Both the position numbers and the translations under genes were made by a program. Positions 1 through 64,000 of a stretch of DNA of 64,000 nucleotides are shown piece by piece. The stretch's first letter is position 1. Each line of letters begins with the position of its first letter. This DNA comes from a virus (Duplodnaviria > Caudoviricetes), in the IMG/VR virus record IMGVR_UViG_3300027374_000458, positions 1 to 64,000 of that record; one strand, written 5' to 3'. The notes below the pieces were generated by a model. It searched no databases and was not told the origin of the DNA. It saw only the letters and a program-made list of their open reading frames with translations.

Positions 1-126
1 GATGGCGGGGTGGTTGTTCTCCACATAGACCATGGGACGGTCGCCCTCGTTCTTTTTCACCGTCTTGCTGATGCAGTCAGTTGTGTAAGTCTTTTGCAGC
101 AGGGCATCCCCAATGTATTTTTCGTT
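1..126 (-). pseudogene. 3' part of an interrupted large serine recombinase gene (continues off the left edge)
   Basis: Minus frame from 126 down reads [42 protein letters not shown], a typical LSR recombinase-domain segment. Upstream the frame becomes non-homologous and hits a TAA within about 20 codons. Confidence 0.8.
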
Positions 127-275
127 CGCTCCTGTCAAGCATAGACCCATACTTTTTTGTAAATATTTTGTGAACAAGGGCTTGTTTTATTGTTTTACGC
201 TGAATGTTGTCGGAAGCGAATACCGTTGCCAAGCTCCGGACAGACACTAAGCATTCCACATATTTGTCTGCTCTT

Positions 276-662
276 TTATCCGGCCGCTTCTGCCAAATAT
301 TTTTCCATCAAGCTATGTAGCAGATCCGTATAGAGCATAGGCACAGTCCCATCAGCGCATATCACTTCCGCATTGTGCTTTTTCAGCCAGTGCAAATAAA
401 CGTCCATCTCCTCCATGTCTCGACCTAAACGCGAGAGTTTTTTTACCAATATCGCATCAGCTTTGCCCTCTTCTATCGCATTGGAAACCGCCTTTAGTCC
501 GGCACGTGAAAAGTCAAGACCGCTACCATGCTCAGACGTAACTCCAGCAATCGTGGATCCTTGCTCTTCTGCATAGCTGATCATATACCTCTCCTGCATA
601 GCCAGGCAGACCGTGTCGGGACGCGCTGTTCGGCAATAAATCCATACTCGTTTTTTGCTCAT
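276..662 (-). CDS. Small resolvase-like protein, catalytic domain only, nucleophile Ser replaced
   Basis: WIYCRTA in place of YxRxS; SGLDFSRAGL and ILVKKLSRLGR motifs; ATGA overlap with the upstream LSR stop. Confidence 0.75.
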   Translation of the reverse strand: MSKKRVWIYCRTARPDTVCLAMQERYMISYAEEQGSTIAGVTSEHGSGLDFSRAGLKAVSNAIEEGKADAILVKKLSRLGRDMEEMDVYLHWLKKHNAEVICADGTVPMLYTDLLHSLMEKYLAEAAG

Positions 663-2275
663 CTTAATTGCCCCTCTTTCAAATGTCCGCATGAAACTAA
701 CTTTTGAAAGTCATCCTGATAATTCCATACAATCTCAATACTTTGGTCAGGGAAAACCCGAACCTGCGTTAGAACATCGGCAACGATTTCATCTGTCAAT
801 CTCTGAACCTCTGCATACTGCTTGAACACATCCACAAAGCGGTTCTGCGATCCAGCATCTGAGCTGTTGTTTTCAATGCTCGCTGTCAGCGATGCAATTC
901 TGGCAGAAAGGTCATCGGCCTCCTCTTTCAAAGCAGTTCGTTGAGAGCAGTATGATTCTTTATTGATCTCTCCTAAAGCAAACGACTCATACAGATTATC
1001 AGACTGCTGCTTTACCTGATTAAGCGTATCTTTGAGAACTCCAAGCTGAACCGACATAGCACGAACATCCTTCCTGTCCCGACGGTGATGTTCCTCCCAT
1101 ATAATGCTGACCTCCAATGCCGCTGCTGCTTGCGCATGAAGTCCGTCCAGAACCAAAGCGAAAAGATCGCTTTCCAATATCTTTGTTCCCTCACACAGAT
1201 AGGTGTCCGTCATGCTGGATGTGCGGCAAATATAATACGGTGCTTTTGCCTCCTTCCGTGCCATGGCGTGGCCGCAAATTCCGCAGCAGAGCTTTTTGCG
1301 TAGCGGCTGCCTGTCAGGAAAACTACCCCGCTCCACATATTCCCGCAAAGCGTCCTGTGCCCGGTCAAATTCTTCCTGTGTGATGATGGCTTCATGTGCG
1401 TGTTCTGTAATAATCCAGTCCTTTTTGCGTACCTTGACACTGTGCTTTTGGCCTATAACATCGTAATACCGTTTCCCATAGACCACCTTTCCCAAATACT
1501 GTTCATCCCGGATGATTCGGATTATTGCGCTGTCTGTCCAATAATTCTCCGCTTGAACGCTGTTCCAGTTTTTCTGTGTACAGCCCATCGCCAGCTTATA
1601 GAGCATGGGGGTCAGAATACCATCATCATTCAGCGCTTTCGCTGTTTGCAGCGCGGACTTTCCGGCTCCTACCATTCGGAAGATGCGCTGTACGATGGCG
1701 GCAGCCGGTGGATCAACCACCAGATGGGCCTTTCTCTGTGGGTCCTTGATATAGCCGTAGGGCGCATAACGGGATACAAAATCGCCGCGCTGCGCCCGCT
1801 GCCTTTTTGCGCCTCGTACTTTGCGCGACAGGTCACGGCTATACAAGTCGTACAGAAGCGCACGGAAGGAGGTGTCCAGGTTGTCCACATCCATAGGACG
1901 TATGCTGTCGATACCATCATTGACCGCAATGAACCGCACGCCAAGGAACGGAAAAATGCGGGAAACATAGTTTTCTACGGTAAGATAATCTCGCCCGAAA
2001 CGGGATAGATCCTTAACGATCACGCATTGGATTCTACCCTGCCGCACCTGTGCGAGCATTTCCTGAACGGCTGGTCGGTCAAAGTTTTTCCCGCTCCAGC
2101 CATCATCGCAAAACTCTATCACCTCGGCTTCAGAAAACTCCGGGATTTTCTCAATATATGCGTTTAGTAAGATCCTCTGATTGGAAATGCTGTTGGATTC
2201 CGCTTTTTTAGCTTCCTTCAGGTCTATGTCCTCCGACGATAATCGGAGATATTTCGCAATTACATAAGCGGTCAC
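659..2275 (-). CDS. Large serine recombinase 3
   Basis: YLRLSSED, DDGWSG, VKDLSRFGRDY, PYGY, CGICG zinc ribbon and a coiled coil. Confidence 0.95.
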   Translation of the reverse strand: MTAYVIAKYLRLSSEDIDLKEAKKAESNSISNQRILLNAYIEKIPEFSEAEVIEFCDDGWSGKNFDRPAVQEMLAQVRQGRIQCVIVKDLSRFGRDYLTVENYVSRIFPFLGVRFIAVNDGIDSIRPMDVDNLDTSFRALLYDLYSRDLSRKVRGAKRQRAQRGDFVSRYAPYGYIKDPQRKAHLVVDPPAAAIVQRIFRMVGAGKSALQTAKALNDDGILTPMLYKLAMGCTQKNWNSVQAENYWTDSAIIRIIRDEQYLGKVVYGKRYYDVIGQKHSVKVRKKDWIITEHAHEAIITQEEFDRAQDALREYVERGSFPDRQPLRKKLCCGICGHAMARKEAKAPYYICRTSSMTDTYLCEGTKILESDLFALVLDGLHAQAAAALEVSIIWEEHHRRDRKDVRAMSVQLGVLKDTLNQVKQQSDNLYESFALGEINKESYCSQRTALKEEADDLSARIASLTASIENNSSDAGSQNRFVDVFKQYAEVQRLTDEIVADVLTQVRVFPDQSIEIVWNYQDDFQKLVSCGHLKEGQLR

Positions 2276-3975
2276 GCCGGTACCTCCTCATGGTTCGCCA
2301 GAAGATGGACCAGAGCGTGATATTCATCCCGGAAACGCAAGGCAACAGAAACACGATCATCCGCGTCGATCTCCACCCGTTCAATCAATGCGTGAGCCAT
2401 TTCTTCCGTCAATTCTGTTTCGGACTCAAACTGTTCACAGGTAATGATCCAAGGATTATCTTCGGTTTTTTTCAGCTCGGACTGCTTCTGCTGCTCTAAA
2501 GCGGCCAGGCGCTCTCCGGCGCTTTTCATATCCTGTTTGTAACGGTGCCGCAGATCCATGTATTCATCTTCAGACATCAGGCGGTCCACATAGTTCTGAT
2601 AGAGACTGTCATAGAGCATCCTCGCACGTTCGAGCGCGTCATTTGCTGCGGCGATTTCCCGTTTCAGCGTCTCCTCATGATTGACTGCTTTAGCGGATCG
2701 GCCGTATTCTGCCGCCAATCTTTTCATGCTGCCAGCCAACGCAATTTCCCGCTGCAAAACATCCCAAAGAATCTCCAGTAGCTTTGTTTCCCGAAGATAC
2801 TTTTTGGGGCAGGAGGACGGATCTTCGGAGTGAGTAAGGCAGATATATGAGTAGTATAGATGACCGCAGCCTTCAGACACATTCTTATATCGGATCATTG
2901 CCTTTTTGCAGTCCGCACAAAAAACCAGTCCACGGAGAATATGGGGAATTGTTCCCAGCTTATCAAAGCGCCCGACTCTCTCCTGATGGACTGCCCGACA
3001 CTTCTCGGCCATCTCTTTAACGGTGAAATAGGTAACCTCATCAATAAGCGGTTCATGCGTGTTAGGAACTACAACCCATTCGGACTTGGGCCGCTTGCAC
3101 ATTTTTTTGCCCTCGGAAAGAACATTGTAGCTGCGGCCCTGAACCATATGGCCAAGATAAGCCTCGCTCGAAAGGATCACTTTAATAACAGGAACATGCC
3201 AAACCGCGTTGGCATAGCGTTCAGCTTTGACCTCCCCTCTCTGATAATGATAGCGGGATGGGGACGGTATCCCCATCTCATTCAGTTTTCGAGCGATTTT
3301 TAGATAACTGGTCCCGGAAGCTCTCCACTGAAAAATCATCTGCACAATGGGCGCGGTCTCCGGGTTCGGTTCCAACTTGTGGCTGTCGGCGGCGCATTTC
3401 TGATAGCCGTATGGAGCCCAGGAGCCTATAAACTCCCCATTCCGCTGCTTTGCGGCTAAAGCGGAGCCGGACTTTCTGGAAATGTCTTTGCTGTATGCGC
3501 TGTTGAAAATATTCTTCAGCGGCACAATATAGCCTGCCTCATTCCTTTCAGCAGTCAGCGTATCAAAATTGTCATTAACCGCAACAAAGCGGACATTCAA
3601 AAACGGGAATATGCGCTCCAGATAGTTGCCGGTTTCCAAATAGTTCCGCCCGAAGCGGGAAAGGTCTTTGACTACAATGCAGTTGATTTTTCCCTTGCGT
3701 ATATCAGACATCAGCCGTTCAAATTCCGGCCTTTCAAAGTTAGTACCAGTCCGTCCGTTATCACAGTATATGCCGCAGCAGGTCATATCCGGCTGGCTTT
3801 CAATGTACTTCAGAACAAGCTCCCTCTGTGCATGGATGGTGTCCGCTCCCGGGTTGCCGCTGTCCTCCACGGAAAGGCGGATATATCCGCCTGTACGATA
3901 GACCTTGCTTTGAGGAACAAAGGATTCTTCTGCTGTGGGCTGCACATAGTTGACCTTGCGCTTCGTCCTTGCCAC
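2272..3975 (-). CDS. Large serine recombinase 2
   Basis: YIRLSVED, DNGRTG, VKDLSRFGRNY, APYGY, CADC zinc ribbon. Confidence 0.95.
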   Translation of the reverse strand: MARTKRKVNYVQPTAEESFVPQSKVYRTGGYIRLSVEDSGNPGADTIHAQRELVLKYIESQPDMTCCGIYCDNGRTGTNFERPEFERLMSDIRKGKINCIVVKDLSRFGRNYLETGNYLERIFPFLNVRFVAVNDNFDTLTAERNEAGYIVPLKNIFNSAYSKDISRKSGSALAAKQRNGEFIGSWAPYGYQKCAADSHKLEPNPETAPIVQMIFQWRASGTSYLKIARKLNEMGIPSPSRYHYQRGEVKAERYANAVWHVPVIKVILSSEAYLGHMVQGRSYNVLSEGKKMCKRPKSEWVVVPNTHEPLIDEVTYFTVKEMAEKCRAVHQERVGRFDKLGTIPHILRGLVFCADCKKAMIRYKNVSEGCGHLYYSYICLTHSEDPSSCPKKYLRETKLLEILWDVLQREIALAGSMKRLAAEYGRSAKAVNHEETLKREIAAANDALERARMLYDSLYQNYVDRLMSEDEYMDLRHRYKQDMKSAGERLAALEQQKQSELKKTEDNPWIITCEQFESETELTEEMAHALIERVEIDADDRVSVALRFRDEYHALVHLLANHEEVPA

Positions 3976-3976
3976 G

Positions 3977-5620
3977 TCAACCCACCTCCCGTTCGGAATG
4001 TGCCTGACGGGCCAATAAGTCGAACAGCCATTGAAACTCGTTCTGCCAGCGGAATACGATTTCTACCCGATGTTCCCGGTACAGCATGATCCGCTCAATC
4101 AGCGTTACAATAACAGACCGATCCAATTCCGTAATATTCTTATGCTTGCGGAACTGATCCATCCATGCGCGATTTTCTGAGGAACCCGCCAACTCCTGGC
4201 TGATTTCCTCCCGGATACTCTCAGCCTGCTCCTCGGCATCCTTCCGACGCCGGGTATATTTAGCTTTCAGATCCTTGTAATCCTCGCGGTCGATGATGCC
4301 ATCGGCCAAATTTTCATAGAGCGATTGGAGCAGGGTCTGGGCCCGCTCAATCTCCTGACGCTTGCGGTCGAGCCGTTTCTGAAGCCGCTGCATATTGGCC
4401 TGACGGAGCAATGCCGTATCCGTCATTTCCAGCAGCTCCGACAGGTCGATCACGCCCCGGATGTGCTGCTTCAGAGAGTCGAGCACGATCTCATTCAACG
4501 CAACATCCCGAAAGCGGTGAGATGAACAGCATGTTTTATCCTGCTTATGCGCGGAGCAAACGTAATATATATACTTCTTATTTCCTGATGATACGGTTTT
4601 TCGCACCATAGAGGCGCCGCATTCCCCACAAAACAGGAGGCCAGAGAAAAACTCGACGGATGCTCCCCCGACGCTGGTGCGGGTATCCAAGGCCAGCACC
4701 TGCTGCATAACCTGGAAATCCATGGGGTCAATGATTGCCTCATGATTGTTTTCCACTACGGCCCATTCTGAACGGGGGCGGTTGACCTGACGCTTGACCC
4801 GGTAGGTAGGAGTTGTCACCCGTCCCTGCTCCAGCGTTCCGATGTAAACGGGATTTTTCAAAATCCGCAGGACTGTTTTGGCGCACCAGCCGGAATCCGT
4901 TTTTTTGCGGAATTTCGTCTTATAGCGCATACCCTGAGAGGTCTTGTAATCCATTGGCGTCGGAATGCCGGCTGAGTTCAACCGGTCAGCAATATCCTGT
5001 GCGCTGATCCCGTCCAGTTTCCAGCGGAAAATATCACGCACTACACCGGCAGCCTCGTCGTCTATCAGAAGACGGTTGTGATCCTCCGGATCCTTTTTAT
5101 AGCCATACGCAGCAAACGCCCCAATAAAATCGCCATGTCGGCGTTTGATCTCCAGATGGCTGCGTGTTTTGATGGAGATGTCCCTGCAATAAGCCTCGTT
5201 CATCAGATTTTTGAAGGGGACAATCAACTCGTCCGATTCCGGGTTACGGTGCAGACTGTCGTAATGGTCGTTGATGGCGATAAAGCGTACACCAAGGAAA
5301 GGGAATATTTTTTCAATATATTCTCCTGCCTCCAAGTGGTCCCGGCCGAAGCGGGACAGATCCTTGACAACAATGCAGTTGACCTTACCTGCTTTGATGT
5401 CAGCAATCATTTCCTGAAATGCTGGCCGCTCAAAATTGGAACCTGTGTATCCGTCGTCAACCTTCATCCCGCACTCCCGAAGATCGGGAGCGCGGCGCAG
5501 ATAATCGCGTATCAGTTCTTTCTGACCCCGGACGCTATTGCTCTCCTCTTTGTCGCCGTCCTCACGGGAGAGCCGGACATATCCACAGGTATTCCACACT
5601 TTAGCTGTGTTTTCGGGCAT
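3977..5620 (-). CDS. Large serine recombinase 1
   Basis: YVRLSRED, DDGYTG, VKDLSRFGRDH, CGECG zinc ribbon; RBS GGGAGG. Confidence 0.95.
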   Translation of the reverse strand: MPENTAKVWNTCGYVRLSREDGDKEESNSVRGQKELIRDYLRRAPDLRECGMKVDDGYTGSNFERPAFQEMIADIKAGKVNCIVVKDLSRFGRDHLEAGEYIEKIFPFLGVRFIAINDHYDSLHRNPESDELIVPFKNLMNEAYCRDISIKTRSHLEIKRRHGDFIGAFAAYGYKKDPEDHNRLLIDDEAAGVVRDIFRWKLDGISAQDIADRLNSAGIPTPMDYKTSQGMRYKTKFRKKTDSGWCAKTVLRILKNPVYIGTLEQGRVTTPTYRVKRQVNRPRSEWAVVENNHEAIIDPMDFQVMQQVLALDTRTSVGGASVEFFSGLLFCGECGASMVRKTVSSGNKKYIYYVCSAHKQDKTCCSSHRFRDVALNEIVLDSLKQHIRGVIDLSELLEMTDTALLRQANMQRLQKRLDRKRQEIERAQTLLQSLYENLADGIIDREDYKDLKAKYTRRRKDAEEQAESIREEISQELAGSSENRAWMDQFRKHKNITELDRSVIVTLIERIMLYREHRVEIVFRWQNEFQWLFDLLARQAHSEREVG

Positions 5621-5656
5621 AAGAAAACCTCCCTGTCTAAAGACCCAGTTGGCCCT

Positions 5657-5727
5657 TGGACAAGCGGGAGGCGCTGATTCAATTCACCTATACATATTAT
5701 TATATCAGCCCGTCCCCCGTTTGTCCA
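5657..5727 (-). promoter_or_regulatory. Sigma-A-like promoter for the recombinase cassette inside an inverted repeat
   Basis: Minus strand TGGACA (5727-5722), 17 bp, TATAAT (5704-5699) with TG extension; TGGACAAGCGGG...CCCGTTTGTCCA inverted repeat. Confidence 0.65.
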
Positions 5728-5736
5728 GAGATTTTT

Positions 5737-6003
5737 TTAGCATTTAGACCGTATGTAGCTGAGCAGCCTGTCTTCCAAGGTGGCATCGGTTTCCGCAAAG
5801 CTGACCTTTACGACAAACTTTCCATGCCGATAGCAGTAGGGATTTCTAATCTGCCGAAGATAATCCAGCATCCGTTCCCGCTTCGGAAGTTCCGTCTTTA
5901 TCTTTACATCTCGAATATCACGAAGGGTCTCCGGGTCTACTGCGTGGATATCCACAGAACGCAAGACTTCAAGTTCCTGTTCCGTAGGCAAAACCTGCTC
6001 CAA
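5737..6003 (-). CDS. DUF6870-like small protein
   Basis: VDPETLRDIRDVKI...ERMLDYLRQIRNPYCYRHGKFVVKVSF resembles the small proteins found upstream of Clostridial LSR cassettes; RBS AAGGAGGT with TTG start. Confidence 0.7.
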   Translation of the reverse strand: MEQVLPTEQELEVLRSVDIHAVDPETLRDIRDVKIKTELPKRERMLDYLRQIRNPYCYRHGKFVVKVSFAETDATLEDRLLSYIRSKC

Positions 6004-6016
6004 TCAACGCACCTCC

Positions 6017-6340
6017 TTATTGAATTTTTGTTCCGTTGAAAATTACCGTGTAAATCGTTTGGCCGTCTGATTCTTCCATGTCCTTCCTCAGCATATGATA
6101 TTTCCACCCGTTTAATTCAAAGTCTTTTGTAGGGATGTAGGATGGACTATCAGCAGAAGTGAGCCGATATATTCGCCAAATTTGCAGCTGGTCAAAATCA
6201 CCGGTGGTATATGATTCTTCATAATCTGGAGAATAGTAAATCGGAGGTTCAACAGCAAAATAGACCGGTACTATCATGAGGTAAATGCAACAAATCACAA
6301 GGATTGCTATACCCCCAAAAACGTATGATTTCTTAACCAT
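6017..6340 (-). CDS. Hypothetical membrane-anchored protein
   Basis: N-terminal hydrophobic stretch YVFGGIAILVICCIYLMIVPVYFAV; fills the gap in the operon; weak RBS. Confidence 0.5.
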   Translation of the reverse strand: MVKKSYVFGGIAILVICCIYLMIVPVYFAVEPPIYYSPDYEESYTTGDFDQLQIWRIYRLTSADSPSYIPTKDFELNGWKYHMLRKDMEESDGQTIYTVIFNGTKIQ

Positions 6341-6344
6341 GGGT

Positions 6345-7190
6345 TTACGCGTTGAAGCGGTAGGACAGTTTCTTTCCCCCCCGCACACTGTTGAACTTTT
6401 CCAAAATGACCTTGGCGTAGCGTAGGGCGGCATTATTCGTGCTGAAATCCAACTTACCACGCCGTATGATTTCGTCCGGCTCAATCGAAGACAACCGCTT
6501 AACAAAAACGATGTCATTCAGTTCCGCTCCGTACGTTTTTAGAAACAGGGCCATGCCGGACAGAACCGGCCCCATCACAGAACGGGGATCTCCTTTCCAT
6601 GTATCATTCAAGAGACGGAACATGCGGAGGAATGCCTCATCTCCAAGGAAATGATAAGCATTGATGACTGCCCTGGTTGCAACGACTTCATATTCCCCGC
6701 TATGGCGCTGTCCTAACGCCCAGACAAAACCGGCGTTGCTCATCAGCCGCCGGATTTCAGTTGTTTCCGCGTCCATACCGGATTCTGCCAGAGCATTTGT
6801 AGATTGGGACAAGCTCAACCGCTTTTTTACCTTATCCAGCTTATAACACAGTTCGGCCTCCTGCTCGTAGGTCATGCCGCTATATACCTTGCAGCGAATC
6901 ATGACCTCTCTGCCACCATAGAGTTTTCGCATGGCAGAAATTCTGTGCTGTCCATCAATAACATTGTATCGCCCATCCCGGTAGCTGACTGCTAACGGAT
7001 CAAACAAACGCTCGTCCCACTCTCTGACCAAACGATCTACTTCCCGGTCATCCACGGGCCGCTGGTATGGCAGGCCAGAGGTCAGCTTATCCGTAGAAAT
7101 GACACGCTCAACACAGAACACGGTGGAAGATTCAACGGTAGCCTGTTGTATGGGTTTCGGGAATGACTTGCAACGGCTCCTTTTACTCAT
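6345..7190 (-). CDS. DUF6551-like protein with ParB-N/DndB-like N-terminus
   Basis: PYQRPVD...LFDPLAVSYRDGRYNVIDGQHRISAM. Confidence 0.7.
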   Translation of the reverse strand: MSKRSRCKSFPKPIQQATVESSTVFCVERVISTDKLTSGLPYQRPVDDREVDRLVREWDERLFDPLAVSYRDGRYNVIDGQHRISAMRKLYGGREVMIRCKVYSGMTYEQEAELCYKLDKVKKRLSLSQSTNALAESGMDAETTEIRRLMSNAGFVWALGQRHSGEYEVVATRAVINAYHFLGDEAFLRMFRLLNDTWKGDPRSVMGPVLSGMALFLKTYGAELNDIVFVKRLSSIEPDEIIRRGKLDFSTNNAALRYAKVILEKFNSVRGGKKLSYRFNA

Positions 7191-8301
7191 GATCGTCCCT
7201 TCCTTTCTGAACATGATTGGATAACTGCTTCACAGCGCTATGAATTTCATTCATTTGCTGTCGGAAATAATCAAATTGAATCTGGGTCAAGCCGGGAAAA
7301 ACCGGTTCATAGTCTGCAATATGGAACCAGCCGATTTCCTGTTGGAACTTACGGACAAACTCGGTAATCTCTGCAAGGAAGCTATCCGGTGTGCTGCTGC
7401 AATCCTTATTTGGGTTTTTTAAATCGGCTACGGATTCTTTGATACTGGTATATTTCACCCCGCCTAACGAATAAGGAACATCAGGCGTTGTATCGACAGG
7501 CCCCGATTCATTATTGGTTGGCACTGTGTCTTTTGCTGCGCTTACAAGCTCTGGTTCCTGATTGGGAAGCACCTGCTCCATTTGCTTTCTCTGTTCTCCC
7601 TCCCCGATGTTAGGATCAAACTGACTGTTTACGGCAGGGGTAATTGCTTGACTTTCCAGATATTCGTCTATTGATTTGATTTTTCCTGAAACAATCAGGG
7701 AAGCGGCCTCCTCTTGCTGTTTTGGTGCAAGGCGAGACAGCTTGAGTGTAGTTTCTTTCGGAATATCTGCGTGACGGATCAGTTCTTTTGCTTCAGGCGT
7801 CAGATTTTTTGCAGCTTGGATTTGGCGTCTGATTGTCCGTGGCGTAACTCCCAGTTTATTAGCGGTATCTTCAACAAAAGGTTTTAACGTGGCGGACATT
7901 TTTTCCGCGACGTTATTTCCCATGGCTCGATTCATCCCCGCCGCTTGAGATAATCCTGCCTTTGTCTCTGGATGAAGCGTCTCATAGATCTCTTTCCGGC
8001 GCAACAATAAATCTCCAAACTCTACAGCAGGCAAATCACGCCTGACAAAGTTTTCATCAATTTCGGCAAGTTCGGCTTGTAATCCTTCCAATGTACTGAC
8101 TATACATTCAATCTCTACCCAGCCCAAACTTTTTGCAGCCTCCAAACGGTGCAACCCGGCAATCAGCGTATAGCTGCTGTCAATGATGATGGGATTAAGC
8201 AGTCCTATCTCTGCAATGCTTTTTCCAAGTTCCTCTATATGCTCTGGCAACACCTCACGGCGGCCAGGATTTACCTTAATCTTGTCGATTTGGATGCGCA
8301 T
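7183..8301 (-). CDS. ParB N-terminal domain protein with HTH
   Basis: SIAEIGLLNPIIID...LIAGLHRLEAAKSLG, EIDENFVRRDL, HTH TANKLGVTPRTIRR; RBS GGGAGGTG. Confidence 0.85.
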   Translation of the reverse strand: MRIQIDKIKVNPGRREVLPEHIEELGKSIAEIGLLNPIIIDSSYTLIAGLHRLEAAKSLGWVEIECIVSTLEGLQAELAEIDENFVRRDLPAVEFGDLLLRRKEIYETLHPETKAGLSQAAGMNRAMGNNVAEKMSATLKPFVEDTANKLGVTPRTIRRQIQAAKNLTPEAKELIRHADIPKETTLKLSRLAPKQQEEAASLIVSGKIKSIDEYLESQAITPAVNSQFDPNIGEGEQRKQMEQVLPNQEPELVSAAKDTVPTNNESGPVDTTPDVPYSLGGVKYTSIKESVADLKNPNKDCSSTPDSFLAEITEFVRKFQQEIGWFHIADYEPVFPGLTQIQFDYFRQQMNEIHSAVKQLSNHVQKGRDDHE

Positions 8302-8321
8302 ATTGCACCTCCCAATTTTGC

Positions 8322-8410
8322 GGAAATAGCGTAGGCGGCGCCGCAGGACCTTGTTGCATCCGGTTTGCTAGCCCGAATCAATTCCAGCGGCAGACCGCCT
8401 GCGCTATTCC
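8322..8410 (-). ncRNA. Candidate structured 5' leader of the parB operon (long hairpin)
   Basis: GGAAUAGCGCAGGCGG pairs with CCGCCUACGCUAUUUCC, plus an inner stem GCCGC-GGA/UCC-GCGGC; ends 8 nt before the RBS. Confidence 0.45.
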
Positions 8411-9117
8411 ATAATGTATAAACTATAAGGTATGTGTGCCGTATTCACAGACGACAGGATCGCCCGCTTGCTTCCGGCCCCGGCACAGGAGTATATTGTG
8501 AGCCGCCGACGGCACCCGGCGCGAAACCGACAGATGGTGATTTGGCAGATGACGAGGCTGCCCAAGCCAATCCCACAGTTCTTTCCCATCTTATCCCTAT
8601 GATAAGACTTTGCGCACGTCCTGTTATGTTCTCGCCTTGCCCCGCGTATCAACAGCCAGGGGTCCCGCTCGTACCTTTGATGTTATCGCTTTGACGGGCA
8701 GAAAACAGATTGCTCTGTTTTCTATCCGCAGGCAGTCTTCGCGTCCATAACTGTACCATAACAGAACATTTCTCACATACTGACGATGAGGAGCATTTAG
8801 CTCCTGTTTTTCAAGGTACATTCGGGGTATGTATGCCGTATACCGATACCACCCCGCACAGAGACACCTACCAGATGTGTCTGTGCCGGCCGGCATCGTT
8901 TTCTATCATGCGGCAAGGGGGTAATAAAAAAGGCAGTCAGAACTTGTGATTTGCGCAGGTGATTAAAGGTATTCTGTCGAAATGAAAAGGCCGCTGCCCT
9001 CTTTTCAGGACAACGGCCTTTCATAAGTATCATTTTTACCGATTATATAGCATTTCAACAGCATGGAGACAACTTCCTTTCCGCCTTCTGACACAAATGC
9101 AATGTATCATCGGTTTA

Positions 9118-9145
9118 CTACAACATTATTTCTGTTATGTTGTAA
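9118..9145 (-). repeat. Tyrosine recombinase site, left copy (11-6-11, dif-like)
   Basis: Minus strand TTACAACATAA-CAGAAA-TAATGTTGTAG. Confidence 0.75.
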
Positions 9146-9337
9146 ACCGCCTTCGTCACGGCAAAATCCTCTGACAGGATGATACAGCAATGCCAGTGAA
9201 AATAGACAAGATTTGTGTCGATAAGGGTACAAAAATTTAAGGGGAGCAAGATTTATCTTTTCCCCTTGTAAAAACACGTGAATTTTCAAAAGTCGATTAT
9301 TTGAAGTATGAATATTGCACTCCTTTTCCGTCCCGGT

Positions 9338-9365
9338 TTACAACATAACAGAAATTATGTGATAA
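9338..9365 (+). repeat. Tyrosine recombinase site, right copy, inverted, overlapping the recombinase stop codon
   Basis: Plus strand TTACAACATAA-CAGAAA-TTATGTGATAA; 9123-9149 and 9334-9360 match 26/27 as an inverted repeat. Confidence 0.75.
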
Positions 9366-10212
9366 TCAGTCCCAAACGCTCAATCTGGTGGGCGTGAACA
9401 GAACCACTCTCCATCGTGTAAATGCGAGTGGTGTTAATACTGGAATGGCCCAGAATATCAGCCAACCGGGAAATATCTTTTTCAATACCATAATATGTTA
9501 TAGCAAACAAGTGCCGGAGATTATGAGGGAAAACCTTATTAGCCTCAACACCGGCGCTTTCGCATAATGCTTTCATATCACGCCAGATATTAGAGCGATC
9601 CAGCGGATTACCATTCCGAGTGGTGAAAATCGCACCATCGGTTTTGTTCATTTCTTTGATGTATCTGGACAGAACTCTCTGCAATTTCTTTGGCAAAAAA
9701 ATGGTTCGACGTTTCCCCTTATTGTTAATCTCCGTGCGGCCAGTATGAACTGCCTCAACAGTTATAAACTGCAGTTCAGATACCCGGATACCTGTTGCGC
9801 ATATCGTTTGCACCACCAAAGCGAGACGCCGGTTTCCCGCACCTTCTGCGGCATGGACTAAACGCTTATATTCAGCATATGTCAATTCGCGGTTCTCATC
9901 GCGGAACAGTGGCTGCTGGATTTTTAAGGGTTTAACAGTTAAATCAGCCCACCCCATATATTTTAGAAATCCGTTGAGTGACGCCAAAACGGAATTGACA
10001 GTTGCAGTAGAATACTTATCGATTAGAGTGTTTTTCCACTCAATAAGAGTAGATTTAGTCAGTTCCTTACCGCCAAAATATGTAGCAGCTACTTTGAGAT
10101 CGTGGACATACTTTAAAACAGTAGCTGAACTTTTTTCATTTTCCTGCAAATGGGTCGAATAACTGACAATTTCTTCGTGAGTGAGTGCCCTTATGCCTTG
10201 TGTCATACGCAT
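9355..10212 (-). CDS. Tyrosine recombinase (Xer-like)
   Basis: TGIRVSEL (R), NKGKRR (K), HNLRH, LGHSSINTTRIY; RBS GGGAGG before the ATG at 10212. Confidence 0.93.
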   Translation of the reverse strand: MRMTQGIRALTHEEIVSYSTHLQENEKSSATVLKYVHDLKVAATYFGGKELTKSTLIEWKNTLIDKYSTATVNSVLASLNGFLKYMGWADLTVKPLKIQQPLFRDENRELTYAEYKRLVHAAEGAGNRRLALVVQTICATGIRVSELQFITVEAVHTGRTEINNKGKRRTIFLPKKLQRVLSRYIKEMNKTDGAIFTTRNGNPLDRSNIWRDMKALCESAGVEANKVFPHNLRHLFAITYYGIEKDISRLADILGHSSINTTRIYTMESGSVHAHQIERLGLIIT

Positions 10213-10222
10213 GGAAAAAGTC

Positions 10223-10270
10223 CTCCCTATATTCGATACACATAGCGCGCGCTGCATCGAATATAAGGAG
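10223..10270 (-). promoter_or_regulatory. Hairpin sequestering the recombinase RBS
   Basis: CUCCUUAUAUUCGAU pairs with AUCGAAUAUAGGGAG, which contains the SD sequence. Confidence 0.55.
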
Positions 10271-10374
10271 AACTATTGATATGCAAATGGCATTGTTTTA
10301 ATCAAACAGATAAGCAAAAGCAAAATAATAGAAATCCCGTCCAATACATTCCGGGCTTTATGTGTAATTACTAT

Positions 10375-10403
10375 ATTGTACCATGATTCCATATAAAATG
10401 CAA
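10375..10403 (-). promoter_or_regulatory. Sigma-A promoter for the tyrosine recombinase
   Basis: TTGCAT, 17 bp, TACAAT with TG extension. Confidence 0.65.
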
Positions 10404-10409
10404 ACCATT

Positions 10410-13235
10410 TCATAATCCGTATTTTCTCTTTAGGTGCTTGAAGAATTCATTGGCTTCCCTTATTGCAGCATTTGGCAACGGACGCTCTACAAGGTACTTT
10501 GGGAGCTCCAAACCAGATGTGTTTTCATGTTTCCGGCGAAAAACCACTTTCCTCTGTTCCAAGTCAAGATGCTGGATTTCATAGCTCTGCGACTCCCAGC
10601 AAAATGAGATTGGAGAATTGCTATGAACAGGTTCATCAAGGGATACCGTACCACCCACTGTCTCCATTGATGCCCTATCCGTCCAAAATGTTTCGCTTGT
10701 GCTTGCCTCTGTAGGCAATTCTTCCCCAAGCAGCTTCTCAATATCCTTAAAGCGAAATACAACAATATTTTTTTTGCAAAGGCGAAAGTATTCGCGTAAC
10801 CCATCATATGGCTGCTTCAAAATGGAAATTGGCTCTGATACTTTTTCGAGCTTTTCAAGAATCGGTATGGGTTCAGCCTCCGCTTCATCTTGAACAAACC
10901 CTGCACAGGCTGTATGGACATAAGCATATTTCAGGCTCTTATTTGGCGCCTTGGGGTTGACCTCAACTAAAGTAATATCCTGATCCATCAACATGCGCCG
11001 TTCACAATAAAAGCACCGGCCCTCCTGTCTTGTCCAGATACCTTTACGTTCTACGCCGCTCACCTTCTGGTTATCACGCCTACGTTTCAACTGCTCATAA
11101 TAAGTAATATCCAAATATGGCTGATAACCTGTCTTGATTGGAATATGCTGGGCGACATTCATGTCAGAAAGGAAAATAACAGAATGCGTTGGCGTATCCG
11201 GTAGAGCAAAAACATGACGTTCTTGAGAGTCTGTTACCCAATACTTATTTACCAGATGTCCCATCTGACGCGCAGGGTGAAGTTCCCTCACCTTTTCCAG
11301 CAAAAAGGTTTGAACGCTGCTGTCAATGGTGCGAAAAGCCTCCCGCGCATCTGTTACACGATGATAGTTTCCCCAACCGGCCAGTTTGCGGTTTAAGCCA
11401 TCAATCAATTTTAGCTGTGACCCCTTAAAGCCGGAGATATAGCGTTGCAGCCGCGCTTGGAAATTATCTACGGCTCTTTCCGATGGTTCAGATACCAGCA
11501 ATGCGCCATGGTACTTTCGCTGATACCATCGGGATAAAAACTCAAACCCTTCTTCAATATCCACAATGCTGCTTTTGCTCCAATTCAATTCCAGGCCGCG
11601 CACAGCAAGAAACTCTTGTATGACCTCCATAATGACTTGGGCGGATTCAAGGCTTCTTGCGGTAAAAATTAAGTCATCCGCAAATCTCACCATGGAGCCA
11701 TTGCCATAATCTATAGGCCCATTGCCGTAGAGACGATCAAATACGACACCCTGCAGTCCATCCAAGGTCATGTTTCCCAAAATTGGAGACAGCGATGCTC
11801 CCTGTGAAATTCCATACTCCAAAGGCGGAAACAATTCTCCATCGTAAATTGAGCCTGCGCTAAGCGTTTCAGCCAAAACTTTCTTATCAAGCGGGATATT
11901 TCTTATGAGCCAGTCATGGGATATCCTGTCGTAGCACTTCCTTACGTCAGCCCGGACAACAAAGCGTGGGGATCTGTCACCGCTGAAATTTCGCTGAATA
12001 TATGAGTGTGCATCAAAAATCGAACGCCCTTTCCGAAATGCGTAGGATTGCCTGTCGCCCAGTGATTCAGCAACCGGATCAACGGAATATGCGTAGAGCA
12101 CCTGCATGGCTTTATCATAGCAGACTGGGATATTGATCCCTCGCTCTTTCCCATCTGCATTTATGATAATTTTCCTGTATGGCTTTGCATGATACCCCTT
12201 CGAGGTGAGCGAAAGGGCCGCCTCCATTTTTTCTGCATCTGTAGTCCACTTCATACCGTCAATTCCCGGTTCGGAATCCTCTTTCACTACATGGCGAACA
12301 GCCAGAACCTTCGCCCACCGGGAGCGTACCAACACCTTTTGGACTTCTGTAACCTCGGACATGTTTCTGGCATATGTCAACCGGGAAATGCTTTGCTGGT
12401 ATTTCAGCAGCTCCCGTTCTGCACGTTCCCAGTCCATTTCCTGCCATTCTTGGGCCAATTCATTTTGTGATGTTATTCTTTGCGGCGCACGCTCTCGAAT
12501 GGTCAATTCAATCGGGCAGTGATCAGAGCCGAGCACATCCGTTAAGTGCCGGATATCACAAACATCATTTACAATATCCTTTGTGACGAGAAAATAATCC
12601 AATCGCCAGCCCCGGTTTTCCAATCGTTTGTTCAGGCGATTCGACCACCATGTATAGGCTCCCGTCCTCTTGGGATACCAGTTGCGGAATACATCGACAA
12701 AGCCTGCCTCCAATAGAGCTTCAAAGCCTTCCCGTTCCTCTGAACGAAATCCGGGAGGGCTTTCTTCATTACGCAAATTTTCCGGGTAGATGTCAATATA
12801 ATCTCGCGCAACATTGATATCGCCACAAAGTATGACCGGTTTGGGTAACTGCCGGAGGTAAAACAGCAGTTCCGAATCCCACTCCAAACGATACTCCAGC
12901 CGGTCTAAACTATGTTGTGAATTGGGAAAGTACGCATTGACCAGAAAAAAGCCAGGATATTCTAACGTCACAAGACGGCCCTCATCATCGAATTTTTCAA
13001 CGTCAAACCCATATCGGACAGAAAGTGGTTCAATCCTTGACAGTGTAAGCGTACCAGAGTATCCAGGCCGTTTTGCTGCATTCCAATATGCGTGAAATCC
13101 GGACAATTCAAAATCCGCCATGCCCTTTGTTTCCTGGAGGCAGATCACATCAGCATCCGCTTTTTCAAAAAAACGGACAGAATTATGTTTTATATATGCT
13201 CGCAACCCGTTAATATTCCAGGATATGATTTTCAT
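10410..13235 (-). CDS. ExoIII/AP endonuclease fused to a group II intron-type reverse transcriptase, maturase, degenerate HNH and C-terminal domain
   Basis: aa 1-250: SWNING, LQETK, NAYFPN, GDINVA, RLDYFL, GSDHCP. Then an RVT_N-like segment, PGIDG, GISQGASLSP, RFADD (11673-11684), GLELN..KS, LNRKLAGWGNYH and CFYC...HTAC. Confidence 0.95.
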   Translation of the reverse strand: MKIISWNINGLRAYIKHNSVRFFEKADADVICLQETKGMADFELSGFHAYWNAAKRPGYSGTLTLSRIEPLSVRYGFDVEKFDDEGRLVTLEYPGFFLVNAYFPNSQHSLDRLEYRLEWDSELLFYLRQLPKPVILCGDINVARDYIDIYPENLRNEESPPGFRSEEREGFEALLEAGFVDVFRNWYPKRTGAYTWWSNRLNKRLENRGWRLDYFLVTKDIVNDVCDIRHLTDVLGSDHCPIELTIRERAPQRITSQNELAQEWQEMDWERAERELLKYQQSISRLTYARNMSEVTEVQKVLVRSRWAKVLAVRHVVKEDSEPGIDGMKWTTDAEKMEAALSLTSKGYHAKPYRKIIINADGKERGINIPVCYDKAMQVLYAYSVDPVAESLGDRQSYAFRKGRSIFDAHSYIQRNFSGDRSPRFVVRADVRKCYDRISHDWLIRNIPLDKKVLAETLSAGSIYDGELFPPLEYGISQGASLSPILGNMTLDGLQGVVFDRLYGNGPIDYGNGSMVRFADDLIFTARSLESAQVIMEVIQEFLAVRGLELNWSKSSIVDIEEGFEFLSRWYQRKYHGALLVSEPSERAVDNFQARLQRYISGFKGSQLKLIDGLNRKLAGWGNYHRVTDAREAFRTIDSSVQTFLLEKVRELHPARQMGHLVNKYWVTDSQERHVFALPDTPTHSVIFLSDMNVAQHIPIKTGYQPYLDITYYEQLKRRRDNQKVSGVERKGIWTRQEGRCFYCERRMLMDQDITLVEVNPKAPNKSLKYAYVHTACAGFVQDEAEAEPIPILEKLEKVSEPISILKQPYDGLREYFRLCKKNIVVFRFKDIEKLLGEELPTEASTSETFWTDRASMETVGGTVSLDEPVHSNSPISFCWESQSYEIQHLDLEQRKVVFRRKHENTSGLELPKYLVERPLPNAAIREANEFFKHLKRKYGL

Positions 13236-13288
13236 GACAATACCTCCAGCTGCTGCCTAATTCGTATCTGTCTTTAATCACTTATCTC

Positions 13289-13297
13289 ATTATAACA
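13289..13297 (-). promoter_or_regulatory. Extended -10 promoter of the ExoIII-RT gene
   Basis: TGTTATAAT about 55 nt upstream of the ATG; RBS GGAGG. Confidence 0.6.
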
Positions 13298-13401
13298 TAT
13301 ACAAACTTTTCGCAAAATAAATTTGCATTTGTGCTGTGGCTCCACGAAAATACAACAGATTTGATAAAAACCGTCCCAATAATCTCGCTTGCGAATCCCC
13401 C

Positions 13402-13878
13402 TCAAATCGCAAGGTTTATAATTTTCAAGCCTTGTCCACGGGCATAATTTACAGTATATGCTGTACCGCCTTCTGATTTTGTCATATAGCAAACGCAGGT
13501 TCCGCTATGGTCTACCAGATGCCGGTTTCGTTTGAACATGCAGCCACGGGTATATTCCTGGGATGTATAGACAATTTTATCCGCCTGCGCTTTAATCCCC
13601 TCGTAGATCTCCTGATCCCTGCCGCTCCACTTCTGCGCCTGAGAAAGACAGGGAAGGACAAGGATCAGCTTAATTTGAGGAATTTCTTCACGCAGCTTGA
13701 GAACTACCTTTGATGAGACCGTATCGAATCCTAAAGCTCCGCCTGCTCCATAGTAAACAATCTTCTGCTCAACAAGCGTTCGGATCAGGGCTTCCAGCTT
13801 TTTCTCCAAAATCGAAATTTGCCCCTGTGGAATGTTCCTGTGACCTGTAAAACAGCAGGTCATGTCTCTCATTGTCAT
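13402..13878 (-). CDS. SLOG superfamily protein (DUF1273/YpsA-like)
   Basis: CCFTGHR, GGALGFD, IKLILVLPC, MFKRNRHLVD, GGTAYTVNYA. Confidence 0.85.
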   Translation of the reverse strand: MTMRDMTCCFTGHRNIPQGQISILEKKLEALIRTLVEQKIVYYGAGGALGFDTVSSKVVLKLREEIPQIKLILVLPCLSQAQKWSGRDQEIYEGIKAQADKIVYTSQEYTRGCMFKRNRHLVDHSGTCVCYMTKSEGGTAYTVNYARGQGLKIINLAI

Positions 13879-14001
13879 AGCCGCCTCCAAAATGTAATTT
13901 ATAAAATCGTTCTATTATACCACCATAGGGGAATAATAGCCACTATGAGGGATTACAAAAACCGCAAATTCGCTATATTCTTCCCCTATAGGGGAGGTGG
14001 T

Positions 14002-14349
14002 ATGATAATGGAGAATCCAAAAACAAAAAATGATGTTCTTGTCCAGATCGGACGTCGGCTTGCCAAAACGCGCACAGACAGAGGCTGTACCCAGGAACAA
14101 CTGGCAAATATGACCGGACTTTCCATCAAAATGATTTCCGCCGCCGAGAATGGACATAAGGCCATGCGGCCAGAAAATATCATAAAAATATGCGACAGTC
14201 TTTCAATTTCAGCAGATTACCTTCTGCGTGGAGAATCCCCCTTTCTCGGCGCTGTGATTGAACGCGAAAAAATCAACGCCCTGACGCAAAAGCAGCGAGA
14301 ATCGCTCTCAAAAATCATTACTGATTTTCTTTCCGCATTTGAAGCATGA
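14002..14349 (+). CDS. XRE-family HTH transcriptional regulator
   Basis: IGRRLAKTRTDRGCTQEQLANMTGLSIKMISAAENG...SADYLLRG. Confidence 0.9.
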   Translation: MIMENPKTKNDVLVQIGRRLAKTRTDRGCTQEQLANMTGLSIKMISAAENGHKAMRPENIIKICDSLSISADYLLRGESPFLGAVIEREKINALTQKQRESLSKIITDFLSAFEA

Positions 14350-14366
14350 GGTTCTGCATACCCATA

Positions 14367-14417
14367 AAAGCAGGGGCCAGACAAGAAAAAAACTGACCCC
14401 TGCTTTTGTTTTTTCAT
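14367..14417 (+). terminator. Rho-independent terminator
   Basis: AAAAGCAGGGG...CCCCTGCTTTT followed by a T tract. Confidence 0.7.
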
Positions 14418-14541
14418 ATCAATCGAGCAGATAGAGTAAGCTGTGATCCTGCATTTTCACAAAGCATACAGCAAAAGCGAGTTTTACAAGGATAATATAA
14501 TGTATTCGACAATAATATACAAAATGTGCGAATAATCTTCG

Positions 14542-14570
14542 TTGACATCCACTATATTATGTGGTATGGT
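14542..14570 (+). promoter_or_regulatory. Sigma-A promoter of the plus-strand arm
   Basis: TTGACA, 17 bp, TATGGT with TG extension. Confidence 0.65.
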
Positions 14571-14589
14571 TAATGTGTAATTGATTGTT

Positions 14590-14862
14590 TGTGCGTTCCT
14601 CACTGAAAGCGTGAGGCTGGGCCGGTGGTCTGGGAACGGGAGGCACCCGTATTGCACACGTTGTCAGGGTTGTACGTTATACCGGCAGGGTCGTTGCGCA
14701 GATAGGCGGACGATTGCCGGTGGATTTTATGGGGGCAGTCTGCCCCAACGCCTTTGGGCGGGAATGACAGTTTCTCTCCAGATTGGAGGGAGAAAGCGGT
14801 TTTGGAACCGCCAGTCTGTCATCCCGCTCTTTTTTTATGCTCAAACGCCGAAAGGTTTTGAG
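14590..14862 (+). ncRNA. Candidate multi-domain structured leader RNA containing a terminator-like three-way junction
   Basis: Stems TGTGC/GCACA, GTTCC/GGAAC, CCTCAC/GTGAGG, ACGGG/CCCGT, ACCGGCA/TGCCGGT, GGGGCA/TGCCCC, GCGGG..ATGACAG/CTGTCAT-CCCGC followed by a T7 tract, and a GAAA hairpin at 14840-14862. Confidence 0.55.
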
Positions 14863-14890
14863 AAATACATTTTTGAAAGGAGCACATGAC

Positions 14891-15073
14891 ATGACGAAGA
14901 AGTGGAAGCACAAGAGGAATCCCAAGCCCCGCAGCGGCCCTACCAGAGGCAAGTACCGCCAGATGTGGAAGGTCCAGATCAGGGACATGATTCCCGGAGA
15001 GGAGGAAACGCAGTGTGAACAAGTCGTACCAGCCTTTGGTACTGGCGGATACCGCCAATCTCGCGCGGCCTGA
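14891..15073 (+). CDS. Possible small basic peptide overlapping the yqaJ start
   Basis: Strong RBS GAAAGGAG; 60 aa; overlaps the next gene by 59 nt. Confidence 0.35.
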   Translation: MTKKWKHKRNPKPRSGPTRGKYRQMWKVQIRDMIPGEEETQCEQVVPAFGTGGYRQSRAA

Positions 15074-16049
15074 CTGGCTGACTCTGCGCCGGAGAGGTCT
15101 TGGTGGCAGCGATGCGGCGGCAGTTCTAAGCATCTCGCCCTTTCGGACGGCCCGGGATCTGTACTACGACAAACTCGGTATTGTCACGGCAGACGATCAA
15201 GCCAACTGGGTCGCATTGGAGGTCGGCAATCTGCTGGAACCTTTGGTTGCCCGTATCTTTGAGGCAAAGACTGGTCTGAAGGTCTACCAGCGGAAATGTA
15301 TGTTCCAGCACCCGCTCTACCCCTGGATGCTGGCGGATCTGGACTACCTAGTAGATTTACCGGACGGAACTACGGCCATCGTGGAAATCAAGACCACCAA
15401 CTATAACGCAAAGGACAAATGGTGGTACAACGGAGCAGAAATCGTACCAGTGTACTATGAAACCCAAGGCCGGCATTATATGGCGGTCATGAATCTGAAC
15501 CGCGTCTACTACTGCTGTCTTTATGGCAACAATGAAGACGAGGCTATTGTCCGGCATATTGACCGGGACATGGCCTACGAGGCGGAGCTGATTGCGTTGG
15601 AACATGATTTTTGGCACGAGAATGTACTGGCGCATGTCCCGCCCCCCTATACAGAGGACGGCGACCTTATTCTGGAGAGCCTGCGGCGGTCATTAGGCCC
15701 ATCGGATGCGGACGAACCACCGGTGGAGTTTTCAAAAACGCAGTCTGACCGAATCGCCCGGTATCTGGAGCTTCAAGAGGAAAAGAAACGGTACGACAGC
15801 GATACGAAAGCGGTCGATGCAGAAATGCAGCGTCTGAAAGCCCTCATCGTTGCCGACATGGGCCACAGCAGCACCGCAATTTGTGAAGATGGCTGCACCG
15901 TGAGCTGGAAGCCGGTTCGTAAAGTCGGAATATCCAAACACGACTTGGAACGTCTGAAAGAGGTGCATCCCGAAATTTACGCAGAGTACGCATCAGTCTC
16001 CGAAAGCCGGCGCTTCAATATCAAGCTGCCCAAGCCAGAGGCTGCGTAA
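15015..16049 (+). CDS. YqaJ/lambda-exonuclease-family viral recombinase
   Basis: WLTLRRRGLGGSDAAA, GNLLEP, MLADLD, EIKT, QGRHYM. Confidence 0.92.
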   Translation: MNKSYQPLVLADTANLARPDWLTLRRRGLGGSDAAAVLSISPFRTARDLYYDKLGIVTADDQANWVALEVGNLLEPLVARIFEAKTGLKVYQRKCMFQHPLYPWMLADLDYLVDLPDGTTAIVEIKTTNYNAKDKWWYNGAEIVPVYYETQGRHYMAVMNLNRVYYCCLYGNNEDEAIVRHIDRDMAYEAELIALEHDFWHENVLAHVPPPYTEDGDLILESLRRSLGPSDADEPPVEFSKTQSDRIARYLELQEEKKRYDSDTKAVDAEMQRLKALIVADMGHSSTAICEDGCTVSWKPVRKVGISKHDLERLKEVHPEIYAEYASVSESRRFNIKLPKPEAA

Positions 16050-16068
16050 AAGCAAGGAGGAAAACGCT

Positions 16069-18345
16069 ATGAGCATCGTAGCGGCGTTTGATAAAACGCT
16101 GTTCAGCAATCCTGCCAGCCGGTACGCCGTTCTGCGGCTGAAGACGGCTGACATCATGATCCCCCAGGAGGCCCGAAGCCCTTACCGCTATCAAGATAAT
16201 CTGATCCGCTTTACCGCTGTAGGTTATGATCTGCCTCAGACGGATGCAGTGAAGATGGAGCTGGAGGGAAGCTGGGTTAAGGGGAAATACGGTTGTCAAC
16301 TCCAGGTGGAGCGTTGGCATGAGATTGTCCCAGCCACCATCGAGGGCATACGCGGTTATCTTGCCTCCGGTCTTTTGAAAGGCATCGGGGAAAAGACAGC
16401 GGACGCTATTGTAGCACGTTTCGGCGTAGATGCCTTGAATGTACTGGAAAAGCACCCTGAGCGTCTGCTGGAGATTCGCGGCATTACAGAGGAACGGCTG
16501 GAAGAGATCAAGGCCGGCTATGCTGAGAGCAAAGTCATGCGGGAGTTGATGACTCTGCTGGCTCCGTTCAAGGTGACGCCTACCACGGCTATGAAAATCT
16601 ACCAGCATTTTGGAGGTGTGGGGGTTGAGCTTTTGCGAAAAAGCCCTTACCGCCTGTGCCAGGTTCCCGGATTCGGATTCAAGCGTGTAGACGCTATCGT
16701 ACAGAAGTCCGGCGGTGATCCCCATGACCCCATGCGGATACAGGGCGCTCTATTCTACGCGTTGGAAAAGTCCCGCAGCGAGGGCGGGCATCTCTACATG
16801 GAAGCGGCACAGATGATCCGCTCCGCGATGCAGCTTCTCAACGAGAAAATCCCAATGCAGGAAGAACGGCTGCAGCAACCGCAGGTGGAGCAGGAACTGG
16901 AAGCCATGATTCTGACCAATGTAGTTGTCTCCAATAAGGGAAACATCTACCTGCCCCATGTATTTACCCAGGAGAACGAAACTGCCTGCAAGGTTGTTCA
17001 GATGGCGCTGGAGGTTCCCCCTCCTGTGAACCTCTCCTCCGTGATGGAGCAGATCAAGGAAAAGTTGGGTATCTCTCTGTCCGGGCGGCAGGCGGAAGGT
17101 GTGCAGATGGTATTCCGCCATAATCTGTCTATCATCACTGGTGGACCCGGTACCGGAAAAAGTACCATTTTGAAAGCTGTGGTGGAGGCATACCGCCTGT
17201 TATATCCCAGAGGTACGATTTCCCTTGCGGCCCCTACGGGTAAGGCAAGCCGACGTATGGCGGAAACTACCGGCATCAACAACGCGCAAACCATTCACAG
17301 CCTACTTGGACTCCATGGAGAAGGCAGCGGCTGGCGAAAAAAAGAACCTCTGAAAACCGATCTGCTGATTGTGGACGAATGTTCCATGCTGGATATGTGG
17401 CTGGCGCATCAGTTGTTTTCCCGGCTGAGTCCCGGTACCAAAGTCCTACTGGTAGGTGACGCCGACCAGTTGGAGAGCGTAGGGGCGGGTAACGTGTTCC
17501 AAGAGTTGATTGACAGCGGCCTTGTACCCGTAACGGTATTGGATGAGATCTTCCGTCAGGCCAAAGGGAGCCTTATTGCCTATAACGCCAGATTTATCAA
17601 CGAGGGTAACGGTGAGTTGTACTATGGCGCGGACTTTGCCTTTATCCGGGCGGAATCCCAGCCGGAGGTGGCCGAACTGATCCGCAGTCTGTATAAAAAG
17701 GAAGCGGCGACCACCGGCATCGGTCAGGTTCAGATCCTCTCCCCATTCCGTTCAGAGGGCGAGGCATCCTCGCAGGGAATGAATGAAGCCATCCGGGATG
17801 AAATCAATCCGGCAGCGGAGAACAAGCCGGAGGTCATCCGCAGCGGAAGGCTGTTCCGGTTGAATGACCGGGTTATGCAGATCAGAAACAACTACGATAT
17901 TACGCTGCATGACAGCACCGGCAAGCAGGTATCCGCAGGCGTGTTCAACGGTGAAACCGGATACATCTCCAATATTCAATCCGGCACCGTCACCGTAAAT
18001 TACGATGGGCGCTATGCGGATTATCCGTTGGAGAGCGTGGATGAGTTGGAACTGGCCTATGCCATGACCATCCATAAATCCCAGGGCAGCGAATGCGATA
18101 CCGTTATCATCCCTATGCTGGCGGCGCACAAGATTCTTCTGACCCGCAATCTGCTCTATACCGCAGTGACCCGTGCCAAGCGCCGGGTGTTTCTGGTGGG
18201 CCAGAGAAAAGCTCTTTACATGGCTGTTGGCAAAACACGGAAGGGCAAACGTAATACCCTCCTGGCGGAGCGGATGCGGCTGTACCATCAAACACAATCC
18301 GGCAAAATTGTCACAAATAAGGCAGAAATGCGCCGGGCAAGCTAA
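16069..18345 (+). CDS. recD2: RecD2-like SF1B helicase
   Basis: HhH KGIGEKTA, Walker A TGGPGTGKS, DECSM, VGDADQL, AYAMTIHKSQGSE, LLYTAVTRAK. Confidence 0.95.
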   Translation: MSIVAAFDKTLFSNPASRYAVLRLKTADIMIPQEARSPYRYQDNLIRFTAVGYDLPQTDAVKMELEGSWVKGKYGCQLQVERWHEIVPATIEGIRGYLASGLLKGIGEKTADAIVARFGVDALNVLEKHPERLLEIRGITEERLEEIKAGYAESKVMRELMTLLAPFKVTPTTAMKIYQHFGGVGVELLRKSPYRLCQVPGFGFKRVDAIVQKSGGDPHDPMRIQGALFYALEKSRSEGGHLYMEAAQMIRSAMQLLNEKIPMQEERLQQPQVEQELEAMILTNVVVSNKGNIYLPHVFTQENETACKVVQMALEVPPPVNLSSVMEQIKEKLGISLSGRQAEGVQMVFRHNLSIITGGPGTGKSTILKAVVEAYRLLYPRGTISLAAPTGKASRRMAETTGINNAQTIHSLLGLHGEGSGWRKKEPLKTDLLIVDECSMLDMWLAHQLFSRLSPGTKVLLVGDADQLESVGAGNVFQELIDSGLVPVTVLDEIFRQAKGSLIAYNARFINEGNGELYYGADFAFIRAESQPEVAELIRSLYKKEAATTGIGQVQILSPFRSEGEASSQGMNEAIRDEINPAAENKPEVIRSGRLFRLNDRVMQIRNNYDITLHDSTGKQVSAGVFNGETGYISNIQSGTVTVNYDGRYADYPLESVDELELAYAMTIHKSQGSECDTVIIPMLAAHKILLTRNLLYTAVTRAKRRVFLVGQRKALYMAVGKTRKGKRNTLLAERMRLYHQTQSGKIVTNKAEMRRAS

Positions 18346-18381
18346 ACGCTTTACCTCCGGGTAAGCGTTAAACTTATGGAG

Positions 18382-18420
18382 ATGCAAGCACTCGAAAGGG
18401 TACTGGCGTCTTTTTTTATT
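18382..18420 (+). terminator. Terminator-like hairpin after recD2
   Basis: GATGC...GAAA loop...GCGTC followed by TTTTTTT. Confidence 0.5.
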
Positions 18421-18473
18421 GTCATTTGGCGGTTACACCGCTATTTGAATTTTTATTGAAGGGAGCATAACAC

Positions 18474-19619
18474 ATGAACGCGAAAGAAACCACAATTATC
18501 CGCACTGTCCCCGCCGCCGGCGCCCTGCATAAGGTCCCCGGCTTTGATCCGCTCAGGCATTTGCAGCGAATCACCAATGGAAATGGCGATCAGGTGCTTC
18601 AGCTGGGGCTTCCCTATAAGCGCCTCTGGTTTCGCCTGGCCTGCCCCAGCGGGAGACTGCTGTTGAATCCGCTGCGGATCACCGACCAGATTGCGATTTT
18701 CGAGGCGCAGGTATTCTTCCAGAGGGAGGACCCCACCCCGGCCAGCAGCTTTACCTCCACCAAGACGGCGCAGGAAGCCAGAGGCTATATTCGCGCCGCA
18801 CAGGATGAGGCTTTGAGCATTGCGCTGGACAATGCCGGCTTTGGCATCCAGCTTTGCGATGTGACGCAGAGCGCGGACGGTGGCAACGCTATCACTGAAG
18901 CGTCCAGGCCGCAGATCGATACAACTGCCCGAGTGCAGCCGCAGCGAAAAGCTCCGGCAGAGACAACTCCGGCCGTTGGCAGCACGGAACAGATTCCCCA
19001 GGAACAGGAAGCGGTTGAGGCTGTGACAATTTCTCAGCCAATCCAGCAGTCCACAGAAACTGAGGACGCCGCGGTTTCCGCCCAGTCCCAAGAGGCTGTG
19101 ACGGAGACGCCGCCTGTGGTTCAGCAGTTGCAGGCGGAAGTCTCTCCCGCTGATGCTGTCCCGGCACACGCCGAGGAGTTGGCAGAGGCAGTCGGTACGG
19201 CACAGGCAGAAAGCCAAGTGGCAGAAACCGCTGAACTGCATCAGGAGCCGTCAAACCAGACTGCGCAGGAGAATTCTCCCATTAAAGTTTTGAATTTCCT
19301 TGCTGAAACCGGGGTTGCCTCTGCTCCTGTCGAGGACGCCGCAGCCGCTGCGATCACCAAGGTGGAAACTGCCGTTACGTCCCCAGTCTACACGGAGGAT
19401 ATGTCTGTCGAGGAAATCGCCGCACGAATGACGGTGGAGGAGGCCCAGAAAATGATCGTCACCTCCGGTCCCAACAAAGGCTGGACTTTGGCGCAGGTCG
19501 CGGAAAGGCGTCCTTCCAGCCTGAAGTTCTTTACGACACCCTACTGCGAAGCTGCCAACATCTTTAAGGCCGCCGCCACCCTGATGCTCCAGGAAGTTAA
19601 CCAGCAGAAGGCCGGATAA
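18474..19619 (+). CDS. Hypothetical protein, possibly a single-strand annealing protein, with a long A/E/Q/T/P linker
   Basis: KRLWFRLACPSGR resembles the N-termini of Rad52/Sak-like SSAPs; C-terminal GPNKGWTLAQV module. Confidence 0.5.
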   Translation: MNAKETTIIRTVPAAGALHKVPGFDPLRHLQRITNGNGDQVLQLGLPYKRLWFRLACPSGRLLLNPLRITDQIAIFEAQVFFQREDPTPASSFTSTKTAQEARGYIRAAQDEALSIALDNAGFGIQLCDVTQSADGGNAITEASRPQIDTTARVQPQRKAPAETTPAVGSTEQIPQEQEAVEAVTISQPIQQSTETEDAAVSAQSQEAVTETPPVVQQLQAEVSPADAVPAHAEELAEAVGTAQAESQVAETAELHQEPSNQTAQENSPIKVLNFLAETGVASAPVEDAAAAAITKVETAVTSPVYTEDMSVEEIAARMTVEEAQKMIVTSGPNKGWTLAQVAERRPSSLKFFTTPYCEAANIFKAAATLMLQEVNQQKAG

Positions 19620-19634
19620 AGGCGGGAGGAGTTT

Positions 19635-20729
19635 ATGAAAAGCATTATCAATGCGGAGAAATTTTACGGTGCATTGAAAAAAGCGTTTCTTTCCTCCGCA
19701 AAAAAATCCAAAATTCCAGGCCTGATGAACGCCCAAATCTCATTTCAGGGAAGCGAGTGCGTTGTCACCTGTACGGATTTTAACCAATGGTGTCAGGTAA
19801 CCATTCCTGCCTGCGGCGATACATTCTCTTTCCAGCTTAAAAACACGAAACGCACTCTGACAATCTGCAATCACTATTCCGGTGATTTGAGCGTAGAGTA
19901 CGCGGCCTCCGGGTGTGACAGTCAGCATGGCGCCCTTACCTTTCGGTGCGGCGGGAAAGCCTGCACGCAGGAAGCTGCGGAGGCGGATGACATCCTGAAC
20001 CCGCCGGAAATCAAAGAGACGCATACCTATCAGGCTGACGCAAGCACTCTGTTTCAGAGATATAAAAGGATCAAGTACGCCTTATCTGACAACAGCGCGC
20101 GTCCCACCAGCCAATGTGTGCAGTTCCAAGACAGCCGCATGGTGGCAGTGGATGGATACCGTCTGGCGGTGAGCTGCGATCCAGCGCTTCAGGTTGAAGG
20201 TGTCTTTTTTATCCCGCCCGGCGCAATGAATTTACTCCCTGTTTTGGGAAATACATCCTGCACACTGCTGGTTGGGGAAAAGCACATTGCCTTTGCGGCC
20301 AACGGTGTCCGCATTGTGACCCGTGTCCCCAAGGGGGATGGGCTGAATGTAGACGCTGTTATACCGAAAACGAGCCAGGAAGAGCATACCGTGAATGTTG
20401 ATTCATTCATCCATGATCTGCAATATCTGAGCGAGTTTATCACAGCCCCGGAGAGCCAGGCTGTACGTTTCGCTGAAAAATCCATGAGCCTGTCTACCCC
20501 TGTAGGTCAATGCAGCGTGGCCTTGGAGCTGCAGCAGCCGTTGAAAACCGTCTGCGGCTTTAACGGACGGTATATGCTGGAGAGCTTAAAGCAGTTCAGC
20601 GCAAAGAAAGCGCACAGCATCACTATGGGCCTCTCCAGCCCTATCGCCCCTATTCTTTTGACAGACGGCGATGAGGACTTGGCAATGGTTTTGCCCATGC
20701 GCCTGAAAGACGACGCAAGCGCGGCTTGA
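19635..20729 (+). CDS. dnaN: DNA polymerase III beta sliding clamp homolog
   Basis: 364 aa; MVAVDGYRLAV, GFNGRYMLESL, PILLTD...MVLPMRL. Confidence 0.8.
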   Translation: MKSIINAEKFYGALKKAFLSSAKKSKIPGLMNAQISFQGSECVVTCTDFNQWCQVTIPACGDTFSFQLKNTKRTLTICNHYSGDLSVEYAASGCDSQHGALTFRCGGKACTQEAAEADDILNPPEIKETHTYQADASTLFQRYKRIKYALSDNSARPTSQCVQFQDSRMVAVDGYRLAVSCDPALQVEGVFFIPPGAMNLLPVLGNTSCTLLVGEKHIAFAANGVRIVTRVPKGDGLNVDAVIPKTSQEEHTVNVDSFIHDLQYLSEFITAPESQAVRFAEKSMSLSTPVGQCSVALELQQPLKTVCGFNGRYMLESLKQFSAKKAHSITMGLSSPIAPILLTDGDEDLAMVLPMRLKDDASAA

Positions 20730-20772
20730 CCATACGATGATTCCCGTTTCATACAAGTCCCTCTTATAAAAT

Positions 20773-22488
20773 GTGAAGAAAGGAGTGAGCCACATCTATT
20801 CGTCGGATTTCCCGTTTACCATCATGGATGTGGTCTCCCTTCTCCGCCTGCCAATCAGGCGGAGAGGGGCGGGCCATGTTTATACTGACTGCCCGTTCTG
20901 CGGCGACCGCCGCGGCAAGCTGGGTATCAGCCCGGAGAAAAATGTATGGCGCTGTAACTACTGCGGCGAGGGCGGCGGTATGCTTACCCTCTATGCCCAA
21001 ATATACGGTATCAGCAATTCTGAGGCGTACCATGAAATATGGGATGCCCTGGCGACAGACGGTTTCGCGCAGGCATATGAGGCGCCCGCAAAGGCATCCT
21101 CTGCTTCTGCTGCGGAATCTACCCAGGCGGACAGGGTCAGTGCGGAGACGCTTCACGAAACATACTCTGCGCTTTTGTCAATGCTGATGCTGGACAACGC
21201 CCACCGGGAGCATCTGCGCACAGCACGGGGACTGACGGATGAACAGATCGAGAGCTTCGGTTTCAAAAGCACGCCGTCCTCCCGTATGTGCCAAACCCTG
21301 ACGGAACGCCTGATGAAACAAGGCCGCACGATAAAGGGTGTACCTGGTTTTTTTGTCAACGACTATGGTAAGTGGACGGTCAAATTCTATGAGCGCACAT
21401 CCGGCATCATCATCCCTATCCGGGAGATCGACGGTCTGATCCACGGGTTACAGATTCGTCTGGACAACCCTATCAAGGATAAGGATGATCCCCCGGAGAA
21501 AACAGGGACGAAATATCTTCCGCTGTCGTCTACCGGCAAAAGCATGGGTTCTAGTGCGGGCAGCCCCGTCCATTTTGTGGGAGACCCGTATGCCCGTGCA
21601 GTTTATGTGACAGAGGGCGCATTGAAAGCGGATATTTGTCATGCTCTGACGGGCAGGACATTTGCCGCGACCATTGGAGCGAACAATGTGGCTGCTCTGG
21701 ACGCCCTTTTCGCCCTTCTAAAGAAAAATGGAACCCAGCAAATCGTAGAAGCGGACGATATGGACAAGTTTTATAACAAGATGGTACATAGCGGCGCAAT
21801 GAAAATCCACCGGATGGCAGAGAAAAACGGCCTGCTGTGCCACCAGCTGGTCTGGAATCCAAACTACAAGGGGATGGACGACTGGCTGTTGGCGCAGCAG
21901 CGCAAGAAAAACACAAATGAGGTGACAACGCGAATGAATTTCAAAGAGATGTACCTGCACGGCCTGTGCGACCTTCGATATATGGAGGACTGTACGGAGC
22001 AGTGGCACAACAGCCCGGACATCAGCGTCAGCCTGCGGGAATACCTGGGCCTGACGGAGCATGAATATGAGGTCTATTTGCAAGGCGATGTCAGCGTTTC
22101 TTTTGAGGCTCTGATGAACAGTCAGCGTCAGGAACGGAAATTCCGTATCTATCAGCTCGATCTCAGCGGCGACAGGGTAATCCCGTTTGCTTTCCAGGGT
22201 ATTGAGAAAATGCGGGCCGCCGGCTATGACCAGCCGCCTGCCTCTGAATACCGCCTGATTTACGATGGCTATTTTATGGCGCCGTTGGATCAAACAAACG
22301 CAGAGGTTTTGGAACGTGTTTTCGCCTGTTTCAACGACAACCTGCCCGAGGGCTACCATGGCCGCAGCGTATCCATGTCGGATGTCATTGAGCTATACGA
22401 CAAAAACGACCGCAGGTATTTTTACTGCGATCATATCGGATTCGCTCCCGTACAGTTTTCGCCCATGCTGGCAAAGCGCGGCGGATGA
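20773..22488 (+). CDS. Primase-like protein (CHC2 Zn finger and TOPRIM) fused to a C-terminal YodL domain
   Basis: CPFC...WRCNYC, VTEGALKAD, EADDMD, KGMDDWL; C-terminal FRIYQL...GYHGRSVSMSDVI...YCDHIGF. Start codon uncertain. Confidence 0.8.
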   Translation: MKKGVSHIYSSDFPFTIMDVVSLLRLPIRRRGAGHVYTDCPFCGDRRGKLGISPEKNVWRCNYCGEGGGMLTLYAQIYGISNSEAYHEIWDALATDGFAQAYEAPAKASSASAAESTQADRVSAETLHETYSALLSMLMLDNAHREHLRTARGLTDEQIESFGFKSTPSSRMCQTLTERLMKQGRTIKGVPGFFVNDYGKWTVKFYERTSGIIIPIREIDGLIHGLQIRLDNPIKDKDDPPEKTGTKYLPLSSTGKSMGSSAGSPVHFVGDPYARAVYVTEGALKADICHALTGRTFAATIGANNVAALDALFALLKKNGTQQIVEADDMDKFYNKMVHSGAMKIHRMAEKNGLLCHQLVWNPNYKGMDDWLLAQQRKKNTNEVTTRMNFKEMYLHGLCDLRYMEDCTEQWHNSPDISVSLREYLGLTEHEYEVYLQGDVSVSFEALMNSQRQERKFRIYQLDLSGDRVIPFAFQGIEKMRAAGYDQPPASEYRLIYDGYFMAPLDQTNAEVLERVFACFNDNLPEGYHGRSVSMSDVIELYDKNDRRYFYCDHIGFAPVQFSPMLAKRGG

Positions 22489-22736
22489 CACAGGATGAAA
22501 AACTAAGGGAATTGTCTGTTTTCTGCCGCAATTTGGGTGCAGAGGTTCGCTATCACCCGGAATATGGTCATTTTACGGCAATGCTCTGGGAAGAAGATCA
22601 ATGGAGCGAAGCACAGGCACGCTCCATCCAGGAAGAAATACAACAGCTGACCACCAGCTATCCGGGACTGGTGTGCTATTGCTTCGACGCTTTCAGCACA
22701 TTGGTCTATACGGTATCGGAACGTCGGTCAGGCTGA
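22485..22736 (+). CDS. Hypothetical protein
   Basis: ATGA overlap with the upstream gene; operon position. Confidence 0.6.
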   Translation: MTQDEKLRELSVFCRNLGAEVRYHPEYGHFTAMLWEEDQWSEAQARSIQEEIQQLTTSYPGLVCYCFDAFSTLVYTVSERRSG

Positions 22737-22755
22737 AAAGAAGGAGAGAGACAAT

Positions 22756-22962
22756 ATGAAATTACTGCTCACATACGTTGGGAGCGACAGTTGGGACAGG
22801 CCGGTTTATCAGGACTGCGACGGCACACTGTACGTCGATGTTGACCCGCGAAAGGGCTGGCAGCCGCATATCTGTACCAAATGCAACAACGAGTTTGACG
22901 GGGAACCGGACTGCCCAGTATCCGGCGAAGTCGAATTTGCTCCGTGCAGGGTCGTCTGGTAA
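22756..22962 (+). CDS. Hypothetical protein
   Basis: RBS AAGGAG; DSWDRPVY and NNEFDGEPD motifs. Confidence 0.65.
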   Translation: MKLLLTYVGSDSWDRPVYQDCDGTLYVDVDPRKGWQPHICTKCNNEFDGEPDCPVSGEVEFAPCRVVW

Positions 22963-22973
22963 AGGGGCGTCCC

Positions 22974-23195
22974 ATGGACATATTGTTTGACATTTCATTC
23001 TTATTGCAGGAAACAAAGGAGATTCACCATGTTCTCCTGCCGTTTCTCCCCAGAAACGGGGATCAGATTGTACTCAATGGGAGCGTCTACATTGTCAAAA
23101 AAATTATGTATGACCTCTCAACATATCAGGGCGGCTGTCCCTCAGCCATTCCCGCCAAGGTCTTTGTTCGGCGGAAAACCGACAACGATTACTAA
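22974..23195 (+). CDS. Hypothetical protein
   Basis: Fills the operon gap. Confidence 0.5.
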   Translation: MDILFDISFLLQETKEIHHVLLPFLPRNGDQIVLNGSVYIVKKIMYDLSTYQGGCPSAIPAKVFVRRKTDNDY

Positions 23196-23222
23196 TTTAT
23201 AAAGAAAAAGGAGAACACGACA

Positions 23223-24101
23223 ATGGGCGTATTTTCTGAACTCGCTATGGAGCACGACGCTTTTCATTCCCAGGAGGATGTACCCACGGGTTTCTTGATG
23301 GAGGACGAACCGGTTTCTTTGGCACCGCAGGATCTTCAAACGCAGGTATCAGCGGCTGAGTGCCCTGCTCCGGCAGTTCCCTCCGAGACTGTCAGCGGTG
23401 ATGGCAGTGGAACCGGCGTCAAGGATGTGCCGGAGGAAAAGGCTGAAACCGCAGAGTCCGAGGACGATAAGCGCAAGGCACATGAGGAGGCTGAAGCCAA
23501 GCGCAAGGCCGAATTTGACGCCAAACAGGCGGCAAAAAACGCGGCCATGCAGGAACAGCTCGCCAAATTGGCCGCTATGAGTGACGAGGAGGTGCTGGCA
23601 GCTTCCATGCAGCGGGTCAGCGAGGACACAGAAAAGCTGACCAGACGCAACATGAAGGAGTGCGTGGCCGAGCATATTCAGACCAAATGCCTGGAAGACC
23701 CGGCTTTTGCCCGGCTGACTATGCACCCGAAGAAAAACATGATCCACTGTTTCCAATACATCAGCCGGAAAGCGTGGGAGTATGTTCAGGACGAGTTGAA
23801 AGCCAACGGTATCAAGCCCGGCCCCGGCCAGCAGGCTTATGGGTGCGATGTTCCCGACGGCCTGTGCTATCAGTGGGCGGAGGACTATTTCCATGACCCG
23901 GATGCCAAAGAGGATCATGCGGATGAGGAAAAGTTTGTTCCGAAGCCTTACACCGGCGGCACATCCAAGTCCAAGACCACAGGTAAAAAGGATAAGGGCA
24001 AGAAAAAGGCGGAAAAGAAACCGCCTGAAACGCCCAAACCCGAGCCTGACCCGAAGCCCAAGGATAACGAAGGGCAGATGAGCCTGCTGGAAGTGGCCTG
24101 A
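23223..24101 (+). CDS. PcfK-like protein
   Basis: CFQYISRKAWEYV...CDVPDGLCYQWAEDYF; Lys/Pro-rich tail ending GQMSLLEVA. Confidence 0.75.
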   Translation: MGVFSELAMEHDAFHSQEDVPTGFLMEDEPVSLAPQDLQTQVSAAECPAPAVPSETVSGDGSGTGVKDVPEEKAETAESEDDKRKAHEEAEAKRKAEFDAKQAAKNAAMQEQLAKLAAMSDEEVLAASMQRVSEDTEKLTRRNMKECVAEHIQTKCLEDPAFARLTMHPKKNMIHCFQYISRKAWEYVQDELKANGIKPGPGQQAYGCDVPDGLCYQWAEDYFHDPDAKEDHADEEKFVPKPYTGGTSKSKTTGKKDKGKKKAEKKPPETPKPEPDPKPKDNEGQMSLLEVA

Positions 24102-24643
24102 TGATTGCGTACAAAGGATTTGAACAAGGCCTGATTTGCAGAGAATATCAGTTCCACATGGGCTTGAATGTGACAGATAAGGCCAACTGTGCCCAAAACG
24201 GGTTCCATTGTGCAGAAAATCCGCTGGACTGCCTGAGTTATTACTCCAATATGGAGCAATCAGTATATTATCTGGTAATTGCCGGCGGGGATGTGGATGA
24301 GGATAACTGCGACTCCAAGATTTCCTGCACGGAACTGACAATCGTCAAGCAGTTGAGCAAACCTGATTTTTTTCTCCATGCCCTTGCCTATATGGTGGAT
24401 CATCCGAGCAGGCAGTGGAATCGTCATGTTCACAGCAACTTCGCGGAAGCGAACTGCGGCTTTGCGGTGGTCCGCTGGATAGATCCTGTCGCCAGAGGCG
24501 GCCTGGGGGATATCCTGGCGTTTGCCAAGGAGTCTGCGGACGGCAGAAATATCATACAGGTCGCACTGGCACAGGTGGACGGCAAGAAAGTAATGCCGGG
24601 CATCTGGTACGGCGTTGACCTGAAACGAAGGGAGGCAGCATAG
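24101..24643 (+). CDS. Phage/ICE conserved protein (DUF7666-like)
   Basis: IAYKGF...CREYQF...GFHCAENPLDCLSYY...SKIS. Confidence 0.7.
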   Translation: MIAYKGFEQGLICREYQFHMGLNVTDKANCAQNGFHCAENPLDCLSYYSNMEQSVYYLVIAGGDVDEDNCDSKISCTELTIVKQLSKPDFFLHALAYMVDHPSRQWNRHVHSNFAEANCGFAVVRWIDPVARGGLGDILAFAKESADGRNIIQVALAQVDGKKVMPGIWYGVDLKRREAA

Positions 24644-24645
24644 TC

Positions 24646-26817
24646 ATGCTCAAAAAAGAGCTGCTGCAAATGCGCTCGTTGAAAGCTACACAAAAGATGA
24701 TGCGGCTGGCAGAGAACGATACTCCTGCCAAGATAAAGCGGGAATACTGGCCTGGTCATGTCTATGAAGAGGAGCACCGCCAGTATGGTCTTTATCTGCG
24801 ATGTGCGCTGCAGAACAATATCCTGAAGGTCGCTTTTTTCCTCCCGGACGCTATGCGTCTGGGAGGGCGCCGGCCTGCTTACGAACTTTATATTGACCGT
24901 GAAAACGACAGGTTCATCACTTTTGACTGCGCCAATCGCAAATGGCTGGAATCAAAAGTGGATCGCATCAACTGGCCCAGCTCTCAGTATCACTGTGACG
25001 AGAAATGGATTTCTGATTCTGATGACAATATCATCAAGCAGTACCTTGGAACCGGCAGCGGATACGATGGAATTCTCTCCTATCAGATGAACATCCGTGA
25101 AAAGGAGCTGGAGGCACGTCATAGGAAAGAAACTGACCAATGGGATGCCGATCTGCTCCAGATTCCTCCGGTTCCAAAGGATTGGGAACGCTGGGTGAGT
25201 AAAGTCGGAATCCAGGAAAATTTTATTTTTTACCGTTATGACAAGAAGGGCACGCATACAGGACATTGCTCTTTCTGTGATAAAGAGGTTCCCATCAAAC
25301 GTCCTCACTATAATAAAGTAGGACATTGTCCTTGCTGCCGGCACAAGGTTGTCTATAAGTCTATTGGAAAGTTCGGTCGGCTCTGGACAAAGGACGCTTA
25401 TATGTACCTGATCCAGCGCTGCAAAGACGGCTTCGTGATCCGAGAATTCATGGGACAGAGGTTCTATTCTAAAGAAACGTATCAGACGCCCAAGCTGTCC
25501 ATACAGGAAATCCGCAGGGCAGTCTATTCCCCTGACGCGAAACCGCTTCGGGCCTATTGCTGGGGACGCTATAAGCTGCACACACTCCGGTGGATACCAA
25601 CAGGGCTTTGCGTACCATTCCGTTCCTATTATTACAGTGACCAATCTGGCCGCGTTTATGGGAAAACGATTCCCAGCCTTTCCAAGCTGGAGTTGAGCCG
25701 CACGGGGCTGCCTGAAATAGCAATCGGGTCGGTTATCGATCCGGAACATTATCTTGCTGTCTTTCGGGAAATCCCACTGTTGGAAAAACTGGTAAAAGCA
25801 AGGCTACCCCGGCTGGCTGGTGAATGCGTTTCTGACTACCATGAGTTCCAACAACGGTTCGGTGCCTCCAAAGCAACCAGCCTGACGGGAATCATGGGCA
25901 TCGATCAGCAGGAGTTGAAACGGCTTCGCGCCCAAAACGGCGGTCTTCGTTTTCTGGACTGGCTTCGCTACGAAAAGGCAGCGAAAACCCAGGTTCCCGA
26001 TGATGTTGTGGCGTGGTTCTGTGCGGAAAAAATCACAGTCAATGACTTAAAATTCATCCACGGCAAAATGAGCCTTACCCAGATCCGCAATTACATCCGG
26101 CGTCAAATGTCGGAAACCGGCATGACCAGCGGCGAGGTGCTGAACACCTGGGCGGATTACCTTTCTATGGCAAAGCGGTTTGGCATGGATACGGACGATG
26201 CCATCATATATCGTGTTCGCAAGCTGAAAAAGCGGCACGATGAGCTGGCCCGGAGAGGTGCCGGAAAGCCTGTTGTCCTCCGTGCCGGAAAGCTGCTGCT
26301 GCAATTCCCTCATGTGGAGGAGATCATGCAGTCGGTCAGGGAGAAGTTCGAGTACACCGGGAAAGAGTACAAGATCATCGCGCCAACCTGTGTTGAGGAT
26401 ATCCTGTTGGAGGGCGACACGCTCCACCACTGCATTTCCAACGCTGAGCGCTATTGGGATCGGATGGAGCAGCGGGAGAGTTATATTCTGTTCCTGCGAA
26501 AGCTAAGCGATCCTGATAAGCCTTACTACACATTAGAGGTAGAACCCAACGGTACGGTTCGGCAGCTCCGAACGTATTATGACCGGCAAAACGAGAAGGA
26601 CATCAATGCGGCCCGCTCCTTTTTGCGGACATGGCAGAAAGTTGTAGCCAAACGGCTCAATGAGGAAGACCGTATGTTGGCGAAAGCCAGCAAGGTACTG
26701 CGGGAACAGGAATTTATCCAGATGCGGAACGACCAGGTCATCATCCATACGGGAGACCTGGCCGGAAAGCTGCTGGTAGATGTCCTTACCGCAGATTTAA
26801 TGGAAGCAGCGGCATAG
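24646..26817 (+). CDS. PcfJ domain protein
   Basis: TWADYLSMA, EGDTLHHCI, ILFLRK...KPYYTLEV...VRQLR. Confidence 0.85.
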   Translation: MLKKELLQMRSLKATQKMMRLAENDTPAKIKREYWPGHVYEEEHRQYGLYLRCALQNNILKVAFFLPDAMRLGGRRPAYELYIDRENDRFITFDCANRKWLESKVDRINWPSSQYHCDEKWISDSDDNIIKQYLGTGSGYDGILSYQMNIREKELEARHRKETDQWDADLLQIPPVPKDWERWVSKVGIQENFIFYRYDKKGTHTGHCSFCDKEVPIKRPHYNKVGHCPCCRHKVVYKSIGKFGRLWTKDAYMYLIQRCKDGFVIREFMGQRFYSKETYQTPKLSIQEIRRAVYSPDAKPLRAYCWGRYKLHTLRWIPTGLCVPFRSYYYSDQSGRVYGKTIPSLSKLELSRTGLPEIAIGSVIDPEHYLAVFREIPLLEKLVKARLPRLAGECVSDYHEFQQRFGASKATSLTGIMGIDQQELKRLRAQNGGLRFLDWLRYEKAAKTQVPDDVVAWFCAEKITVNDLKFIHGKMSLTQIRNYIRRQMSETGMTSGEVLNTWADYLSMAKRFGMDTDDAIIYRVRKLKKRHDELARRGAGKPVVLRAGKLLLQFPHVEEIMQSVREKFEYTGKEYKIIAPTCVEDILLEGDTLHHCISNAERYWDRMEQRESYILFLRKLSDPDKPYYTLEVEPNGTVRQLRTYYDRQNEKDINAARSFLRTWQKVVAKRLNEEDRMLAKASKVLREQEFIQMRNDQVIIHTGDLAGKLLVDVLTADLMEAAA

Positions 26818-26832
26818 CCGCAATATTGACAA

Positions 26833-26860
26833 GCGGGGTGGACGATTCTGTCCACCCTGC
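26833..26860 (+). terminator. GC-rich hairpin after pcfJ
   Basis: GCGGGGTGGAC-GATTCT-GTCCACCCTGC. Confidence 0.55.
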
Positions 26861-26886
26861 TCAATTTAAAAAAGGAGATGTTTGAA

Positions 26887-27234
26887 ATGACAGTATCCCA
26901 GCGTAATGATCTTGTAGAGCAGTATCTTTGGTGTATCGACAGCGTGATTTGGCAAAATCAGACTCTGATTATTGGAGCGCACCTTGACCGGGAGGATGTA
27001 TACCAATCCCTGGCCGTGCGTCTTATCCAGGCTGTGAGGCGGTTCAACCCCGATAAGGGCAGAAGTTTGAAAGGCTATATCTTTGACCAGCTGAAGTACG
27101 AACTGCTTTCTTGCAGTGGACCGCAGGCAAAGTTTGGCTTCATGGACGCACCGTACCATTTGCGTGACGCGGTGGTTTCCATGGACTCATTGGCGGAGGA
27201 CGACCCATACTGGGAGAGACGGATTGCGGCTTGA
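26887..27234 (+). CDS. Sigma-70 region 2-only protein
   Basis: RNDLVEQYL...EDVYQSLAVRLIQAVRRFNPDKGRSLKGYI; no region 4. Confidence 0.6.
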   Translation: MTVSQRNDLVEQYLWCIDSVIWQNQTLIIGAHLDREDVYQSLAVRLIQAVRRFNPDKGRSLKGYIFDQLKYELLSCSGPQAKFGFMDAPYHLRDAVVSMDSLAEDDPYWERRIAA

Positions 27235-27716
27235 CGGAAAGGTACAGATATGGAACGAATTACTGTCCAGCAAACGTGTTCTCTGATTATCAGACGAGAC
27301 GAGATTCATGTTGGAGGCCAATATGGGCCCAAAGGAGACTGAATATAGGTATGGGTACATGCAAACATATGAAGACAGTTGAGGACATTGCAAAAGACAT
27401 CAATCGACAATATAACATTCAGCTTGACTATGAATACATAGAGCGAATTAAAAGGCTCATTTGCAGTTCGCTTTGTCATGGCATTTGCGATCCTAAAAAC
27501 ATTGTGCAAAGGAACCACCAATGAGCCGGTCATCAAGGCTGCTCCTGCTGTCACCTGCTCTCATGGGCTATTGTGCATCAGGCGCGAGAGAAAATACCCT
27601 GACAAGCGGATATATGGAGCTCAAGCTGGAGCCAAAGAACGCTCCGCCTGCAGGAAACTGACAGATAGGGAATGAAATCACATACATCCCTGTCAAATAA
27701 CTATTAGGAGGTCAAT

Positions 27717-28166
27717 ATGAAACAGCTCGGTAATTTGGCTATGGTCTGTGCCCAGCGTCCGGAAGTTTTGCTGCAGATCCATAACGGTCAGGCGGCAGTT
27801 TATGCCGGCGCAGGTCCTAACAGGGCGGTGCTCGCTGCTGCCTGGGACAATGATGCGGAAATCAACAGCATCATTCACGAACTGAACTTCGGCAAGTACG
27901 CATCCAAAAACCCTGCGGAGAATCCCTCGGAAAGTTGTGTTCCGCCTAAAAAGTGTGAGGGATCGATTTCCGGCAGCCGGGCCGTAACCCTTATCAACCG
28001 GCTGATCGACCGAATGCTCAACGATGAGGGCGGCCATGTCAAGCCTGTCATTGAAGCTCTTCTGGATATGGACTTCACATCGGATGAACTCATTGAGGAA
28101 TTCCATTTTTCCTCCAGCGATGTTGACGAGTGTGCAAATGGGCCGGATGCTCCCGAATTGAATTGA
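27717..28166 (+). CDS. Hypothetical protein
   Basis: RBS TAGGAGG. Confidence 0.65.
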   Translation: MKQLGNLAMVCAQRPEVLLQIHNGQAAVYAGAGPNRAVLAAAWDNDAEINSIIHELNFGKYASKNPAENPSESCVPPKKCEGSISGSRAVTLINRLIDRMLNDEGGHVKPVIEALLDMDFTSDELIEEFHFSSSDVDECANGPDAPELN

Positions 28167-28181
28167 AAGAGGTAACGGACT

Positions 28182-28505
28182 ATGGATATTAAAAATCTGA
28201 ATCAGCTCAAAAAAGCGATGAAAGGCTGTCCTAAATTTGAGATCGTTGAGCACTGCCGTCCGGAGTGCATCGGACAGATCCGCCGGGTAACGCTGGCAAA
28301 CACCCAGGGCTTCTACAGCGGTATGGAGGGACAGCCGGACCATGAGATCAACCGTAACAACAACGGCCTTGGTCTTGTCCTCTCGTGGGGCAAGGCCGAT
28401 GTTTGGGGTTTTCAGGACGGTTTGTGTACCCAGTATTTCAAGGGAACGGAGCATACAGTGCAAAATGCAGTGATCTCGTTCCGCATTTTGGAGGAGGCAG
28501 CCTGA
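28182..28505 (+). CDS. Hypothetical protein
   Basis: RBS GAGGT; stop overlaps the ligA start. Confidence 0.7.
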   Translation: MDIKNLNQLKKAMKGCPKFEIVEHCRPECIGQIRRVTLANTQGFYSGMEGQPDHEINRNNNGLGLVLSWGKADVWGFQDGLCTQYFKGTEHTVQNAVISFRILEEAA

Positions 28506-30496
28506 TGGAAGAAAAAGCATATGAAAAAGTCGCGGCGTTGACGGCCCAGCTCAATCGCTACCGCCATGAGTATTACAATTTGAACGCTCCGACCGTAAGC
28601 GATGCGGTCTATGACCGGCGCTTTGATGACCTGAAGGAATTGGAAACAGCCACAGGCATCCGCATGACCAATTCGCCCACACAGACTGTGGGCTATCCGG
28701 CAGTCAGTGCGCTGCCTAAGACAATCCATAATATCCCGCTCCTGTCGCTGGATAAAACAAAACGTGTGGAGGATTTGATTTCCTTCGCCGGCGACCATCA
28801 AATAATGCTGATGCTGAAGCTGGACGGTCTGACGATCAAGCTGACCTATGAAAATGGGATGCTGATGGAGGCCGCCACCCGCGGCGACGGCAATGAGGGA
28901 GAAATTGTCACTCACAACGTACACGGCATCACCGGCATTCCTGATTTGATCCCCTATAAGGAGCGTCTGGTGGTCACAGGCGAGGCGTTTATCCGTCCGT
29001 CGGACTTCAAGGCTATCATTGACGCCCTGCCGGAGGATGAGGAGAAACCTAAAAATGGCCGCAACCTGGCTGCCGGCTCAATCCGGCTATTGGATGGCGC
29101 GGTCAGCAAAGACCGGCAGCTCACCTTTATGCCATTCAGCGTGCTAGAAGGACTGGATCAGTATGAAACGAAATCTCAGAAGCTGAGCTGCCTGCGGGTG
29201 CTGGGCTTCCAGTTCTGCAAGTATATGGTCAGCAAATCGGCGCTCAAAAAGGAGGAATTGGAGAACGCGATCCAGGCGCTTCAAAAATATGCGGAATCCT
29301 GTGACGTTCCCATTGACGGCATTGTGATGTCTTTCAATGATGTCGCCTACTCTAAATCCTGTGGGCGCACCGGCCACCACTATAAGGATGGCATCGCTTT
29401 CAAGTTTGAGGACCCCCCGTATGAAACCAAACTCCAGCAGATCGAATGGACGCCCACTCGCACAGGCGAAATCGCTCCGGTGGCAGTCTTCGACCCGGTT
29501 GAAATTGACGGCTGCCAGGTGTCCCGGGCCAGTCTGCACAACCTCTCCTTTATTGAGGGATTGGAGCTGATGCCCGGAAACCGGGTGCTGGTGACCAAGC
29601 GAAATATGATTATCCCCCAGGTGGAGGAAAATCTGGATCGGGGCGGTTTCGATTTGAATACCGTCATCCCGCCCCGCTGTCCGTGCTGCGGTGAGCCTAC
29701 GCGCATTCATGTGAGCGACAATGGAACCAAAACTCTGTTTTGTGACAATGCGGCCTGTGAAACCAGGCGGCTGCGCCAGTTTGTCCATTTTGTCGGAGAA
29801 AAGGCTATGGATATTGCGGGACTGTCCGAGTCCACGCTGGAAAAGTTTATCGGACGGGGCTGGCTGCACAGCTATATGGATGTTTACCGCTTGAACGAGC
29901 ACCAGGCGGAGATTATCAAAATGGAGGGCTTTGGAGAAAAATCATGGCAAAATCTCTGGGACGCGATTCAGCGCAGCCGTGATACCACTTTTGAGCGGTA
30001 TCTGATTGCGATGGATATCCCCATGATTGGCAACAATGCCAGCCGTGCCCTTGCCAAAGAATTTCACAGCAGTTTGGACGAGTTTGAGGCTGCCGTCATA
30101 GACGGTTATGATTTCACCAAGCTGCCCGATTTTGGCGAGACACTCCACAACAACATCCACCAGTGGTTCCACAGTGAAGAAAACTGGTATACCTGGGTGG
30201 ATCTGAGAACGCTGGTCAATATCCAGGCACCTGTACCTGTCACAGTGGCGGGGCCGGCAGATAATCCCTTTGCAGGTCTCACCATTGTAGTGACCGGCAA
30301 GGTCGAGCCGTATACCCGGGAGGGCATCAATGCGCTGATCGAATCGCTGGGTGCCCGCGCAGGCAGTTCCGTAAGCAGTAAAACCAACTACCTGGTCTGT
30401 GGTGAAAAGGCCGGCAGCAAATTGGAAAAGGCCCAGTCGCTGGGCATTCCTGTCCTGTCGCCTGCGGAATTTTACCGCATGGCCGGTGTGGCATAA
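28505..30496 (+). CDS. ligA: NAD-dependent DNA ligase
   Basis: KLDG adenylation motif, TRGDG, EWTPTRTG, RASLHN, CPCC zinc finger, HhH and C-terminal BRCT; the ATG at 28505 follows GGAGG. Confidence 0.96.
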   Translation: MEEKAYEKVAALTAQLNRYRHEYYNLNAPTVSDAVYDRRFDDLKELETATGIRMTNSPTQTVGYPAVSALPKTIHNIPLLSLDKTKRVEDLISFAGDHQIMLMLKLDGLTIKLTYENGMLMEAATRGDGNEGEIVTHNVHGITGIPDLIPYKERLVVTGEAFIRPSDFKAIIDALPEDEEKPKNGRNLAAGSIRLLDGAVSKDRQLTFMPFSVLEGLDQYETKSQKLSCLRVLGFQFCKYMVSKSALKKEELENAIQALQKYAESCDVPIDGIVMSFNDVAYSKSCGRTGHHYKDGIAFKFEDPPYETKLQQIEWTPTRTGEIAPVAVFDPVEIDGCQVSRASLHNLSFIEGLELMPGNRVLVTKRNMIIPQVEENLDRGGFDLNTVIPPRCPCCGEPTRIHVSDNGTKTLFCDNAACETRRLRQFVHFVGEKAMDIAGLSESTLEKFIGRGWLHSYMDVYRLNEHQAEIIKMEGFGEKSWQNLWDAIQRSRDTTFERYLIAMDIPMIGNNASRALAKEFHSSLDEFEAAVIDGYDFTKLPDFGETLHNNIHQWFHSEENWYTWVDLRTLVNIQAPVPVTVAGPADNPFAGLTIVVTGKVEPYTREGINALIESLGARAGSSVSSKTNYLVCGEKAGSKLEKAQSLGIPVLSPAEFYRMAGVA

Positions 30497-30501
30497 CAAT
30501 T

Positions 30502-30535
30502 TTGACGGGGGAAAGCATTTGCTTTCTCCCGTCAA
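30502..30535 (+). terminator. Hairpin after ligA
   Basis: TTGACGGGGGAAAGC-ATTT-GCTTTCTCCCGTCAA. Confidence 0.55.
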
Positions 30536-30591
30536 TTATCAAATGGATACCACAGGAGGAAGCTGTTGTGGTCGAAAGGAGGTTTGCACTA

Positions 30592-30780
30592 TTGGAACAA
30601 TGCAAGATATATACAGGCATCGCTTGTATAGACGGAACCTGCCCCATAGCCAACCGGGAAGAATATGAGGAGCGGTGCTATCCTGTCATACACAGCTGCG
30701 AGGAGTGCCACTTCTACAAAGGCTGTGAGGACTGTTGCTTTGCAGGCACAGACCTCTGCATAAAGGAACCACTGATTTAA
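30592..30780 (+). CDS. Small Cys-rich protein
   Basis: RBS AGGAGG with TTG start; about 10 Cys in 62 aa. Confidence 0.55.
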   Translation: MEQCKIYTGIACIDGTCPIANREEYEERCYPVIHSCEECHFYKGCEDCCFAGTDLCIKEPLI

Positions 30781-30918
30781 TTGCATTGAGCACAGAGTGT
30801 AGCGTAAAAAAGTTGGATTATTGCAAAAACAGGGAAGGTTGTCCCTGCCTTTGCAGTTCAAAAATCACGGAGTTTTTTGAAATCTGATTTAATCAGTGCT
30901 TCCTAAAGAAACGAACGG

Positions 30919-31245
30919 ATGCGGATGGATAAAGATAACTGCGTTCTCGGCAGCCGTGATTGTACGGCGTGCGCTTCCAAAGATGGATGCGTTCACAGCG
31001 ATGCCATCGGTTTGAATCGCGGCCTATACGCCAAGGAACTCTGGGGGCGGTTTGGTCTCATGCTGAAGTTGACAGGTGCGGAGTATGCGACCGTCATAAG
31101 CGGCGGAGAGGCCACCCACGCCCTTATCCGCGAAAAAATCGAGCTGGGAGAATTTGCTTTGGATGGTGAGAGTTACTTCCCGGCAACGGAAACCAGCCAA
31201 CCGGGCAAATGGCCGGTAAAAGAAGACATTCTACTTGAATTTTAG
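30919..31245 (+). CDS. Hypothetical protein
   Basis: Operon position; weak RBS. Confidence 0.45.
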   Translation: MRMDKDNCVLGSRDCTACASKDGCVHSDAIGLNRGLYAKELWGRFGLMLKLTGAEYATVISGGEATHALIREKIELGEFALDGESYFPATETSQPGKWPVKEDILLEF

Positions 31246-31258
31246 GAGGAAATTCGCG

Positions 31259-31924
31259 ATGGGATACAGGCAAGTATATTTTCGTATCAACAGCAAATAT
31301 GCGTATGGCAGTGGATGGTCAAATGACGATGAAGCCACCGAAGCATTTAAGGAAGAAACCCGCAGATTGTTCCAAGAGGACGGGTGGACGCTCCAGATAA
31401 GCAAGAACAGTTCCGTCTGCGACACAGCGGTGAAAGGGCTACAGGATCTCTATCTGCACCCCATGAATTTCAGCGGTGTGATTTTGGAGGAGGAGATCCC
31501 CAAAATCGAAGCATTGCTGGCAAAAGCCGCTACATTCCAGCACCGTGGAACTGATTGCTATGAAGCATATCTGGAACTGAGCGATGAGGACTATTGGACC
31601 CTGTTGGAAACCCAAAAAGCTGAAATTACAGCCGTAATTTTGGAGCAGTTCAAAACAAAACGCAGGAACCTCTATAAGTCCGGGGAAGCTACCATGAACA
31701 TTGCCCAACGGTTTATGGTTCACCGCCTTTGTGACAAAGAGGGTAATCGCAATAAAGCCAATCTGTACGTCAGCCAGCTGATCGAATCACTGATTGCGGA
31801 GGGACGCTTGATTACTGCACGTACAAAGAGCGGTACAGGTATCCGCACCGCAACGAAGGCAGAGTGGCAGGAGCATACGCCGCCCTTGGTGGATAAAGAC
31901 TACCTCTCCCGCCTTGCGGGTTGA
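31259..31924 (+). CDS. Hypothetical protein
   Basis: RBS TAGGAGG. Confidence 0.75.
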   Translation: MGYRQVYFRINSKYAYGSGWSNDDEATEAFKEETRRLFQEDGWTLQISKNSSVCDTAVKGLQDLYLHPMNFSGVILEEEIPKIEALLAKAATFQHRGTDCYEAYLELSDEDYWTLLETQKAEITAVILEQFKTKRRNLYKSGEATMNIAQRFMVHRLCDKEGNRNKANLYVSQLIESLIAEGRLITARTKSGTGIRTATKAEWQEHTPPLVDKDYLSRLAG

Positions 31925-32001
31925 CATTCAAATGGAATGGACATGGGCAAAAGGTACAGAAAGTCACCGAAAATATTATGGATCAAATGGAGGCTCAGGC
32001 T

Positions 32002-32190
32002 ATGACAGATATTGTAATCGTTGTAGAAGATGGCCGCGTGACCGCTGTGTATGCGTCAGAAGAAGATGCTGTAATGGTTGAGGTCATTGACAGGGACACA
32101 CAGAATCCGGAGGAGCAGGAGGAAATTGACGAGCAGTGCAGGCAGTTGGAGTGCCAAATTGCCAATGCGCAGATGTTCCAAATTTATTGA
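32002..32190 (+). CDS. Small acidic hypothetical protein
   Basis: RBS GGAGG before MTDIVIVVEDG. Confidence 0.6.
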   Translation: MTDIVIVVEDGRVTAVYASEEDAVMVEVIDRDTQNPEEQEEIDEQCRQLECQIANAQMFQIY

Positions 32191-32204
32191 TTGGAGGAAA
32201 TGCT

Positions 32205-32540
32205 TTGAGTAAAAAAACATATCGCATTGAGCTGTACTACGGATACCAGGAATGTGAGAGCGGTATCTACCATGCTTTTGATGCGGTAGATCCGCACGGG
32301 CATCACGATGATGAAAAAATGGCGGTCAAGCTCTCGGATACACTGGACACAACGCCTGACGATGCCAATTTTCATTACAATTCCATGCGCATCCTTTTGC
32401 CGTCGAGCGTCGTTGCGAGAATCCGGGCAGATGCCGTCAACGATTTTCTGATATCCATGACAAAGAATAAAGACGGAGGCGATCATATTCCAGAGGGAAC
32501 TGGCTGCACAGACCATGACCATCAGGAGGGCAATAAATGA
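32205..32540 (+). CDS. Hypothetical protein
   Basis: RBS GGAGG with TTG start. Confidence 0.6.
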   Translation: MSKKTYRIELYYGYQECESGIYHAFDAVDPHGHHDDEKMAVKLSDTLDTTPDDANFHYNSMRILLPSSVVARIRADAVNDFLISMTKNKDGGDHIPEGTGCTDHDHQEGNK

Positions 32541-32860
32541 AGAAAAAGGAGCTGGAAAAGCTGGCGGACAGCTTTCAGACGAAGGCCGACACAGCTTACC
32601 GGAACTATCAGGAAACCGGAATAAGCCGCTATAGCAGCACAGCCCGCCGGCACGAGAAGATGGCCGATGCCATCAGAATGGCGGCTCAGGCGGCTGACGA
32701 ACACTATGCGTACACCAACCTGAAAATGGAGATGTCCAACTTTGCGAGCAGGGCACAAAAAATAGGGCTTACTGCGGATGAGAAAGAGCGAACCAAATTG
32801 GTAGAGGCTCTCGTCCATGATATGATTGTCTGCGGTCGCCTTTATGGGCTGATTGGATAG
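32537..32860 (+). CDS. Hypothetical helical protein
   Basis: RBS AGGAGG; ATGA overlap. Confidence 0.7.
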   Translation: MKKKELEKLADSFQTKADTAYRNYQETGISRYSSTARRHEKMADAIRMAAQAADEHYAYTNLKMEMSNFASRAQKIGLTADEKERTKLVEALVHDMIVCGRLYGLIG

Positions 32861-32875
32861 GGGTGAGATGGCAAC

Positions 32876-33322
32876 GTGAAGAATGACATCTGCTGTGCGA
32901 CTTGTCCGATGATGAAAATAATCGGTCACGCAAAGTACACCGGCAATAACAGCCACATGGTTCGGCCTCGCGGGGTCTGTTTTTGCGGACACCCCGATGC
33001 TATAGCGGCTTTTGAGCTGCTTTGTCCCTGCGGCCGCCGTATGCCAGGATTCATCGCCTATACCGACAGAACCTCCGACCTACCGGCCATTAAGACAGCG
33101 CCGAGGTGGTGTCCCCGGAAGATGTATGAGAAGCCTGTGGAGATCAACAAACCGCAGGCATCTCAGGTCATTGAAACCCGGATGCCATGCGGCATGTTTT
33201 TCTTGGCAGCAGATAATGTAGTCACCGGCATTGACAACCGGACTGGCGATGCCTGGACAGAGGTCTTTGCTACGAAGCGTAAGTGTCTGATGTGGCTTAG
33301 GGATTACCGGACAGAAGAATAG
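32876..33322 (+). CDS. Hypothetical Cys-rich protein
   Basis: CCATCP and CFCGHP motifs; GTG start. Confidence 0.65.
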   Translation: MKNDICCATCPMMKIIGHAKYTGNNSHMVRPRGVCFCGHPDAIAAFELLCPCGRRMPGFIAYTDRTSDLPAIKTAPRWCPRKMYEKPVEINKPQASQVIETRMPCGMFFLAADNVVTGIDNRTGDAWTEVFATKRKCLMWLRDYRTEE

Positions 33323-33405
33323 CATCTTTTCACGGTATATGCACACTTAATCAAAAAGGCAATGTGCGCGAAATGGGAAACCAAATACAGATTGGAGGAA
33401 TTATT

Positions 33406-33846
33406 TTGGCAAATTATCATTGTGCTATCAGAACGAACTATTTTCATGTGAAAAACCCGGAGCTGTTTCGTCAATTTATGGCGCGTGTATACGGCGCAGA
33501 CGGCGCTGTAGAGCTCTGGGAGGAACTGGACACCAACAGCCAGACCACATTTGCATTTGGCTCCAATGGCGGGATCAGTGGCCTGCGGAACACGGCGGAG
33601 GATACATCGAAAGCGGCTGATGAATCGGCCTACGATGAATTTATCTGCGGACTCCAGCAGCATATTCAGGAAAACGACGCGGTTATCATTCTGGAATCCG
33701 GAAGAGAAAAGCTGTGTTACCTCGTTGGCACCGCTGAAATCATCACCTGTACAAGCTACGACCATCTGGATATTTCAGATCTGGCCCAACGTCATGCGGC
33801 CGCCATGCTGGGTAACCCTGCATGGCAGACGAAGCTCGACTATTGA
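33406..33846 (+). CDS. Hypothetical protein
   Basis: RBS GGAGG with TTG start. Confidence 0.7.
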   Translation: MANYHCAIRTNYFHVKNPELFRQFMARVYGADGAVELWEELDTNSQTTFAFGSNGGISGLRNTAEDTSKAADESAYDEFICGLQQHIQENDAVIILESGREKLCYLVGTAEIITCTSYDHLDISDLAQRHAAAMLGNPAWQTKLDY

Positions 33847-33858
33847 CGGAGGTACAGG

Positions 33859-34098
33859 ATGGAATACAAGTATTTTGAAGTCTGCATTGGCGATGGCCCA
33901 AAAGAGAGAGTCAACGATACCTGGATGTGCATTCGAGGTGTGAAAGCGCCATCTGTCCAAGAGGCGGAACAGTTTCTCACTGCAGACATTGCCAAATTTG
34001 GCGGACACGTTTTGAATGTATCCCCTATTGACCGGAAGATTGCCGAAAGCTGCTATGATTTCAGCTATGAGGAGCAATGGCCGGTGTACGGAATTTGA
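33859..34098 (+). CDS. Hypothetical protein
   Basis: RBS GGAGGT. Confidence 0.65.
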   Translation: MEYKYFEVCIGDGPKERVNDTWMCIRGVKAPSVQEAEQFLTADIAKFGGHVLNVSPIDRKIAESCYDFSYEEQWPVYGI

Positions 34099-34142
34099 TG
34101 CGCCGGCCTGTTGGCGGTGCGGAATAAATCGGAGGATTTCAT

Positions 34143-34769
34143 ATGAGTGAACCTAAAAAGATACCTGTTATGATCTTCCAAGCGCCGTTCGCATCCTTAA
34201 TGGAGCGCGGACTGTACCTGAAGATGCACGACCACAACCATCCGTTCTGTGGGACTGTACCCGCCGAATATTATCTGCCGGTTTTTCGTGGCGAGATCGA
34301 GTGCCCTCCGCTGCTCCCGGAGAACAATGAACAGCGGACGCATACAATTTTGGAGAAGGTCTACACCATCTTCAATACAACCCATCCCGCCGGCTACTGC
34401 GGGCGCAGTCTGTCGGTGGGAGATGTGGTCAAGCTGGAGGGGAACTATTATCTCTGCGCAGCCATCGGTTTTCAGCAGGTTTCATTCCAGTCCAGCCCCA
34501 ATCACCCGACGGAAAATCCAACGGCCTGTCCCTTGGTGCTCCCGGATGGAACGGCACTCCGGGTAACAGTCTGCAAGGAAGCCGCTTATCCGTGTGTCAA
34601 TATTGATCTGGTTGCCGCCGATGGTACGGAAGACCGGGTATGCTTTGCAGAGTATAATTTGGAGAAGGTGCCGGGGCATGAGTTGTGTGTCGGCGTCTAC
34701 TGCGCCTCCAAAGACGACACGGTTTACTACAACAGCTATTTTCGGGATCAGGAAGCTGGAGATAGCTAA
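34143..34769 (+). CDS. YodL domain protein
   Basis: LEKVYTIFNTTHPAGYCGRSLSVGDVVKL...YLCAAIGF. Confidence 0.8.
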   Translation: MSEPKKIPVMIFQAPFASLMERGLYLKMHDHNHPFCGTVPAEYYLPVFRGEIECPPLLPENNEQRTHTILEKVYTIFNTTHPAGYCGRSLSVGDVVKLEGNYYLCAAIGFQQVSFQSSPNHPTENPTACPLVLPDGTALRVTVCKEAAYPCVNIDLVAADGTEDRVCFAEYNLEKVPGHELCVGVYCASKDDTVYYNSYFRDQEAGDS

Positions 34770-34825
34770 GGTTGCAGCAATTATAGAATGACAATCCCCG
34801 CGATCCTGCGGGACAAATGAACGAA

Positions 34826-34870
34826 GGAACCGACAGGCTGTGTAATGAAGCCTGCCGGTTCCTTTTATTT
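34826..34870 (+). terminator. Rho-independent terminator
   Basis: GGAACCGACAGGCT...AGCCTGCCGGTTCC followed by TTTTATTT. Confidence 0.65.
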
Positions 34871-34890
34871 TGATGAAAGAATGGTGACTT

Positions 34891-35496
34891 ATGGACTATA
34901 AGCAATTAAAAGAACTTCTGTTCCAGCACGAGTGTGAGCACCCTGAGACCCATCTGACCGCCTATATCACGTTTGCCTCCTTTGGCCCCAACAATAAAAA
35001 GGAGTATCCCTGGAACAGCCGCACCTATGTCATTTCCAGCGACAACAAGGCGTTCCAGCCCAACAAGGGCGGTTACTCCATCTTTGGGAGCTGTCTGGAC
35101 GGCACTGACCCCTGCCTCCGCCTGGAAGGGCTGATGGCTGCGGAGTGCGCCGGAAAAGACGGCTGGGTTGTGGAGGACTGTGGTATCGCTGGCTATCTGC
35201 TGATTGAGAGCAGTGAATGCATCATTCCTGCACCGAAGCTGTTTTACAGCTACAGCGATGCGCTGGGGTGTATGCTGACCCGGCTGGCCGAGGAAACCGG
35301 ACGGGAAGCTGAGCAGGTGAAGAAAGATTACGATGAAGCAAAGGCGCTGTTTGATGGCACCTATGATTCCGGTTGGGGCGCCTCCTGTTTGGATGGTTCT
35401 GGCGTGAGCTGGATCTGGAAGATTCAACCTGCCTGCATCTATGGGGTAATGAACATAGTGTTTCCGCAGCTGAAAAACAAATCATGCCTTATGTAG
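34891..35496 (+). CDS. Hypothetical protein
   Basis: RTYVISSDNKAF...GYSIFGSCLDGTDPCLRLE, a motif typical of Firmicute MGE proteins. Confidence 0.7.
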   Translation: MDYKQLKELLFQHECEHPETHLTAYITFASFGPNNKKEYPWNSRTYVISSDNKAFQPNKGGYSIFGSCLDGTDPCLRLEGLMAAECAGKDGWVVEDCGIAGYLLIESSECIIPAPKLFYSYSDALGCMLTRLAEETGREAEQVKKDYDEAKALFDGTYDSGWGASCLDGSGVSWIWKIQPACIYGVMNIVFPQLKNKSCLM

Positions 35497-35546
35497 ACAG
35501 AGATAATCGTATCTACAGCAATTTTATTGTATAAGGAGCGTGTACG

Positions 35547-36497
35547 ATGAATTTTGAACGATTTGACAAGCTGGCCCGTACCGACCGAGTGGTTCTGCTC
35601 ACGGCGCTGGAGTTGTTGTGGCAGAATGGCCGTGCAATGATCCAGTCTGAGGATGTATCCAAACTGACCGCAGGCTGTGTGTCCAGCCTGGGCGGCTTTT
35701 ACACAGAAGAAAAACTCCGGGAGATTGTAGATATCTGTAAAGATCTGGCCCATTGGGGGACGGCAGACCTGATCCGCTGTCTCCGGTGCGGAGGTATGGA
35801 GATAAAGGCCCCTAATGCGGAAAAAGAAGGGATCTGCCCCATCTGCAGCGGTGACCTGGAGTATGGAGATGATGAACCTCTGGATGATGGTGGTGTCCGC
35901 GACTGGACGTGTCTCAGCTGCGGAGCCACTGGAAAAGAGGGCTACAGCAAAGTGTTCGACCAGCACTATGATGTACGGGATGGAGATGGAAATCCATATT
36001 CTCCCCCATCGAACGACATTGTGTGTGCTATGGACCCTGCGCCGTCTCCCTGTGCGCCAAAACTGCTGATGATGGGTCAAGAGAGTATCAATGCACTGCC
36101 GCAGGGAGACGTTGAGCAGATGAACGTCTATTTCCCCAGAGAGGATTGGAACCTGTATTTTTGGGGTTTTACCTGCTTCTCCCGCCAGAACTACTCCAAA
36201 ACTGTTTCGCTGGGCTGCATGGATGAAGTCATGCTGGGCGTCCAGTGTATTGAGGGCGGCACTCTGGGTGAGTTGGCTATCCGCTGGCACACACTCGGCG
36301 GAAAGCCGGTTCCCAGGCTGGAGGTGTACAACGATGCGTGGCAGATCATGCAGACCCCCACCTTCGCAGCGGTTATGAAGGAGCTGACCCAAATGAGCCG
36401 TCATCATGACCCCATGCCGGATGAAGTGTCTGCCCTGCTGATCGCTCATGGTTTTACAGATCAGTCTGATTATCCCCTGATAGCAAAGCATGACTGA
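35547..36497 (+). CDS. Multidomain hypothetical protein with a Zn ribbon
   Basis: RBS AAGGAG; CPIC...CLSC. Confidence 0.7.
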   Translation: MNFERFDKLARTDRVVLLTALELLWQNGRAMIQSEDVSKLTAGCVSSLGGFYTEEKLREIVDICKDLAHWGTADLIRCLRCGGMEIKAPNAEKEGICPICSGDLEYGDDEPLDDGGVRDWTCLSCGATGKEGYSKVFDQHYDVRDGDGNPYSPPSNDIVCAMDPAPSPCAPKLLMMGQESINALPQGDVEQMNVYFPREDWNLYFWGFTCFSRQNYSKTVSLGCMDEVMLGVQCIEGGTLGELAIRWHTLGGKPVPRLEVYNDAWQIMQTPTFAAVMKELTQMSRHHDPMPDEVSALLIAHGFTDQSDYPLIAKHD

Positions 36498-36597
36498 TTG
36501 CAATCTTTCAAACCCGGTCTGATGCCTGTTCAGACAATCTATGGCACAGGCGTTAACAAGTATCTGTGTAATGCGAGTTTGCGAGGAGGTATAAGCA

Positions 36598-36915
36598 ATG
36601 CAGAAAGTGTTCAACATTCCGAAAACAGACGTAGATAGGTATAACAAGCTGATGCAGGCCAGCCAGGTAGACTATGAAGAAAACGACATCCCCTGTTATA
36701 CCACAGTAAAAACCTGGTCGGTTGACTTAGGCGATGGCTACGAAGCAGACCTCAAAGCCTGTTCCTCGAACTACGGTGATCTGTTATGGTGTGAAGGTGT
36801 GCTGTTCTTGCACGGAAGTGAGTGCGGCTGTACTGAGGTATCAGACAACTTGTTGGGAGAATATTGGTTTGGGCATAACGGAAAACAATTTACAATCGTT
36901 GTTCAGGCAGAGTAA
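36598..36915 (+). CDS. Hypothetical protein
   Basis: RBS GAGGAGGT. Confidence 0.7.
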   Translation: MQKVFNIPKTDVDRYNKLMQASQVDYEENDIPCYTTVKTWSVDLGDGYEADLKACSSNYGDLLWCEGVLFLHGSECGCTEVSDNLLGEYWFGHNGKQFTIVVQAE

Positions 36916-36947
36916 GAAGAAAGAGAACCATCTCTACTAAATTTACA

Positions 36948-37259
36948 TTGGCAGAAGAAATAAGGGGGGCGACGAGCATAAAAGAGGCAAAGCAAATTCT
37001 AAGCCGCATAACTGAAGCGCTGGCTACTGGCAGGTCTGCTTTCATGACAGATGGCACTGTGACACGCAAGATAATCATGGTGGAAATTACCAATCCAGGC
37101 CTTGCATACGGCAGTGAAAGTACGCTTGATGTGCAGATTAAAGATGGAAGCCGGAAACAGCTCCCTATAAAGTGGCCGTGGGATGAATTGGTTGAATATG
37201 GTCTGGCTGATTTGAACGATGGACTGTATATCGCGCCAGATTGGTGGATTGCGCTGTAG
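36948..37259 (+). CDS. Hypothetical protein
   Basis: Operon position; weak RBS. Confidence 0.45.
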   Translation: MAEEIRGATSIKEAKQILSRITEALATGRSAFMTDGTVTRKIIMVEITNPGLAYGSESTLDVQIKDGSRKQLPIKWPWDELVEYGLADLNDGLYIAPDWWIAL

Positions 37260-37271
37260 GAGGTGATATGC

Positions 37272-37541
37272 GTGTACGCAATTCAAAACATTGAGACTGG
37301 AGAGTTTCTGTTTGGCACAGACTTTGGCTACGGCCCCAATTCATGCCGACAAAAAACCAGCCTGGAGCAGATGCTGACCTTTGACTGCCTGCGCCGCGCA
37401 AAGGTGGACTTTATCCACCGCCAGTGCGGAAACGACTATCGGATCGTCAGGATCAAACCGCCCGAAATAGAGTGTGCCATCGCCTTCGACACTTCGGACG
37501 GCTATGATTGCAATGTGTGGGAGGAAACTCCCCAGAAATAG
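37272..37541 (+). CDS. Hypothetical protein
   Basis: RBS AGGAGG with GTG start. Confidence 0.6.
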   Translation: MYAIQNIETGEFLFGTDFGYGPNSCRQKTSLEQMLTFDCLRRAKVDFIHRQCGNDYRIVRIKPPEIECAIAFDTSDGYDCNVWEETPQK

Positions 37542-37597
37542 CGGGCAGCCTGTAAATTAGACGCCTGCCGCACAATAAAATTAAGGAGGATTCCATA

Positions 37598-38143
37598 ATG
37601 GAACAGGAACAGATCAAAAAAATGTGTGACGCGACAGATGACAAGCCGTTTCAGGCTTTTCTGCGTGACGAGGGATGGAAATACGATACGGAGGACGATA
37701 TCCTGACGGCATACACCAGAAAGGTAAAGAGTTATCAGGGCACTCCTCTTACGGAAGACGAATTTCTGTCAGAATTGGGCATCAAATACACGCTTGAGGG
37801 GCGCCAGTTATACGCCAAACTGTATCCGCTTGTGCAAACCGGTGCGCTAAAGGCTTTCAATCTCTATGAATACGCACGCTTTAAGTGGTGTCTGCGTCAC
37901 CCGGAGGCTGTTATCGCCTGTGAAACCGGGCCAAAACGCTGGGTAGTCAATAACTGCGGAGAGGAAATCTCTACAGACCGTGCAAAGCAGATCATCAGCA
38001 ATCAATGGGGCTTTGATATTGGACGGATTGAGATAGTTGGCACACCCTACTATGACGCATCAGACTGGAATTTCATTCGGTTCCGCTGTGCAGGCGTGGA
38101 TTGGGTCATGCACAACGACTCCCTGGACCAAATTTATCAGTGA
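37598..38143 (+). CDS. Hypothetical protein
   Basis: RBS AAGGAGG. Confidence 0.7.
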   Translation: MEQEQIKKMCDATDDKPFQAFLRDEGWKYDTEDDILTAYTRKVKSYQGTPLTEDEFLSELGIKYTLEGRQLYAKLYPLVQTGALKAFNLYEYARFKWCLRHPEAVIACETGPKRWVVNNCGEEISTDRAKQIISNQWGFDIGRIEIVGTPYYDASDWNFIRFRCAGVDWVMHNDSLDQIYQ

Positions 38144-38157
38144 ACAGGAGGATTCGG

Positions 38158-38586
38158 ATGAAGGAATTAGCGATTAAACGGGAGCTGAACGAGGAAACCC
38201 GCAAAGAGTCGGTATGGTGTCAAATGGACGGCGCAATAGAGTGCTTTTCACTCCACATTACCGAGAAGAAGGAAGTGATTCTTACAGACCATACAGATTA
38301 CAGTAAGATTTACAGCATTCAAACCCTGGAATTTTATCAGGCGTTAGAGAGAGCAGGTAACAGCATACAGGTCGATCACATAAAGCCGTATATCCAGAAC
38401 TACGCAAGGGCCTCAGCCGCCTATATGGAGGCGGTTGCCAAGTGCCGGGTGGATTCTCCCAACGGCGACAAAGTTATGGAGACCTGTCCGCTTGAGGAGT
38501 TTAAGGCCTGCGGCAGAGCCATGAAAGAGCTGCTGCGTGCTGCACTTGACGCAGAGGGCTTTACTACCACTAAAATCATTCTATAA
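38158..38586 (+). CDS. Hypothetical protein
   Basis: RBS AGGAGG. Confidence 0.65.
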   Translation: MKELAIKRELNEETRKESVWCQMDGAIECFSLHITEKKEVILTDHTDYSKIYSIQTLEFYQALERAGNSIQVDHIKPYIQNYARASAAYMEAVAKCRVDSPNGDKVMETCPLEEFKACGRAMKELLRAALDAEGFTTTKIIL

Positions 38587-38607
38587 AGCAACCAAGATAT
38601 GATCCTG

Positions 38608-38640
38608 AGAGGCGGGGCGCAGATTCTGTGCCCCGCCTCT
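38608..38640 (+). terminator. GC-rich hairpin
   Basis: AGAGGCGGGGCGCA-GATTC-TGTGCCCCGCCTCT. Confidence 0.55.
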
Positions 38641-38716
38641 TGATATATCATCTGTTATTGAAACTCGCCATTCCCCGCCTATCTTGTGATTACAATTCAA
38701 AAAAAGGAGCCTTACT

Positions 38717-39232
38717 ATGGACATAAAAATCATATGCGATGAAATGAAGCGGCTGGATCAGATTTCTGGTTTGGACACGAGTGCTATCCCTGTACGCATA
38801 TCTTCCAGAATGACCTGCGGCTGGGGTAAGTGCAGCTATATCTGCGAGAGAAAAAAATATAAGATTAAAGAATTGGTTTTTGCTGAGCGCCTGTTGAGGT
38901 ATGGGACAATGGAGCATATCCTGAACGCGATCCGCCATGAATACGCCCACGCATATGTGATGCTGACATACAACAAAAAGCACGGCCATGATGCGGTCTG
39001 GAAGCGGGCGGCGCTGCGGTTTGGTTGTAACGCCCAACGGTGTGAGAACTTTGATGAGGTGGACAGCATTTATCAATATAAGGTAATCTGTCAAGGTTGC
39101 GGAAGCGTCTCCCATTATCGGAGAAAAGTGGGAATTGTGCAGGAATTGGAGAGAAATCCAAACACGGTGAAATTCTATTGCAAAAAATGCAAGAGCCGCA
39201 ATTTTCTGTTGGAGTCGGCTGAAAATTTCTGA
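38717..39232 (+). CDS. SprT-like zinc metalloprotease
   Basis: HEYAH, HGHDAVWK, C-terminal CxxC...CxxC. Confidence 0.85.
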   Translation: MDIKIICDEMKRLDQISGLDTSAIPVRISSRMTCGWGKCSYICERKKYKIKELVFAERLLRYGTMEHILNAIRHEYAHAYVMLTYNKKHGHDAVWKRAALRFGCNAQRCENFDEVDSIYQYKVICQGCGSVSHYRRKVGIVQELERNPNTVKFYCKKCKSRNFLLESAENF

Positions 39233-39339
39233 TCTGATACACTCCTTCTCTTTTCCTCTAATCGACTTGATAAGTAAAAGGGATTGTGGTAAACTATATA
39301 ATCAGAGATTAAATGAAGCGCCAGAAAGGAGTGCGTTGT

Positions 39340-39591
39340 ATGTCCGCATTGGAAAATCAGATTCTTCAGTCTCTTAGCGGCCTGTCTGATGACAGTCTGC
39401 ACTTCATACTTGATATGATACAAAGGTTTGTTGTTCCTTCGGAGACCAGAGCCGTCCAGAGAGATACTTTGGCGCGACCGAGCGTTCGCAGGCTTGGAAG
39501 TATGAAGGGGCAAAAGTTTGTTTCGGATGGTCATGAGATAGATGACTATGACGATGAGATTGCGCAGATGTTTGGAGCTGTGACCGAATGA
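39340..39591 (+). CDS. Putative antitoxin (DUF2281/VapB-like)
   Basis: 83 aa, acidic tail RRLGSMKG...DDYDDEIAQMF; ATGA overlap with the PIN gene; promoter TTGATA-17-TAAACT upstream. Confidence 0.75.
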   Translation: MSALENQILQSLSGLSDDSLHFILDMIQRFVVPSETRAVQRDTLARPSVRRLGSMKGQKFVSDGHEIDDYDDEIAQMFGAVTE

Positions 39592-39992
39592 GAGTTCTGA
39601 TTGACACCCACATCGCTATATGGTCTGTGCTGGATGATCCGAAGCTGTCAAAGACGGCAAGAGACATTCTCCTGAGTAGTGAGAATGAAATATATTATAG
39701 TTCCGCCTCTATCTGGGAAATCACGATCAAGCATATGGCGCATCCAGAGACATTCCTTTATAGCGGCTATCATCTTGCAAAAGGCTGTGATGAAAACGGA
39801 TTCATCACACTACCGGTTTTGAATCACCATTCGTTTGCTCTGGAAACCCTGAAGAGACCGGAAAATGCGCCGCGTCATAACGATCCGTTTGACCGGATTA
39901 TGCTTGCCCAGGCTAAGGCCGAGGGGATGAAGTTCTTGACACACGACTCGCTAATCCCGTACTATAATGAGCCGTTTGTTATCCTGGTCTGA
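39588..39992 (+). CDS. vapC: VapC-family PIN toxin
   Basis: LIDTH, SASIWEITIK, HNDPFDRIMLAQA, FLTHD. Confidence 0.92.
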   Translation: MRVLIDTHIAIWSVLDDPKLSKTARDILLSSENEIYYSSASIWEITIKHMAHPETFLYSGYHLAKGCDENGFITLPVLNHHSFALETLKRPENAPRHNDPFDRIMLAQAKAEGMKFLTHDSLIPYYNEPFVILV

Positions 39993-40031
39993 TATAGAGC
40001 AGGCGGTTTTCTTTTGGTTTATCAAGTGTTA

Positions 40032-40069
40032 AAAAAATCTTCTGTGGCACTCGCCACAGAAGATTTTTT
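40032..40069 (+). terminator. Bidirectional terminator
   Basis: AAAAAATCTTCTGTGGC...GCCACAGAAGATTTTTT. Confidence 0.75.
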
Positions 40070-40128
40070 ATTTCTGTTGAAGAAAGCGTGTAATTTCCGT
40101 ATAAAAGGATATAAGGAGGAATTTAACT

Positions 40129-41043
40129 ATGTTAATTGCAATCGACCACGGAAACCGGCTCTGCAAAGGAGCCCATATGGAACCCTTCATCTCAGGACTG
40201 ACAGAGAGCGAGGTTGAGCCATTCGGCCCGAATGTGTTGAAGTACCGAAGCAGGTATTATCAGCTCACCGATCAGCGCATCCCCTACCGCCGGGACAAAA
40301 CGGAAGATGACAGGTTTTTTATCCTGACACTGTTCGGCATCGCCAAGGAGATTGAGGCCCAGCACAGCTACTATCCCGGCATTATCCGCGTCCAGCTTGC
40401 AGTGGGGCTGCCTCCGGCACATTATGGGGCGCAGTACGAGGCATTTACCCGGTATTTTTCCGGGCGGGGCGCTGTAACCTTCACCTACAACAGAAAGCCC
40501 TACTCTATCAGTATTGATGATGTGGCCTGTTTCCCGCAGTCCTACGCTGCAGCTGTAACCGTCATGCAGGCCCTCGCGACCGAACCCCTGGCCCTCATTT
40601 TGGATGTTGGCGGCATGACTGCGGATTACCTGCGAATCAAGAGGGGTGAAGGCGATCTATCTGTTTGCGATTCCATGGAAAATGGTGTCATTATGCTTTA
40701 CAACAAGATCATCACCAAGGTGAGAGCGGAACAGGATCTGCTGCTGACGGAGGATGTGATCGACGCCATTTTGCTGGATCAGCCTTCCCAAGGGCTGGAG
40801 GATGTAAAGCCTGTGGTAAAGAAACTCGCAAAGGAATTTGTGTCAGACCTGCTTAGCGCCATGCGAGAGCGGCAGCTGGAGTTAAAGGCTGGCCCGGTGG
40901 TCTTTGTGGGCGGCGGCTCCATTCTGCTCCGAAAACAGATTGAAGCATCTGGAAAGGTTGCGCGTCCCATGTTTGTAGACGATATTCGTGCCAACGCCAA
41001 AGGCTATGAGCTGCTTTATAAGCTGTCCAGGGACGGCAGGTGA
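40129..41043 (+). CDS. parM: ParM/StbA actin-like partition ATPase
   Basis: IAIDHGNRLCK, VGLPPAHY, LDVGGMT, VFVGGGS, ANAKGY. Confidence 0.9.
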   Translation: MLIAIDHGNRLCKGAHMEPFISGLTESEVEPFGPNVLKYRSRYYQLTDQRIPYRRDKTEDDRFFILTLFGIAKEIEAQHSYYPGIIRVQLAVGLPPAHYGAQYEAFTRYFSGRGAVTFTYNRKPYSISIDDVACFPQSYAAAVTVMQALATEPLALILDVGGMTADYLRIKRGEGDLSVCDSMENGVIMLYNKIITKVRAEQDLLLTEDVIDAILLDQPSQGLEDVKPVVKKLAKEFVSDLLSAMRERQLELKAGPVVFVGGGSILLRKQIEASGKVARPMFVDDIRANAKGYELLYKLSRDGR

Positions 41044-41426
41044 TGACCGTGAGGGAACGGAAATATCTGGGCCGCTTCACGCTTCAATTCAATGTAGAAG
41101 ACCCCCAGCAGCGGACGGCAGCGGAAATTTTGGGGCAGCAAGGGCGTCGAAAAGCGCAGTTCCTCACCAGTGCAATTTTGCAGTATATCAAGCACCCCAA
41201 TGGCCCAGATCAACTTACTGCCTCTAACGGCATAGACATGTCTGTGCTAAAACTTATGATGCTGGAAATCCTGCAGAGCGACCCGCAGTTTTCATCAGGT
41301 ATTCGCAAAGAGCAAGAAAGAGAGCCGAGCGGTTCTGAAGTTCAAGCGATTGCCTGGGGCGAACCTGTTTCTGACAGCGTATTGTCTGCTATGTCAAACA
41401 CGCTGGCTGCCTTTAGAGGAAAATGA
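41040..41426 (+). CDS. ParR-like adaptor (putative)
   Basis: Small gene overlapping the parM stop; RFTLQFN...KAQFLTSAILQY is ribbon-helix-helix-like. Confidence 0.6.
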   Translation: MMTVRERKYLGRFTLQFNVEDPQQRTAAEILGQQGRRKAQFLTSAILQYIKHPNGPDQLTASNGIDMSVLKLMMLEILQSDPQFSSGIRKEQEREPSGSEVQAIAWGEPVSDSVLSAMSNTLAAFRGK

Positions 41427-41459
41427 AAATCAGGAGGGTATGGCTACCCTCCTGATTTT
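41426..41459. terminator. Bidirectional terminator
   Basis: Perfect 15-bp stem AAAATCAGGAGGGTA-TGGC-TACCCTCCTGATTTT. Confidence 0.8.
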
Positions 41460-41675
41460 TTAATTCTTGAATTGGATAACCGGAATCTGTTTGACCTTTT
41501 TCCCGACAGTCCGCCGCCCCAGGGTGAAAACCATATCAGATGTGCGTTCAAAAAAACTTACATCTTTTTTCCAGCTCATGCCGCACTTGCAATGTTGCAG
41601 GCCGATAAACTGTTGTTTCATTTTTCTGCCGCAGCTTGGACATACCTTATTGCTGAAACCCATAGTTACGGACAA
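41460..41675 (-). CDS. Small Zn-ribbon protein
   Basis: CPSCG...HCKCG. Confidence 0.6.
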   Translation of the reverse strand: MSVTMGFSNKVCPSCGRKMKQQFIGLQHCKCGMSWKKDVSFFERTSDMVFTLGRRTVGKKVKQIPVIQFKN

Positions 41676-41678
41676 ATA

Positions 41679-42011
41679 TCATTGTCCCAGATCGAGACCC
41701 AGAGCCTCCGCAATCTGTTCCGGAGTCTTTCCGGCCTTTTGCGCCTGCTTCAGGATAGCCTCCATTTTCTGTTTTTTTGTCATGCGGGGCTTGCGGGCAG
41801 GTTTGGGAGCGAGAATGGCTGCTTTTTTATCTTCCAGGCCTTTTATCTTGGTACGAACCGCCTCAATCTTTTCGTCATACTCTTTGGCAGCGGCTTGCTT
41901 TTTTCCCTCAAGCTCAGTAATCACTGCTTCCTGTTTGCGGATCTGTTCATCTACCGCTTCAGCTAATTGCTCCGGGGTACGGCGAACGCGCTTGGCACTA
42001 CTTTCTGACAT
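41679..42011 (-). CDS. Basic coiled-coil protein
   Basis: RBS AGGAGG; Lys/Ala/Glu heptads; tail GKTPEQIAEALG. Confidence 0.7.
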   Translation of the reverse strand: MSESSAKRVRRTPEQLAEAVDEQIRKQEAVITELEGKKQAAAKEYDEKIEAVRTKIKGLEDKKAAILAPKPARKPRMTKKQKMEAILKQAQKAGKTPEQIAEALGLDLGQ

Positions 42012-42131
42012 GGCTCCAGCCTCCTGTGTTAAAGAATAATTGAACTATAGCATATCTCCCAGCACATTTCAATCAATACTCAAAAATTTTCTCTCTTTCA
42101 CCTTTTGTGTTGATAATTACTTGCAAATATA

Positions 42132-42498
42132 TAGAGCCGGCAGATAAACAGTTCACCATTATCTTTACAGATGTGACCGCCGGACAGTGGTATACAAACG
42201 CTGTGATATGGGCAAATCAAAATGGCATCGTGGGCGGCTATGGAAACGGAATGTTCGGCCCCAACGACAACATCACCCGTGAGCAGTTGGCCGTCATGCT
42301 CTGGCGGTATGCCGGAAGCCCCACCGCCACCGATAAGGAGCTGCACTTCACCGATGCGGATGAAGCTGGCGGCTGGGCGCTGGACGCCCTGCGCTGGGGA
42401 ACGGGAAACGGCATTCTCAACGGATATGGCGATCCAGGGGGCTGGCGACCCGCGCTCAGGTAGCGCAGATGCTGATGAATTTTTTGAAGGACAAATAA
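42132..42498 (+). pseudogene. 3' fragment of an S-layer homology (SLH) domain gene, frameshifted
   Basis: FTDV...WY..AVIWANQNGIVGGYGNGMFGPNDNITREQLAVMLWRYA; frameshift near 42440 into GLATRAQVAQMLMNFLKDK*; no 5' part or RBS. Confidence 0.8.
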
Positions 42499-42506
42499 AG
42501 TGCTGA

Positions 42507-42535
42507 AACGCGGGGCGGGGCAGCCGCCCCGCGTT
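42507..42535 (+). terminator. Hairpin after the SLH fragment
   Basis: AACGCGGGGCGG-GGCAG-CCGCCCCGCGTT. Confidence 0.6.
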
Positions 42536-42718
42536 CTCTATACGCCGCTTTGCAGATTGTGTCGAAAATGCGTCTCAGGTTTGACCTATTGGCAAATCCA
42601 GTGAAGTTTTGATCCTTGCAGAATGTGTAGAATGATAAAAATGGTTTATTCCAATCCGATCAAGCCATTATAAGGCAAACGGGATGAAATGTGAGATATT
42701 GTTGGCTATGCAACGCGC

Positions 42719-42764
42719 AAAAACCGGGGGCACTTCACGTAGATATAGTGCCCCCGGTTTTTTT
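42719..42764 (-). terminator. Terminator of the minus-strand arm
   Basis: AAAAACCGGGGGCAC...GTGCCCCCGGTTTTT. Confidence 0.75.
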
Positions 42765-45700
42765 ATGCAATTTTTTGTTCGCCCCAACGGATTTCAAAAT
42801 GTCCGTCCTCGTCCACCTCACGGCGCATCAGCAATGACAGAAGATCGTAGTCAATGCCAAATTTTTTATAAACTTCATCCAGGTTTGTATCCTGTCCCTT
42901 CATAAACAGATTCAGCTTTTCTTTGACTAAAACCATCTGCATCAGGTTAGATTCCAGACTGCCAGCATAGGTAAGAAAGTAGATGTCCTTATACGCAGTG
43001 GAGTTGTACCGGATAAACCGCATATAGAATTGACTCATAGCCGCATTGTTGTAATGCAGCTCAGGAATAATAACACGATTGACGTACTCAAAATTAACGC
43101 TGCTGGGCAAACTCTGCTGGGTGCAGAGCAGTATGCCGTTTCCACTGTCCCGGAGCGTTTTTCGGAGTGCTCGGCGCTTTGCAAAAGAGGTGGTGGCACC
43201 GGTGACGACAAAGAGCGGTCTATCCGGCATGAACCCTTGGACCGCCTCGGCATACTTGTCTAATACAGACTTGTGGCGGACGCCAATGGCAACGGTTTCA
43301 TTCGGCCATTGGGCGGCCAGTTCCACCGCAGTTAAAATTTTTGCCGGCACATCTCCATTGTACTCGCTCATGGAATTGGGCGCCGCACTGAAGCGCAGCA
43401 GCAGGGTAATTTGCTGGATCAAACGGAGCATGGAATCCTTGCGGTGGTCGCCAGTGGAGGCAAAGTATCTTCGCTGAATCATATGGAAGTCACTGATAAT
43501 CTTTTTATAGATGATCTGCTCCTCCGATGTGAAGTCCACAAGGACCTGATGAAAACGACGAATCTCCTTCCCCACAATCTCCGCAAAGGTTCGTGTAATG
43601 ACGGTCTTTCCCAAAATATCACTGAGCACATCAGAATTGTAGATGTCCTGCGTCCGCTCATTGACGCCAAACACAGTTGCTTTTTCCGGCAAGTGACTGG
43701 CGGCGAACAACTTATAGCCCTTTTTATACGCAGGAATTGGCTCTCCGTAATGGATGTTTGGACTTGCCTCCAAATCGCCTGTTTTCCTGTCATAATGGTA
43801 GAGCTCAGTACACCATGAGATCATATTGATAGAATTATTATAAAGCAATTCCATCTGAGGCGCAAACTCCGAGATGTTATTGCGTGTGCTGGTGCCGGTA
43901 GTCAGCAGCTTGAAATGGCTGCGCCGAAAGCAGGTGAGCGAGGCTTTTGCCCGGATTGTGTCGGGATTGGCGATTTCATCACTTTCATCCAACACCAGCT
44001 GTATCTTCTGGTTGTGTTGCTTAATCCACCTCCTGATATGCCGCTGGAGCTGGCCCAGCTTGTTCAGTGTTACCAGTACAAAGTCACCGGGTTTGATATG
44101 TTTCAAATCCGCCAGCCGCTCCACAAATATATACTGGATATTGTAGTTTTTGAGGACTACATCCCAGTTGTTGCGGATGGAGATAGCGGAGGACACTACC
44201 CAGGTGGAATGAACATTTTGCCGCTCCATACGGTATAACCCCACGGCAATTCCTGCCAGCGTCTTACCACTGCCTTGCTCCCACTGGAGCATTCCGTATT
44301 GCTTTTGCAGGATCAGGTTGATGTCATGACGTTGGATGTCGTTCAGTCTGATATATTCTTCATTTTCTTCGTCCCACAGGTCAAACTGCCTCAGCCATGC
44401 TGCAATATCCGCATCCTCCTCCATCTTGGAGAAGTATTGGTTTTGAGTGTCATATTCTCGGCGCTTTCTCCGCAGCATTTTTGAAAAGCCGGGATACTCC
44501 TCCGAGGCTTCGTCCAATACCGCATGATAGATTGGGACGAGCCGGCGCATGGAATCGGACATCTGCCGGCGCACCTTGGCGCTGTACCCCTTATAAACAA
44601 GACAGCCTTCCTGCTTTACCAGTGCGATCACATCCCGCTCCGGTTTCTTGTTCTGTTTCCGGAGGGCTGTTCGCAGATAGGCAATCACCTTAGCCTCGGT
44701 CAGCCTAACTCGGCACCACTCGTCGTAGGACATATTGGGCGGCTGCACCTGGGTATAGAAGCGGTGCAGGTACTCACAGCACTTCATGTACTTGCCCCGC
44801 ACGGCGGGATGTGCCTTGATCTGATACAGCAGCTTTTGCGTCTGATAGACGAAATCCTGAGAGGACTGATGTTCTTTCGCCAGATCCAGCAGAATACGCG
44901 ATTTGTTCCGCTCCAGATCTGCTTTGGGGAGCAACAAAATTTTCTGATAGATCCACTCCGCCGTTTGCTGCGGGTCAAACCCAGCAGCCAATGTTTCCAT
45001 CGGTTCGATCTCATACCGCTTGGCGGTCCAACCCTCTGCGGTACTGCTTTTCTGCCAAAATTGGATCTTAGTCGCAAACGACTTTACCCCCAACTCGGCA
45101 AAGGCATCTTCCGGCAGTTTGACCTGACCCAGAAAACTGAACCGCTTTTCCATTTCGCGGATCATCTTCTTGTCCATAAATGGGTCGGCCAAAAAGGACT
45201 GCGGAACAATAAGCGATAAAATGCCAAGGGGCTTCAAAAGCTCTGCGGCTTTCACACAATAGAACAGCTGGGACAGCATTTCCTCCCCGCTTTCCGTTCG
45301 CCAGCGCAGATGAAAGGGCGGGTTGCCCACCACATAATCAAAACGCGGTTCCGGTGTGTAGGCGCGGATATCACCCTGGGTCAGATTTGCTTTGGGATAG
45401 AGAAAACGAGCCACCTTATATGCTTTCATATCCAGCTCACAGCCATAAAGGTTTTCCTCCACCGGAAAAAAATTGAAGAAGCTGCCTTTCCCGCAGGTGA
45501 GATCCGCAACCAGTTCGTAATCTGCCGGCCTGATTGCGGCTGCAACGAGGCGGCATAGTTCAGGCGGCGTAAAAAACTGCCCGTTTTCGATTTCCTTTTT
45601 TGCTTCGCTGAAGCTGTGGTAATCGGTATAGTCGCTTCGTTCCAGCCCATGCAGGCCACCGTCCCCGGTATAAGCATTGTAAATGTCCTCGCCGGTGATG

Positions 45701-45804
45701 CCGTATTCCTGAAAAGCACCGCTGTCGATCAAATAGAGCACTTTTTCGTTCAACGTCCTTCTCTGTTCCACAGTGAATAGGGCTGGTTGACACTGATATT
45801 TCAT
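42763..45804 (-). CDS. N6-adenine DNA methyltransferase fused to an SF2 (SNF2-like) helicase, DarB-like architecture
   Basis: GQFFTP, DLTCGKG, GNPPF; WEQGSGKT, LDESDE, TTGT, QFYMRFIR; RBS GGAGG. Confidence 0.85.
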   Translation of the reverse strand: MKYQCQPALFTVEQRRTLNEKVLYLIDSGAFQEYGITGEDIYNAYTGDGGLHGLERSDYTDYHSFSEAKKEIENGQFFTPPELCRLVAAAIRPADYELVADLTCGKGSFFNFFPVEENLYGCELDMKAYKVARFLYPKANLTQGDIRAYTPEPRFDYVVGNPPFHLRWRTESGEEMLSQLFYCVKAAELLKPLGILSLIVPQSFLADPFMDKKMIREMEKRFSFLGQVKLPEDAFAELGVKSFATKIQFWQKSSTAEGWTAKRYEIEPMETLAAGFDPQQTAEWIYQKILLLPKADLERNKSRILLDLAKEHQSSQDFVYQTQKLLYQIKAHPAVRGKYMKCCEYLHRFYTQVQPPNMSYDEWCRVRLTEAKVIAYLRTALRKQNKKPERDVIALVKQEGCLVYKGYSAKVRRQMSDSMRRLVPIYHAVLDEASEEYPGFSKMLRRKRREYDTQNQYFSKMEEDADIAAWLRQFDLWDEENEEYIRLNDIQRHDINLILQKQYGMLQWEQGSGKTLAGIAVGLYRMERQNVHSTWVVSSAISIRNNWDVVLKNYNIQYIFVERLADLKHIKPGDFVLVTLNKLGQLQRHIRRWIKQHNQKIQLVLDESDEIANPDTIRAKASLTCFRRSHFKLLTTGTSTRNNISEFAPQMELLYNNSINMISWCTELYHYDRKTGDLEASPNIHYGEPIPAYKKGYKLFAASHLPEKATVFGVNERTQDIYNSDVLSDILGKTVITRTFAEIVGKEIRRFHQVLVDFTSEEQIIYKKIISDFHMIQRRYFASTGDHRKDSMLRLIQQITLLLRFSAAPNSMSEYNGDVPAKILTAVELAAQWPNETVAIGVRHKSVLDKYAEAVQGFMPDRPLFVVTGATTSFAKRRALRKTLRDSGNGILLCTQQSLPSSVNFEYVNRVIIPELHYNNAAMSQFYMRFIRYNSTAYKDIYFLTYAGSLESNLMQMVLVKEKLNLFMKGQDTNLDEVYKKFGIDYDLLSLLMRREVDEDGHFEIRWGEQKIA

Positions 45805-45815
45805 ACCCGCCTCCG

Positions 45816-46706
45816 TCAGCACATAGTTCCGAGATATTTATGAGCAAATTCTCCAGCAAGCTCTCCATTGGAAAATTTCAAATCCACACGGCCATTTTTG
45901 AACATTTTCAGGCCCCTGATTTTTTCACCGCTGGGCCAGTCGATAAAGTCAACTGTTATGCTTTTCCCATCCAGCAGTTCAGGGACACCCTGGGGGAACG
46001 AATGATAGCTCCCCGTTTCAAAATGGACGGCTCCGCGCAAAATCTCCCGCATATCCTCTGTCAGTTTCCACCACTCACAAATACCGCACTCATAATTACT
46101 GAAATAATTCAAAAAATGGATTGTACCTTTAGCTACTTCAAATTTTGGTATCTGTTTCTGGATATTCCAAGCCGCCCTATGGCATCGCTCACATATCTCA
46201 TGGAACGCTTGTTCAGAGAAACTGCGTCCGTCCAGCCGTAGGATGATCTGTTCCATCACCGACTGATATGGAACGGTCAGAGTCTGTATCTGCTCTCGGT
46301 AATGCGCCGCTTCTGTTTTGGTGCAGTTTGCTGGTTCCTTCGGCAGAATGGATTTACATATGTCCTCAGCGTCTACCGTCACATGATAGGCTTCGTTAAA
46401 ATAGCGAACCAGCATATGGATAAAATCCGTATGCAGATGCTCAATGTGCGCGTCAATCGCCTCCTGTGATAGATCTGGGCCGTCCGGCGACAAAAGGTAG
46501 TCATGGAATTGAGGGTTGTCCTTTTGACCCCCCAACAGTTCCTCCTGTGCTCTTTTCATGTCGGACACAAAGAAAGCCAGTTCTTTAAACCCCGCAAGCG
46601 CCGCTTGATAGGCGGCCTGCTGGGCATCACAGTACTGCCGGTCGGCTGCGGAGAAGCGATTGTCTGCCCTGATTTCCACTGCTGCAAATTTTTCCAACAG
46701 ATCCAT
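45816..46706 (-). CDS. Hypothetical protein
   Basis: RBS AGGAGGG; C-terminal KMFKNGRVDLKF. Confidence 0.7.
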   Translation of the reverse strand: MDLLEKFAAVEIRADNRFSAADRQYCDAQQAAYQAALAGFKELAFFVSDMKRAQEELLGGQKDNPQFHDYLLSPDGPDLSQEAIDAHIEHLHTDFIHMLVRYFNEAYHVTVDAEDICKSILPKEPANCTKTEAAHYREQIQTLTVPYQSVMEQIILRLDGRSFSEQAFHEICERCHRAAWNIQKQIPKFEVAKGTIHFLNYFSNYECGICEWWKLTEDMREILRGAVHFETGSYHSFPQGVPELLDGKSITVDFIDWPSGEKIRGLKMFKNGRVDLKFSNGELAGEFAHKYLGTMC

Positions 46707-46791
46707 TGGTTGCATCCCTCCTGAAATTATTTGCCTGGGAGACAAAACGGCAATCCGTTTTGTCTCCCAGGCGGTTCTTCTGTTCACAGCA

Positions 46792-49374
46792 TTACTCAGA
46801 AATATCAGCGCTGCGGACAAGAAATGTGTTAGCTTTATAGCAGCCCTCGGTATCGACTGTCGCCGCACCGCCTAGGCTGTCCAGATACTGCGCTCCCGCT
46901 TTCGTCTTGGAGATATAAATATTGAACTTGGTATAAGTGAAACCTTCCGAGCGAGTTCCATGGTAATCGTCACTCAGCACCAGCACCGCACCCAGGGCAT
47001 TGGCCTTACGGCTGGCGAGCTCGATCATTAGGTCATTGATCTGGTGCTCCGTCTGGTCATTCACTCCGCCGAAATAAGGACATTCCAGAAACAGCGTTAA
47101 TTGTTCGCCATACGGAGTTTTCTCCGTTTGCCGCTCCTGGATATTCTCCACATCCACAAATGTGAAGGCCGTTTTTTTCTTACCCTCGTCGGCTTGGCCC
47201 ATCCGACCCTTTGTCAGCCGCAGGTATGCCCGGCCAACACGTTCCCCGGCTATCTCCGCATACAGAACCTTTTTATTGGAGTCAAAGCCGGATAGCAGGC
47301 ATTTTTTGTAGATACCTTGGTCGTAGGCAAGGCAAGTGCGCTGCGGCTGAATACCGAGAAGCATAGTGGAAAAGAAATCATCATGCTCCTTGATCATAAT
47401 TTCATCCTGCGATATGCGCGTATTCTCCTTCCAGTACGCTACCGCCTGTTCAGAAATATTCAAGTCCAGTTCCTTTTGCAGGTCGCCTTCAAAATACTTC
47501 AGCGTATCAAGCTGCCCCATTAGCTCCGCTTTTACAACCCGCAAAAACGCTTCTTGCTGGGGCGATTCCAAATTGCGCTGGTACAGATTGGCGATATAAG
47601 CTCCGTTGTGGCAGACAAACCGGGTGATCCCCTCCATGTACTTAGCCTTAAAATTATCGGTAAGTTCCATAATCTCGGAGAGTTGGTTCCAGTCAACATC
47701 AATCTCAACAATATGTGCTTTCAACGCGAAAACAGTGTCAAACTGGGCAAGATGTTCCAGATTTCGCAGAACAAGGATAACATCCTCCCGACTCTCCAGC
47801 GTGGGCAGAAGATGCCGCACGGTGTCAAAATGAATCAGCAACCGCACCGCATCCAAGGCATTCAAATCTCGAATTGCCTTGAAATCCTCCTGCATCCAGC
47901 GGTCTACCGGTTTCGTGTTCAGTTTCTCCGCCAATGCGTCCAGCTCTGCGCTGTCAGGAGCCTTTTTCAACAGCTTACGCTTTAGGAACTGGCGGATAAC
48001 CAGCAGCCGATAGTCCTGCTTTGGAGAAGTCAGCCTGTTATAAAGAGATACATATACCGCGTCGGCGTCATACAGTGTCCGGATCTCCTGAAACGTATAG
48101 ATGCGTTCCGGCATAAAATTTTCCACATGGAGCCGTCTGCTTACCATCCAGGCGCAATCTGACAAATCCTTTTCCGTCAACTCATTGAGATTGAAGTGCT
48201 GCTGGTACAAGGTCTCGTTGAACAGAATCGACGTAGACGGCACAGTCAAGAACGCTTCTGGGTTACCGTCTACCATGCGGATAAAATGCTTCTTATTTTT
48301 GACAATGGCGTGAAGAAGGATGTTTTCCTGCCAGCCGGTAATGCAGCCAAAGTCAATGGACTTGAATCGTTTTCCATAGAGAAGATTGACATATCCGGCA
48401 TAACTGGAAAAAATCTCTGTTAAATCCAGCTCCATATCAGCCGCAAGCCGCTGCTCCATAGTCTGCAATTCACCCAGCGGGCAGCCGCTCTCATGCCAAT
48501 AGCGCATAAATGCGTTTGCGGAGCCCGGCTCCAAACAGCCCAGGATGGAAGGGATCAGCCTGTGGTATTCCGGGGCATTTTGAGAAAACTGCGTATATTC
48601 TTTCATCCCCAACTGATCGCGGATATCCATTTCGCTCAAGAACTCCACAATACTGTTCAGGAGCGGATAGGAAATCAGCAGCTCGCTCACTTCTGCAAAA
48701 GATGCTGATGCAAACAGTTCCCTGTCGCCTGTGGCCTGTTTAAGTAAAAGCCCCTTTTGAGCCTCACTTAACTCAGAGGGCAGCTCAACGCAGTTTGAAA
48801 TACTCGCTGCCGCAATTTCCCGATCAGCCTCGGGCAGTTTCATCGGCGCAATGAGCCGCAGATAGTCAAGACGCTGCTGATCCGTCAGAGCATCTCTCTC
48901 CAGCGTCTCCATCAATTCTTTCAGTGGGCTGTCCGTAATATCAATACCGGCTGCTCGGCAGATGCCCAGAAACGCTACCAGCCGCTCTGTCAAAATGTCT
49001 CTCCGGCTGTGCGGCCGGGGCGGTTCGGGACGGTTGTACCCGTACCGATTGCCGCTCCGATACGGATGAACCGTCGCAGGCGCAGTGGTTTCTTCCTGCG
49101 GCGGTTCCTCGGGGAGAGCCGTCAAAAATGCCGCATAGTACGCGGCGAACGCAGTGTTCTGGAGCATTTCTTTCTGTAATTCAGGAGAGTATAACCTTAC
49201 GCCGCTAAGATGCTCTTCCATACGTTCACAGCATGCGGAAATTTCCGACAGGCCGAATGTGCGAACCCATTTCCGATCCAGGTGGTGCTTCTCCATTTTC
49301 AAAAGTACAGTCACGCGCTCCCGCATGACTGTGCTGAAATCATTCGGCAAAACTGCCAAAATCTGCTTTTCCAT
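46792..49374 (-). CDS. Large hypothetical protein (860 aa) with a possible C-terminal GNAT/PcfJ-like domain
   Basis: RBS AAGGAGG; MLLG...RTCLAY..G...CLLS.FDSNKKVL...VGRAYLRL. Confidence 0.75.
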   Translation of the reverse strand: MEKQILAVLPNDFSTVMRERVTVLLKMEKHHLDRKWVRTFGLSEISACCERMEEHLSGVRLYSPELQKEMLQNTAFAAYYAAFLTALPEEPPQEETTAPATVHPYRSGNRYGYNRPEPPRPHSRRDILTERLVAFLGICRAAGIDITDSPLKELMETLERDALTDQQRLDYLRLIAPMKLPEADREIAAASISNCVELPSELSEAQKGLLLKQATGDRELFASASFAEVSELLISYPLLNSIVEFLSEMDIRDQLGMKEYTQFSQNAPEYHRLIPSILGCLEPGSANAFMRYWHESGCPLGELQTMEQRLAADMELDLTEIFSSYAGYVNLLYGKRFKSIDFGCITGWQENILLHAIVKNKKHFIRMVDGNPEAFLTVPSTSILFNETLYQQHFNLNELTEKDLSDCAWMVSRRLHVENFMPERIYTFQEIRTLYDADAVYVSLYNRLTSPKQDYRLLVIRQFLKRKLLKKAPDSAELDALAEKLNTKPVDRWMQEDFKAIRDLNALDAVRLLIHFDTVRHLLPTLESREDVILVLRNLEHLAQFDTVFALKAHIVEIDVDWNQLSEIMELTDNFKAKYMEGITRFVCHNGAYIANLYQRNLESPQQEAFLRVVKAELMGQLDTLKYFEGDLQKELDLNISEQAVAYWKENTRISQDEIMIKEHDDFFSTMLLGIQPQRTCLAYDQGIYKKCLLSGFDSNKKVLYAEIAGERVGRAYLRLTKGRMGQADEGKKKTAFTFVDVENIQERQTEKTPYGEQLTLFLECPYFGGVNDQTEHQINDLMIELASRKANALGAVLVLSDDYHGTRSEGFTYTKFNIYISKTKAGAQYLDSLGGAATVDTEGCYKANTFLVRSADISE

Positions 49375-51481
49375 TATGAGGCGCCTCCTTCATCATAGTA
49401 ATCAATTTTTGCGCTTCGGCAAAACACATCTTTTCCCTATCGACCAATCTTGCGCAGAGTTTCAACAGGCAGACGTATTCGGTTGTGTCCATGGCTCGAC
49501 TGTCTTCAATACTCAACAGGTATTCGTACACAGCGGTATCGGCAATCTCCAGTTTGTTAGAATATCTGCTGTAGTTTTCGATGAACAGCAAAAGCGAGGC
49601 CATTGTCCCATCTGTGATCTCTGTAAATCTATTTCGCACCTCTTTTTCAAGCGCAAGCTGTTCCTGCCGCTCACGCTCCAGCCTGAGTGCTGTCTGCTCC
49701 GCTTTCTCTGCCTCTTTTTCCTCTGCTGTCAAATACCGCTCTTTCAGCCGGACAGTAGAATTTTTTACGAGCGAGGAGTGGGCCATTGCCAAGTCAAACA
49801 AAGCCCGCTGTTCTTCAGGGGAAAACAGGCGGGCAACAGCTTCTTTATCCAGTATTTCAGAAATCAGCGGGATATAATACTCCGTCTCAAATGCAAAGAA
49901 GTATTCAGACAGCCAATACAGCAGCAGACGCCGCATATCATCATCCAGGTATTCCTGGTCAAGTTCAAGTTTCACTTGACTACCTGACCCGTTGTAGCTG
50001 GACGAACAGGATGCCACGCTGTCGCGGAAAATGTGGTCGTTGCTAAAATAGGTGCTCAGTCCCTGAAACCCATACTGGGGCAGAAAATGCTTATAAAATT
50101 GGAATGTCTGAACTGTAGTCATGCCCCGCAGATAGGATTTGATATGCCCGATCATTTGAGACTTGACAGACATCCCTTCAGCATCTACGCTGCCCTGGAA
50201 TGTTTGCCAAAGGTCGATCACATCCTTTTTTACCAGCAGGCTGAAGTTGTGCCAATAGGAATGCTCCGCACTGTATTCCAAGTAGTCCTGGCCTGTCAAC
50301 TGATTAAACCTGGAGATTCTGGCCTTGATATCCTCTGTACTCAGTTCATCGTATAGAAGTGTTTCAAAAAACTCCGCATATTTTTGGAGTGTCAGCATGG
50401 CCGCCAGACTGTCCCAGTGGGAATCCATGATATCGAACTCCCGGAAAGCGTCGTGGGTGGGCGGGGCATAAGCACTGAACCACTGGAATGTTTCCAGGCT
50501 CCTGATCCTCGCACCACAGCTCAACGCGCAGAGCAGCTTATCCTGACCGTAGCACTTGATGGGGAATGTCTCATATTTTTTGAGCCATTCCGCAAGTTGG
50601 CCGTACACTTCGCTGGGGATCTGTGACTCGGTGCCAAAAACCTCTTTGAACAGATTGATCAGGATTTTCTCTGTCACAATAGAGTTCCAGCTCAACCGCT
50701 CTGCGGCCGGCGTAAGCCAAATTGCTCTCATGTTGGCATAGGCGATTTCAAGCGGGGTGTATCCGACCTTGGTCAGAAGTTCATGGTTCTTATCCCCTTC
50801 TTTGACAAACGATTTGGGCAAGGCACAGAGGGCTCGGAACAGCGCCATATCCTTTGTGCGGATCGACTTGACCAGTGGGCGAATCCGTGAAATCAGCCAG
50901 ACGAACAACCGCATATTGCCCATGACTGGGATAGTTCGTTTTTTTCCGATCAGATGCAGCAGCAGAGGCTTGAAGTGCAGAAAGGATTCTTCGGCATCGG
51001 GAAAAAGGCTCATTGCGAAAAGAATATCCTCCGTTTTACCATACTGCGCCTGCCGTAGCGCCGTTTCTAACTCACCGGCGATACTCTGACCCTCATAGAG
51101 CAGATAAAGCGCCCCAGTCAAATAGATGTCACTGGCAGAGGCTCTTTGCACCTTTTTCAGAAAATTGACACGCTGTGCCCCCACGAACATATCATCCGGC
51201 GTCAGGTCTTTGGTATAACCGAGCGCCAGAGCTATAGCGCGAAACTCCGGAAGTGTCATACCAAACCGCTCTTCATACCGCTCCAACAGCTCTCCGAGAT
51301 ACATAAAACCATACTTCTTTTGAAACTCGCCGTTTTCCTTGATGGAGAACGGGAAAATACAGTGCTCACGGATGGCACATATCTGAGCGTTATTCGCTTT
51401 GGTGGTATCCATAATAAAGGACATCAGATCTTGGAAAACTGTAAAGTTGACCTGCTTCTCCAGCGCATTCATTTCTTCCAT
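49340..51481 (-). CDS. Large helical hypothetical protein (713 aa)
   Basis: Long ORF with RBS GAGGAG. Confidence 0.75.
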   Translation of the reverse strand: MEEMNALEKQVNFTVFQDLMSFIMDTTKANNAQICAIREHCIFPFSIKENGEFQKKYGFMYLGELLERYEERFGMTLPEFRAIALALGYTKDLTPDDMFVGAQRVNFLKKVQRASASDIYLTGALYLLYEGQSIAGELETALRQAQYGKTEDILFAMSLFPDAEESFLHFKPLLLHLIGKKRTIPVMGNMRLFVWLISRIRPLVKSIRTKDMALFRALCALPKSFVKEGDKNHELLTKVGYTPLEIAYANMRAIWLTPAAERLSWNSIVTEKILINLFKEVFGTESQIPSEVYGQLAEWLKKYETFPIKCYGQDKLLCALSCGARIRSLETFQWFSAYAPPTHDAFREFDIMDSHWDSLAAMLTLQKYAEFFETLLYDELSTEDIKARISRFNQLTGQDYLEYSAEHSYWHNFSLLVKKDVIDLWQTFQGSVDAEGMSVKSQMIGHIKSYLRGMTTVQTFQFYKHFLPQYGFQGLSTYFSNDHIFRDSVASCSSSYNGSGSQVKLELDQEYLDDDMRRLLLYWLSEYFFAFETEYYIPLISEILDKEAVARLFSPEEQRALFDLAMAHSSLVKNSTVRLKERYLTAEEKEAEKAEQTALRLERERQEQLALEKEVRNRFTEITDGTMASLLLFIENYSRYSNKLEIADTAVYEYLLSIEDSRAMDTTEYVCLLKLCARLVDREKMCFAEAQKLITMMKEAPHNGKADFGSFAE

Positions 51482-51612
51482 TGCGTATTCTCCTCGCTTT
51501 CATTAAAATAGCCCGGAGAAATGGGCAGAATGCTCCATTTCCCCGGGGCTTCCAATCAAATTGCTGCCTATGCTAGGAAATGCAGCAGCTCACAATCAGC
51601 GTTCTTCTCCAA

Positions 51613-51798
51613 TCAGAATACATTGATGTCAATGGTTCCAGTAACACCATCAACGGCTTCCATCGGCGATGCAGGGTCGGGCCAAACGGTACACTTATCC
51701 CAGTCAACGCCGTCTTCGACATGCCTGAACAAAATATCGAGGTCACCGTGCTCAGATACCGCTTTTTGCAATTCGGCAATCAGTTCGCTTGCTTTCAT
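51613..51798 (-). CDS. Hypothetical protein
   Basis: MKASELIAELQK phage-like N-terminus; ATGA overlap. Confidence 0.6.
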   Translation of the reverse strand: MKASELIAELQKAVSEHGDLDILFRHVEDGVDWDKCTVWPDPASPMEAVDGVTGTIDINVF

Positions 51799-52175
51799 CC
51801 AAACACCAGCTTTCCAAACAGCGCATACTGCACGATGCAGTCGGCGTCTGCGGCATCCAGCGCTCCATAGTCTGCGAGCTGGAAATCCTCGATCCTTACC
51901 CGGCCGTCTTCCTTGATGTAGAGTTCAATGCCCTTCAGGAATTTCTCCAATGTCAGCTCCCACTTGTCCGGACTTTCGGCGTCATGCAGAACCAGGGTTC
52001 CGCCACGGGAGATATGCTCATGGGTGCAGCTTCCAAGCATTTCGCCAACGACCTCAGCATGGCCGCACCAGTAACAGATGCCGCCATTCAAAGCAGTACA
52101 CATGAGATTGTCAATGTCCTGCTGAATGATGCTTGTGTCCATCTCAATATGGACAGGATATTTTTTGTCATTCAT
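51795..52175 (-). CDS. Phage-like hypothetical protein
   Basis: ALNGGICYWC...DAADADCIVQYALFGKLVFG; RBS AAGGAG. Confidence 0.7.
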   Translation of the reverse strand: MNDKKYPVHIEMDTSIIQQDIDNLMCTALNGGICYWCGHAEVVGEMLGSCTHEHISRGGTLVLHDAESPDKWELTLEKFLKGIELYIKEDGRVRIEDFQLADYGALDAADADCIVQYALFGKLVFG

Positions 52176-52194
52176 CGGGCTGCTCCTTCCATTC

Positions 52195-52572
52195 TTACTC
52201 CGCAAATCTGAACTTCGGCTCTTTGCGCCGCTCCTCACAATGGCTGAGCCATGTCTTCATCGAATCGCTCCAGTGCTTTTGCCCCGCAGTGAACGTGCCG
52301 TCCGAGAAGATGATGCCTTGCTCGTTCTCAATCTGCCTGATCCAGAACGACTCTCCACCCCACTTGGGCTTAAACTCGATACGCCACGGCCCGGTTTCAC
52401 CAATACGCTTGGCAGCTTCCGGCGTGGGAAAGGACATTACGAACTGCTTGGTATAGTCCTGTTCCATCTGGTCAAACATCCAATTCTCAACGTCCTCCAG
52501 ATCCCGGAATGTCCTCTGTTCATTTTTGCGGGCAAAGTCGTTCCAGTACCGCTCATATTTAACTGTAATCAT
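52195..52572 (-). CDS. Hypothetical protein
   Basis: RBS GGAGG. Confidence 0.7.
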   Translation of the reverse strand: MITVKYERYWNDFARKNEQRTFRDLEDVENWMFDQMEQDYTKQFVMSFPTPEAAKRIGETGPWRIEFKPKWGGESFWIRQIENEQGIIFSDGTFTAGQKHWSDSMKTWLSHCEERRKEPKFRFAE

Positions 52573-52640
52573 TTAGTATGCCTCCGTATAGATGGTGTTT
52601 TGTGCATGCCTAAGCGGCATTCTGCAACCAAATCATCTGC

Positions 52641-53078
52641 TCAGCCGCTGTTTTCTACCTCCTGATAGTCTATTTCAATGGGGTCATCGGTCAGGATGTC
52701 GATATAATGGCGGAGAATCCCGGCCAATCTTTCCTCGGTCATCCCACAATCAATATCGCCCATCTTCCAAGGGTACATGGGCTGATACAGTAGATAAGCC
52801 TTGCCCTCATAATCATCACAGGCAGTCAGGTCGATGCCCTCTGCCTCCGCAATGACTTCCTTGAGGATCGTGGCGAGGCCCAGGTAGAAGTCCTGGTCGA
52901 ACTCCATGTAATTGTCCCAGGAGGGTTCTTCGATTTCCTGTTCGGAAAGCCAGCCATCAATTTTGGTCTTGAGCCGCGGCGCCAGTTCCAAAAGCGCCTG
53001 CAGCCGTGCCATATCTTGGGTGCCGATGTCATCCACACAGACGCCATAGCCATAGTTATGCCATGTAGAATAGCTCAT
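52641..53078 (-). CDS. Hypothetical acidic protein
   Basis: MSYSTWHNYGYG; ATGA overlap. Confidence 0.7.
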   Translation of the reverse strand: MSYSTWHNYGYGVCVDDIGTQDMARLQALLELAPRLKTKIDGWLSEQEIEEPSWDNYMEFDQDFYLGLATILKEVIAEAEGIDLTACDDYEGKAYLLYQPMYPWKMGDIDCGMTEERLAGILRHYIDILTDDPIEIDYQEVENSG

Positions 53079-53695
53079 TTGTCTGTACCCCCTTCATGCT
53101 TCTTATGCTTTTCCCGAATTGCTCTGGCCAGCAGTTCCCGGTCTGAAAGGAACCGGTCACTGTGTTCCCAAAGAAACTTGCTGGCAAAGTAGGTCAGAGT
53201 ACCGCCCCATTCACCAAGGATCTGCATGGCACTCAGGGAGGTATCCAGGGTCTTGTAGGTCCCCAGGTGCCAAATGCCCTTTTCACCATCCGTCTGAATC
53301 CTGCCCTCGGCGTAACAGTCGAGATAAATGCCTTCACTGCCGCCAAAGGCCACTTTTGTGACAAACATGAAGTCATCACAGTTGACCTTGATGGGAGAAC
53401 CCAGGGTGTCCGGCAGGAAATAGTCCAGGATAGCTTCCGTTTTGGCATAATGGCCGCTGTCCACTGCCATCTGGTGGATACCCCGCATCAGCGTTTCCCT
53501 GCTCTCACGGGTAATCTGAACTTTGACGCGAGGGTCATCTTCCAGGTACTCTTTACAGGTCTCCGCACTGGAGCAGCCATTGAACTGCCGCTGCACCTTT
53601 ATAGATGAATGTCCACAGTTGATAGTGGGGTCGTTCCCAGGGTCGGTAATGTGCCGCCATACACAGCGCCAACACGTTGGTTTTTCACATTTCAT
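53075..53695 (-). CDS. Hypothetical protein
   Basis: FGGSEGIYLD...LGTYKTL; ATGA overlap. Confidence 0.7.
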   Translation of the reverse strand: MKCEKPTCWRCVWRHITDPGNDPTINCGHSSIKVQRQFNGCSSAETCKEYLEDDPRVKVQITRESRETLMRGIHQMAVDSGHYAKTEAILDYFLPDTLGSPIKVNCDDFMFVTKVAFGGSEGIYLDCYAEGRIQTDGEKGIWHLGTYKTLDTSLSAMQILGEWGGTLTYFASKFLWEHSDRFLSDRELLARAIREKHKKHEGGTDK

Positions 53696-54129
53696 TTTAA
53701 TTCCCTCTCTCCAAAGTCCATGTTGGACAAAATCTCGCTGCCCTTTTCATAGAGAAGCTGCTGAAAACGTCTCCCGTTTCGCTTCCACCATGCGGTGGCC
53801 TGGCTTATGGAGATCGTTACGCCCTGCCCCGCTGCAGCTGCCACAGCATCTTCCGGCGCCCATCTGGTGACTGCAAACCATAAGGGTTCCTTGTTCTCCT
53901 CAGCCTCTATCTTTTTGTAGCTGTAAATGGTGGTGAGCCTGTCCAGACGTTCGCTGACAACACACTCCTGCATCAGCTTACGTCCGCTGTCCATCCGTAC
54001 CATGTACTCGGTACGCTGCTCCGGATGAAACAGCGTGATTTTTTCAACGCTGTCACCCAGGGTAAAAACCCGCATCTTCCAATCAAACTGTCTCATCAGG
54101 CTGCGGGCTTGTCTATATCCGATTGCCAT
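53692..54129 (-). CDS. Hypothetical protein
   Basis: RBS AAGGAGG. Confidence 0.65.
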   Translation of the reverse strand: MAIGYRQARSLMRQFDWKMRVFTLGDSVEKITLFHPEQRTEYMVRMDSGRKLMQECVVSERLDRLTTIYSYKKIEAEENKEPLWFAVTRWAPEDAVAAAAGQGVTISISQATAWWKRNGRRFQQLLYEKGSEILSNMDFGERELK

Positions 54130-54133
54130 ATTG

Positions 54134-54403
54134 TCATTCCTCCTTGTCACCGTCAAAACCGCAGACCATGCCCCACTCGTTCAAGGGGAGCGGAGGACTG
54201 CCGGCCATATCGCGCAGAGCCTCATCCATTCCACAGACATTACAGATGTGAACATCCGCTCTCCGGCTGAGAGAGTTCTCAACGAGCCTATCCCTCATGC
54301 GCGGATAACCACAGCGGGGACACGGAATGCCTGCCGCCAATCCTTTCTCTTGCATTCTGCCCAGCTCTTCCAATATTTGCTTGGCTTGTTCAATCGTTCG
54401 CAT
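54134..54403 (-). CDS. Small Zn-finger protein
   Basis: CPRCG...NSLSRRADVHICNVCG. Confidence 0.7.
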   Translation of the reverse strand: MRTIEQAKQILEELGRMQEKGLAAGIPCPRCGYPRMRDRLVENSLSRRADVHICNVCGMDEALRDMAGSPPLPLNEWGMVCGFDGDKEE

Positions 54404-54416
54404 ACGCTTATTCTCC

Positions 54417-54806
54417 TCACGCTTTCCGGGCCTTGTCAGCCCATTCATCCGCCTCATGGCGGGTATCGAAGTAGTCGTTGTACTCATCGAAAGTCTTGCC
54501 CTCGACCACCGTACTTTCGGGCTTTTCGGCTGCCTTCACGGTGTAGATGCTCACAGCTACTCTGCCGTCGTCGAAATATTTCTGACAGACCCGCCAGAAG
54601 GTTTTCTTCTCATCGCCCTCGCGGATCAGCAGATCTTGGATGAAATACTCACTGCCCTCACCGTCTTGGTAACGCATCTCCCGGATTTTCCTCGGACAGG
54701 GGCTCCGATTTTCAATGAACCGCTGGGCTGCCTCCAGGCTGCTATACGCTTCCGGGGAGACGTTACAGATCCCGTTGGCGCAAAATAACACCGCGTAAAC
54801 CCTCAT
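54417..54806 (-). CDS. Hypothetical protein
   Basis: ATGA overlap; operon position. Confidence 0.6.
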   Translation of the reverse strand: MRVYAVLFCANGICNVSPEAYSSLEAAQRFIENRSPCPRKIREMRYQDGEGSEYFIQDLLIREGDEKKTFWRVCQKYFDDGRVAVSIYTVKAAEKPESTVVEGKTFDEYNDYFDTRHEADEWADKARKA

Positions 54807-55012
54807 AACATATCCACCCTCATTTTGTGAAGTGCTCTGGATACATCGCACTCCTTCTTTTCATCTATGAAATAATACGCCGAAGAGCACATGAGGATAA
54901 AACGAGCGGTTTTAGCGGTGTGTGTTTTGCACAGGCGTTTGAAATCCGCCATTGTGTATAGCCGTTTATACGGCTGAATCCAGCCGTTTTCCTGGACATT
55001 CTTGAATGTCAT
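54803..55012 (-). CDS. Hypothetical protein
   Basis: RBS AAGGGAG. Confidence 0.55.
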   Translation of the reverse strand: MTFKNVQENGWIQPYKRLYTMADFKRLCKTHTAKTARFILMCSSAYYFIDEKKECDVSRALHKMRVDML

Positions 55013-55187
55013 TGGCATTTCTCCCTTCATTTTGTGGACGTTGTACCGTCATGCCGGGGATACAGAAATTTTCACCCTGCTCAAACCGCCCCTCTACGGC
55101 AATATGCCGCAGAGGGGCGCTCACCGTCAGGACGCTTTTGCGGAAGAGAATGTTCAAGCAACTGCCAGATACCCGGCAGCACACCCA

Positions 55188-55679
55188 TTATTCTTCTCCT
55201 TCCTGATAGTCGTAGTCGATGCACCCGTCACTGTCATTGATTCGGGGCTTGCGTTCATGTACCATGGCAAACCGACACTCGCCGCCGTGATTGAACTGGC
55301 AGGTACGGGATTCGCACTCAACACAAAGCTGCTTCAGATAGACCAGCTTAGCAAGGCCCTCTGTCCGATCAATTCCATCGGAGTACAGTAGATAGCCGAT
55401 GCCCTTGCTGTGACGCCGGTCGAACCAATGCCAGATTTCTTCTTTATCGGTTCCGCTCCCCCAGCCCATGAATGGTTCCAACAGGTGCTTACCGTCCGAG
55501 TCCACCGGGATATCCTCCAGCTGTGCCCAAAGTTCTTCCAGAGCCTCATCCCGGTCGCGCAGTGTCTCGATCTCCGTGAGTCCATCATGAATTGCCGAGT
55601 AGTCACCGAAGTCGATTCGGTTCTCTTGATGAAGTTTGTCAACACGGCTTATTGCCTCGGTTTTCAGATAGTTGCTCAT
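55188..55679 (-). CDS. Hypothetical protein
   Basis: RBS AAGGAGG; EEIWHWFD motif; C-terminal Cys cluster. Confidence 0.7.
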   Translation of the reverse strand: MSNYLKTEAISRVDKLHQENRIDFGDYSAIHDGLTEIETLRDRDEALEELWAQLEDIPVDSDGKHLLEPFMGWGSGTDKEEIWHWFDRRHSKGIGYLLYSDGIDRTEGLAKLVYLKQLCVECESRTCQFNHGGECRFAMVHERKPRINDSDGCIDYDYQEGEE

Positions 55680-55681
55680 GT

Positions 55682-56017
55682 CTATTCCTCCTTTATTTCA
55701 GCTTTGGCGGCCGCAATCTGATTGCGGATGCCATTGATCCAGTCAGCCATATCCTCCTGGGTCATGCAGGATACCCGTTCGTCCGGTGCGTTCGCGTTCA
55801 GATGCCGAATAGTGATGTGAAGTTCATCCTTCACATTGTAATCGCCATCAACACAGAACCAAAACCGCTTGCCCAATATGGCACTTTCCGCTACGATATT
55901 CATTTTGTGGAACCGATTCACACTTCCAGCCTGACAGAACTCATCAAAACCAGCCTCATGAATCGCTTTCCTGATTTTCAGGTACTTCCCGTTATAATCT
56001 GCATACGTTTCATTCAT
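55682..56017 (-). CDS. Hypothetical protein
   Basis: Operon position; start uncertain. Confidence 0.55.
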   Translation of the reverse strand: MNETYADYNGKYLKIRKAIHEAGFDEFCQAGSVNRFHKMNIVAESAILGKRFWFCVDGDYNVKDELHITIRHLNANAPDERVSCMTQEDMADWINGIRNQIAAAKAEIKEE

Positions 56018-56045
56018 TACATGTTCACATCCCATCGTGTTTTTG

Positions 56046-56930
56046 TCAAAAACCGTTCCATATCTGACGTCCGCGATACATAAACCACTCGGCGTCATTG
56101 CAATCCTCCGGGGTCAGATCTGCGATCCGTTTCCGGCTGCGGGAGATAAACAGGTCGGAGTCCATTGGGGGCTTTGGGGTCTTGTCCCGGAGCAGTTCAT
56201 CAACTGCAAGCAGCTGCGCATACTCTCCAGGCATACACTCCCTCAGATGTTGGAAAAAATAATTTCTGTGGAATGGACAGAACGTACAGGCCGAAGCCCT
56301 TGTTTCCAGTCCCCAGACATCCCGTATGTAGGCATAGTTGTCTGCCCGCACCAGTTTCATCTCAACCAAAGGGAAGCGATTGACGAACATCGGATTTGTA
56401 CTTTCCTTACATCGCTGCTTTTCCTCATAGCTGAACCCCATGTGCATTTCATGGGCTTTGCTGTCCTCCGGGCGGAGCCGTTGGCCCTTTTTGTAGCCGA
56501 GGACTTCCCAGCGCACATACTTTGAGATTGTCTCGATCTTATAATCAATCGTGCAATTTCTAGGCATTTTTGACTTGTGCCCATCATCTCGCAGCGTCCA
56601 CCAGGGAATGCTGATTGTCCGCCGTTCCCCAAAGTTCTCCATAAAATCCTGATAGAGCGGGGATTCAATGACCTTAAAAAAGATGTCGGCTTCTTTGCAG
56701 GCCTGATGGGTAAATTCCACCTGTTTCATCACCCAGGAGGGTTCCAACCCCAAATCGCAGAATACAACCAGATCATAAACAGGGACCCAGGGGTGTGGCG
56801 ATGGGAGACCGTGCTTCTTCGCTGCGGCGTTTTCGCAGGACATCAGGGCAAGCGTCGTGGACTGCATCCCCGCTCCAAACGACAGAATTTTCAGACCTCG
56901 ACGCCTCTGCGCGGTCAAAATTCCCTCCAT
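56046..56930 (-). CDS. PAPS-reductase-like PP-loop protein (DndC-like superfamily)
   Basis: LSFGAGMQS PP-loop, VFCDLG.EP, RNCT..YK, GFS.EE, FPL, SACTFCPFH. Confidence 0.75.
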   Translation of the reverse strand: MEGILTAQRRRGLKILSFGAGMQSTTLALMSCENAAAKKHGLPSPHPWVPVYDLVVFCDLGLEPSWVMKQVEFTHQACKEADIFFKVIESPLYQDFMENFGERRTISIPWWTLRDDGHKSKMPRNCTIDYKIETISKYVRWEVLGYKKGQRLRPEDSKAHEMHMGFSYEEKQRCKESTNPMFVNRFPLVEMKLVRADNYAYIRDVWGLETRASACTFCPFHRNYFFQHLRECMPGEYAQLLAVDELLRDKTPKPPMDSDLFISRSRKRIADLTPEDCNDAEWFMYRGRQIWNGF

Positions 56931-57697
56931 TCGGTTTCCTCACCGCCGTTCACTTCCTGCGCCATCATAAGGCGGGCTGCAGGCTGGGATAGTTGTACCA
57001 CCAGTGATCCGCCATAATACTGCTTTTCAGCCGCTTCCATCGCGGCGGAAATATCACCGGCGGTTACAGGGAACGCCTGAGATATGTGTTCCTCTATCGT
57101 CACAACATACTGCCGAAGTTCGTTTTCCGGCAGACTGCAAGGGCGGGTATCCGCCCCGTCCTGTTCTGACGCAGCCAGGTGAGAAGTCATACTGCGATTC
57201 TCCTGTGCAGCAGCACACTGCGTAACGGGGCAGGCCTGCATCGTATGTTCCATATCGCGCAAAGCAGACAGCAGGCCATCCGTATAAGCCCTGCACTCCT
57301 TTTGGAGTGTGCGGACGTCCTCTGCGCTTAAAAGCTCAGCGCCGCGAAGTTGATACCGGGCGCCTCCATGCTCAAACACACAGTTATACGGAAGAAACAG
57401 GAATCCCTCTTGAATGGGAACGATTATGCCGCCGCCCTGCATAGAGTCAGAAAAGGGATATTTCCAGATCAGCTGATTGCCAAACCGCTCTGCATAGGCA
57501 TCACGCACCTTGTCCAGGGTTGAATCCAAGCCTCCGTATGTGTCCAGTAGCTTTACAAGCGCATCCTTACTGTACAGATTACTTCTGTTGATTGTAAAAC
57601 CCATGTAGTGGAGTGTGGAATCCGTATTGCCAGAGGGTGTAGTCAACTCCATAGCGTCTACACTGTCCGGTATCTGTCTATTCTTGATCTCACCCAT
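56915..57697 (-). CDS. Hypothetical protein with a DpnD/PcfM-like C-terminus
   Basis: YVVTIEEHISQAFPVTAGDISAAMEAAEKQY; RBS AAGGAG. Confidence 0.6.
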   Translation of the reverse strand: MGEIKNRQIPDSVDAMELTTPSGNTDSTLHYMGFTINRSNLYSKDALVKLLDTYGGLDSTLDKVRDAYAERFGNQLIWKYPFSDSMQGGGIIVPIQEGFLFLPYNCVFEHGGARYQLRGAELLSAEDVRTLQKECRAYTDGLLSALRDMEHTMQACPVTQCAAAQENRSMTSHLAASEQDGADTRPCSLPENELRQYVVTIEEHISQAFPVTAGDISAAMEAAEKQYYGGSLVVQLSQPAARLMMAQEVNGGEETEWREF

Positions 57698-58451
57698 TTG
57701 CAGTCTCCTTATCACAAATGCACTGCCCTAAAAGTTCATCCTGATTGACCAGGATACCGGCCGTACCACAGCAAAGGAATTTGTCGGCATCAGAGCCGCT
57801 ACTGCAGTGAGTTACACCATAGGTGGAGAAAAACTCATCGGGGATCTCCGTCTCTACATCACCCCAGTTGAAATCCTCGCAGGTATCCTCATAGGCTCGT
57901 TTCCCGGCCTCGGTCTGGAGGAAATCGCAGATAACTTTCCGCAGGTAGGCTTCACAGGCTGCCTCACTTAGCTCCGGAAGCCGATCCTGTGCAATCAGAA
58001 AGGTAGAATAGTACAACTCGTTATTCGGCCCTTCTTGCCGCTGGCGAATGACCGTAACAGCATACATCGCTTTGCTTCCTGTAAACCAGACGCCATCGTC
58101 CGCAGCGTGGGATGCCTCCACAACGAAGGGCAACGTCAACGACACGAGCTTCCGGCCCAGAGATTGAGAAAGTTCCCAGACCGGGTATTCACCAAAATCA
58201 TTTACATCCCGCTCATAGTCATCAGCTTGGAGGGCCGTGAAGATGACCTCCAAGGCTTCACGGGATAAAGGTGTCTCCAGGAGCTTCAAGCTCCAGCTGT
58301 CGCAGTTGGTCTCTCCAACGGCCTGGGCCAGGGTGAACCGGCCGAAAAAGGCAGTCAAAAGGGCAGAACACATTTCACTTAATTGTGCCCAAGTGAAGAA
58401 GTGGGCCTGGCAGGGAGTTCCTGTCAGACTTGGCTTTGGGAACGTGAACAT
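57690..58451 (-). CDS. Hypothetical protein
   Basis: RBS AAGGAG. Confidence 0.65.
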   Translation of the reverse strand: MFTFPKPSLTGTPCQAHFFTWAQLSEMCSALLTAFFGRFTLAQAVGETNCDSWSLKLLETPLSREALEVIFTALQADDYERDVNDFGEYPVWELSQSLGRKLVSLTLPFVVEASHAADDGVWFTGSKAMYAVTVIRQRQEGPNNELYYSTFLIAQDRLPELSEAACEAYLRKVICDFLQTEAGKRAYEDTCEDFNWGDVETEIPDEFFSTYGVTHCSSGSDADKFLCCGTAGILVNQDELLGQCICDKETANG

Positions 58452-58500
58452 AAAATCTCTCCTTCTTGTTGTAATTCGCTTCACGCACCGGACATTTCGT

Positions 58501-59340
58501 TCAGCTTGCATAGAATACCCAGCGCAGTTTATCTCCCACCGGATACTGCTTTGTGTTCCGGGGCCTGGAGGGGGAATCCCACCCGGTTCCTGTACTTTTC
58601 ACAATGCCATCCGGTTGAAAGCCCACTGCCCGCAGGCTGCTTCCACTTTCTGCCGGCAGCGTGTAGGTAAGAAACCGGCGATAGCCCATCTCGCGCCCGA
58701 TACGGATCGCGCGGGCATAGAGGTTGCTGCATACATCGGCATAGCGCGGATCGGTGCAGCAGCGGTTGATTTCCAGCGTCTCGCCATCCATCTGATGCCG
58801 GGCCTTTGGTATGCTTGCTACAGCCACGCCTACGGGCTCCGGCTCCCCAGCCACCCGCAGGCAGATGGAGAATTTATGGAACTTCGGCCCGGCATTGTGC
58901 CGGTGGTGCCGGTCAATATAAGCACCGGCCTCGCTCAGTGTGATAGGTTCTGCCTCCAGCTTTGTAATCAGGCTGGAAGTGGAACCATCCACGCAGTACA
59001 GACGGCCATAGCCGTCCTCCGTATCCGCAATCACATAATTTCCGCATTTGTGCAGCACAGGTAAGGTCTGCTGGCGCCGCTTGTCTTTCAGGTGCATCTT
59101 CTGTGCCGGTATTTCTGATAAAATGTGTTCTACCGGCTCCGGCAACATCGGAAACGTCTGCAAGACCGGATTTTCCAACGCCTGCCCGGGATTGCCGCAG
59201 TGGAACGCACGCAGGTTATAGGGCATCCGCCATTGGAGACTATCCATCAGCCGATCAAAAGCGGCATCGTCCATCGGCGATGAAGCGCGGTAAGACCGGC
59301 CGTTCAGCTGCACAAGGAAAACGTGGTATGTGTCCCACAT
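58501..59340 (-). CDS. Unknown N-terminal domain fused to an XF1762/Mom-like GNAT domain
   Basis: ITLSEAGAYIDRHHRH...VGVAV..P.AR...LEINRCCT....CSNLY.......GY....TYTL..ESGSSLRAVGF. Confidence 0.75.
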   Translation of the reverse strand: MWDTYHVFLVQLNGRSYRASSPMDDAAFDRLMDSLQWRMPYNLRAFHCGNPGQALENPVLQTFPMLPEPVEHILSEIPAQKMHLKDKRRQQTLPVLHKCGNYVIADTEDGYGRLYCVDGSTSSLITKLEAEPITLSEAGAYIDRHHRHNAGPKFHKFSICLRVAGEPEPVGVAVASIPKARHQMDGETLEINRCCTDPRYADVCSNLYARAIRIGREMGYRRFLTYTLPAESGSSLRAVGFQPDGIVKSTGTGWDSPSRPRNTKQYPVGDKLRWVFYAS

Positions 59341-59636
59341 AGCTCACCCTCCTGTTCGCATCTGTAGAAATCCTCATCACAGGCAAAGCACTGATATTTG
59401 TACTGGGGAATCAGGCTCTTGAACAGCGGACTGCCACAGCGCAGGCAGGTGCCGCAGCTCTCCAGAAATAGCATGTGCCGCAGTTCCTCATCGACACAAC
59501 CAACATCCCGTAGTTCCTTTTCGGCCTGCTCCCTGTTGTCAAAGATTCTGACGCCACACTCGGCATCCAGAAGATACTCCATCGCACCGTTGATGGGAAT
59601 GTTGTTCACTGGCCGGCACACAACGACTTGCTTCAT
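59304..59636 (-). CDS. Small Zn-ribbon protein
   Basis: CLRCGSPLFKS...YQCFACDEDF; RBS GGAGG. Confidence 0.6.
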   Translation of the reverse strand: MKQVVVCRPVNNIPINGAMEYLLDAECGVRIFDNREQAEKELRDVGCVDEELRHMLFLESCGTCLRCGSPLFKSLIPQYKYQCFACDEDFYRCEQEGELCGTHTTFSLCS

Positions 59637-59781
59637 GAATACATACCTCCATTCGTCGTCTCAAAAATACAGTCCTGCATGTAATGCCCTCGATCTGACG
59701 GCTATCATACCTCCCTTATGGACGCGCAGAGGATGGAGACAATCTATCCCCATCCTCTGCCGATCAATCAACAACTCATGC

Positions 59782-60324
59782 TCACTCGGTACACGGACCG
59801 GCCTCTCCCTGGACTTCCCCGCGTCTGGAGGAGGGCAGCTCGCCCCACCGCACAGAAAAATAATGCGGGTTGTTCCGGATAATAAAGTGGTAGAGGTTGT
59901 CCCTGAACTCTCCCATCGCCAGCCGCAGCGGATTACTGCGCGTCGCACTCTCCGAAGTTTGATAAAGCCAAAAATCGAGGAGCTGGGCAAGCTGGTAATG
60001 CCATGGGCATACGGCATAACCATGCTCCCGGTACTTCGGGCCATGATGGACAACGTACCTGCTCCCGTCAATGGTGGGGGCCTCCTCGTCACCGGGTTCC
60101 TGCTGGTTCCTGTACCGGCTGTTGTAGGCCCTGACATTGAGCGCATAGAGCCGGCGGTAAATGTCCTCGGCGGAAAAAAGGCCGGCGCTTTGGCAGTCTT
60201 TCAGTTCACGGCGGAGACTGTCCGGGGCCTCAAATCCCCAAAAGTCAAAGTCGCAGTTGAGCTTGTCCTCGACAGCATTTGCCAATGCCGCCAGCGGCTC
60301 CAGATTCATCACCGTGCATGACAT
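59782..60324 (-). CDS. Hypothetical protein
   Basis: LYALNVRAYNSRY...LDFWLYQTSE. Confidence 0.65.
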   Translation of the reverse strand: MSCTVMNLEPLAALANAVEDKLNCDFDFWGFEAPDSLRRELKDCQSAGLFSAEDIYRRLYALNVRAYNSRYRNQQEPGDEEAPTIDGSRYVVHHGPKYREHGYAVCPWHYQLAQLLDFWLYQTSESATRSNPLRLAMGEFRDNLYHFIIRNNPHYFSVRWGELPSSRRGEVQGEAGPCTE

Positions 60325-60356
60325 AATAACTCGTATATCTCCTCTCAAACATAGAA

Positions 60357-61142
60357 TCAGATACCATAGGCTTCCCTTCGCGCGGCGGCAAAAGCCATTC
60401 GGTTCAGCCCGGTGGACTTTCCACAGACCACATACTCGCGATCCCGGTAGTCCGTAGGCTCTGTGTAGCCGTCCCGACGCATTTCTGCCTCATCCCTGTA
60501 AACCCGCTCGATCTGCACGCTGCAAAACCGGGGCGTATTCACATAATCGCCGGCATGGAGTTTCATAGCCAAGAGATCTTCGATCTTCTGACCGTGCTCC
60601 ATAGCGTGATGCCCCTCTGGCTTCAGTTCCTCCGCGCCTTGGTATAACTCCCGGCGGCGTTCCTCGGTAATGAAATTCATCTGCCGGGCCATGTCCACAG
60701 CGCCGATGTAGCTCCAGTACCATGCAGCATGAGCTTCCGGTGTCAGGGCCTCCTTGCGGATTTCCCACGCGGCTTCCTGACGTATGGACGCCAGCCGCTT
60801 CTCAACGCTGTTCTCCATGTCTCTCCAGTCATTCCCGCAGTTGGGGCAATAATCGAAGGGCGGAAGCATCCGTCCGCAGACCGGGCATTCACTCTCCGAC
60901 TCCAGCGGGTAGAGTTCGACAGAATCACCTGCTGGATTGTCCATGAACAGCCCATTGCCTCCAAGAGTACCTTCCGAGCAGTTCAGATGGATTACATAAT
61001 GACCGTTCCAGTTGCCACCGTCCTCATGCTGCAGAATATCCTCGATCTCCTCCAAGGACAGATGTCCACGCCGCTTTTGAATCACGACAATGGATTTATC
61101 ATGAAGATCTCTGTCCCACCTGATTGTTGTTCCTTTTTTCAT
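60357..61142 (-). CDS. Multidomain hypothetical protein with a double Zn ribbon
   Basis: CPVCG...YCPNCG; RBS AGGAGG. Confidence 0.7.
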   Translation of the reverse strand: MKKGTTIRWDRDLHDKSIVVIQKRRGHLSLEEIEDILQHEDGGNWNGHYVIHLNCSEGTLGGNGLFMDNPAGDSVELYPLESESECPVCGRMLPPFDYCPNCGNDWRDMENSVEKRLASIRQEAAWEIRKEALTPEAHAAWYWSYIGAVDMARQMNFITEERRRELYQGAEELKPEGHHAMEHGQKIEDLLAMKLHAGDYVNTPRFCSVQIERVYRDEAEMRRDGYTEPTDYRDREYVVCGKSTGLNRMAFAAARREAYGI

Positions 61143-61474
61143 ACTGCCTCCTGTTCCAAAGTGAATGTCACTCCGCCAACCTGCTCCTCGGCCAAACCGT
61201 CAGCAGAACACGGCCGGCAGGCATCGCACATCTCGTCTACGACATCGAGCAGACGCAGATGGTTCACATCTGCGTCATATGCGGCGCACTCATCACCAAA
61301 GAGATAATGCCGCAGCGTCAGCGTCACATCATCAGCCGTGATGTTTTCCCGCAGAAAATCCCTTACCTCCGAATTCTTTTTTGCCTCCTCTACCGAGGAG
61401 ACGAATCCGGGCAGCAATACTTTCAACTCGTCATCGTTTGCCTCCAGGCAGGCCCTTGTATAACGTATGCTCAT
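61139..61474 (-). CDS. Hypothetical protein
   Basis: RBS GGGAGG. Confidence 0.6.
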   Translation of the reverse strand: MSIRYTRACLEANDDELKVLLPGFVSSVEEAKKNSEVRDFLRENITADDVTLTLRHYLFGDECAAYDADVNHLRLLDVVDEMCDACRPCSADGLAEEQVGGVTFTLEQEAV

Positions 61475-61583
61475 ACAGTTTCCTCCCGGCCATCAGGCCA
61501 TTGTTATAATGTTTTACCCCGACTGTTCAGGCGGAGCATTCGGCTTCCGCACAGTCTGTCTGCAATCTTGGAATGGGGAAAGT

Positions 61584-61961
61584 TCACTTCTCTTCTGTAG
61601 TCAGACGGATGAAGTCCCCGGCATACTCCTCGATTCGCGTCGGATGAAGCCCATCATTGATGCAGGCCACCAGGATATCCTGCGGGCGGTTTGTCCAAAG
61701 CTTCAGGACTTCCCGCGCCCATTTCACGGCATACTCATTCAGCCTGTCCTGCCGCTCCAAAATCGTGACCGCTGTACAGACAGCCACAGGAATGCGGCCA
61801 AACTCTTTCAGTGCCGCACTGTATACGGTTTGTACCTGGGTAGTGGAGAGTGCCTTTTGCGCTGCTTTGACGCGCTTCAGGAATGCAAATTTCGCATCCC
61901 GACTCCCATCCCCGTTTGCCTGCTTTTTAATGTCATTGGCAAGTGTTCGGTCAAGTTTCAT
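61584..61961 (-). CDS. Hypothetical protein
   Basis: RBS AAAGGAG. Confidence 0.7.
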   Translation of the reverse strand: MKLDRTLANDIKKQANGDGSRDAKFAFLKRVKAAQKALSTTQVQTVYSAALKEFGRIPVAVCTAVTILERQDRLNEYAVKWAREVLKLWTNRPQDILVACINDGLHPTRIEEYAGDFIRLTTEEK

Positions 61962-62030
61962 GTTCTACTCCTTTGTCAAGTCTGGGAGGATATCTCAAAA
62001 TATGATCTCTCTCCCGATACTCCAGTAACC

Positions 62031-62882
62031 CTACTGCTCTATGCCCAGGGCCCGAAAAATTGCTTCCCGGTTTTGTCGGCACTCCTCTTGGGTGGCGCCG
62101 CCCTGGGTGATGGTAGCGCGGTCTAAATTCCAAATTTCCTCGGCACTGACCCGGCCGAAAGCGCACCCGTCCATTGTGGCGCAGTTGAAATTGATGTGGT
62201 CGAGCAAGTTGTCGATGATATTGCAGGACTTCATGCTGGCCCTGTTGAAATTCGAGTGCCGCAAAGTGCAGTCGTGGAAATGCGTGTGGGCCATCGAAGC
62301 TAAAACGAAGCTCGCACTGCATAAGACGGAGGAGTGAAATTCAGAATCCCAGATGGAGGAACAGAAAAAAGATGCTTCCCTGATCCTGCAAACAGCAAAG
62401 GTGCAATTCCGAAATTCAGAAAAGGAACAGTCCGTCCTGTCCGGCATACAGTAAATCGTCACATGATCAAAATAAGAGTTTCGGAAAAAGCAAGGAGGGA
62501 ACCCTTTCTCAACCGCGCGGTCAAAAGATTCTTGGTTGATGACCTTCCGCGGAGACCGCCCCATACGGGACAAGGAATCATACTCAATGTCCCGGCTCAT
62601 TCCACAGCTTTTCGTCAGAAGCTCTTTCTGATGCAAAAAATCTTGAACATCCTGCCGGAGTACGGCTATCTCTTTGGCATGGCCGTCACCACCCTTTTGC
62701 GCCAACTCGGCCAGCAGTTCCTCGGCGGACTTTTCCGAGCGGCCCTGCAGAATATCATTGATACCCTTTATGCTCCCGGCCCGGTCAATCGGCCGGAAAG
62801 CAGCAGGATCGAACAGTTCCAGACAGGATACAATGCTTTTGCTGATGTCCAGGCTGCTGCGAACAGCCTTGTAGCGATTCAT
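62031..62882 (-). CDS. Pentapeptide repeat protein
   Basis: Five-residue periodicity CSFSE FRNCT FAVCR IREAS FFCSS IWDSE FHSSV LCSAS FVLAS...; ATGA overlap. Confidence 0.8.
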   Translation of the reverse strand: MNRYKAVRSSLDISKSIVSCLELFDPAAFRPIDRAGSIKGINDILQGRSEKSAEELLAELAQKGGDGHAKEIAVLRQDVQDFLHQKELLTKSCGMSRDIEYDSLSRMGRSPRKVINQESFDRAVEKGFPPCFFRNSYFDHVTIYCMPDRTDCSFSEFRNCTFAVCRIREASFFCSSIWDSEFHSSVLCSASFVLASMAHTHFHDCTLRHSNFNRASMKSCNIIDNLLDHINFNCATMDGCAFGRVSAEEIWNLDRATITQGGATQEECRQNREAIFRALGIEQ

Positions 62883-63349
62883 GAAAGCACATCCTCCTCC
62901 AGAAGAATTTCCGCGACAGTGATGGAAGCCGCACTGTCCAGATTCACCTTCTCTGCCAGCTTTTTGATGACGCTGCCAGTGCCCTGGCTGCATTCCACAG
63001 ATACGATATAGCCGCGCTGTCCGCCGTTCACGTTCTGCACGATCACAGCGTAGCGGCTGGGTCGGTATTCATTCTCAAAATCCTCCCGCGTCAGACCTTC
63101 CACTACATCCTTGCCACAGGCAGGGCAGGCGGTGAAGGAATGTCCACAGATCACCTCATCGTGAAGCACATCTGCGGTGAAGGATTCTCCGCAGGCGCCG
63201 CATTGAATGATTTTGCCGTTGTTACATGCTTCGTCTGTGCAGCTGGTGCAGATACGAAGCTCTTTTCCCACGACGCCACGATTGATAAGCCTTGTGTCCC
63301 AGACGTCAAACGCCGCATGGCAATACGCACAAACATGCTCTTTTTCCAT
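62879..63349 (-). CDS. Multi-CxxC hypothetical protein
   Basis: CAYC, CTSC, CGAC, CPAC; RBS AAAGGAG. Confidence 0.7.
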   Translation of the reverse strand: MEKEHVCAYCHAAFDVWDTRLINRGVVGKELRICTSCTDEACNNGKIIQCGACGESFTADVLHDEVICGHSFTACPACGKDVVEGLTREDFENEYRPSRYAVIVQNVNGGQRGYIVSVECSQGTGSVIKKLAEKVNLDSAASITVAEILLEEDVLS

Positions 63350-63424
63350 GATGAACTCCTTTTTAATCAAGATAGCCCCTATTTTCATCGAACAAGCGTT
63401 AACAGGAGCCTCGCATAGTTAGAT

Positions 63425-63892
63425 TTACGGTTCCTCGCCGCAGGACTTCATTTGCCGCAGCCGCTCTTTCCACGCCTCGGCAGCCTTGGCCCTGCGATTC
63501 AATTCCGCTGCCCGCTGCTCTGGAGTCAAGGCGGACAGCCTCCATTCATCCTGATCTGCTGTGAGAGCCCCGCAAAATCGCTGCAAGATGCTCAAAGCCA
63601 ATTCTGTACGGGTAGGCGTGTGATTTTCCAATGCTGCCTGCCCCTGCCGGAACAGGTCGATGTATCTGTCATACTGCTTTTCAGTGATGATTTCCCATCC
63701 GTAGGCATCGAGAATATCCTGCTCAGTTTGAAAGCCCAAAGCGGTTTCCAATTCTTTCTTGCGGGCGTCTGCCTCACGATTGATTTTCCGCTGGAATTTC
63801 TCAATCAGGCGGTTTACCTCTTTGATGACTACGCCGCTGGCTTCTGCCTCCAGCAAATAACCGGCAGCCTCCGGGTTTGTGTACCTGCTCAT
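63425..63892 (-). CDS. Hypothetical helical protein
   Basis: DILDAYGWEIITEKQYDRY. Confidence 0.7.
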   Translation of the reverse strand: MSRYTNPEAAGYLLEAEASGVVIKEVNRLIEKFQRKINREADARKKELETALGFQTEQDILDAYGWEIITEKQYDRYIDLFRQGQAALENHTPTRTELALSILQRFCGALTADQDEWRLSALTPEQRAAELNRRAKAAEAWKERLRQMKSCGEEP

Positions 63893-64000
63893 ATTGCACC
63901 TGCTTCCTTATCGCTCGTTGGGGGCTTCGGCAAAGCCAACGCCCCCAACGAATATGTGTCGGAATGTGGTACTCCGCATCCTCACTTCTGTTTCTCGCTC

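Follow-up and report, generated by a model that had tools for sequence, protein, structure and literature searches.

The window, a stretch of 64,000 nucleotides, carries a gene on a mouse-gut bacterial mobile element for a protein, APE-RT, in which an AP endonuclease is fused to the N-terminus of a group II-type reverse transcriptase (RT) that has no intron RNA. Our tentative explanation is that APE-RT pairs a domesticated RT, now intron-less, with a nuclease that produces or cleans the DNA 3'-OH ends from which the RT extends, and that it would act as a repair or damage-tolerance enzyme of mobile elements; both the coupling and the template are what we infer. In the literature outside subscription journals we found no published description of an AP endonuclease-RT fusion, and the preliminary description of this DNA likewise knew of no characterised bacterial example.

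Domain organization of APE-RT

The domains follow each other in the order ExoA/APE1-type AP endonuclease, RVT_N, RVT_1 (with the FADD motif), maturase/thumb, HNH remnant and DUF7662-type domain (Table 1). In Pfam the nuclease is matched by Exo_endo_phos (aa 4-239, 5e-25) and the RT by RVT_1 (4.5e-25), flanked by RVT_N and GIIM. Reading of the frame and the Pfam and NCBIfam matches bear out the uninterrupted nuclease-RT open reading frame claimed in the preliminary description. Its assignment of nuclease, RT and thumb also stands, but the HNH remnant, the C-terminal domain of about 135 residues and the gene's own promoter had been overlooked. The catalytic motifs that it named are all present, and in family alignments of 17 and 48 sequences they are invariant or near-invariant: N7/N9, E35, Y102, D139/N141, D213 and D238/H239 in the nuclease, and PGIDG, ISQGASLSP and RFADD (D520/D521) in the RT.

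Table 1. Features of the APE-RT locus (positions in the window).
Feature	Position	Strand	Basis
APE-RT gene	10410..13235	(-)	single open frame, 941 aa
ExoIII/ExoA/APE1-type AP endonuclease domain, aa 1-246	12498..13235	(-)	TIGR00633, ExoA/APE1 alignment, fold
RVT_N (RT0 N-terminal extension of group II-type RTs), aa 264-343	12207..12446	(-)	Pfam
RT fingers/palm (RVT_1), aa 360-567, active site RFADD	11535..12158	(-)	Pfam and alignments
Maturase/thumb (GIIM), aa 591-666	11238..11465	(-)	Pfam
DNA-binding region and degenerate HNH, ~aa 700-790	10866..11138	(-)	alignment to T.el4h; family alignments
DUF7662-type C-terminal domain, ~aa 807-941, possibly winged helix	10413..10817	(-)	homologue matches, weak fold matches
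APE-RT promoter, sigma70-type: TTGCGA, 15 nt, extended -10 TGTTATAAT	13289..13315	(-)	read from sequence
GGAGG ribosome-binding site of the APE-RT gene	13243-13247	(-)	read from sequence
Second promoter just past the APE-RT stop, into the downstream tyrosine recombinase gene	10375..10404	(-)	promoter scan
YpsA/SLOG-family gene directly upstream of APE-RT	13402..13890	(-)	recurrent neighbour

The nuclease scores 264 bits against the NCBIfam model xth (TIGR00633; cutoff 99; 1.3e-78). It aligns end to end with B. subtilis ExoA (5cfe; 6e-78) and with APE1, is 47-50% identical to bacterial ExoA, and its predicted fold superimposes on ExoA with a TM of 0.91 (normalised by ExoA). The stretch YTWW...GWRLDYF lies opposite YTFW...GWRLDYF of zebrafish Ape (PDB 2o3c), a region that forms the abasic-sugar pocket in APE1. 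With an EEP fold, the full catalytic set and a score above the curated cutoff, the domain is, judged by its sequence, a member of the ExoIII/Xth/APE1 AP endonucleases. Bacillus subtilis ExoA, Helicobacter pylori XthA and human APE1 share with it a full-length alignment, all catalytic residues and the YTWW...GWRLDYF stretch, but only in APE-RT is the AP endonuclease covalently joined to a polymerase.

The remainder of the protein resembles an intron-encoded protein, with the N-terminal extension, RT1-7 and the X/maturase region all present. The T.el4h RT (6me0_C) aligns with aa 252-762 at 6e-87 (fold TM 0.85-0.91), and the NCBIfam group II RT/maturase model gives 217.6 bits, under its cutoff of 300. 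Further on, the 'IHHI' catalytic His pair of the T.el4h HNH is replaced by 'LVEV' (family consensus LVE), and the zinc ligands C741, C744, H774 and C777 are invariant across the family alignments; APE-RT has kept these ligands but lacks the functional HNH of intron classes with an En domain. Relatives match Pfam DUF7662 (PF24698), also found as stand-alone small proteins, at their C-terminal domain; the protein of the window itself gave no match to PF24698 in Pfam at E 0.01. No match was found for the C-terminal model among PDB structures with Foldseek at E<=0.001. Weak matches of this model in VIA-align to winged-helix proteins (RepE, Z 5.2; Pi, Z 4.8) and to HNH domains (Z 4.4-4.8) are, at Z<=5.2, suggestive of these identities and not proof of them.

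Distribution, phylogeny and selection

The fusion, which the preliminary description took as genuine, is not an assembly chimera, as the same architecture recurs in over 100 homologues of full length (42-88% identity). Their hosts belong to the Bacillota, Bacteroidota, Actinomycetota, Synergistota and Pseudomonadota, and animal guts are the setting. Loci of the family number about 500 in all, and the cultured strains Flintibacter muris DSM 110149 and Bengtsoniella intestinalis BP47G are among the carriers. At 10 loci an xth-like gene and an RT gene are adjacent instead of fused, mostly with an ATGA overlap. Fused and split forms make up one RT clade (SH-aLRT 100) on a long branch, separate from the nearest true introns. 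Purifying selection is strong in all domains, with dN/dS of 0.02-0.10 throughout and 0.03-0.10 in most pairs for the DUF7662-type domain. Full-length fusions are absent from the curated collections of phages and plasmids, and IMG/VR has only 4-5 among 2.9 million contigs.

Expression, intron RNA and genomic context

The promoter of the APE-RT gene was missed by a consensus scan because of its 15-nt spacer, and homologues are likewise preceded by comparable promoters. The region upstream of the gene spans 166 nt in the window; across the family these spacers measure 40-250 nt and are filled by the promoter, with no conserved region of the size of a non-coding RNA, and no LexA/Cheo box was seen by eye in them. 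No terminator was found after the gene. Contigs from RNA libraries of two studies end at 10338-10345, and the RNA-library coverage of the gene consists of short, low-depth pieces only.

Searches with Rfam found no group II RNA in the window, either at the gathering score or at E<=1, nor at seven other APE-RT loci, and the control intron L056 was detected with 71 bits; the RT is intron-less. In one complete genome each of the nine domain V copies adjoins an ordinary intron RT and none adjoins APE-RT, and no domain V was found beside the two APE-RT copies of the complete genome G001. APE-RT shares with the G2L RTs that its nearest relatives are group II RTs and that it has no intron RNA.

At the loci examined, APE-RT is always cargo of integrative elements. 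Its commonest neighbour is the YpsA/SLOG gene (16 of 50 loci, 32%), which recurs in several RT subclades and whose product is only a possible partner. A Y-family polymerase is a neighbour at 5/50 loci and the element of the window encodes an NAD-dependent ligase; there is no obligatory repair-gene neighbour. Some loci adjoin restriction systems (MmeI, type III restriction genes) or a NYN nuclease.

In five genomes there are 1-4 divergent copies of APE-RT each, and no LINE-like proliferation was found among them. Where copies in different contexts are compared, their DNA homology stops near the ORF, at -13 to -60 on one side and +57 to +72 on the other. These sharp ends were considered as element termini, a reading rejected since their positions vary from pair to pair and dS is patchy over the length of the gene; both observations point to recombination between APE-RT copies. 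Partial matches lie in genomes G005 (363-788), G004 C4 (aa 294-538) and G003 C1 (aa 209-273); the one examined, in G005, is directly followed by a domain V and is an ordinary decayed intron.

Proposed mechanism and alternative explanations

The ancestor of APE-RT would have been a group IIB-type intron RT, of whose own HNH endonuclease a zinc knuckle is left. An AP endonuclease/3'-5' exonuclease of the common bacterial ExoA/APE1 type would have joined it as an adjacent gene, with fusion coming later. In gut anaerobes, where it is cargo of ICE or prophage-like integrative elements, the enzyme would be expressed from its own promoter. Its nuclease may incise abasic sites, or trim blocked or mismatched 3' ends, to leave a 3'-OH, which the tethered RT would extend on a DNA or RNA template. 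The DNA would be held in place by the zinc knuckle together with the winged-helix-like C-terminal domain. Either the element or its host would thereby gain repair or damage-tolerance synthesis, much as with G2L4 and PrimPol-RT.

We lean toward this repair reading because both catalytic sets are intact and invariant with low dN/dS in every domain, because ExoA and APE1 match the nuclease over its whole length, and because xth-like nuclease and RT are linked in fused and split forms within one clade. The absence of group II RNA together with the gene's own promoter, and those neighbours that point to repair (the Y-family polymerase and the NAD-dependent ligase), argue in the same direction. So do two precedents, the reported roles of G2L4 RT in repairing double-strand breaks and of PrimPol-RT in the response to oxidative damage. 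It is unlikely that APE-RT is a true nick-and-prime family, in which the RT copies RNA into a break that the AP endonuclease has opened at a nick or abasic site. If it were, RNA-templated DNA repair or occasional cDNA insertion would result, and the family would be a living, independent re-run of the presumed step from a group II-type RT to an APE-type LINE.

With SLOG as the commonest neighbour and restriction systems nearby, conflict systems fit the genomic context as well as repair does. It is possible, though less likely than repair, that APE-RT is a conflict-system enzyme of mobile elements, serving anti-phage defence or anti-defence/establishment, perhaps with the upstream YpsA/SLOG protein. 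In a defence role, cDNA would be the product of the RT, with the nuclease as effector or processor; in an anti-defence role, APE-RT would repair abasic sites or nicks that the incoming element suffers from the defences of its host. Consistent with either form, the gene is invariably integrative-element cargo, adjoins YpsA/SLOG in several subclades and MmeI, type III restriction or NYN nuclease genes elsewhere, and recurs as a discrete unit in unrelated contexts; moreover, many intron-less RTs are defence proteins, according to a review. However, matches to DRT/UG/Abi models are weak or generic and stay under the curated cutoffs (in NCBIfam, Drt3a 30 bits against 200, Drt2 23 against 390 and retron 26 against 235), and in PADLOC the top-scoring models are those for generic RTs or RT-Cas1. 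The nuclease resembles a housekeeping AP endonuclease rather than a toxin, the short upstream spacers hold a promoter instead of a conserved ncRNA-sized region, and an obligatory partner is absent.

The remaining alternatives take APE-RT as a mobility protein. The preliminary description had included TPRT-like retrotransposition, and an autonomous LINE-like retroelement, whose nuclease nicks the target and whose RT copies its own mRNA there, would agree with the ORF2p-like order of an N-terminal APE followed by an RT in one polypeptide, with a predicted model colinear with human ORF2p (9hdr) over 902 columns, and with homology between copies that stops close to the ORF. The superposition of that model on ORF2p is nevertheless poor (TM 0.28, rmsd 21 A), and retrotransposition is without support because copies are few and divergent, a promoter of its own precedes the gene and the tested copies have no group II RNA nearby. 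The nearest relatives are group II RTs and bacterial ExoA, rather than a non-LTR-clade RT and an APE of the LINE EN lineage, and the nuclease is a typical AP endonuclease. Proliferating copies, 5' truncations, target-site duplications (searched non-exhaustively) and a 3' tail were not found, the stop being followed by a second promoter; the G005 match is a decayed intron, and the pair-dependent boundaries with patchy dS point to recombination. We consider such an element very improbable; what stands of the earlier interpretation is a conserved, widespread, intron-less fusion, whereas its range of suggested functions is too wide to be borne out in full. Similarly improbable is a trans-acting maturase/mobility protein of ORF-less group II introns, in which the AP endonuclease substitutes for the lost HNH in bottom-strand cleavage. 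Both the RT0 extension and the maturase/thumb domain have been retained in full, and in the five genomes there are domain V copies without a listed adjacent RT (G005 C18, G002 C8 and G002 C1). Yet intron RNA is missing from the window, from the seven loci searched with Rfam and from beside both G001 copies, the family forms a clade apart from the nearest true introns on a long branch, and an AP endonuclease is without the sequence specificity for a homing site.

Relation to known systems and implications

The T.el4h-type (IIB) group II intron RT/maturases and those of the natural Streptococcus/Clostridia introns L055-L080 (37-39% identity) share RT0, RT1-7, thumb/X and the CxxC...HxxC DNA-binding region with APE-RT. 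In contrast to them, APE-RT has no intron RNA, has lost the HNH His pair, has its own promoter, and has gained the N-terminal AP endonuclease and the C-terminal DUF7662 domain. Among the G2L RTs, G2L4 of Pseudomonas aeruginosa is similarly intron-less, domesticated and thumb-keeping; its role in double-strand break repair by MMEJ has been shown, whereas a repair role is proposed for APE-RT. G2L4 has about 420 residues, YIDD and no nuclease, compared to 941 residues, FADD and two extra domains in APE-RT. PrimPol-RT (PPRT) of E. coli, reported to be linked to oxidative damage and defence, likewise combines an N-terminal DNA-end-handling enzyme, a group II-like RT and a long C-terminal domain, but its N-terminal domain is a primase-polymerase with exonuclease activity instead of an EEP-fold AP endonuclease.

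LINE-1 ORF2p and other APE-type non-LTR proteins have the same order of EEP-fold endonuclease, RT and C-terminal nucleic-acid-binding region, and a parallel history in which an N-terminal APE takes the place of a C-terminal endonuclease. As the preliminary description had suggested, this likeness is convergent, since the nuclease shares about 50% identity with bacterial ExoA and the RT is a group II-type enzyme that closely matches that of T.el4h; ORF2p and APE-RT align with 15% identity and have independent origins. APE-RT differs further from LINE-1 in having no multicopy element, ORF1 or 3' tail.

APE-RT would be the third intron-derived RT recruited to DNA-end chemistry, after G2L4 and PrimPol-RT, and offers a tractable bacterial system for the cooperation of an AP endonuclease with an RT. 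Its compact layout, a putative nickase plus an RT, may be a natural counterpart to prime-editing-like enzymes. Group II intron RTs are the presumed ancestors of non-LTR retrotransposons, with the C-terminal endonuclease swapped for an N-terminal APE; APE-RT represents the same endonuclease swap, made independently in bacteria and conserved across phyla.

Architecture and conservation of the fusion

The preliminary description recognized an AP endonuclease joined to a group II-type reverse transcriptase (APE-RT), and this fusion is neither an assembly chimera nor a singleton: it forms one open frame of 941 aa, and over 100 full-length homologues, 42-88% identical, have the same architecture. 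The exodeoxyribonuclease III model of NCBIfam scores 264 bits (cutoff 99) and the group II RT/maturase model 217.6 bits, under its cutoff of 300. All nuclease and RT motifs named in the preliminary description are present, and are invariant or nearly so across family alignments of 17 and 48 members. Over its whole length the nuclease aligns with Bacillus subtilis ExoA (6e-78, about 50% identity), and likewise with Helicobacter pylori XthA and vertebrate APE1, with gaps of only 1-4 residues in the alignments displayed; its YTWW...GWRLDYF stretch lies opposite YTFW...GWRLDYF of zebrafish Ape, the region that forms the abasic-sugar pocket of APE1. This full alignment and this stretch suggest a functional AP endonuclease rather than a nickase of LINE type. 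Residues 252-762, the RT part, match the T.el4h group IIB intron RT, whose structure is solved, at 6e-87.

Two further parts were absent from the preliminary description. The thumb is followed by a DNA-binding region of intron type that includes the remnant of an HNH domain, in which C741, C744, H774 and C777 are invariant in family alignments; the catalytic residues of this HNH are gone, the T.el4h "IHHI" being "LVEV" here, with LVE as the family consensus. Beyond it lie about 135 more residues, over which relatives match Pfam DUF7662, a type of domain also found as small stand-alone proteins. In the model of the C-terminal part (pLDDT 80), aa 720-787 and aa 807-906 weakly match the folds of HNH domains and winged-helix DNA binders, respectively (both Z<=5.2). 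The full-length model (pLDDT 83.5, pTM 0.65) has a disordered six-residue hinge between nuclease and RT; its nuclease part superposes on ExoA (TM 0.91), and other parts on the T.el4h RT (TM 0.85-0.91).

Relatives are encoded in at least 509 of the 600 stretches listed (one genome per species), a count that takes in ordinary group II intron RTs as well; of the 79 loci retained from the one-genome-per-species records, about 50 are full-length or nearly so. Carriers are found in Oscillospiraceae, Lachnospiraceae, Rikenellaceae, Alistipes, Parabacteroides, Muribaculaceae, Eggerthellaceae, Selenomonadales, Succinivibrio and Fretibacterium. At ten loci the nuclease (about 255 aa) and RT (690-710 aa) are separate adjacent genes, mostly sharing a 4-nt ATGA overlap. 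A tree was built for the RT part, with only the closest intron class as outgroup and three broken or near-duplicate loci excluded. It joins fused and split forms in a single clade (SH-aLRT 100), separate from the nearest true intron RTs; the split forms occupy basal positions and are also interleaved with fused ones, with four changes of state, at least two of them forced. Members outside Bacillota nest among Bacillota, which indicates horizontal spread. Values of dN/dS are 0.02-0.10 for nearly all domains and pairs, including the HNH remnant and the C-terminal domain; selection holds two intact enzymes together. Public records label such proteins merely "exodeoxyribonuclease III" or "RNA-directed DNA polymerase", and neither the RT surveys, reviews and recent work consulted nor full-text literature searches yielded any account of the fusion.

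Host element and expression

The APE-RT gene is cargo of mobile elements. The source record is an IMG/VR "provirus" of 72 kb (53% complete) with a single APE-RT copy, and the stretch is present in metagenomes of the mouse gut from eight or more studies. Since ten large ORFs that were tested gave no match to PHROG phage structural families, the element seems to resemble an integrative conjugative element no less than a phage, and it may be conjugative or phage-plasmid-like and not a classical prophage.

Features of the window and of the APE-RT protein, in order along the element
Feature	Position	Strand	Detail
Three large serine recombinases	659-5620	-	Tandem, at one end of the element; 538, 567, 547 aa
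DUF6551 and ParB-like genes		-
Inverted repeats	9123-9149, 9334-9360		27 nt, 96% complementary, around a 184-bp segment
Tyrosine recombinase	9355-10257	-	Stop overlapped by the 184-bp segment, which lies just beyond
Second promoter	10375-10404	-	Immediately past the APE-RT stop, reading into the next gene
APE-RT	10410-13235	-
Exo_endo_phos	aa 4-239		Pfam
RVT_N	aa 264-343		Pfam
RVT_1	aa 360-567		Pfam
GIIM (group II maturase domain)	aa 591-666		Pfam
APE-RT promoter			TTGCGA, 15 nt, TGTTATAAT, then GGAGG; read from sequence
YpsA/SLOG gene	13402-13890	-	Directly upstream of APE-RT
XRE-type HTH gene			Divergent
Arm past the HTH gene			YqaJ, RecD2, clamp-like protein, primase-YodL, PcfK/PcfJ, NAD-dependent ligase, ParM-like protein, methylase-SNF2 protein
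Region with genes of this arm	14000-52000		The PcfK/PcfJ, RecD2, YqaJ, NAD-dependent ligase, ParM-like (an actin) and methylase-SNF2 (a helicase) genes just listed; YodL-domain proteins numbering two
Possible modification cluster	56046-59340	-	Weak-to-moderate PHROG matches: PAPS-reductase-like and Mom-like DNA modification proteins

Contigs from public run X15 connect opposite strands at 9149/9333 and 9150/9334, which shows the 184-bp segment in both orientations; it is an invertible switch, probably operated by the tyrosine recombinase. The element may also modify its own DNA.

The APE-RT gene is predicted to be transcribed independently from its own promoter, and homologues have comparable promoters; no terminator was found after the gene. 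In two studies, contigs from RNA libraries extend over the recombinase gene and end at 10338-10345, near the second promoter; the APE-RT gene is represented by short, low-depth pieces only. A segment of 160-175 nt, 80-87% identical, which may be a small gene or an RNA, is shared by homologous loci (L006 7715-7872, L010 31-193, L012 7710-7880); it lies 130-290 nt upstream of APE-RT in several loci and about 8 kb upstream in L010. In L008, L027 and L036, APE-RT is followed by a restriction-modification gene of MmeI type, full-length at 917-926 aa, which a deletion of about 2.3 kb has reduced to a 166-aa remnant in L006, L007 and L028.

Copies in unrelated contexts lose DNA homology near the ORF (-13 to -60 and +57 to +72). 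These ends were considered as retroelement termini and rejected; because the boundaries differ from pair to pair and dS forms a mosaic over the length of the gene (two copies from the same genome give 0.10 for the RT core and 1.0-1.8 for the 3' end), we read them as recombination between paralogous copies. Between L006 and L008 the flanks are 99% identical and the APE-RT gene only 97%, and the promoter region about 100-150 nt before its start is unalignable, which looks like a local recombination hotspot.

Possible roles

The likeness to intron RTs raises the possibility of a trans-acting intron protein, which we consider very unlikely. The intron RNA is lost: no group II RNA was found in the window at the Rfam gathering score, around APE-RT at E<=1, or in seven other APE-RT loci, whereas Rfam detected the intron of a control locus (L056) through domain V and D1-D4 matches. 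In a complete host genome (G001), all nine domain V copies adjoin ordinary intron RTs and none adjoins APE-RT; a partial match in another genome (G005 C26), considered as a truncated APE-RT copy, turned out to be an ordinary intron in decay. A LINE-like retroelement is very unlikely too. The model is colinear with human LINE-1 ORF2p (9hdr) over 902 columns at 15% identity, but superposes on it poorly as a rigid body (TM 0.28, rmsd 21 A), and no sign was seen of the retrotransposition envisaged in the preliminary description: five host genomes hold 1-4 family copies apiece, divergent from one another, and the gene has its own promoter.

A part in conflict (defence or anti-defence), perhaps together with the SLOG protein, is a live alternative, though less likely than not. 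Among 50 loci, YpsA/SLOG recurs as a neighbour in 16, tyrosine recombinase in 7, Y-family polymerase in 5, NYN in 4 and MmeI in 2, none of them obligatory; an arrangement of HTH, divergent YpsA, (small sigma-like gene) and APE-RT is found again at 43% protein identity. Repair or damage tolerance has, in our judgement, not quite an even chance of being the role. Enzymes of the ExoIII family incise DNA 5' of abasic sites, clear blocked 3' ends and digest DNA from the 3' end at nicks; the ExoIII of E. coli has RNase H activity as well. RTs of the group II type elongate DNA 3' ends with either RNA or DNA as template, and at least one of them, G2L4, is described as repairing breaks. In the APE-RT, the nuclease would make or clean a 3'-OH and the tethered RT would extend it, leading to repair or damage tolerance.
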